Below are positions 1 through 32,000 of a stretch of 32,000 nucleotides of DNA, piece by piece. Each line of letters begins with the position of its first letter. Position 1 is the first letter of the stretch. The notes beneath the pieces were generated by a model that saw only the letters and a program-made list of their open reading frames with translations, was not told the DNA's origin and searched no databases. This stretch comes from Bellilinea caldifistulae (lineage in GTDB: Bacteria; Chloroflexota; Anaerolineae; Anaerolineales; Anaerolineaceae): the NCBI RefSeq assembly GCF_001306055.1, contig NZ_LGHJ01000020.1, positions 1 to 32,000 of the forward strand. The letters run 5' to 3'. Made by a program: the position numbers and the translations under genes.

Positions 1-349
1 TGGAGGTGAAGAGGTCAAATCAAGATACACAGCCCCTTTGTTTTAGGGTGGATACCCCATCGAGTGCGGCTTTTCCACCCCTCAAACAGTCTGCTCGGCG
101 TATTACGCTTGATTTTTCAACTCTCTCTTTATCAGCAATGGTAACATTAGGCAAGTTCAGAGAGGATTGAAATTTGTGCAGTCGGCTCAACGGATGCTCA
201 ATAAAACTAAAATAAAAGTATAATAGGTGGAAACTTGCTTGCGGGATGGTCAGGCAAACGGATGAATTCAGAAATTGCCGCCTTGAAACTTGAACCAGAC
301 AAAATAAACCCATACAAATCATTCTCCAAAGGAGTTCACAACAAGAAAT

Positions 350-1435
350 ATGGCAAAGGATAAAAAAGTTCGCGTAGCAATTGTCGGGGTAGGAAATTGT
401 GCTTCTTCGCTTGTGCAGGGAGTGCATTATTATCGAAATGCTTCCGAAGCAGACCGGATTCCGGGATTGATGCATGTCAACCTTGGCGGATACCATATTC
501 GGGATATCGAGTTCACGGCGGCTTTTGATGTGGTGGATACCAAGGTTGGAAAAGATCTTTCCGAGGCGATATTTGCCTATCCCAACAACACATATAAATT
601 CACCGAGGTGCCCCACCTCAATGTACCGGTTTACCGCGGAATGACCCACGACGGATTGGGAAAATACCTTAGCCAGATTGTCAAAAAAGCTCCGGGGCCA
701 ACGGCGGATATTGTGGGCATTTTGCGCGAAACCCAAACCGATGTGGTGGTAAGCTACCTGCCGGTTGGTTCTGAAATGGCTACCAAATGGTATGTGGAAC
801 AGGTGCTGGAAGCCGGCTGTGGTTTTGTCAATGCTATTCCGGTGTTCATCGCCAGTTCAGAATATTGGGCAGAGCGCTTCCGCCAGAAGAAACTGCCCAT
901 CATTGGGGATGACATCAAGAGTCAGGTTGGTGCGACCATTTTACATCGGGTGCTCACCAGTTTGTTCGTAGATCGGGGCGTAAGGCTCGACCGCACCTAT
1001 CAGTTGAACTTTGGCGGCAATACTGATTTTCTCAACATGCTGGAACGGGAGCGTTTAGAGTCCAAAAAGATTTCGAAGACCGGAGCGGTGACCTCAATGC
1101 TGCCCTACACCTTGCCGGAGGATAATATTCACGTTGGACCTAGCGATTATGTACCCTGGCTGACCGACCGCAAGTGGTGTTACATCCGCATGGAAGGCAC
1201 CACATTTGGTGAGGTGCCTTTGAATCTGGAAGCGAAATTGGAGGTTTGGGACTCTCCCAACTCGGCGGGTGTGGTGATTGACGCCATCCGTTGTGTCAAA
1301 CTGGCACTTGACCGCGGTATTGGCGGACCGTTGTACGCGCCGTCCTCTTATTTCATGAAGACACCGCCCAAGCAGTTCCGCGATTCCGTGGCGCTGGAGA
1401 TGACCGAAGCATTTATTCGTGGTGAGGCTGAGTAA
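350..1435 (+). CDS. ino1: myo-inositol-1-phosphate (inositol-3-phosphate) synthase
   Basis: 361-aa ORF with ATG start. The N-terminal NAD-binding motif [19 protein letters not shown] and the length match the short bacterial/archaeal MIPS family (actinobacterial Ino1-like). Confidence 0.9.
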
Positions 1436-2597
1436 AAACCGGTTTGTTCTTTTGGGTATCAGCTGGGTGATTGTGATTCATCTGGCGGCGTGCATGAGCG
1501 TTGCCGAGCTGCCGCCAGATGTTCGATTAACTCCCTCCAATGCTCAAAAAACGGAATGGATACCCACACCAACACCGTTTGTTCCATTACCCTCACCGAC
1601 GGCGCTGGCCCAAACCGACACACCTGCGCTAACCCCTGTATCTACTGAGACCCCCATACCGCTTGGAATATTTTCACCGCGTCTGAATAAGGGGATTATT
1701 CCCGTACCTTATTTGCAGGATACCTGCCGCTATCTTGCCGACCGTTGGAATCCGCAGAATGCGAAGCCGGGGACGATTGTGGTACCGATCATGTATCATG
1801 GCATCCGAAAAGAGGGCGGATCAATCAATGATAACATCACCGTCTCGGAAAAGTACTTCAAAGAAACGATGCAGCATGCGGTTGATTTGGGCTTCCAAAC
1901 CATCACCATGGAGCAGTTGGCCGCGTTCTTGCAACATAATGCTTATATCCCGCCCCGCTCATTGCTGTTGATCATAGACGACCGCCGGTTGGGGACCGTT
2001 CGCAATCATTTTTTGCCGGTTTTACAGCAAAATAACTGGACAATGGTGATGGCATATATTACAGGTGTCGCCGATCAAAGAGAATGGCGTGAAATTAAAT
2101 CCGTGCTGGAAACCGGCAGGGTGGAGATTCAAGCGCATGGTTTCCTGCATAACGGTTCAACCTATTTTACTGAAAACACTCCGGCTGAGATTATCCACAA
2201 TGAAATTTACGCACCGATTACAACGTTCGAAGAGAACTTGGGTTATCGTCCGATTGCGTTTATCTGGCCGGGCGGGAATTTTACCCCTCAAACGGTCGTT
2301 GAAGTACGCAAAGCCGGTTATCAACTGGGGTTTACCGCATACGCGCGGGGGCCAATCCTGTTCAACTGGATTCCACAGGGAGAACCGGAGCGCTCAGCAG
2401 GTGATCCACTGCTGCTTTTACCCCGTTACTGGAGTACGGCGGCTTATATGAATTTGGATCAGGCAGTTGAATTGGGTCAACAGGCAGCCGATTATGCACG
2501 TCAAAATCAACAAACCGAAATGGAGTGGTACAACCGTTACTGCGGGGCAAATTATCCTCCCCTGTCTTCTTTAGCCATACCAGCAGAACAGCCATGA
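1419..2597 (+). CDS. polysaccharide deacetylase (NodB-homology) family lipoprotein
   Basis: 392-aa ORF with a GTG start overlapping the ino1 stop by 17 nt. Hydrophobic signal ending in lipobox LAAC, then a Pro/Thr-rich linker. NodB-like motifs IIDDRR (Asp-Asp) and HGFLH (HxxxH). Confidence 0.75.
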
Positions 2598-2938
2598 ATG
2601 ATTGTATCTTTTGTCGAATTATAGCCGGTGAAGCGCCTGCCACAATTCTGTATGCCGATGAACAGGTTACGGCATTTTATGACATTCATCCGATCACGCC
2701 GGTGCATATTCTGGTGGTGCCGAACCGACATATTGAATCGGTGAATGAAGTTGAAGAAGAAGATGCAAAATTGCTGGGGCACCTTGTCGTAGTTGCAAGA
2801 CATCTGGCCATTGCCAACGGGTTGGAGCGGCGTGGTTACCGGCTGGTAATCAACACCGGACCCGATGCCGGACAATCGGTTTTCCACCTTCATCTCCATC
2901 TGATTGGGGGACGAAGTATGCCGTTTCGATTTCAATGA
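2594..2938 (+). CDS. HIT (histidine triad) family protein
   Basis: Histidine triad HLHLHLIGG near the C-terminus and the typical N-terminus MNDCIFCRI. The ATG at 2594 forms an ATGA overlap with the upstream stop (2595-2597). The longer track ORF starting at 2525 is only an upstream extension. Confidence 0.9.
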   Translation: MNDCIFCRIIAGEAPATILYADEQVTAFYDIHPITPVHILVVPNRHIESVNEVEEEDAKLLGHLVVVARHLAIANGLERRGYRLVINTGPDAGQSVFHLHLHLIGGRSMPFRFQ

Positions 2939-2952
2939 GGGGGTAAAGGGAC

Positions 2953-4506
2953 ATGTTTCACATCAAGCAGCGGAGAAAATGGCAGATGCTGGTGGGGTTT
3001 ATGGCAATTTTGTTGCTGAGATGTGTACAACCAGCACCCCAATCGGATTTTTGGAGGCCGGTTGATGGCGGGAATGGGCTGCCTTCATCAAATATTCCAC
3101 CGAGGGGTTCACCAACACCCTCTTTCGGATTTACGCTGCCACCAACCCGGGTTCCCGGCTCTCCCATTTTTACCCCAACCCCGGATCCGCCCAGGCTCTT
3201 GCCTACGCTGCGCTCCGAGCAGGAGGAATATGTGCTTCAACCGGGCGATACTCTTGGAAAAGTAGCGCAGATGTTTAATGTGGATATCCAGACTCTGGTT
3301 GAGGCCAATCAAATTGCCAATCCTAATCTGGTACCGGCCGGTTTGAAAGTGATCATTCCTGCACCCTCTCCACAACCTCCCGGCCCCTCTTTTAAGGTGA
3401 TTCCCGACTCGGAACTGGTGTTCGGCCCGGCAGCCATTCCATTCGATGTGTTTGCTTTTGTACGCCAACAGGGAGGTTACCTTTTCTCCTACCGGGAAAC
3501 CCTGGATGACCAGCCTTTTACGGGTGCGGAGGTGGTGATTCGTGTGGCGCGGGAATACTCCGTCAACCCGCGTTTGCTGCTGGCTGTTTTAGAGTACCAG
3601 TCCGGGTGGGTAACCCAGGCGCAGCCACCAGCGAATACACTGGATTTTCCTCTGCGGTTTTACGATCCAAACCGGCGCGGGCTTTACCGTCAACTTTCGT
3701 GGGCTGCCAATCAGCTTAACCGCGGTTACTACCTCTGGAAAGTCAACGCAATCTCTCACTGGCAGCTGGCCGATGGCGGGGTTGTACCTGCTGACCCCAC
3801 CATCAACGCTGCTACCGCGGGGGTTCAAAATCTGATGGGTTTGTTGTATGCTCGCAGCGAATGGGACCTGGCGGTTGGTCAGGATGGCGTATTTGCCGTT
3901 TATAACCGCTTTTTCGGCTATCCGTTTGACTTTGCCATTGAGCCTCTCCTACCCCCGGATTTACAACAGCCGCTCATGCAATTACCTTTTGAGGAAGGGG
4001 TGGTCTGGTCGTTTACCGGCGGGCCGCATGGCGGCTGGGGGGATGGTTCTGCGTGGGCTGCGCTGGATTTTGCTCCGCCGGACAGCGGGTGGGGATGCGG
4101 GATCAGCAATCAGTGGGTGACAGCCGTGGCCGATGGGCTGGTGGTGCGCTCGGAAATCGGCGTAGTGGTTTTGGACCTGGATGGGGATGGTTTTGAGCAG
4201 ACCGGCTGGACAGTTTTGTACCTTCACCTTGCCACGGCTGACCGGGCAAGTGTTGGAATGCGCCTGAAGGCGGGCGATCGGGTTGGACATCCCTCCTGTG
4301 ATGGGGGAGTTTCCAACGGTACCCATGTTCACATCGCGCGAAAATTCAACGGTGAATGGATTCCGGCAGATGGTGCCATTCCGTTCGTGCTGGATGGCTG
4401 GGTTTCGGTGGGTGATGGTGTAGAATATAATGGAATGCTGGTTCGAAATGGAGCCGTTGTTGAAGCGTGGGATCGCTTACTTCCAGAAAATCAAATTTCC
4501 CGCTAG
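2953..4506 (+). CDS. secreted LysM-domain / LasA-like M23 metallopeptidase, paralog 1
   Basis: 517 aa. N-terminal hydrophobic signal/anchor, Pro-rich linker, then a LysM motif (YVLQPGDTLGKVAQMFNVDIQTLVEANQIANPNLVPAGLKVIIP, about nt 3229-3360). A ~250-aa conserved middle region follows. The C-terminal M23 signature is GGPH-x12-D(FAP) ... YLH ... SCDGGVSNGTHVHIARK (HxH). GAGGGGG SD lies upstream of the ATG. Confidence 0.8.
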   Translation: MFHIKQRRKWQMLVGFMAILLLRCVQPAPQSDFWRPVDGGNGLPSSNIPPRGSPTPSFGFTLPPTRVPGSPIFTPTPDPPRLLPTLRSEQEEYVLQPGDTLGKVAQMFNVDIQTLVEANQIANPNLVPAGLKVIIPAPSPQPPGPSFKVIPDSELVFGPAAIPFDVFAFVRQQGGYLFSYRETLDDQPFTGAEVVIRVAREYSVNPRLLLAVLEYQSGWVTQAQPPANTLDFPLRFYDPNRRGLYRQLSWAANQLNRGYYLWKVNAISHWQLADGGVVPADPTINAATAGVQNLMGLLYARSEWDLAVGQDGVFAVYNRFFGYPFDFAIEPLLPPDLQQPLMQLPFEEGVVWSFTGGPHGGWGDGSAWAALDFAPPDSGWGCGISNQWVTAVADGLVVRSEIGVVVLDLDGDGFEQTGWTVLYLHLATADRASVGMRLKAGDRVGHPSCDGGVSNGTHVHIARKFNGEWIPADGAIPFVLDGWVSVGDGVEYNGMLVRNGAVVEAWDRLLPENQISR

Positions 4507-6094
4507 GCGATTTCAAATTTGCCTGGTACTCGGAGTTTGGCTGCTATCAATCCTTGCCTGTTCGCAAGGCTATGTTTCGGATTATGATTTGACTGCAACG
4601 GCTTTGTTCCCGGCTGGTGGAGCGGGAGGCGGCTCCGGCGAACTGGAAACGACGGCTTTGCCAACTTCAGCTCCCATCGGAGATAAAGGCCATGATCCGG
4701 TAGCGGTCAGCACACCAAACGAAATCCGGTTCACTCCATCCCAGCCCATTTTCACCCCGCTACCAACCCGCAGCACACCCCTACCCCCGATTTTGTACTA
4801 CACACAGGCAGGGGATACTTTGCCGGCGGTCGCGGTTCGATTTGGGGTATTGCCGGAAGAAATTACTTATCCTGAACCCGTTCCGCAAACCGGCCTGATT
4901 AACGCCGGTAAACTGCTCATCATCCCCAATCGCCTCGAGCAAACCGGCCCAGGCGAATTGCTGCTGCCCGATAGCGAAATCGTTTTTTCACCATCCGCGC
5001 TGGATTTTGACCTGAATGCGACCATCCGTCAAGCAGGAGGTTACCTCAGTACCTATCGGGAGTACCTGGCGGATGGATGGAAGAGCGGGGGCGAGGTCAT
5101 TTATAAAGTGGCAATAGAAAACTCAATCAATCCACGTTTGCTTTTGGCATTGGTGGAATATCAGGCGCATTGGGTTTACGGGCAGCCGACCAATCTGGCT
5201 GAAGTGGATTATCCGCTGGGTGTGATCAACTCTGAAAAGAAAGGCCTATACAAACAACTCAGTTGGGCGGTTCAGCAGCTTTCGATCGGATATTACGGGT
5301 GGCGCAACGGGATATTAACCGAAGTGCAATTTTCCGATGGCAGCCGGGTGCGTCTGGCGCCGGGTTTGAATGCCGGGTCGGTGGCCTTGCAGTATCTCTT
5401 CTCGCGGTTGTATCCCCAAATTCTCTGGAATGGGGTGTTGGGGGGCGAAGAAAGCTTTGTAAAACTCTATGAGGAGATGTATGGCAACCCGTGGATGCGG
5501 GCGCAGTCGGTTGAACCTTTGCTGCCAGTCAATCTCACTCAACCGGAATTGATACTCCCATTTCTGCCTGGACGGGTGTGGAGCTTTACCGGTGGCCCGC
5601 ATTCGGCATGGGGGCCGGACGGCGCCCGAGCCGCTCTGGATTTTGCTCCTGCCAGTGTAGAGACCGGTTGTAATATTTCTGATGATTGGGCAACGGCGGT
5701 TGCCAGTGGTTTGGTGGTACGTACAGATACAGGCGTTGTCGTTTTGGATTTGGATGGGGATGGATACGAACAAACCGGTTGGGCGATTTTATATTTGCAT
5801 GTTGCCAGTAAAAACCGGGTTAGGGTGGGAACATGGGTGCAGCAGGGAGACCTCATTGGACACCCCTCTTGTGAAGGCGGTACTTCGACCGGTACCCATG
5901 TTCACATTGCCCGCAAGTATAATGGGGAATGGGTTTTGGCGGATGGCCCGTTGCCTTTTGTTTTAGATGGCTGGCGTGCGGTGGCCGGTAAAAACCCTTA
6001 TGAGGGCAGTCTGGTAAAAGATGGTCGAGTGATCAATGCCTGCACCTGCGGATCGTTCGAAACGCGTATCAGTCGCCTGAACAGTGGAAATTGA
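4448..6094 (+). CDS. LysM-domain / LasA-like M23 metallopeptidase lipoprotein, paralog 2
   Basis: Same architecture as 2953-4506: lipobox ILAC, LysM (YTQAGDTLPAVAVRFGV...), GGPH-x12-D and PSCEGGTSTGTHVHIARK. The start is uncertain among ATG 4448, TTG 4457/4460 and ATG 4430. I chose 4448 because MEPLLKR parallels MEIESLLKR of paralog 3. The gene overlaps the end of paralog 1. Confidence 0.8.
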   Translation: MEPLLKRGIAYFQKIKFPARRFQICLVLGVWLLSILACSQGYVSDYDLTATALFPAGGAGGGSGELETTALPTSAPIGDKGHDPVAVSTPNEIRFTPSQPIFTPLPTRSTPLPPILYYTQAGDTLPAVAVRFGVLPEEITYPEPVPQTGLINAGKLLIIPNRLEQTGPGELLLPDSEIVFSPSALDFDLNATIRQAGGYLSTYREYLADGWKSGGEVIYKVAIENSINPRLLLALVEYQAHWVYGQPTNLAEVDYPLGVINSEKKGLYKQLSWAVQQLSIGYYGWRNGILTEVQFSDGSRVRLAPGLNAGSVALQYLFSRLYPQILWNGVLGGEESFVKLYEEMYGNPWMRAQSVEPLLPVNLTQPELILPFLPGRVWSFTGGPHSAWGPDGARAALDFAPASVETGCNISDDWATAVASGLVVRTDTGVVVLDLDGDGYEQTGWAILYLHVASKNRVRVGTWVQQGDLIGHPSCEGGTSTGTHVHIARKYNGEWVLADGPLPFVLDGWRAVAGKNPYEGSLVKDGRVINACTCGSFETRISRLNSGN

Positions 6095-7574
6095 GTCTTT
6101 GTTGAAACGCAAGAGTTTATTTTTACTGGTAATAATGTTGATCATTTCAGCCTGTTTGCCGCAGGTGGAGGTCCATGATTCTATGGAAGATTTCTCTTCC
6201 AACCCGCTTCCGGCTACCCCCGGTGATCAGGGATTACCGACTCCCTTGCCAACTCGTGAGCCTTACGCCCCCGGCACGCTGGTGGATTATACTGCTCAAA
6301 CCGGGGATACGCTGCCGGCGCTTGCCGCTCATTTCAACACGACTGTGCGGGAGATTTTGGAGGCCAATCCGTTTATACCGCCGGATGCTACAACCATGCC
6401 GCCAGGCATGCCCATGAAAATCCCGATTTACTATCGTCCCTTGTGGGGCAGTCCTTTCCAGATTCTGCCCGATTCGTTGTTTGTCAACGGCCCGGCTCAA
6501 ATCGGTTTTGATGCGATTTCATTCGTCAATCAACAGCCCGGCTGGTTCAAAGATTATTCATTCTATCTTGGAGGGCGAGATCGGCGCGGGGGGGAAATTA
6601 TCCAGTACATTGCAACGGAGTACAGCATCAGTCCCCGATTATTGCTGGCGATGATAGAGTATCAAACCGGGGCTTTAACTCAGCCTCAAGCGGCTGTGGA
6701 TATTGAACTTTACCCGCTGGGGTATATGAATCAATTCAGCAAAGGTTTGGCTCGGCAGTTGCTATGGGCTGCTAATACGCTGAATAACGGTTATTATGGC
6801 TGGCGTACTGGCCGATTGGATACGATTCGTCATAAAGACGGCCGGCTGGAAAACCCCGATCCCTGGCAAAATGCTGCCAGTGTAGCGTTACATTACTACT
6901 ACGCCCAAATTTTGCCTCAAGAGGCTTATGAATATGCGATCAGTGGAGAAGGCTTACTGCGGGTTTACACGGATTTGTTTGGCGATCCGTGGGCAGGGAT
7001 CGAACCGCACATCCCCGGCAGTCTCCTCCAGCCCGAAATGAGTTTTCCGTTTCCGGCGGGTAAAGTATGGGCTTTTACTGGCGGTCCGCATACCGGTTGG
7101 GGAGAAGGTGAACCCCTGGCAGCTCTCGATTTTGCCCCGCCCAGCGTGGTCGGCGCCTGCCTGCCCAGCGAACAGCCAGCAGTTGCGGTTGCCGATGGGG
7201 TGATTGCACGGCGAGGTGATGCGCTGGTGGTGCTGGATCTGGATGGGGATGGCGATGAGCGCACCGGTTGGACGGTGTTCTATCTGCATCTGGCGAATGA
7301 TTCACTACCGCCGGTCGGTAAGCGGCTTAGCAAAGGGGAACCAATTGGACTGCCATCCTGTGAGGGCGGAAAAGCCACAGGCACCCATGTTCACATCGCC
7401 CGTAAGTACAACGGCGAGTGGATCCCCGCTGGAGGGGCACTCCCATTCAATTTGGAAGGGTGGATCGCCGCCAATGGTGAGCAACCCTATCAGGGCACAT
7501 TGAGCCGGGCCGGGCGAACGGTGCGTGCCTGCGAGTGTTCCGACCGCTCCAGTCAGGTACAATCACAGCCCTGA
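6084..7574 (+). CDS. LysM-domain / LasA-like M23 metallopeptidase lipoprotein, paralog 3
   Basis: 496 aa. GTG start overlapping the paralog 2 stop by 11 nt (TTG 6099/6102 are alternatives). Lipobox ISAC, LysM (YTAQTGDTLPALAAHFNTTVREILEANP...), GGPH-x12-D and PSCEGGKATGTHVHIARK. Confidence 0.8.
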   Translation: MEIESLLKRKSLFLLVIMLIISACLPQVEVHDSMEDFSSNPLPATPGDQGLPTPLPTREPYAPGTLVDYTAQTGDTLPALAAHFNTTVREILEANPFIPPDATTMPPGMPMKIPIYYRPLWGSPFQILPDSLFVNGPAQIGFDAISFVNQQPGWFKDYSFYLGGRDRRGGEIIQYIATEYSISPRLLLAMIEYQTGALTQPQAAVDIELYPLGYMNQFSKGLARQLLWAANTLNNGYYGWRTGRLDTIRHKDGRLENPDPWQNAASVALHYYYAQILPQEAYEYAISGEGLLRVYTDLFGDPWAGIEPHIPGSLLQPEMSFPFPAGKVWAFTGGPHTGWGEGEPLAALDFAPPSVVGACLPSEQPAVAVADGVIARRGDALVVLDLDGDGDERTGWTVFYLHLANDSLPPVGKRLSKGEPIGLPSCEGGKATGTHVHIARKYNGEWIPAGGALPFNLEGWIAANGEQPYQGTLSRAGRTVRACECSDRSSQVQSQP

Positions 7575-7583
7575 AAGGAAAAT

Positions 7584-7611
7584 GCCCACTGTGATATGCG
7601 GCGCAGTGGGC
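7584..7611 (-). terminator. hairpin between convergent genes, probable intrinsic terminator of the minus-strand operon
   Basis: Perfect 8-bp stem GCCCACTG/CAGTGGGC with a 12-nt loop. On the minus strand it is followed by ATTTTCCTTTC, whereas the plus-strand side has no T-tract. It lies 23 nt downstream of the osmC stop. Confidence 0.45.
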
Positions 7612-7633
7612 GTGATTGAAACATGCCTGCTGG

Positions 7634-8050
7634 TCAGGCTTCTTTAATGACGATTTTATTCTCGATGGTCACATTGTTTCGAATGGTGGCAATCGAGGGA
7701 CAGTATTTTTCTTCCGAAAGCTGAACCGCCCGCTCGACCGCCGCCGGGTCAATGTTCTTGCCGGTCACCACATATTCGATCAACATGTGGGTGATTTTCT
7801 TGGGGTGTTCGGTGGCGCGAGTAGCATGAACCAACACTTCAAATGCGGTGACTTCCTGCCGTTTTTTCTTCAGAATGGAAATCACATCCATGCCGGTACA
7901 ACCAGCCACCCCAATAGCGATGAGTTCCACCGGTCGGAAACCGGATTCGTTCCCGCCGACTTCTTTGAAGGTATCCATGACCAGCGAGAAGCCTGAATCG
8001 GCGCTGCCAACAAAGGTCAAATCACCTTTCCAAACGGCTTTGGCTTCCAT
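7634..8050 (-). CDS. osmC: OsmC/Ohr family peroxiredoxin-like protein
   Basis: 138 aa with OsmC-family features: GFRPVELIAIGVAGCTGMD and EEKYCPS, the two conserved Cys. GAGGAGG SD lies 8 nt upstream of the ATG. Confidence 0.9.
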   Translation of the reverse strand: MEAKAVWKGDLTFVGSADSGFSLVMDTFKEVGGNESGFRPVELIAIGVAGCTGMDVISILKKKRQEVTAFEVLVHATRATEHPKKITHMLIEYVVTGKNIDPAAVERAVQLSEEKYCPSIATIRNNVTIENKIVIKEA

Positions 8051-8069
8051 GCGAGGTTTCCTCCTCTTT

Positions 8070-8735
8070 TCAGGCTAATGCTTCGCGGATTTTCTGTACC
8101 AGATGACTTTCGGGTACTGCGCCGACGACTTCTCCCTTGCCGCTGTTAATCACTGTGTGGGGTACGCCGGAAACGTTGAACTGGTCAGCCAGACTGTTGA
8201 ATTCCATGGCTTCGATCATTTCAGCCTCGACCATTGGGCTTTCCAGCGCCATTTGATGCGCCAGTACCACTGCCCGCGGGCAATAGGGGCAGGAAGGAGT
8301 GACGAAAACCTGCAACAGAACTTTCTGGTTCAGGTTATTCAAGAATTCGCGGGTTTCCGGTGAAAGCCCCGAATCGCGTTTGGAAACGATCAAAATATCG
8401 TTGATCAGCGAGGTGAATTCATGCCCGGCGGGGATACCCGCGTAACGAATACCAAAATCGTCCAGGTTATCACCCGATTTACCCAGAATCACAAAGCCGG
8501 GGGCTTTATCCACGTTGTACTGCCTGGCCAGCACAGCGTCCTTATTCAGGTCAAACACCTGCAGGGTCAGTTTGTCGGAAAGGGAAGTTACCTCCTCAAG
8601 TAACTGACGGGTATCTTCACAATATTCACAGGGTTCACTCTGGCTACCAAAAAAGATGATTTCAACCGGATGTACCATGCCGGTTAAAACATCCCGCACC
8701 TGATTGCGAATTTCATCGTCTAACAAATTACTCAT
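8070..8735 (-). CDS. two-domain thioredoxin-fold protein disulfide oxidoreductase (glutaredoxin-like, PDO-type)
   Basis: Two CxxC sites (CEYC and CPYC) in two Trx-like halves, as in archaeal/Aquifex PDO-type proteins. I chose the ATG at 8735 (MSNLL...), which is preceded by GGAGG with a 5-nt spacer. The track ORF begins at a TTG at 8747. Confidence 0.8.
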   Translation of the reverse strand: MSNLLDDEIRNQVRDVLTGMVHPVEIIFFGSQSEPCEYCEDTRQLLEEVTSLSDKLTLQVFDLNKDAVLARQYNVDKAPGFVILGKSGDNLDDFGIRYAGIPAGHEFTSLINDILIVSKRDSGLSPETREFLNNLNQKVLLQVFVTPSCPYCPRAVVLAHQMALESPMVEAEMIEAMEFNSLADQFNVSGVPHTVINSGKGEVVGAVPESHLVQKIREALA

Positions 8736-8785
8736 TTTATCCTCCAAAAATTTTCCATCCTCACGGGATGTCTGTTTCTATTTTA

Positions 8786-9010
8786 TCAGGTAAAGCAGCC
8801 GCCTTCACCAAATCCGCACACTGGACAGACAAGGTTGAGTAAACCGTCATAATCCATAATCCCCACTCCGCAAGCCGGGCAGGGTTTGCCGGGCTGTGCC
8901 CGGCGAAGGCTGTGGTTCTGGCTCGGTAAATCAGGTTGGAGCGTAAAAGAAAAGGTTTGGCGCTTTTTGCGGTCAAACTTTTGCCGGGCTGGTAGTTCTT
9001 TATCGCCCAT
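8786..9010 (-). CDS. small hypothetical zinc-ribbon protein
   Basis: 74 aa from the ATG at 9010 (90 aa from the TTG at 9058). Basic N-terminus and C-terminal CPACG-x12-CPVCG (two CxxC knuckles). It fills the 333-nt gap between the anti-sigma and oxidoreductase genes on the same strand. No family recognised and the start is uncertain. Confidence 0.4.
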   Translation of the reverse strand: MGDKELPARQKFDRKKRQTFSFTLQPDLPSQNHSLRRAQPGKPCPACGVGIMDYDGLLNLVCPVCGFGEGGCFT

Positions 9011-9068
9011 CCTGAATGACGGTTCCTTGATCCGGTTATTTAGATGCGTTCCCCGCAATAAAGATACA

Positions 9069-9329
9069 TCAACCCGGGTCGCGATTCAGGAACTCTTCAA
9101 GATGTAAGCGGTGAAATAAACGATGACGGATTTCCTGCGGCAGCCCCTCATCACCTGGTTGATGCTGGTACAAATCAATCGTCTTTCGCAAGGTGTTGAT
9201 TACAATCCGGCAGTTTTCGCATTCGGTGAGGTGTTGTTCGATTTGGCGGCACAATTCCGGGTTCAATTCGCCATCCACGAAATCGGAGATGGAAGAAAGT
9301 AACTGCTGACAATCCAGATGATCGCTCAT
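9069..9329 (-). CDS. soluble zinc-binding anti-sigma factor (ZAS, RsrA-like)
   Basis: 86 aa with no TM segment. H33-x3-C37-x2-C40 (HLTECENC) plus Cys7. The ATG at 9329 overlaps the sigma stop (ATGA). The 217-aa track ORF is an upstream extension running antisense-free through the sigma gene frame and is not credible. Confidence 0.8.
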   Translation of the reverse strand: MSDHLDCQQLLSSISDFVDGELNPELCRQIEQHLTECENCRIVINTLRKTIDLYQHQPGDEGLPQEIRHRLFHRLHLEEFLNRDPG

Positions 9330-9946
9330 TTTTGCTCCCATTCTTTGAGCCGCTCGGCAAAATAAAGGGATAGCTGCTGGCGCAGAAACAAGCGGGCACG
9401 CAGCAGACGTGTTTTGACGTTGGTTTCGGTCAGCCCCAACAACTCGGCGGTTTCTTTGATGGATAATCCTTCCAGATCGCGAAGGACGAAAACACCCCGC
9501 AGGGTTGCCGGTAGTTGTTGGATGGCTTGATTCAGAAAGCGACGGGATTCTTCCGAAAGCAACTCGTCTTCCGGTAAACAACACCAATCTGCAAGAATTA
9601 AGTCGTTTGATGAGGTTCCCTCGTCGGAATCCTCTTCTTCGGCGGGGGGATCGAGGGAAACATCGGGCTTTTGTTTGCGCAGGAGCATCAATGATTCGTT
9701 CACTGCAATCCGGTACAGCCATGTGGAAAGACTGGATCGGCCTTCAAATTCGGGCAGGGCGCGCATGGCTTTGAGAAAAGTTTCTTGCAAGACATCCTCA
9801 GCGTCCTGAGGGTTGTTGGTGAACTTGAGGGCAAGTCTATAGATTTTATCGGAGTAAAGATCAACCATGCGCGCCAGCTCATGCCGGTCGCCCTTCTTCA
9901 GGGCTTCCAGCGAAAGGGATGTTTCAGGGATGCTCTCGTTGTTCAT
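9326..9946 (-). CDS. ECF-type RNA polymerase sigma-70 family factor
   Basis: 206 aa. Region 2 (DAEDVLQETFLKAMRALPEF...WLYRIAVNESL) and region 4 HTH (LSIKETAELLGLTETNVKTRLLRAR), separated by an acidic linker. Confidence 0.9.
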   Translation of the reverse strand: MNNESIPETSLSLEALKKGDRHELARMVDLYSDKIYRLALKFTNNPQDAEDVLQETFLKAMRALPEFEGRSSLSTWLYRIAVNESLMLLRKQKPDVSLDPPAEEEDSDEGTSSNDLILADWCCLPEDELLSEESRRFLNQAIQQLPATLRGVFVLRDLEGLSIKETAELLGLTETNVKTRLLRARLFLRQQLSLYFAERLKEWEQK

Positions 9947-9985
9947 ACGTTTAGATGTCCTTTTTGAGCAGAAAGTTGCGTTGAA

Positions 9986-11032
9986 TCACGAGAGCGTCCA
10001 ATTGGGTAAAACATCCAGGTTGAGAGGGTGGCGTTCACCAGCGATGTAATGAAAATAACCGGCAGCGGCGATCATCGCGGCGTTATCGGTACAAAGAGAG
10101 AGCGGGGGGATATGCACCGGAAATTCGCGCTGAGATAAAAAGGCATTTCTTAAAGCTTCGTTGGCGGAAACACCGCCGGCAACCAGAATCGCCTTGGCCT
10201 GATACACCTTGGCGGCGTGAAAGGTCTTTTGGACGAGGATCTCCACCACCGCAACCTGAAAACTGGCAGCCAAATCGGCGATGGGGAGATTGCGCCCTCG
10301 GCTTTCTAAATCGCGAACGGTTCTCAATACAGCGGTTTTCAAGCCGCTGAAAGAAAAGTTCCAGGTGCCCTCCAGACGAGCGCGTGGAAAGGTGAAAGCC
10401 TGCGGATTGCCATCCTGAGCCGCTTTTTGAATGGATGGCCCGCCCGGATAAGGCAGTCCTAACAGACGGGCAACTTTATCGAAAGCCTCGCCAGCAGCAT
10501 CATCCAGGGTGCCGCCCAGGCGCTGATATTCGAGATGCTGATGAATCAAAATCAATTCAGTGTGACCGCCGGAGACCAGTAACGCCAGGAGAGGGAATTC
10601 CGGCGGCTGGGGCGGGCTGGGGGCATCTGCCGGGTACAACCAGGCCGAGTAGATATGCCCCTCCAGATGATTGACACCGATCAACGGCAGGTTTTGGGCA
10701 ATGGCCAGTCCCTTCGCCAGGTTGACGCCGATCACCAGTGAGCCAGCCAGACCGGGACCGCGCGTAACGGCGATAGCATCAATATCGGAAAGTCCCAGAT
10801 GCGCCCGTTGGAGAGCTTCGTCCACAATGGCATAGATGGTTTGGATATGCTGGCGGGATGCAACTTCAGGAAATACGCCGCCGTATTGTGCGTGGATATC
10901 CACCTGACTGGCGACTACGCTGGAAAGTAAAGCCCGGCCGTTTTCTACAACCGCTGCGGCGGTTTCATCGCAGGAAGTCTCAATACCCAGTACTCTGGCT
11001 GGCGCTAAATCAGCAGAAAATCGGCTCATCAT
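9986..11032 (-). CDS. tsaD: tRNA N6-adenosine threonylcarbamoyltransferase
   Basis: 348 aa. VLGIETSCDETAAAVV, HLEGH and the SGGHT motifs of the Kae1/Gcp/TsaD family. Confidence 0.95.
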   Translation of the reverse strand: MMSRFSADLAPARVLGIETSCDETAAAVVENGRALLSSVVASQVDIHAQYGGVFPEVASRQHIQTIYAIVDEALQRAHLGLSDIDAIAVTRGPGLAGSLVIGVNLAKGLAIAQNLPLIGVNHLEGHIYSAWLYPADAPSPPQPPEFPLLALLVSGGHTELILIHQHLEYQRLGGTLDDAAGEAFDKVARLLGLPYPGGPSIQKAAQDGNPQAFTFPRARLEGTWNFSFSGLKTAVLRTVRDLESRGRNLPIADLAASFQVAVVEILVQKTFHAAKVYQAKAILVAGGVSANEALRNAFLSQREFPVHIPPLSLCTDNAAMIAAAGYFHYIAGERHPLNLDVLPNWTLS

Positions 11033-11052
11033 ATCTGATTTATACCACAGGT

Positions 11053-12288
11053 TTAATGACGCATCGGTAAAACAAAATCATACGGAAAGTCTGAAAATCT
11101 CTCAAAAACGCCATCTTCGCGGGCAAAATGGGTGTCTTCAATCCGGAATCCCATCTCGCGCGAGGGATAGTACAGGCCGGGTTCGATGGTGACCACTACT
11201 CCCGGCACCAGCATATCCTGCGATCCCGCAATGGCGCCGCTGAACGGCATTTCGTGAATATGCAGTCCAAGTCCATGCCCAATGCTGTGAATGTAACCTT
11301 CCTGAGCCTGCGGGTCAGACTGGATGGTGGGATGACCCAGCTTTTCCAATAACTGGCAGGTGCGCTGCTGGTAGTGGGAGAACGGCGTATTGAGGGTTAA
11401 TTCCGAAACGATCGCGTCGTACACGGTTTTGACTTGCTGGTAAAGTTCAAGGGCTTCATCGCTAGCGTAGCCCAGTGACCAGGTGCGAGTGAAATCGTAG
11501 TAAAAGCCGCCGCCTGCTTCACATGGGAAGATGTCGAAAACAATGGTCTTACCCAGCCGCACAAAATCGGCCGGATTGCCGCTGCTGTGAGGAACACCGG
11601 CATCTCGACCGATGGCAAAAATGGTACCTTCGGGATTTTCTGCCCCCAATTCACTAAGCCACAGGTTAATGCGGCTTTTCACATCACCAATAGTCAGAGG
11701 TTTGTCATCCGGCTTTACCAGCACTTCATTTTCAACGCGGTGGTGGGTCAGAAAGTCAGCTGTGCGGGCGACAACTTCGGTGGTGATTTTTGCCATGCGG
11801 CGGATGCGTTCGATTTCCTCCGGGTCTTTGGTCATCATCGCCGGCATTAAAATCGGGTCGCGGGTAAAACCAACCCATTCCACCTCCGGTAATAGTTGAC
11901 TGAGTTCTTTGAGAATGCCAAAGATTGGACCAATTTCAACCTGTCCATAAAGGGCAACCCGGCCGCGGTTCAAACCCATGTCCGTCAGCATCTGGCGGTA
12001 ACGCAGGGCAAGGGCGCGGGTATAGTTCTGATCGGCCTGATCCAGTAGCGGTTTGAGGGGATAATCCGTGTAAAGGCGCACAGTCAAGCCGCTTTTGGCT
12101 GCTTCATCACGCTCCATTGGGCCGCAGAACAATACGGCAGGCTTTTGCTGGGGCTTGATCAGGTCAGCGCTGGTCACATGCCCGCCACCGGTCAGATACA
12201 CCATTGCCGGATTGTGGATGGCACTGCCGGTGACCAGCAGGGCGTCTATCTGATTTTCTTGCATGAGGGCATCAATCTGATTTTTCAT
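11053..12288 (-). CDS. M24 family metallopeptidase (Xaa-Pro aminopeptidase/dipeptidase-like)
   Basis: 411 aa. N-terminal creatinase/prolidase-type domain, then the pita-bread motifs HSIGHGLGLHIHE, VVTIEPGLY and RIEDT. Confidence 0.85.
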   Translation of the reverse strand: MKNQIDALMQENQIDALLVTGSAIHNPAMVYLTGGGHVTSADLIKPQQKPAVLFCGPMERDEAAKSGLTVRLYTDYPLKPLLDQADQNYTRALALRYRQMLTDMGLNRGRVALYGQVEIGPIFGILKELSQLLPEVEWVGFTRDPILMPAMMTKDPEEIERIRRMAKITTEVVARTADFLTHHRVENEVLVKPDDKPLTIGDVKSRINLWLSELGAENPEGTIFAIGRDAGVPHSSGNPADFVRLGKTIVFDIFPCEAGGGFYYDFTRTWSLGYASDEALELYQQVKTVYDAIVSELTLNTPFSHYQQRTCQLLEKLGHPTIQSDPQAQEGYIHSIGHGLGLHIHEMPFSGAIAGSQDMLVPGVVVTIEPGLYYPSREMGFRIEDTHFAREDGVFERFSDFPYDFVLPMRH

Positions 12289-12320
12289 TTCGTGTCCTTG
12301 AGATGTTAATGAGGAGGTTC

Positions 12321-13682
12321 TTAAGTGTGACTGGCCAATAGACCCTGTAACTTCGTGAGCAATTCCTCGTCCTGTTGAGGGAAAACGGTGCGGGGGTCAA
12401 ACACGACGCGGTCATTTTCAATCCGGGCGATAATTGCCGGCGACCCTTCTCTCAGCCGAGCGAGAAAACCATCTGCCTTTGGAACGGAGAGAGCCAGCAG
12501 CCAGGTGGGCAGGGTTTCTTCGGGTAAAGAACCACCGCCTACCGTCGAAAGACCGCTGATCACCTCGCCGAATCCCAATCGGTTTTGCCAATTCAGTGCC
12601 CGCTGGCGGATTTCTTCCCGGCTTACGGCGATCATCTGCCAGACCGGAATTTCGGTCAGGGCCTCGTCTTTGAGGTAATGGAGCAGCGTTGCTGCCAGCG
12701 CTGCAAGGCATAATTTATCCGCGCGCACAGCGCGGGCGAGCGGATGTTTTTTGATTTTGGAAAGCAAGTCGGCTTTGCCGACCAGAATACCTGCCTGCGG
12801 TCCGCCGAGCAGTTTATCACCCGAAAAACAGACCAGATCGCAGCCGGCTTGGAGGGATTCTTGAACCGTTGGTTCATGTTCCAATCCAAACGGTGCGGTA
12901 TCGAGCAAAGCCCCCGATCCCAGGTCGTCAATGACGATTGTCTGGTATTGACGGGCGAGGGCAGTTATGTCCGTCAGCTCCGGCTCGCTGGCAAAGCCAA
13001 TCAGGCGGAAGTTGGAATGATGGGCATGGAGTATCAAGGCGCCGGGGTGGTTTTGGAGGGCGTTTTCATAATCGGACAGATGTACCCGATTGGTTGTACC
13101 GATTTCAATCAACTTTGCGCCGGATTGCTTCATCACCTCTGGCACACGAAAACCGCCGCCAATTTCCACCAGTTGAGTGCGAGAAATGATAACCGGTTTT
13201 CGGCGTGCCAGTGCGGAAAGCGCCAGTAAAACCGCTGCAGCGTTGTTGTTAACCACCAGGGCGTCTTCTGCTCCGATCAGACGGGTCAGAATTTGTTGGG
13301 CATGAATCTCACGCTTGCCTCGTTTGCCGGTGGTTACATCAAATTCGAGGGTACTGTAACCGCTGGCGCAGGTTTGAATGGATTGCAGAGCGGAAGGGCT
13401 GAGGGGGGCGCGTCCCAGATTGGTGTGAAGGATCACGCCGGTGGCGTTAATCACCGGCTGGAGGGTTAATTGCGTCCAACGGGTGAGGTGGTCTTCCACC
13501 AATCTGAACAGAGGCTCTTCACTGGCGGATGATGCGGGAAGGTTTGCGCCCTGGCGGATTTGCTCCAGCGCGGCACGGATGGCGCTCAGGGTCAGGGTCC
13601 TGCCATATTGCCGAATCCAATTTTCGGCTTGCGGCGTTTGTAAAAGCCGGTCAACGGAGGGCAGTCGGCGCAGATCATTCAT
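12321..13682 (-). CDS. selA: L-seryl-tRNA(Sec) selenium transferase (selenocysteine synthase)
   Basis: LPSVDRLLQ near the N-terminus, NATGVILHTNLGRAPL, and FSGDKLLGGPQAG (PLP-lysine motif). I chose the ATG at 13682 (MNDLRRLPSVD...). The track ORF starts at a TTG at 13733, 17 codons upstream. Confidence 0.9.
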   Translation of the reverse strand: MNDLRRLPSVDRLLQTPQAENWIRQYGRTLTLSAIRAALEQIRQGANLPASSASEEPLFRLVEDHLTRWTQLTLQPVINATGVILHTNLGRAPLSPSALQSIQTCASGYSTLEFDVTTGKRGKREIHAQQILTRLIGAEDALVVNNNAAAVLLALSALARRKPVIISRTQLVEIGGGFRVPEVMKQSGAKLIEIGTTNRVHLSDYENALQNHPGALILHAHHSNFRLIGFASEPELTDITALARQYQTIVIDDLGSGALLDTAPFGLEHEPTVQESLQAGCDLVCFSGDKLLGGPQAGILVGKADLLSKIKKHPLARAVRADKLCLAALAATLLHYLKDEALTEIPVWQMIAVSREEIRQRALNWQNRLGFGEVISGLSTVGGGSLPEETLPTWLLALSVPKADGFLARLREGSPAIIARIENDRVVFDPRTVFPQQDEELLTKLQGLLASHT

Positions 13683-14079
13683 TTTCACCGGCAACAAATC
13701 GGCTGCGTTCGGCAAGGCGGATGGCAAATTCAATGGCTGCCAGGCCGGCTGCCAGGGCGAATCCCAATGGGAGGGTCAGGAAACGCCCCATTTGAAACCA
13801 GGCCAGCAAATCGAAATACAAACCAACCCAAATTGCCTGCCGTACAATGATGCCGGGCGTGACCGGCGTTGGACTGGGAAACCGCCAGTGGAGAAAATAA
13901 ACTACCGGCAGTGCCAGGCCGCTGGCGGTGATGGTGGTCAAAAAAAAGAACAGCCAGCGCGGCCCAAGGGTTGGTAAAGTCAGATTGAAAAGCAGGAATA
14001 ATCCTGCCAGACCCAATGCCGTTAAAATCAATGCTGAAGCGAGAAATGGGATGAATGGCGGAAGGTTTTGTTTTTCCAC
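13675..14079 (-). CDS. hypothetical integral membrane protein (about 4 TM helices)
   Basis: 134 aa, strongly hydrophobic in four segments. GTG start preceded by GGAGAGG. It overlaps the selA start by 8 nt. No family recognised. Confidence 0.55.
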   Translation of the reverse strand: MEKQNLPPFIPFLASALILTALGLAGLFLLFNLTLPTLGPRWLFFFLTTITASGLALPVVYFLHWRFPSPTPVTPGIIVRQAIWVGLYFDLLAWFQMGRFLTLPLGFALAAGLAAIEFAIRLAERSRFVAGENE

Positions 14080-14185
14080 AAAGTTACCTCTCCAAAAAAT
14101 TATATCCTATCCCTTTGAGAGCGAGGGAGGATTTTTGAAACAGGTTGCATGGAATGCGCCAGATGTAGAAGGTTCAGCCCGATGG

Positions 14186-14213
14186 TTGTAATTTTTACCA
14201 AATGTGGTAGAAT
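14186..14213 (+). promoter_or_regulatory. candidate sigma-70 promoter for the S-box leader / metH operon
   Basis: -35 TTGTAA (14186-14191), 16-nt spacer, extended -10 TGgTAGAAT (14205-14213). It lies about 30 nt upstream of the riboswitch P1 stem. Confidence 0.35.
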
Positions 14214-14244
14214 TTGGGGTAACTGATTGACCGGGAACATCCCG

Positions 14245-14365
14245 GCGCTCATCCAGAGAGGTGGAGGGACCGGCCCGAAGAAGCCTCGGCAACCGCTGAT
14301 CCAATCAGCAGGTGCCAACTCCGGCAGAATCCGCAGAATGCGATGATTCTGGAAGATGAGAGAGC
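14245..14365 (+). promoter_or_regulatory. SAM-I (S-box) riboswitch aptamer
   Basis: CTCATCCAGAGAGGTGGAGGGACCGGCCCGAAGAAGCCTCGGCAACC...GGTGCCAACTCCGGCAG...GAAGATGAGAG matches the conserved S-box core almost base for base (compare the B. subtilis yitJ leader). P1 is CTCATC/GATGAG. Confidence 0.9.
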
Positions 14366-14383
14366 GATCCATTGAATGATGTG

Positions 14384-14406
14384 CCTCTCGTCCAGAGAGG
14401 TTTTTT
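14384..14406 (+). terminator. riboswitch expression-platform intrinsic terminator
   Basis: CCTCTC-GTCCA-GAGAGG hairpin followed by TTTTTT. The 3' strand of P1 (GAGAGAG, about 14358-14364) can alternatively pair with CTCTC of the terminator, giving the antiterminator. Confidence 0.75.
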
Positions 14407-14426
14407 ATATCTTGGAGGTCACACCC

Positions 14427-17400
14427 ATGCAACGAATCTACACCAATCGCCGCTATCTGGATGCCCTTGAGCAGCGTGTGCTGGTCTTTGACGGGGCAAT
14501 GGGCACCAGTTTACAAAAAATGAATCTGACCGCCAGGCATTTTGGCGGAGAAAAGACGATGGGATGTAATGATTTTCTGGTGATCACCTACCCACAGGCG
14601 GTTGAACAGGTACATCGTTCATTTTTAGAGGTAGGTGTGGACGTCATCGAAACCAATACTTTTCGCTCGAACCGGATTACGCTTGCCGAATACGGTCTTC
14701 AAGACCGGGTGATAGAAATCAACCGTGCCGCTGCGGCACTGGCGCGCCGGCTGGCGGATGAATACACCACTCCCGATCATCCGCGTTTTGTTGCCGGTTC
14801 TATCGGCCCTTCCGGTAAACTCCCTTCCATGGATGATCCGGAGCTATCCGATGTCACCTTTGAGGATTTAGCCGAGGTTTTTCGGGAACAGGCGCGCGGG
14901 TTGATTGAGGGTGGAGTGGATTTGTTGTTGATTGAAACTTCGCAGGACATTCTGGAAGTCAAGGCTGCCATTGAGGGCATTCAGCGCGCCTTTGTGGATA
15001 CCGGCATTTACCTGCCTGTTCAGGCGCAGGTGACGCTGGATACCTCCGGACGGATGTTGTTGGGGACGGATATTTCTGCCGTGGAAGCCATTCTGGAGGG
15101 GTTGGCAATTGATGTGATTGGGATGAACTGCTCCACCGGCCCGGAACACATGCGTGAACCGATCCGGTTTTTGGGAGAGATCAGTCCGCTGCCGGTTTCC
15201 TGCATTCCGAATGCCGGCTTGCCGCTGAATGTGGACGGTCAGGCAGTCTATCCGCTTGAACCGAGACCGTTTGCTGAAGCCCTGGCAGAATTTGTCGAGA
15301 AACACCGGGTCAACGTGGTGGGTGGTTGCTGCGGCACCACACCGGAGCATTTGCGCCTTCTGGTTGAAAAAGTGGGGCACAAACCGCGTCCGCCGCGCCC
15401 GCAGTTGTTTATTCCGCGCCTTGCTTCTGCCATGCAGGCTCAGCCCATGCTGCAAGAGCCGCGTCCATTTTTGATTGGTGAGCGGTTGAATACCCAGGGT
15501 TCCCGCAAGTTCAAAAAGTTGATTCTGGAAGAACGCTATGACGATCTTCTGGAAATTGCGTACGAACAGGTCGAATCGGGGGCGCATGGGTTGGATGTGT
15601 GTGTGGCGCTGACCGAACGCGCTGACGAGGTCGAAACGATGCGCAAAGTCATTAAAAAGCTGGCGCCGGCCGTTCGTGTTCCGCTGGTGATTGACACCAC
15701 CGAGCCGGATGTTCTGGAAGCCGCTTTGCAGACTGCGCCGGGGCGCTGCCTGATCAATTCCACCCACCTGGAAGGCGGTCGGGAAAAAGCCGACCGGGTG
15801 TTCCAGTTGGCGCGGAAATACAACGCGGCGGTCATTGCTTTGACAATTGATGAACAAGGTATGGCAAAGACCGCCGAACGCAAGCTGGAAGTAGCCCGGC
15901 GGATTTATCAGATTGCCGTTGAAGAACATGGTTTGCGCCCCGGCGATCTGGTGTTTGATGCGCTGACCTTTACACTGGCAACCGGAGATCCCGAATTTGC
16001 CGGATCGGCGATTGAAACCATCGAAGGCATCCGGCGGATTAAAGCCGAATTGCCGGGTGTGCTGACTTCGCTGGGGGTGAGTAATGTATCCTTTGGATTG
16101 GGTGCCCGAGCGCGTGCGGTTCTCAACAGCGTTATGCTCTATCATTGCGTGCAGGCCGGTCTGGATATGGCGATTGTCAACCCGGCTCACATCACGCCTT
16201 ATGCTGAAATTGGCGAAGAGGAGCGCACGCTCGCTGAGGATTTGATTTTCAACCGCCGTGCCGATGCGTTGCAACGCTTCATCGCTCATATTGAGCAAAG
16301 CGGGGCTGAAAGTGAGGGAAAGACCTCCCAAACGCAGGCGGCATTACAGGCGATGACCGCCGAGCAACGCCTGCACTGGCGCATCTTGCATCGCCAGAAA
16401 GACGGGGTTGAAGCGGATATTGACGAAATCATCCAGCGCGGGATGCACGCCACCCGTCATCAAACCGCGGTTTACATCCTCAACGAAGTGTTGCTGCCGG
16501 CGATGAAGGAGGTTGGCGATAAATTCGGCAGCGGTGAGTTGATTCTGCCGTTCGTTTTGCAATCGGCTGAGGTGATGAAAAAGTCGGTAGCCTATCTGGA
16601 AAATTATTTAGAGAAGAAAGAGGGCGTCAGTAAGGGGTTGATGGTTCTGGCTACCGTCTATGGGGATGTGCATGACATCGGCAAGAATCTGGTCAAAACG
16701 ATTCTGGTCAACAATGGCTATGAAGTCATTGATTTGGGCAAGCAGGTGCCAGCGGAAACGATCATTTCCAAGGCGGTGGAGGTCAATGCAACCGCCATTG
16801 GATTAAGCGCATTGCTGGTGAGCACCAGTAAACAAATGCCGCTCATTGTCAACGAACTGCACCGGCGCGGTCTTAACTTTCCGGTCTTAATCGGCGGGGC
16901 AGCCATCAACCGCCGCTTTGGCCGGCGGATTTTGATGACTGAAAGTGGGGAATTTTATCCAGCGGGAGTGTTTTATTGCAAGGATGCTTTTGAAGGATTG
17001 GCCACAATGGACTCGCTGGTGGATCCCGAAGGACGCCAGAAATTGCTGGATACCATCCGCCGTGAAGCAGAAATTGAACTGGGTCGGCAAGTCCAGTCCG
17101 AGCAGGAAGCAGCCGTAACACGCCGTTCTGCCGTTTCCCCGGCAACCCTCATCCCGCGGCCGCCTTCCTGGGGCGTTCGCGTTGTGCGGAGCATGCCGCT
17201 GGAAGCCGTGTTTGAATGCCTGTTCAAAAACGAGTTGTTCCGCCTTTCATGGGGAGCGAAGAATACCCACGGGGAAGCGTGGGAAGAATTGGAGCGCACT
17301 TATGAGGAACGGCTTGAAAAAATGAAACGGGAAGCCATCCGCACCGGTTGGCTGAAACCGAAAGGGGTTTATGGGTATTTCCCGGCTCAGGCGGAGGGCA

Positions 17401-17945
17401 ACGATCTCATCGTGTATGAACCGGGCAGCGTTCAGCAGGGCAGCCCGGCTGAACTGGTGCGTTTTCAATTCCCGCGTCAATCAAACGGAGAGTTTTTGTG
17501 TCTTGCCGATTATTTTAGCCCTGTGGAAAGCGGACAAATGGATGTTGTGGCGTTTCAGGTCGTGACGGTTGGAGAAGAGGCTAGCCGACGTTTCGAGGAA
17601 TTGCAGTCGAAGGGTGATTACAGCGAAGCTTATTTTGTGCACGGATTGGCCGTTCAAACTGCCGAAGCAGCCGCTGAATACCTGCACCGCCACATTCGCC
17701 GCGAATTGGGCCTGCCGGCGGGGCAGGGTAAGCGGTATTCATGGGGTTACCCTGCCATCCCGGAGCTGGCGGATCATCAAAAAGTGTTTGCACTTTTACC
17801 AGCCGAATCAGAGTTGGGTATGCGCCTGACTGAGGCTTATCAACTGGTGCCGGAACAATCTACGGCAGCGATTATCGTTCATCACCCACAGGCCAGGTAC
17901 TTCAATGTGGGTGAAAGCCGGGTGGAACAGTTAATGCGGGCTTAG
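14427..17945 (+). CDS. metH: cobalamin-dependent methionine synthase
   Basis: 1172 aa from the ATG at 14427, with GGAGG 8 nt upstream. The track start at 14376 lies inside the leader/terminator. It has an Hcy-binding domain (GGCCGTTPEH), a pterin-binding domain, a B12-binding DVHDIGKN (DxHxxG) motif and a C-terminal AdoMet activation domain (RYSWGYPA). Confidence 0.95.
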   Translation: MQRIYTNRRYLDALEQRVLVFDGAMGTSLQKMNLTARHFGGEKTMGCNDFLVITYPQAVEQVHRSFLEVGVDVIETNTFRSNRITLAEYGLQDRVIEINRAAAALARRLADEYTTPDHPRFVAGSIGPSGKLPSMDDPELSDVTFEDLAEVFREQARGLIEGGVDLLLIETSQDILEVKAAIEGIQRAFVDTGIYLPVQAQVTLDTSGRMLLGTDISAVEAILEGLAIDVIGMNCSTGPEHMREPIRFLGEISPLPVSCIPNAGLPLNVDGQAVYPLEPRPFAEALAEFVEKHRVNVVGGCCGTTPEHLRLLVEKVGHKPRPPRPQLFIPRLASAMQAQPMLQEPRPFLIGERLNTQGSRKFKKLILEERYDDLLEIAYEQVESGAHGLDVCVALTERADEVETMRKVIKKLAPAVRVPLVIDTTEPDVLEAALQTAPGRCLINSTHLEGGREKADRVFQLARKYNAAVIALTIDEQGMAKTAERKLEVARRIYQIAVEEHGLRPGDLVFDALTFTLATGDPEFAGSAIETIEGIRRIKAELPGVLTSLGVSNVSFGLGARARAVLNSVMLYHCVQAGLDMAIVNPAHITPYAEIGEEERTLAEDLIFNRRADALQRFIAHIEQSGAESEGKTSQTQAALQAMTAEQRLHWRILHRQKDGVEADIDEIIQRGMHATRHQTAVYILNEVLLPAMKEVGDKFGSGELILPFVLQSAEVMKKSVAYLENYLEKKEGVSKGLMVLATVYGDVHDIGKNLVKTILVNNGYEVIDLGKQVPAETIISKAVEVNATAIGLSALLVSTSKQMPLIVNELHRRGLNFPVLIGGAAINRRFGRRILMTESGEFYPAGVFYCKDAFEGLATMDSLVDPEGRQKLLDTIRREAEIELGRQVQSEQEAAVTRRSAVSPATLIPRPPSWGVRVVRSMPLEAVFECLFKNELFRLSWGAKNTHGEAWEELERTYEERLEKMKREAIRTGWLKPKGVYGYFPAQAEGNDLIVYEPGSVQQGSPAELVRFQFPRQSNGEFLCLADYFSPVESGQMDVVAFQVVTVGEEASRRFEELQSKGDYSEAYFVHGLAVQTAEAAAEYLHRHIRRELGLPAGQGKRYSWGYPAIPELADHQKVFALLPAESELGMRLTEAYQLVPEQSTAAIIVHHPQARYFNVGESRVEQLMRA

Positions 17946-17954
17946 AGGTGGCCG

Positions 17955-19859
17955 ATGAAAGATTCCAGGTTTTTAGATCTATTGCAAACCAGTCAACGTC
18001 CCCTGCTTTCGGATGGCGCGATGGGGACCCTGCTCAATCAACGCGGGATTTCTTTTGAGCGTTGCTTTGATGAACTTAACCTGACCGATCCAGCATTGGT
18101 AGCGTCCATTCATCGGGAATACATTGATGCCGGTTCACAAATCATCCAGACCAATACCTTTGGAGCGAACCGCTTCAAGCTTGCCCATCACGGTTTGGAG
18201 AATCAGGTTGCTGAAATCAATGCGGCTGCGGTAGAACTGGCGCGGCGGGTGGTGATGGCATCCTTCAAAGATGTGCTGATCGCCGGGGATGTCGGGCCGT
18301 TGGGGGTGCGCCTGGCTCCTTTTGGGAGGGTGCAGCCGGAACAGGCCCGTCAGGTGTTTGCCGAGCAGATTGCCGCTTTGATTGAAGCCGGCGTTGACCT
18401 GTTGATTATCGAAACCATGACAGATTTATATGAAGTCCGCGAAGCCATTGCAGCGGCACGGCAGATTAACCCGGATATCCCCGTCGTGGCTTCGATGACG
18501 TTCACCCGGGATGACCGGACCTTGTTGGGCGATGACCCGATCAAAGTAGCCCGCGGCATTCAGCAAGCCGGTGCCGATGTCATCGGAATCAACTGTTCGG
18601 GAGGCCCAAATCAAATCTTACGCATCCTCAAACAAATGCATCTTGCGTTACCGCAGGCACGCTTTTCGGTCATGCCAAACGCTGGCTGGCCCGAACAGGT
18701 TGGCGGACGAATCATGTACCCGGCTTCGCCGGAATACTTTGGCGAGTATGCACTGGCCTTCTGGCAGGCCGGAGCCAGCCTGATTGGAGGCTGCTGCGGC
18801 ACCACGCCGGGGCACATATCGGTTATGCGTCAGGCGATTGAAACCCGCCCATTAGAAAAATTCAGTAACGGCTTTTCATTAGCGGTGGTAGAAAAGGAGG
18901 AAGTCAGTCAGGAAAGACAGGCACCCACCCTGATGGCTCAGAAGTTGATGGACGGCCGCTTTCTGATTGCAGTCGAAATGGATCCGCCGCGCGGTTTGAC
19001 CACCCAAAAGTTGCTGGCTGGCTCCAGCTTGCTTGCTGAGGCAGGAGCCGATGTGATCAATGTGGCTGACAGCCCGATGGCGAGGATGCGGATGAGCCCC
19101 TGGGCGGTATGCCGGTTGATTCAGGAAAAAGTGGGTATCGAGACCGTGCTGCATTTTCCCACACGGGGACGTAACTTGCTGCGTGTGCAGGGAGATTTAC
19201 TGGCCGCTCATGCTTTGGGAGTGCGGAATGTGTTTGTGGTGATGGGAGACCCGACGGCGATTGGGGATTATCCGGACGCAATGGATAATTACGATTTGGT
19301 GCCTTCCGGATTAATTAAATTGATCAAACAGGGATTTAATGCCGGGGTAGATCATGCCGGGGTGGATATTGGACAGCCGACTTCGTTCTTTGTCGGCTGT
19401 GCATTGAACCTGACCCCCTCCAATCCGGAGAGTGAGCTTAAGAATCTGCGTCGCAAATTGAACGCCGGAGCCGACTTTATTTTGACCCAGCCGATTTATG
19501 ATCTCAAACCGGCGCTCCAATTCCTGGAGCGGATTAAGCTCGAAATTGAGGATTTCCATACACCGCTCCTGGTAGGTGTGCTACCGCTGGTTTCGGCGCG
19601 CCATGCTGCCTTTCTCCAGCATGAAGTTCCCGGTGTGAACATACCTCAGGAAATCCACGACCGCATGGTTTCGGCCGGCGAGCGGGCGGCTCAAACCGGC
19701 ATTGAGATTGCCTTTGAACTGATTTCCCAGATGGTTGAATTTGCTCAGGGAATTTACCTGATGCCGGCTTTCAACCGGTTTGATTATGCAGCTGAGATCA
19801 TTGAAAGAGTGCGTCAATTGGAACTGCCAGCAGAACAACAAAAATTTCCACCTGCATGA
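17955..19859 (+). CDS. bifunctional homocysteine S-methyltransferase / 5,10-methylenetetrahydrofolate reductase (YitJ-type)
   Basis: 634 aa. The N-terminal Hcy-binding domain (GAMGT..., GGCCGTTPGH) is fused to an MTHFR domain (FLIAVEMDPPRG, ...TQPIYD...). It starts 9 nt after metH. Confidence 0.9.
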   Translation: MKDSRFLDLLQTSQRPLLSDGAMGTLLNQRGISFERCFDELNLTDPALVASIHREYIDAGSQIIQTNTFGANRFKLAHHGLENQVAEINAAAVELARRVVMASFKDVLIAGDVGPLGVRLAPFGRVQPEQARQVFAEQIAALIEAGVDLLIIETMTDLYEVREAIAAARQINPDIPVVASMTFTRDDRTLLGDDPIKVARGIQQAGADVIGINCSGGPNQILRILKQMHLALPQARFSVMPNAGWPEQVGGRIMYPASPEYFGEYALAFWQAGASLIGGCCGTTPGHISVMRQAIETRPLEKFSNGFSLAVVEKEEVSQERQAPTLMAQKLMDGRFLIAVEMDPPRGLTTQKLLAGSSLLAEAGADVINVADSPMARMRMSPWAVCRLIQEKVGIETVLHFPTRGRNLLRVQGDLLAAHALGVRNVFVVMGDPTAIGDYPDAMDNYDLVPSGLIKLIKQGFNAGVDHAGVDIGQPTSFFVGCALNLTPSNPESELKNLRRKLNAGADFILTQPIYDLKPALQFLERIKLEIEDFHTPLLVGVLPLVSARHAAFLQHEVPGVNIPQEIHDRMVSAGERAAQTGIEIAFELISQMVEFAQGIYLMPAFNRFDYAAEIIERVRQLELPAEQQKFPPA

Positions 19860-19923
19860 TGCCTACAATTGAGACAAGATGTGTTAAACTTGGTGGATAA
19901 GATGTTCCTGCGGGGAGAGAATC

Positions 19924-20673
19924 TTGACTCGTATACTGGTACTTTCAGATATCCATGGTAATCTTGATGCGTTAGAAGCAGTCTTACGGGACGCGGGAAA
20001 GGTGGATGCTGTCTGGTGTTTGGGGGATGTGGTCGGCTACGGCCCGCAACCGAGAGAATGCCTGCAACGCATTGCCAATTTGCCCGGCTTGATTTGCGTG
20101 CAGGGAAATCACGATGCTGCCGTGACTGGAAAATTAGATTTGTATGCGTTTAATCGCGAGGCTATCCTGTCCATTCAATGGACGCGAGCACAATTATCCG
20201 AGAGGGATGTGGAATGGCTGGCAAGTTTACCTGAAAAGGTGGAATGGGAAGAAATCACCCTGGCGCACGGCAGCCCCCGCAATCCAATCTGGGAATATTT
20301 ACTGGATTTGAATACGGTTCAAGTTAATTTTTCCTACTTCAACACCCGTTTTTGCCTGGTTGGTCATACCCACATTCCGGTGTTGTACACTTACTTCGAC
20401 CGCAACGGTAATGGAAAGGAAGAGGGATATGTGGACTGGATGATACCTCCGTCCAATCACATTATCCAGCTGGTACCTCGTTCCATCGTCAATCCCGGTT
20501 CGGTTGGCCAACCCCGTGACCGAGATGTACGGGCGGCTTACGCAATCTACTTACCGGAGAGTCAACAATGGGAATTACGGCGGGTTGAATACGACATCCG
20601 CACCGTCCAGCAAAAAATTTTGGCGGCAGGCTTGCCATCCCGGCACGCTTCCCGTTTGGAAGAAGGCTGGTAG
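19924..20673 (+). CDS. metallophosphoesterase family protein (YfcE/MJ0936-like)
   Basis: Motifs LSDIHGN, GDVVGYG, GNHD and GHTH. TTG start preceded by GGGGAGAG. Confidence 0.85.
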   Translation: MTRILVLSDIHGNLDALEAVLRDAGKVDAVWCLGDVVGYGPQPRECLQRIANLPGLICVQGNHDAAVTGKLDLYAFNREAILSIQWTRAQLSERDVEWLASLPEKVEWEEITLAHGSPRNPIWEYLLDLNTVQVNFSYFNTRFCLVGHTHIPVLYTYFDRNGNGKEEGYVDWMIPPSNHIIQLVPRSIVNPGSVGQPRDRDVRAAYAIYLPESQQWELRRVEYDIRTVQQKILAAGLPSRHASRLEEGW

Positions 20674-20742
20674 GGGGGAACTTATCTGTCTTCCCACTCG
20701 TCATAGGGCATAGAGAAGCCCTTTTCACTCAGGAGGAATCCC

Positions 20743-21693
20743 ATGTTCAAGAAAACTCTGGTGGTTATGATGGTGTTGGCTTTTGTGCTGACAGCGTGTG
20801 CCCCTGCACGCAGTCAAAAACAGGTTGCTCCGGAGAGCGCGCCTTCGGAAATATTTGCTGGCGCACCCCCTTCTGCGGATGTCTATTCGGAAGGTGCTCG
20901 AACGTTTCAGCAGGAGAATGTTGTTAGTTCTGGTGTTGAGAATCCGGTTGAACGGATGGTAATCCGCAATGCCAACCTGAGCATCGTGGTGCGTGACCCG
21001 GCGGAGGCGATGGATGAAATTATCTCCATGGCGGAGGGGATGGGCGGTTTTGTGGTGACTTCCAATCTCTACCAGCGACGCCTGGCCAACGGCAATCTGG
21101 TTTTGGAAGGAAATGTGACCGTCCGTGTACCGGCTTTGAATTTGAATGAGGCGTTGAGCCGAATCAAGGGGCTGGTGGAAAACCCGCAAACCGACGTTTT
21201 ATCCGAAAATATCAGCGGTCAGGATGTCACTGCCGAATACACCGACCTCAAGTCCCGTTTGCGCAATCTGGAAGATGCTGCCGAGCAACTGCGCAAGATC
21301 ATGGAAACGGCTACCAAAACCGAAGACGTGCTGCGGGTATTGAATGAATTACGCAGTGTGACTGAGCAAATCGAGGTGCTGAAAGGTCAAATCAAGTATT
21401 ATGAAGAATCGGCGGCGATGTCGGCCATTTCGGTCAATATTCAGGCTCAGGAAACGGTTGCGCCGATTAGCGTTGGCGGTTGGAAACCGGAAGGCGTGGC
21501 GCGAGATGCCATTCAGGCCTTGATTGACGCGTATCAAACCATTGCCAGTGGTGTGATCTGGGCAGTTTTATTCTGTCTGCCAATTGCTCTGCCGATTGGG
21601 CTGGTGATTTTCTTCATCGTGCGCGGTTTCCTGCGCTGGAGAAAACGCGGAAAAGCAATTACGCCGGCAACGGCTGCGGAGAAAAGCGAGTAA
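20743..21693 (+). CDS. DUF4349-like lipoprotein with coiled-coil region and C-terminal TM anchor
   Basis: Lipobox LTAC. The pattern RMVIRNANLSIVV...GGFV...VTVRVPA...DVTAEYTDLKSRLRNLE, a coiled coil and a terminal TM helix are typical of DUF4349. AGGAGG SD upstream. Confidence 0.7.
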   Translation: MFKKTLVVMMVLAFVLTACAPARSQKQVAPESAPSEIFAGAPPSADVYSEGARTFQQENVVSSGVENPVERMVIRNANLSIVVRDPAEAMDEIISMAEGMGGFVVTSNLYQRRLANGNLVLEGNVTVRVPALNLNEALSRIKGLVENPQTDVLSENISGQDVTAEYTDLKSRLRNLEDAAEQLRKIMETATKTEDVLRVLNELRSVTEQIEVLKGQIKYYEESAAMSAISVNIQAQETVAPISVGGWKPEGVARDAIQALIDAYQTIASGVIWAVLFCLPIALPIGLVIFFIVRGFLRWRKRGKAITPATAAEKSE

Positions 21694-24045
21694 CTACTCC
21701 AATCCAATGTTGATCTTGCAGGGGATGCCTTCGGACTGAACAAAAAACCGAAAGCGTCCCTTGCTTATTTTCTCCCAGTGAAGCACTGTTTGATTGACAG
21801 ACTTGGGCGTTTGATTGAGCAGTAAATCAAACCAGCCCTCAAAAGAGCGCCCTAAATCCAGTTCTAACTCAAGCCCATCTATTGTAATTTGCCAATCCTT
21901 GACTTCCAATCCCTGACTGATATGCAGGTTGCTGCCCGCGTAGGCTGGGCTCTTAGTTTGTGGGTAAGCGGCCAGCAAAGCAACTCCATGAGCCGGAATG
22001 GGTGGCAGGTTGATCGTTTCCCCGGCCCGGCAGGTGAAAGTTTGATCGTCCCAGAATGAGTGAAGATGATAATCTTGTTCCTTGAGTTGGAACGTCTGCA
22101 ATTCAAAGTGCCATGGTTGGGGGGTATCTTCCCAATTGAAGCATGCCAGCACATGCCAGTTTCCAAAAGCACCTTCCAGATCTAAACGAAGCAGACCGGG
22201 CATTTGACTGGATAGCAAGTCAAGAACGCGGGCGGTTTGGCCGATGACCGGCAGCAGCACCTGTGCGAGACGGATGCGTTCTTGCGGCAGGGCTGGTAGG
22301 TCATCAGAAAGCAGCAATGAGCCGCCGGTCAGGGCTATGGCTGTTGCCAGACTTTCTACTTCGGATTGGGTCAGATGCGTGTCTGGGCGCACCAAGAGAC
22401 AATCGGGGTCGTTGATCCACCAGCGGCGATGCAATGGCGCACGGGTGAGGATGTTGTTGATCGAATTGCGGGCAGAGGGCATGTGTGGTTCATTCTTAAA
22501 CGGAAAACGGATGTTGTAAAATGCTGGAAGCCAGTCACCGCTGACGTCTGCACCGATGCGCATGGCATCTACCAGGCCCAAAACGCTGCCCAGCGGTGCG
22601 CCGCATCCCAGCAGGAAGGTCTCCTGTCCGGCAGCTTCACGCAGGGCTTGCATACCCCGGCGTAAAACCTGGGCACGGGTCAGGGTGGGATTGCGATAAA
22701 CACCCGGCAAGGCAGCCGCGTATAAAAAATCCAATTTGAGGTACGGGAAATTCCATTCATGGGCTGCCGTTCGGACAACCTGACAGGCGTATTCCAATGC
22801 GTCTGGGACGGTCAAATCCAATCCATGGGCAAAGGCATTCCACACGAAACCGGCATTGACCGGCCGTCCGCGCCGGTCTCGTAGCAACCAATCGGGATGC
22901 TCTCGTTCCAGTTGAGACTTGGGGTGAACAATGAATGGGGCGAGCCAGAGACCGGGGGTGAAGCCTGCCTGGGCGATTTCCTGAGATAATTCGGCAACCC
23001 CTTGCGGAAAAGTTTCCTTAAACGAGAACCAGTCACCGACCTGGGACTCGAAACCATCGTCAATTTGGATCAGTTCCAATGGCAAGGATGGCTTCAATTG
23101 AATGAGCGTTCGCAGATTATCCCGGACATTCTGGGCTGTGACATTGGTGTAAAAGTGGTACCACGAACACCATCCAGAGGGGGAATTCTGGGGAATGCGG
23201 ACTTGATGTTCCTGCGCAACGGCTTGAAGATACGGGTTTAGGATGTGCTGCTGCTCTGCATCGGCAATCAGCAGGACTGCCCAATCGGTGTGTATTTCGC
23301 GTTGGCTTTCCAGCAGCGTGTGATCCCCATTAGCCCACAGACGCAACACGGGCTGATCGTACAGGACGGCTTCTAAACTGCCAAAATGTTCGCGCTGAGA
23401 AAGAAAACCGGCCAGGATGGATTGATTTTGAACGGTATCTGTCAGAATGCCAAAAAAGTCGGATGTGAAATAGCCGGTTTGTTTAAGGTCTGGGGTGCCG
23501 GCATTGATGACCATTGGCTTTTGAAATGGGCCAAGCCATGACCTTCGCAGGGAGGCGTTGGCGGGATAGGCAGCAGTGTATGACCACGACTGCCAGCCAT
23601 TGCTGTAAAACCAGAAATCCTTGGGGACGAAAGGTCTGCCAAAATCCACGCGGCTTTGAGGTCGCATTCCGCCCAGTCGCATCATCTCGATGCGGTCAAT
23701 CCACACCGACTGTTCCGATTGATTACGGAGATGAATCCGCCACATTAAAAAGGGCAATTGATCGTTGAAGGCAAATTCCATGCGGGTTTGCAGGCCGGTG
23801 GCATGCCGCTCGCTTTCGATTGAACAGCAATGCAGATTGCCCAGGGTTGTTTGGAGCTCATTTTCGGTGATGGAGCGAGGCCGCCATCCGCTGCCCAATA
23901 ATTCAGTATTGCGTTGGTTGACAGAGCAGGCGATATTCAATCGAATCTTTTCCAGACGGATGGGGTGTCGATTGGAAATCAGCGAAAACCACCCCTCTTC
24001 AGGGTCTATGATCAGGTCAAATTGAGCGTGATGAAAGGCTGGCAT
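21694..24045 (-). CDS. glycoside hydrolase, clan GH-D (GH36-like alpha-galactosidase family)
   Basis: 783 aa. GWCSWYHFY, YLKLDFLY, GCGAP and NDPDCL motifs are typical of melibiase/GH36-type enzymes. Convergent with the previous gene and abutting it. Confidence 0.65.
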   Translation of the reverse strand: MPAFHHAQFDLIIDPEEGWFSLISNRHPIRLEKIRLNIACSVNQRNTELLGSGWRPRSITENELQTTLGNLHCCSIESERHATGLQTRMEFAFNDQLPFLMWRIHLRNQSEQSVWIDRIEMMRLGGMRPQSRVDFGRPFVPKDFWFYSNGWQSWSYTAAYPANASLRRSWLGPFQKPMVINAGTPDLKQTGYFTSDFFGILTDTVQNQSILAGFLSQREHFGSLEAVLYDQPVLRLWANGDHTLLESQREIHTDWAVLLIADAEQQHILNPYLQAVAQEHQVRIPQNSPSGWCSWYHFYTNVTAQNVRDNLRTLIQLKPSLPLELIQIDDGFESQVGDWFSFKETFPQGVAELSQEIAQAGFTPGLWLAPFIVHPKSQLEREHPDWLLRDRRGRPVNAGFVWNAFAHGLDLTVPDALEYACQVVRTAAHEWNFPYLKLDFLYAAALPGVYRNPTLTRAQVLRRGMQALREAAGQETFLLGCGAPLGSVLGLVDAMRIGADVSGDWLPAFYNIRFPFKNEPHMPSARNSINNILTRAPLHRRWWINDPDCLLVRPDTHLTQSEVESLATAIALTGGSLLLSDDLPALPQERIRLAQVLLPVIGQTARVLDLLSSQMPGLLRLDLEGAFGNWHVLACFNWEDTPQPWHFELQTFQLKEQDYHLHSFWDDQTFTCRAGETINLPPIPAHGVALLAAYPQTKSPAYAGSNLHISQGLEVKDWQITIDGLELELDLGRSFEGWFDLLLNQTPKSVNQTVLHWEKISKGRFRFFVQSEGIPCKINIGLE

Positions 24046-24092
24046 CGTATCCTGCCATAAGATGAAATGATTGGAGTGAAGGGTTGGTTTCG

Positions 24093-24647
24093 CTACAAAC
24101 GTGGCAAGAGAATGCCTTGCTGCCGCTGATACTTACCTTTCTTGTCTGCGTAGGAGACTTCACAAGGCTCATCCCCTTCAAAAAACAATACCTGAGCGAT
24201 TCCCTCGTTGGAATAAATTTTGGCGGGCAATGGGGTCGTGTTGGAAATCTCCAGAGTTACATAACCTTCCCATTCCGGTTCAAAGGGGGTTACATTCACA
24301 ATAATTCCACAACGGGCGTAGGTACTTTTGCCGACGCAAATAGTCAAGACGTTGCGGGGGATGCGGAAATATTCAACCGTGCGTGCCAGCGCAAAAGAGT
24401 TTGGCGGGATGATGCATACATCGCCCTTGAAATCCACCATGGACTTTGTGTCAAAAGACTTTGGGTCAACCACAGCTGAAAACACATTGGTAAAAATTTT
24501 ATATTCATCTGCAACCCGAATGTCATAGCCATAAGAGGACAGGCCATACGAGATGACCCCGTCCCTTTTTTGATGATCTACAAACGGCTCAATCATCCCG
24601 TATTCCAGCGCCATCTTACGAATCCATTGGTCGGCTTTCAATCCCAT
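24093..24647 (-). CDS. dcd: dCTP deaminase
   Basis: 184 aa. N-terminus [20 protein letters not shown] and dUTPase-fold motifs ([28 protein letters not shown]). Confidence 0.9.
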
Positions 24648-24674
24648 GTTTATGACTCCCTGCTTGATTTGGTT

Positions 24675-26216
24675 TTACTTCAACCCGCCGCGTTCCCCCA
24701 AAATTTGTTTCAAGGAGGAATCGAGCTGGTCGGATTGGGATTCAATCTCTTTCAATTGAGTAGTTAATGTCTGGGCTTCACTGTTATCGCTGAGGTTAGT
24801 GAGGTTAATCCGCACATTATAGGCTGCGCAGGTTAGCGCTGACCGCGCCAGGGTGGCGGCCGAGGCGGCGTCGCTGATGGCGTTGAGATTGCCGGTTTCG
24901 GCCAGTTCGATTGCCAGTTTTTGAACTTCAAGGCAATGACGGGCGGTGATCAAGGGTACTCGCGAGGCTTCCAGGGTGGCCTTTTCAATCGCTTGCTGAC
25001 GCTGCTGTTCCTGATCGGCGGTATCTTTGGGCAGTTTGAAGGCTTGCATTACCCCTTCAAAAGCCTGTGAGTCTTCTTCAACATTTCGTAGCAATGCTGC
25101 GCGCAAATTCTCCGCCTGCTCAAGAATTGCCCACATGCGTTCCTTGACGGCTTCATATTTCTTTTTGCCCAATGTCAGTCGGGCGACCATGGCAACCAGG
25201 GCCGCAGCGACTGCTCCGGTGTGGGCCGCAGCAGATCCGCCACCGGGCGTAGGAGTAGCCGCTGCCAGAGCATCTAAAAAGGAATTTTCCAGCGGGGCTG
25301 AAGTGGGAGGTTGTCCGCGCATTAATTCCATCAGTCGCTGTTCAAGGATCTGGTCAGGGGAAAATTGATCCAGCTGCAGGTACCACACCGCGGCATCGTT
25401 GAGGGCTTCTTGCGGGATCAGACCAACCAGTTCGGAATGATGAACTCCCACGCCGTAGCGTTCTGCTTCGCGACGGATCATTTCCATGACGCGGGCAATT
25501 GGCGTACCACGATAATTGGTCAGGTTCATTGAAACTTGAGCGCGCCCCTCCACCAGTACTCCCATGGCTTTGACATAGCGCAGACCACCGGAAGAATGAC
25601 GCACGGCTTTGGCAATTTTTTGAGCGATTGCCGTATCATTGGTGTTCAGGTAGACATTGAAAGCGATTAGCGGCTGGCGCGCGCCAATCACGGTTGCGCC
25701 TGCCGTGCCCAGGATGCTGGGGCCATAATCGGGCTGGCGTTCGGGGTTGATACCGATTTCCGCCTTGAGGCCTTCATATTGACCACGCCGGATATTTTCC
25801 AGATTCTGACGTTCGGGACGGGTGGCTGCTTCTTCGTACAGATAAACCGGGATGCTCAATTCCTCTCCAACGCGTTTGCCCAAGCGGCGTGCCATTTCCA
25901 CACAGTCCTGCATGGTGATGTCACTGATCGGTACGAAGGGTACAACATCGGTTGCACCGATGCGCGGGTGTGCACCTTCGTGTTCGTCCATGTTTATCCG
26001 CTGAGCGGCACAGGCTATCGCCTGAAAGGCGGCTTCTTCCACGGCGGCCGGCGGGCCGATGAAGGTGATCACGGTGCGGTTGTGATCCAGGTCAGAATGG
26101 CGATCTAAAATGTGGATTTGCGGGATAGATTGAATGACCTGAATGATTTCCTCGACGATCTCCGGGCGGCGGGCTTCGGAAAAGTTGGGAATGCATTCGA
26201 CCAGCGGGGTTGGCAT
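24675..26216 (-). CDS. ftcD: fused glutamate formimidoyltransferase / formimidoyl-THF cyclodeaminase
   Basis: The N-terminal FT domain (LVECIPNFSEARRPEIVEEI) is fused to a C-terminal cyclodeaminase/cyclohydrolase domain (GGGSAAAHTGAVAAALVAMVARLTLGKKKY). I chose the ATG at 26216, preceded by GAGGT. The track start is a TTG at 26270. Confidence 0.85.
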   Translation of the reverse strand: MPTPLVECIPNFSEARRPEIVEEIIQVIQSIPQIHILDRHSDLDHNRTVITFIGPPAAVEEAAFQAIACAAQRINMDEHEGAHPRIGATDVVPFVPISDITMQDCVEMARRLGKRVGEELSIPVYLYEEAATRPERQNLENIRRGQYEGLKAEIGINPERQPDYGPSILGTAGATVIGARQPLIAFNVYLNTNDTAIAQKIAKAVRHSSGGLRYVKAMGVLVEGRAQVSMNLTNYRGTPIARVMEMIRREAERYGVGVHHSELVGLIPQEALNDAAVWYLQLDQFSPDQILEQRLMELMRGQPPTSAPLENSFLDALAAATPTPGGGSAAAHTGAVAAALVAMVARLTLGKKKYEAVKERMWAILEQAENLRAALLRNVEEDSQAFEGVMQAFKLPKDTADQEQQRQQAIEKATLEASRVPLITARHCLEVQKLAIELAETGNLNAISDAASAATLARSALTCAAYNVRINLTNLSDNSEAQTLTTQLKEIESQSDQLDSSLKQILGERGGLK

Positions 26217-26288
26217 ATGAACCTCGTAAGGTTGGGATGGGTCAATTATAATCGTTTGTGGTGGGTTCAACGCCAGAAAGGAGAAAAA

Positions 26289-26960
26289 ATGTGTGGTCGG
26301 TTTTCACTTGCGCTCGACCCCGAAGAATTACGCGAGGCATTCGGTTTGATTGAAACCCCGATTGGTTGGAATCCCCGCTATAACATTGCTCCTACTCAAC
26401 CCGTGGCGGTCATCACGGATGCCGTTCAGCCAAGACTGGATTACATGCGCTGGGGATTGGTGCCCTCCTGGGCGAAGGACATTTCCATCGGGCAGAAAAT
26501 GATCAATGCTCGTGCCGAGACCATTCGGGAAAAACCCTCTTTCCGTTCGGCTTTCAACCGACGGCGGTGTCTGATTCCAGCCGACGGCTTCTTTGAATGG
26601 AAAAAAGCCGGAATGGCCGCCAAATCGGCAGCGGAACCCTATTACTTTCGATTGAGAGGTGGACTGCCGTTTGCGTTTGCCGGTTTGTGGGAGGTCTGGC
26701 AATCGCCGGAAGGCAGTGAGTTGAAGACCTGCACCATTTTAACCACCGATGCAAACGAACTGGTCGGGGCGGTTCATCCTCGCATGCCGGTGATGTTTGA
26801 AGTAAGTAAAGCATGGCGATGGCTGGAATCACTGCCGGCTGATGAATTAATGGCTTTGTTAAAGCCGTTTCCGGTTGAAAATATGGAATCTTTTCCGGTC
26901 AGCCGTCTGGTGAATGATCCAAAACGGGATGAACCGGTGTGCATCCAACCCCTGGGGTAA
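26289..26960 (+). CDS. SOS response-associated peptidase (SRAP/YedK, abasic-site crosslinking protein)
   Basis: Starts MCGRFS (catalytic Cys2) with an AGGAG SD. RYNIAPTQ and PADGFFEW motifs. The track ORF from 26112 is an upstream extension. Confidence 0.9.
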   Translation: MCGRFSLALDPEELREAFGLIETPIGWNPRYNIAPTQPVAVITDAVQPRLDYMRWGLVPSWAKDISIGQKMINARAETIREKPSFRSAFNRRRCLIPADGFFEWKKAGMAAKSAAEPYYFRLRGGLPFAFAGLWEVWQSPEGSELKTCTILTTDANELVGAVHPRMPVMFEVSKAWRWLESLPADELMALLKPFPVENMESFPVSRLVNDPKRDEPVCIQPLG

Positions 26961-27000
26961 TTTTCAGCCGTCAAACCTCAACACAATTTGCCGTTTTTCC

Positions 27001-27029
27001 TTGACCGGTCAGGGGGGTGGTGGTAAAAT
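27001..27029 (+). promoter_or_regulatory. near-consensus sigma-70 promoter of tRNA-Glu
   Basis: TTGACC (27001-27006), 17-nt spacer, TAAAAT (27024-27029). It ends 12 nt upstream of the tRNA 5' end. Confidence 0.55.
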
Positions 27030-27041
27030 CAGCCCGTTCAT

Positions 27042-27114
27042 GCCCCCATCGTCTAGGGGACCAGGACGCAGCCCTTTCAAGGCTAAAACGGGGGTTCGAA
27101 TCCCCCTGGGGGCA
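27042..27114 (+). tRNA. tRNA-Glu (anticodon UUC)
   Basis: Manual cloverleaf. Acceptor GCCCCCA/TGGGGGC (7 bp), T-arm GGGGG-TTCGAAT-CCCCC, anticodon stem CAGCC/GGCTA with loop CT-TTC-AA, 4-nt variable loop, discriminator A. No encoded CCA. Close to E. coli tRNA-Glu in the D and anticodon regions. Confidence 0.9.
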
Positions 27115-27120
27115 CAGGGC

Positions 27121-27150
27121 AGACCTGCCGGAAGGCAGGTCTTTTATTTA
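27121..27150 (+). terminator. intrinsic terminator after tRNA-Glu
   Basis: AGACCTGCC-GGAA-GGCAGGTCT (9-bp stem, tetraloop) followed by TTTATTTA. Confidence 0.8.
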
Positions 27151-27250
27151 TCCGGGCAGAGCAGCCCTTTCATGCCATCGAGACAGGATCAGGCTAAAAC
27201 GGGGTTTCGACGACAGCCCTCGCAGGGGGATCCCCCTGGGGGCACAGGGC

Positions 27251-27280
27251 AGACCTGCCGGAAGGCAGGTCTTTTATTTA
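27251..27280 (+). terminator. terminator hairpin of repeat unit 1
   Basis: Identical AGACCTGCC-GGAA-GGCAGGTCT + TTTATTTA. Confidence 0.65.
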
Positions 27281-27380
27281 TCCGGGCAGAGCAGCCCTTT
27301 CATGCCATCGAGGCAGGATCAGGCTAAAACGGGGGTTCGACGGCAGCCCTCGCAGGGGGATCCCCCTGGGGGCACAGGGC

Positions 27381-27409
27381 AGACCTGCCGGAAGGCAGGT
27401 CTTTTTTTA
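27381..27409 (+). terminator. terminator hairpin of repeat unit 2
   Basis: Identical hairpin followed by TTTTTTA. Confidence 0.65.
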
Positions 27410-27511
27410 TATCCGGGCAGAGCAGCCCTTTCATGCCATCGAGGCAGGATCAGGCTAACACGGGGTTTCGACGACAGCCCTCGCAGGGGGATCCCCCTGG
27501 GGGCACAGGGC

Positions 27512-27540
27512 AGACCTGCCGGAAGGCGGGTCTTTTTTTA
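27512..27540 (+). terminator. terminator hairpin of repeat unit 3
   Basis: Same hairpin with one A-to-G change (27528) that converts a U-A pair to U-G and so preserves pairing. Followed by TTTTTTTA. Confidence 0.6.
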
Positions 27541-27642
27541 TATCCGGGCAGAGCAGCCCTTTCATGCCATCGAGACAGGATCAGGCTAAAACGGGGGTTC
27601 GACGGCAGCCCTCGCAGGGGGATCCCCCTGGGGGCACAGGGC

Positions 27643-27664
27643 AGACCTGCCGGAAGGCAGGTCT
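27643..27664 (+). terminator. terminator-like hairpin of repeat unit 4 (no adjacent T-tract)
   Basis: Identical hairpin, but the repeat ends at the stem. The following sequence is GGATCCTTCCTCTTTT. Confidence 0.4.
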
Positions 27665-27749
27665 GGATCCTTCCTCTTTTGGGATGCGGGGTATGTCTCA
27701 ATCAAACCCCAGAAGCGTATAAACTCGGTTTCGTCATTTTAAATACTTC

Positions 27750-28382
27750 ATGATAAACTTAAAGGCTATGTGGCGTTGGATCATTGGATGGGTGGTTTGG
27801 TTTTTCATCCTGCCTGCTTCGGTCGTGGCTCAGGCCGATGAAGGCATTTTGATTCTGTCCCCTGCTGACCAGCAGGTCTTGCAGGGGGTCATTGAAGTTC
27901 AAGCGCGGGTGTCTTTCGATGATGTGCAAACCTATGAACTGCTATTCGGGTACAGTGGGGATACGGATGAACGGAACCTGTTTCTGCTGACTCAAGGAAA
28001 CAGTATTCCGGATTCGCAACTGCGCCACCGTTGGGATACCACCCTCATACCGGATGGGGATTATCGGCTTGTCTTACGGGTATATCTTATAAATGGAGAG
28101 AGACGCGAAGCAGTTGTGGAAACGGTCAGAGTGCGTAATTATTCGGTAGTGGAATCACCTACGGCAAGCGGTCTCGTCCTTTCAACCGCACCGGTCGTCC
28201 CAACGCCGCCGGAAACACCAACGCCCCTGCCGGTCACATCCACCCCGCCCAAACCCAACCCCGGCAGTGTTCAACCTGTTCAGTGGACGACCAGTGTATT
28301 GCGCAGTGTTGGTATCACGATTGTGTTGTTTGTGATCCTGGGCGGGTTGATCAGGCTGCGCAGGCCGAAAAAGCGCCGATAA
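27750..28382 (+). CDS. hypothetical secreted protein with C-terminal membrane anchor
   Basis: 210 aa. Signal peptide ending VVAQA, a ~125-aa beta-rich domain, a Pro/Thr linker (PTPPETPTPLPVTSTPPKPNP), and a terminal TM helix plus basic tail RLRRPKKRR. No family recognised. An alternative start is the ATG at 27768. Confidence 0.6.
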   Translation: MINLKAMWRWIIGWVVWFFILPASVVAQADEGILILSPADQQVLQGVIEVQARVSFDDVQTYELLFGYSGDTDERNLFLLTQGNSIPDSQLRHRWDTTLIPDGDYRLVLRVYLINGERREAVVETVRVRNYSVVESPTASGLVLSTAPVVPTPPETPTPLPVTSTPPKPNPGSVQPVQWTTSVLRSVGITIVLFVILGGLIRLRRPKKRR

Positions 28383-28460
28383 GAGATGATCAAGGAGGGA
28401 AGAGTGGATCCTCTTGGTTCGCGGATTCGCCGTGTATTTTCACGAAAAAGCACTTTGGAG

Positions 28461-29054
28461 ATGGAATTAACCGCTCCGCCTTTTTTGCTGGTTGGTTTGG
28501 GCAACCCGGGCCGGGAGTATCGGGAAACTCGTCACAATGTCGGTTTTATGGTCATAGACCGGCTGGCGCAGGAAACCGGAATCAGTCTGAGTCGGGTGCA
28601 GCAGAAAGCGATTATTGGGTTGGGAAATCTGGGGGAACGCAAAGTGCTGCTGGCAAAACCTCAGACCTTCATGAACCTGTCCGGTGAGTCAGTGGCCGGG
28701 TTGGTGCGTTTTTATAAAATCCCCCTTGATCAACTCATCGTGGTGCATGATGATCTGGATTTACCATACGGCACCCTGCGAATTCGTCCGGATGGCGGTT
28801 CGGCAGGACAAAAGGGGATGCAATCTATCATCAGCCGTCTGGGGACGCAGCAGTTTGCACGTCTCCGGTTCGGGATTGGACGCCCACCCGGCAGTAAACA
28901 AGGTGCCAGTTATGTGCTGCACGGCTTTTCGCCGGAAGAAAAAAAAGAACTGGATTATTTACTTTCCCGGGCAGCAGAAGCCTTGAAGACCTTTGTCGTG
29001 GAAGGTTTGGAAACCGCCATGAATCGGTTTAATGGTAATCAATTAGAAAAATGA
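28461..29054 (+). CDS. pth: peptidyl-tRNA hydrolase
   Basis: LLVGLGNPGREYRETRHNVGFMVID near the N-terminus. The ATG at 28461 gives a typical 197-aa Pth. In-frame alternatives are the GTG at 28404 (strong AAGGAGG SD, 5-nt spacer) and the ATG at 28386. Confidence 0.9.
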   Translation: MELTAPPFLLVGLGNPGREYRETRHNVGFMVIDRLAQETGISLSRVQQKAIIGLGNLGERKVLLAKPQTFMNLSGESVAGLVRFYKIPLDQLIVVHDDLDLPYGTLRIRPDGGSAGQKGMQSIISRLGTQQFARLRFGIGRPPGSKQGASYVLHGFSPEEKKELDYLLSRAAEALKTFVVEGLETAMNRFNGNQLEK

Positions 29055-32000
29055 ATGAGTTAGAAGCTATCCGTTCTCTAAAGGCATATCAAAATTTGCT
29101 GGAAAGTCTGCAAAATGGTCAGACCTTGCCCGGTTTGGGCTTAATGCGTGCCGCGCGCCTGCCGTTGCTGGCAGCCCTGTGGGAGGATCTGAAAGTACCC
29201 ATCCTGTGGATTACCGACCGTACTGACCGTGCCCTTGCCATGCTGGACGAACTGTCCTTCTGGATGGATCGAAATGCTTTGCAAATTTATCCGGAACCCA
29301 ACCCGCTTTTCTACGAACAGGCGGCCTGGGGAACCGTTACTCGCCGCGACCGCTTGAACAGTTTAACCTCGTTGGCGATTTATCATTTTCTGGGTTCACC
29401 GCGTCCGTCACAACCGCCGGTTGTGATTGCTCCTCTGCGGGCAGTGATGACCCGTACCTTACCGCGCCGGGATTTTCTAAAATCCAGCAAGGTGTTGAAA
29501 CTGGGCCAAAGTGTTTCTCCGGAGGTTTTGCAACGGCAGTGGATGGAGGTCGGCTATCAGCCGGCCGATACGGTGGTGGAGCCGGGGCAGTTTGCGCAAC
29601 GTGGCGGAATTCTGGATATCTGGGTACCGGCTGAAAATTTACCAGTGCGCATGGAGTTTTTCGGGAACGAACTGGATACGCTGCGCCGTTTCGATCCCGC
29701 GACCCAGCGCACCGTTGAAAAAATCGAACGTCTTCTGATTACACCGGCGCGTGAGGTATTGCCGGGTTATGCCGGGCATCTCAATCTGCCGGCAGAACAG
29801 ACGCTCGATGAATTTTATCTCCCTCTTGTTCATCCTTCCCCTGCCAGCATATTGGATTATTTGCCAGCCCAGTCGTTGGTGGTGGTTGATGATGTGTTGT
29901 TCCTGGGGTCGGTTGCCAACGAAATCGAGGAACAGGCCGTCAAACTCCGTCGTGAGAGTATTCAGGAAGGCGTGCTGCCGGAAAATTTTCCCATCCCTTA
30001 CCTCACCTGGGGTGAGATTGTGGATGAATTAAACTCGCTGCGTTGGCTGGACATGGGGCAAAGTAGCGGGGAAGAACCCCTGCCACTGGCGGAGTCTTTC
30101 CAACCCGGTCCGCGTTATGGCGGCCGGTTGAAGCCCTTTTTCGAATACCTCAAAAATCTTTGCAACTTGAAGCAGCCGGTGGTGGTCGTTTCTCGGCAGG
30201 TCTCCCGTCTGAAAGCCCTGTGGCGGGAGCAGGGGTGTGAACCCGGGCAGCCCGAGTTTAAAGAAGGCTCTCTCAGTGAGGGCTGGACGCTGATTCTTTC
30301 CCCGGAAAAACGTTTTCACCTCTTGACCGACAGTGAAATTTTTGGATGGGAGCGGCCTCAACCCCGCACGCGTGCCAGGCCAATTGCCGAAGCCCCGGAA
30401 GCGTCCTATGCCGATTTCAAACCCGGTTCGTGGGTTGTCCACGTGGATTACGGCATTGGCAAGTTCATCGGTCTGGTACAGCGCGTGCTGGATGGGGTTG
30501 AGCGTGAATTCCTGTGTGTGGAATACGCCGACGGTGACCAGTTATTTGTACCCGTCCATCAGGCGGACCGCCTGAGCCGCTACATCGGCCCGAGCGGTGA
30601 AGCACCCAGTCCAACCCGGCTTGGAAGCAACGAATGGCAAAACACCCGCCAGCGAGTGCGTGAGGCTGTGCTGGAGGTGGCTCAAGATCTCCTCGATCTT
30701 TACTCACGCCGTCAGGTCGCCCAGGGTTTTGCTTTCAGTCCCGATACTCCGTGGCAGCAGGATTTGGAGGCCTCCTTTCCGTATGTCGAAACGGAGGATC
30801 AACTCAAAGCCATTGCCGAAGTCAAGCGCGACATGGAGCGCCCGCGCCCGATGGATCGGCTGTTGTGCGGTGATGTGGGTTACGGTAAAACCGAAGTCGC
30901 TTTGCGGGCGGCTTTCAAAGCCGTGATGGACGGTAAACAGGTTGCCATGCTGGTACCGACAACGGTTTTGGCTCAGCAACACTACGAGACGTTCCGTCAG
31001 CGTCTGGCGGCTTTTCCGGTAGAGGTGGAGATGCTTTCGCGTTTTCGTTCTCCGCGCGAGCAGGATGAAATCATCCTGCGCACGGCCTTAGGGGAAGTGG
31101 ATATCTTGATCGGCACTCATCGCCTGCTTCAACCGGATGTGACTTTCAAAGACCTTGGGTTGTTAATCATTGACGAAGAACAGCGCTTTGGGGTTACTCA
31201 CAAGGAGCATTTCAAAAAGTTTCGTACCGAGGTGGATGTGCTGACCCTTACGGCTACCCCAATACCCAGGACACTGTACATGGCGTTGACCGGTGTTCGT
31301 GATATTTCGGTGATCAATACCCCGCCGGCGGAGCGTTTGCCGATCATCACTCATATTGGCCCGTATTCGCCCCGTCTGGTGCGACAGGCGATTGTGCGCG
31401 AACTGGAACGTGGCGGGCAGGTCTTTTTTGTCCATAATCGTGTTCAGACCATCCGCGCCATGGAACGGCATTTACACAATCTGGTGCCGGAAGCGCGGAT
31501 TGGAGTGGCCCATGGTCAGATGAACGAGGGCGAACTGGCGCAGGTGATGCACGATTTTACCCGCGGCAAAATTGATGTACTGCTGTGTACCTCGATTATC
31601 GAATCGGGTCTGGATATACCCAATGCCAACACCTTGATTGTGGATCGCGGTGACACTTTTGGTCTGGCACAGCTGTACCAGTTACGCGGGCGGGTGGGAC
31701 GCGGAGCTCAGCGTGCGTATGCTTATTTCTTCCGCCACCGGCGTAAACCACCCACGCCGGAGGGGCAGGAACGCCTGGAAGTGATTGCCGAGAACACTCA
31801 ACTGGGAGCCGGTTACTCGATTGCCATGCGGGATCTGGAGATGCGCGGGGCTGGTGAACTGCTGGGAACGAGGCAGCATGGTTATATTGCCAGTGTGGGT
31901 TTTCACCTCTATACCCGCTTGCTGGCGCAGGCAGTTAGGCAGTTGAAGCAGGTGAGCGGTTTAGAAACGGCCGAACTGCCGGTTGATGAGATGCGGGAAT
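29051..32000 (+). CDS. mfd: transcription-repair coupling factor (5' part, continues beyond window)
   Basis: Open frame from the ATG at 29051 (ATGA overlap with the pth stop) to the window edge. It is absent from the ORF track because there is no stop in the window. My translation gives MNELEAIRSLKAYQNLL... It has a CarD-like RID (VVHVDYGIGKFIGL...EYADGDQLFVPV) and helicase motifs GDVGYGKTEVALRAAF, LLIIDEEQRFGV and QLRGRVGR. Confidence 0.95.
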   Translation, partial: MNELEAIRSLKAYQNLLESLQNGQTLPGLGLMRAARLPLLAALWEDLKVPILWITDRTDRALAMLDELSFWMDRNALQIYPEPNPLFYEQAAWGTVTRRDRLNSLTSLAIYHFLGSPRPSQPPVVIAPLRAVMTRTLPRRDFLKSSKVLKLGQSVSPEVLQRQWMEVGYQPADTVVEPGQFAQRGGILDIWVPAENLPVRMEFFGNELDTLRRFDPATQRTVEKIERLLITPAREVLPGYAGHLNLPAEQTLDEFYLPLVHPSPASILDYLPAQSLVVVDDVLFLGSVANEIEEQAVKLRRESIQEGVLPENFPIPYLTWGEIVDELNSLRWLDMGQSSGEEPLPLAESFQPGPRYGGRLKPFFEYLKNLCNLKQPVVVVSRQVSRLKALWREQGCEPGQPEFKEGSLSEGWTLILSPEKRFHLLTDSEIFGWERPQPRTRARPIAEAPEASYADFKPGSWVVHVDYGIGKFIGLVQRVLDGVEREFLCVEYADGDQLFVPVHQADRLSRYIGPSGEAPSPTRLGSNEWQNTRQRVREAVLEVAQDLLDLYSRRQVAQGFAFSPDTPWQQDLEASFPYVETEDQLKAIAEVKRDMERPRPMDRLLCGDVGYGKTEVALRAAFKAVMDGKQVAMLVPTTVLAQQHYETFRQRLAAFPVEVEMLSRFRSPREQDEIILRTALGEVDILIGTHRLLQPDVTFKDLGLLIIDEEQRFGVTHKEHFKKFRTEVDVLTLTATPIPRTLYMALTGVRDISVINTPPAERLPIITHIGPYSPRLVRQAIVRELERGGQVFFVHNRVQTIRAMERHLHNLVPEARIGVAHGQMNEGELAQVMHDFTRGKIDVLLCTSIIESGLDIPNANTLIVDRGDTFGLAQLYQLRGRVGRGAQRAYAYFFRHRRKPPTPEGQERLEVIAENTQLGAGYSIAMRDLEMRGAGELLGTRQHGYIASVGFHLYTRLLAQAVRQLKQVSGLETAELPVDEMRE

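Follow-up and report, generated by a model that had tools for sequence, protein, structure and literature searches.

What kind of element is a tandem array that lies directly behind an intact tRNA gene and is built in large part from that gene? The question is posed by the window analysed here, a stretch of 32,000 nucleotides from Bellilinea caldifistulae (contig NZ_LGHJ01000020.1), in which four head-to-tail, rewired partial copies of tRNA-Glu are found 3′ of the gene. The gene itself is functional: tRNA-Glu(UUC), encoded on the forward strand at 27042–27114 without its CCA end, scores 59.5 bits with the Rfam tRNA model over these positions and is the sole tRNA called by ARAGORN in the window [tRNA-Glu(ttc), 27042–27115]. 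Its sigma-70-type promoter (forward strand, 27001–27029; TTGACC-17-TAAAAT, with TG ahead of the second hexamer) is conserved in relatives and is the only sigma-70-like promoter found in a scan of 26900–27800. ARAGORN, Rfam, and the promoter scan thus uphold the reading in an earlier note on this DNA, a genuine tRNA-Glu(UUC) gene with a near-consensus promoter.

The array is reported by TRF as 4.3 copies of period 131 at 27100–27664 (96% matches, score 1046), and the unit starts given in the earlier note (27151, 27281, 27412, and 27543) are all correct. All units lie on the gene's strand without internal promoters, as had been claimed; the tRNA-Glu promoter is the only one in the region scanned. 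Four terminator-like sites (27121–27142, 27251–27272, 27381–27402, and 27512–27533), each with a 9-bp stem, a GGAA loop, and a T tract, mark the forward-strand terminators T0 (27121–27151), T1 (27251–27281, identical to T0), T2 (27381–27411, with a longer U tract, TTTTTTTATAT), and T3 (27512–27542, with a long U tract and one A-to-G change that gives a G-U pair in the stem). The U tracts are interrupted on the gene-proximal terminators (TTTATTTAT in T0) and stronger on the distal ones. It had been stated that every unit keeps the terminator hairpin; three units have a full intrinsic terminator, whereas the fourth keeps the hairpin only (27643–27664, forward strand), which lacks a T tract and is followed by GGATCC at the right-hand end of the array. 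The segment ATCCCCCTGGGGGCA, the trailer, and the terminator are identical between the gene (27100–27142) and all four units. Unit-specific probes gave 4 or 5 matches, vs. 0 in shuffles, and none elsewhere in the 32 kb. Open reading frames cross the repeats (26914–27327, 27017–27589, and 27433–27753) but are not taken to be coding, since 131 is not divisible by 3, unit lengths in relatives switch between 110, 131, and ~150 nt, and the predicted proteins consist of low-complexity repeats.

Each unit consists, in order, of tRNA-Glu nt 27–37 (CAGCCCTTTCA, hereafter the 11-mer), a 4–5-bp hairpin (H1) with a linker, and nt 38–73; nt 1–26 of the tRNA are absent. In unit 1 (forward strand, core 27162–27244; 71.5 bits with covariance model R1, and delimited also from the sequence and a variant catalogue), the 11-mer (27162–27172) is followed by H1 (27173–27185, weakened by an A at 27183), the linker (27186–27190), tRNA nt 38–48 (27191–27200), and the 3′ strands of the T stem and acceptor stem (27232–27244), with an extra hairpin of 19 nt in the T loop (27211–27229). 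This insertion recurs in the other three cores on the same strand: unit 2 (27292–27374, 85.8 bits) has it at 27341–27359 and an intact H1 at 27303–27315; unit 3 (27423–27505, 75.2 bits) has it at 27472–27490, an intact H1 at 27434–27446, and AACAC in place of AAAAC; unit 4 (27554–27636, 79.5 bits) has it at 27603–27621, with H1 (27565–27577) weakened by a G-to-A change as in unit 1. Units with a second hairpin insertion, which lies in or beside the T arm, are termed L-type, as are all four here, and units without it S-type; in the S-type units of relatives, identity to the gene covers nt 38–73.

This anatomy replaces the list of lesions drawn up earlier (loss of 3 nt of the acceptor 5′ strand, most of the D-loop, and the whole anticodon arm), which rested on an ambiguous alignment; relatives show that the missing part is nt 1–26. 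The 5′ element of the unit, taken before for a copy of the gene's leader, equals tRNA nt 27–37, that is, the 5′ strand and loop of the anticodon stem, and the anticodon arm is not entirely missing, since its 3′ strand (AGGCT) is present. H1 is a conserved structured insertion, not debris. An origin of the unit as nt 27–73 with inserted hairpins is favoured over an origin from the whole gene with its leader by internal deletion, because the identity to nt 27–37 is 11/11 and is kept where gene leaders differ; the latter origin is kept alive by a D-loop-like GGGGA(C) in the H1 of some clades and by a unit-like gene leader in the window clade.

That the units are non-decoding stands as claimed: they draw no ARAGORN call and no Rfam tRNA match at the gathering score, and they lack nt 1–26. 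The best S-type unit nonetheless aligns to the tRNA model end to end from GCCCUUU, at 19.3 bits vs. a cutoff of 29, and RNAalifold predicts for six S-type units a pseudo-acceptor stem, H1, and a T stem. The predicted pseudo-acceptor stem (GCCCUU/GGGGGC) contains two G-U pairs and is invariant across units, so covariation gives it no support; strengthening U-to-C changes are never seen, which suggests that the 11-mer is constrained as sequence rather than as helix. In the window clade, the upstream spacer is able to pair with CAGCCC instead of the pseudo-acceptor stem. Folds of the whole array and of whole units were set aside as uninformative on the fold of a unit, being dominated by inter-unit and palindrome pairings, and pseudoknot or kissing interactions of the H1 loop (AUCGA) with the linker or T loop were rejected, as they are not conserved across clades. 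A search of the window units against Rfam at E ≤ 10 gave only chance-level matches (AS-pc02, suhB, and others), which were likewise rejected.

The array is real and was not created by assembly: in an independent metagenome, two contigs (L096 and L085) whose flanks are identical to the window between them contain the gene with unit 1, and at least three units with the downstream gene. An independent short-read assembly (L002) ends at window position 27092, the start of the repeated sequence, and the locus is thus a practical warning for annotation and for short-read assembly, whose contigs break there. The module is present 3′ of tRNA-Glu(UUC) in ~20 Bellilinea/Anaerolineaceae genomes and metagenome contigs (L003–L008 and L084–L097), at 1–4 unit copies per locus. 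It is locus-specific and not dispersed: covariance-model matches in 485 kb of related loci lie only beside tRNA-Glu, and neither these loci nor the 32-kb window contain a further copy of the kind expected of a MITE or REP. tRNA-Glu is the only tRNA gene seen with units, and a tRNA-Phe/Gly/Cys cluster in L087 has none. A unit-specific 23-mer (GCAGGGGGATCCCCCTGGGGGCA) found 0 matches in the genome and metagenome contig collections, a result put down to the excessive specificity of the probe and to the evident absence of the source genome from the species-representative set.

Comparison of these loci shows that the parental gene recombines with the units by unequal crossing-over and gene conversion, which shifts the copy number and keeps the tRNA-derived parts of the units identical to the gene. 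The T stems of the units (GGGGG/CCCCC, GAGAG/CTCTC, CAGGG/CCCTG, CCCAG/CTGGG, and CAGAG/CTCTG) each equal that of the local gene; the trailer and terminator are common to gene and units in most genomes (units of L007 and L008 have their own); and the exchange with the gene acts through ~45–80 nt of shared 3′ sequence. L090 has four units and L091 two behind the same promoter and ahead of the same downstream flank. Arrays differ between near-identical strains with identical flanks, so that individual copies are not tightly constrained. At this locus, an essential tRNA gene and its satellite copies are seen to evolve in concert.

For the unit-specific part (11-mer, H1, and linker), the gene offers no donor, and yet this part is conserved. 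These 29 nt are 93–100% identical between genomes, against 58–75% for upstream and 41–67% for downstream flanking non-coding DNA, from which we infer purifying selection. Pairs of H1 show compensatory changes (UA:25/CG:6 and GC:18/AU:11/CG:2/UG:1) in a covariance-model alignment, used in place of MAFFT alignments in which H1 stems of 4 bp and 5 bp did not line up; 96.5% of H1 cells are paired, vs. 85.1% in shuffles (0/500 reach the observed value) and 50–71% when the partners are slid. In an alignment-free check, 14 of the 15 H1 variants form an anchored stem of 4 bp or more, vs. 17% of shuffles. The earlier note had argued that the similarity of the units goes beyond simple neutral decay and had offered very recent amplification or gene conversion, or else selection, as the cause; both alternatives are taken to apply, the first as homogenisation with the gene, because the unit T stem matches the local gene in every genome, and selection on the unit because H1 covaries and the unit-specific 29 nt outconserve their flanks.

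Much of this could also be accommodated, though we think it unlikely, by a neutral by-product: a partial duplicate of tRNA-Glu that arose once and was kept as a pseudogene array because unequal crossing-over and gene conversion with the essential gene regenerate and homogenise it, its hairpins being made and "repaired" by template-switch mutation rather than by selection. The constant match of the tRNA-derived parts to the local gene and the differences in copy number among close strains agree with this account, as do degenerate or truncated units (L093c, L094, L088, and unit 2 of L007; those of L094 and L088 are truncated), the weakened H1 of two window units, and the relatives L011 and L013, in which no units were found. 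Template switching in DNA can also yield compensatory changes in short hairpins, and an inversion of the terminator loop in L085, which points to hairpin-templated mutation, shows that such events occur here. Neutrality accords poorly, however, with the 18 nt of H1 and linker, which keep 93–100% identity without a gene donor while flanks fall to 41–75%, and with the 11-mer, which is cut off from the long homology tract by the heterology of H1 and linker and changes hardly at all between clades with unalignable intergenic DNA. Conversion tracts that span the region should, moreover, produce units that lack H1, yet none was found by covariance-model search.

If the units are selected, the selected feature may be a role in DNA or transcription, with stacked terminators that insulate downstream genes from a strong tRNA promoter and/or palindromes (TGCC-N5-GGCA and similar) that are bound by a dimeric protein, the tRNA-like rest hitch-hiking; this we regard as quite improbable. 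It would explain the terminator copy in every unit, the stronger distal U tracts, and the abundant inverted repeats (H1, GGGCTG-AG-CAGCCC, and GGGGGATCCCCC), and symmetric half-site changes in a palindromic operator would mimic covariation. For insulation, terminators alone would suffice, yet these vary freely between genomes and it is the non-terminator 29 nt that are best conserved, a fact that the purely stacked-terminator role proposed earlier leaves unexplained; the genes downstream, too, are not the same in different clades, whereas the units remain beside tRNA-Glu. A loop that varies in length from 3 to 5 nt, as that of H1 does, would be unusual in an operator, and the locus has no linked candidate regulator.

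The exact start of the unit at nt 27 raises the further thought, which we consider very unlikely, that the units are att-site scars or landing pads, left by repeated integration at the anticodon loop of tRNA-Glu with each event bringing or leaving a 3′ tRNA fragment. Identity blocks of integrases that act at the anticodon loop usually start at nt 27. In L009 and L010, a duplicate spans the T loop to the 3′ end; synteny breaks directly after the array in different clades; and the array of L093 contains two foreign ORFs, the next ORF giving a sub-threshold Pfam match to HTH_17 (helix-turn-helix) that was read as excisionase-like, and a further ORF resembling, on a reading without a database match, a transposase zinc-finger fragment. 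Integrating elements do leave tRNA gene fragments (PMC9897764), and the units resemble these in being partial copies from the anticodon stem beside an intact tRNA gene at a synteny break. They differ in that they are contiguous head-to-tail repeats of 110–131 bp with no element DNA between them, foreign ORFs and the weak HTH_17 match being confined to L093, and in that no integrase is found in the window or within ~5.7 kb downstream in L004, L006, L007, and L008. H1 interrupts the anticodon-loop core, so that a unit is no plain attR, and conserved, constrained unit-specific sequence such as H1 and the linker is not expected of scars. Unit-like sequence was also absent from viral contigs and from a phage and a plasmid collection, so that an attP on a mobile element gains no support from them. 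Finally, a tRNA disrupted in archaeal style, in which hairpins of intron type at 37/38, in the T loop, and at 65/66 would be removed for the 3′ part to pair with a 5′ part encoded elsewhere, is scarcely credible: the insertions are all ~18–21 nt (except one of ~45 nt in L095), lie at known archaeal intron positions, and leave an exact copy of nt 27–73 when taken out, but no bulge-helix-bulge motif was recognised on inspection, the central 4-bp helix being missing in most clades and the linker complementing the anticodon in only L004 and L006 among 15 H1 variants; no 5′ part is seen, a complete functional tRNA-Glu adjoins the units, and bacteria are not known to encode the splicing endonuclease.

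The earlier note recognised no described class with this layout; the architecture is, however, shared by the tRNA-linked repeats (TLR/RtT) of E. coli. These number 22 repeats in 10 loci, with 1–5 per locus behind tRNA or rRNA genes; they close with a copy of the 3′ terminus of the gene ahead of them, with 18–19 bp of identity, and, where tested, are expressed by read-through from the upstream gene and processing (PMC8144298). Examples are the RtT RNA of tyrT-tyrV (Rfam RF00391) and RrA/RrB/RrF behind rrnA/B/D. Our check of the tyrT-tyrV repeat gave 3.1 copies of 178 bp at 95%, comparable with 4.3 copies of 131 bp at 96% in the window, and four RtT matches of 133–137 bits; with this positive control, the RtT covariance model found no match at E ≤ 10 in 26800–27900. 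Like the E. coli repeats, the array lies directly 3′ of a stable-RNA gene on the same strand, its units share their 3′ ends with that gene, its copies per locus are similarly few (4 here and 1–4 in relatives, vs. 1–5), and its repeats sit between terminators. Unlike them, it belongs to the phylum Chloroflexi and is seen with tRNA-Glu only, its units copy the gene's own intrinsic terminator, and its tRNA-derived part is nt 27–73 rather than 18–19 nt, is broken by structured hairpins, and has a predicted tRNA-like fold. The array may therefore be regarded, with the odds evenly balanced, as a Chloroflexi counterpart and distant analogue of the E. coli repeats, which are its closest known class and share no homology with it in sequence or structure. 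A second point of comparison is the tRNA-like domains of tmRNA, bacterial YrlA, and eukaryotic mascRNA, which likewise combine an acceptor-type stem and a T arm, here predicted, while the D arm is represented by a reduced analogue and the anticodon arm is missing. Enzymes that process tRNA ends accept folds of this kind. In contrast to these domains, many units have a disrupted T loop and their pseudo-acceptor stem lacks covariation; in Rfam searches, an S-type unit scored 17.2 bits with mascRNA-menRNA, well below threshold, and tmRNA and YrlA gave no match.

Our preferred explanation, which we put at about 50%, is that the array is a selected module similar to the tRNA-linked repeats, which is homogenised with the gene by recombination and transcribed by terminator read-through, the transcript folding into a small RNA of tRNA-like shape. 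The module would stem from the 3′ two-thirds of tRNA-Glu (nt 27–37, H1 as a D-arm-like hairpin, and nt 38–73) and would have come to stand 3′ of the tRNA-Glu terminator, accompanied by copies of the trailer and terminator of the gene. Transcription would start at the tRNA-Glu promoter and read through the gene-proximal terminators, as is inferred because the units have no promoter and the U tracts of these terminators are interrupted. Each unit may then adopt a compact tRNA-like shape, with the pseudo-acceptor stem, H1 standing in for the D arm, and the T arm, and its tRNA-type 3′ end and trailer could draw tRNA end-processing and so yield a stable RNA of ~65–85 nt. More speculatively, this RNA might serve as a decoy or regulator for some factor that binds tRNA-Glu. 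The fuller proposal, an undescribed family of tRNA-Glu-derived, tRNA-like small RNAs made by terminator read-through and tRNA end-processing and acting as decoys or regulators of a factor specific for the anticodon-loop sequence and the T-arm/acceptor end (for instance a synthetase, glutamyl-tRNA reductase, a modification enzyme, or an anticodon-directed toxin), is put forward tentatively and is itself rather doubtful. Several features count against the preferred explanation: four terminators in series should leave the distal units little transcript, and the 19-nt T-loop insertion of all four window units is expected to hinder their recognition by RNase P, RNase Z, and the CCA-adding enzyme. 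The weakening of H1 in two of the four window units, the truncated or absent units of some lineages, the array differences between near-identical strains, the lack of variation in the pseudo-acceptor stem, the alternative pairing of CAGCCC, and the capacity of template switching to produce compensatory changes were counted on the same side.

The function of tRNA-linked repeats has been unsettled since 1978, and their study has been almost confined to E. coli; the array described here is a second independent data point. It is remote and non-homologous, with a larger, clearly structured tRNA-derived core and comparative evidence of constraint, and it offers testable features in the invariant 11-mer (the 5′ half of the anticodon arm), the H1 hairpin, and the tRNA-type 3′ end. 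If the array does represent the small-RNA family proposed above, its having arisen separately in Chloroflexi and in E. coli would turn tRNA-linked repeats from a curiosity of one species into a device of bacteria at large.

The only tRNA in the 32-kb window, tRNA-Glu(ttc), was called by ARAGORN at 27042–27115 and scored 59.5 bits with the Rfam tRNA model (gene at 27042–27114), in agreement with the earlier note, whose unit starts (27151, 27281, 27412, and 27543) were likewise correct; the units themselves were not called, and no Rfam family other than tRNA exceeded threshold in the array region. TRF reported a tandem repeat at 27100–27664 (period 131 bp, 4.3 copies, 96% matches). A shared-3′-block probe matched five times and a unit-specific 5′-block probe four times (shuffles: 0 for both), with no further matches in the rest of the window. 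The only promoter-like site within 26900–27800 (TTGACC-17-TAAAAT, 27001–27029) precedes the gene, so the units, as had been proposed, have no promoter of their own. The earlier note gave every copy a terminator hairpin; the hairpin is present five times, but only the four sites 3′ of the gene and of units 1, 2, and 3 are terminator-like (9-bp stem, GGAA loop, T tract), the fifth copy (27643–27664) having no T tract. Elsewhere in the window, a SAM riboswitch aptamer (Rfam RF00162, 91.2 bits; 14246–14362, forward strand) lies upstream of methionine-synthase-like genes seen in the matched locus L001, and a 15-bp unit is tandemly repeated 1.9 times at 19339–19367 (TRF score 51).

The array is real and not an artefact. 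The window was matched to contig DF967971.1 of NCBI assembly GCA_001050215.2, and exact copies of 26900–27800 occur in L001 and a second matched locus, L083. The repeats were also recovered in two contigs of one independent metagenome, whose flanks match the window exactly: L096 contains the SOS-response-associated peptidase gene (SRAP, Pfam PF02586) found directly upstream of tRNA-Glu, the tRNA-Glu gene, unit 1 and the beginning of unit 2, and in L085 at least three units precede the gene that also lies downstream in the window. L002, an independent assembly of this sequence from short reads, stops at window 27092, the onset of repeated sequence.

The nearest relatives found are labelled Bellilinea. 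When the SRAP protein was used as query against species-representative genomes, SRAP followed by tRNA-Glu was found at loci L003–L011 and L013, and in L003–L008 (SRAP 61–88% identical) one to three degenerate tRNA-Glu-like units follow the gene. A search with a pattern of the conserved parts added 14 metagenome loci (L084–L097) with one to four units; the catalogue comprises 38 unit instances. R1, a covariance model derived from five units, was run against 485 kb of related loci and matched units at 37–96 bits and the 3′ parts of true tRNA-Glu genes at 36–53 bits, with no matches away from tRNA-Glu; such units are also absent from a tRNA-Phe/Gly/Cys cluster in L087. The units are thus locus-specific, and a MITE/REP reading was rejected because they are confined to tRNA-Glu loci in the 485 kb searched.

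Several loci depart from this pattern. Two more distant Anaerolineaceae (L009, 6804–6915; L010, 6807–6910) have a mini-repeat of a conserved ATAACTTGACCTGA, a T arm minus most of its loop, the acceptor 3′ strand and a terminator copy, which is nearer the format of E. coli tRNA-linked repeats (TLRs; about 17–19 nt of 3′ identity). A Longilinea MAG without tRNA-like units (L011, 6870–7230) has two copies, about 190 nt apart, of a repeat starting GTAGGGGCGAGGCGGG 3′ of the tRNA-Glu terminator, which we read as REP-like. L088 (about 10577–10730, reverse strand) has units yet no tRNA-Glu gene by ARAGORN, and one unit's 3′ end continues into a reading frame resembling a histidine kinase; either a rearrangement or a chimeric metagenome contig could account for this. 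In L094 (1–130), the tRNA 3′ end is TTCGATTCCCCCTGGTGGCA, with variant T loop and acceptor strand, and the single unit is cut off within the T loop and joined to the leader of the downstream gene. In L093 (about 8230–10950; also L086), two ORFs of 321 and 255 aa, neither with a Pfam match, separate unit 1 from units 2–3; just past the array lies an 88-aa ORF that we take to be excisionase-like from a sub-threshold match to Pfam HTH_17, and in our reading an L093 ORF past the array, which has no database match, resembles a transposase zinc-finger fragment.

In all clades, a unit consists of an 11-mer, CA[G/A]CCCTTTCA, corresponding to tRNA-Glu nt 27–37 (the anticodon-stem 5′ strand and loop through A37); an inserted hairpin, H1 (stem 4–5 bp, loop 3–5 nt), flanked in several clades by TCA...TCA; a linker of 4–5 nt; and tRNA nt 38–73 (AGGCTAAAAC, T arm, TGGGGGCA). 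In most genomes, the trailer and terminator of the local gene are duplicated after nt 73. The 19-nt T-loop insertion described in the earlier note is present; its view that the whole anticodon arm is missing did not hold, as nt 27–37 and 38–73 are kept and nt 1–26 are absent. Nor is the unit 5′ element the gene leader, as the same note had it: true gene leaders are unrelated to the 11-mer in L004–L008, L087, L093, L095, and L097, whereas the 11-mer is invariant and identical to nt 27–37, so the supposed leader is the anticodon-arm 5′ half. Only in the window clade (window 27031–27044; equivalents in L003, L005, L084, L089–L091, and L096) does the leader, CAGCCCGTTCAT-GCC, resemble the unit 5′ element, CAGCCCTTTCAT-GCC, which suggests either unit-to-leader sequence exchange or a common requirement. 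Four separate lineages share one G-to-A change at nt 3 of the unit (CAGCCC to CAACCC), chiefly in distal units (L087 unit 2, L092 last unit, L004 unit 3, L007 unit 1).

Some units (L-type) contain a second hairpin insertion; those without it (S-type) retain an uninterrupted T arm and repeat about every 110 nt, and the two types alternate in L090. Besides H1, three different hairpin insertions were found, mostly of about 18–21 nt: two lie in the T loop, after nt 58 in the window clade (19 nt, CCCTC-GCA-GRGGG; window 27211–27229) and after nt 55 in L007, L008, and L095 (about 45 nt in L095), and the third separates T stem from acceptor strand in L097 (TACCC-TAT-GGGTA-TAATA, built like H1).

RNAalifold of six S-type units predicted H1, the T stem and a pseudo-acceptor stem in which GCCCUU pairs with GGGGGC, two of the pairs being G-U; single-sequence folds concur for most units, and the Rfam tRNA model aligned one S-type unit full length from GCCCUUU at 19.3 bits, below its 29-bit cutoff. 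Because the pseudo-acceptor stem is invariant, covariation neither supports nor refutes it, and it is just as silent on an alternative in which CAGCC would pair with GGCUA to give an anticodon-like stem whose loop bears H1. The spacer upstream of the unit is predicted to be able to pair with CAGCCC in the window clade. H1, by contrast, varies with compensation: its outer two pairs are UA:25/CG:6 and GC:18/AU:11/CG:2/UG:1, a model-based alignment (A5) had 96.5% of cells paired vs. 85.1% in shuffles (0 of 500 reached the observed value) and 50–71% with slid partners, and in an alignment-free check 14 of 15 H1 variants, vs. 17% of shuffles, had an anchored stem of 4 bp or more.

The near-identity of the units is attributable in part to homogenising exchange: the unit T stem equals the local gene's T stem in every genome, across five different stems. 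Trailer and terminator are common to gene and units in most genomes; the exceptions are L007 and L008, whose units each have a terminator of their own. With promoter and downstream gene in common, L090 has four units, L091 two and L003 at least one, and unrelated DNA replaces the SRAP gene upstream of the L090 promoter. Several unit positions in L085 do not match the window, although the flanks are identical, and the last L085 hairpin (reverse strand; equivalent to window 27648–27660) reads CTGCC-TTCC-GGCAG rather than CTGCC-GGAA-GGCAG within 200 nt of identical flank, an inverted loop that is characteristic of template switching or hairpin loop inversion. Gene–unit identity, together with these differences in copy number and units between strains, shows frequent gene–unit and unit–unit recombination, and the array might be a neutral by-product of concerted evolution. 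That reading is nevertheless unlikely. The 29 unit-specific nt (11-mer, H1, and linker) are 93–100% identical between genomes of the window clade, vs. 31–75% for the 12-nt spacer, 58–75% for the 50 nt 5′ of the promoter and 41–67% for DNA between array and next gene; because 18 of the 29 lack any counterpart in the tRNA gene, gene conversion from it cannot explain their conservation, which suggests purifying selection, although template-switch mutation could contribute to the compensatory changes.

A function at the DNA level, or insulation by terminators, is a little less likely again. Integration scars are improbable: no integrase lies in the window or in the downstream flanks of L004, L006, L007, and L008. 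Introns or split-tRNA pieces are very unlikely, although excising each insertion leaves exact tRNA-Glu nt 27–73 (one mismatch in an L008 unit).

[quoted passage not shown] K-12 tyrT-tyrV, analyzed here, has a 178-bp repeat (3.1 copies, 95% matches) with four matches to RtT (RF00391; 133–137 bits); the Bellilinea array has the TLR architecture but no RtT match in Rfam, and is a TLR analogue rather than a homologue. The most likely mechanism, with a probability of about 0.5, is that the units would be transcribed by read-through from the tRNA-Glu promoter, that the transcript would fold into a tRNA-like RNA, and that its tRNA-type ends would direct maturation. The array of tRNA-Glu-derived modules is lineage-conserved and recombinationally dynamic, and is a new Chloroflexi variant of TLRs.
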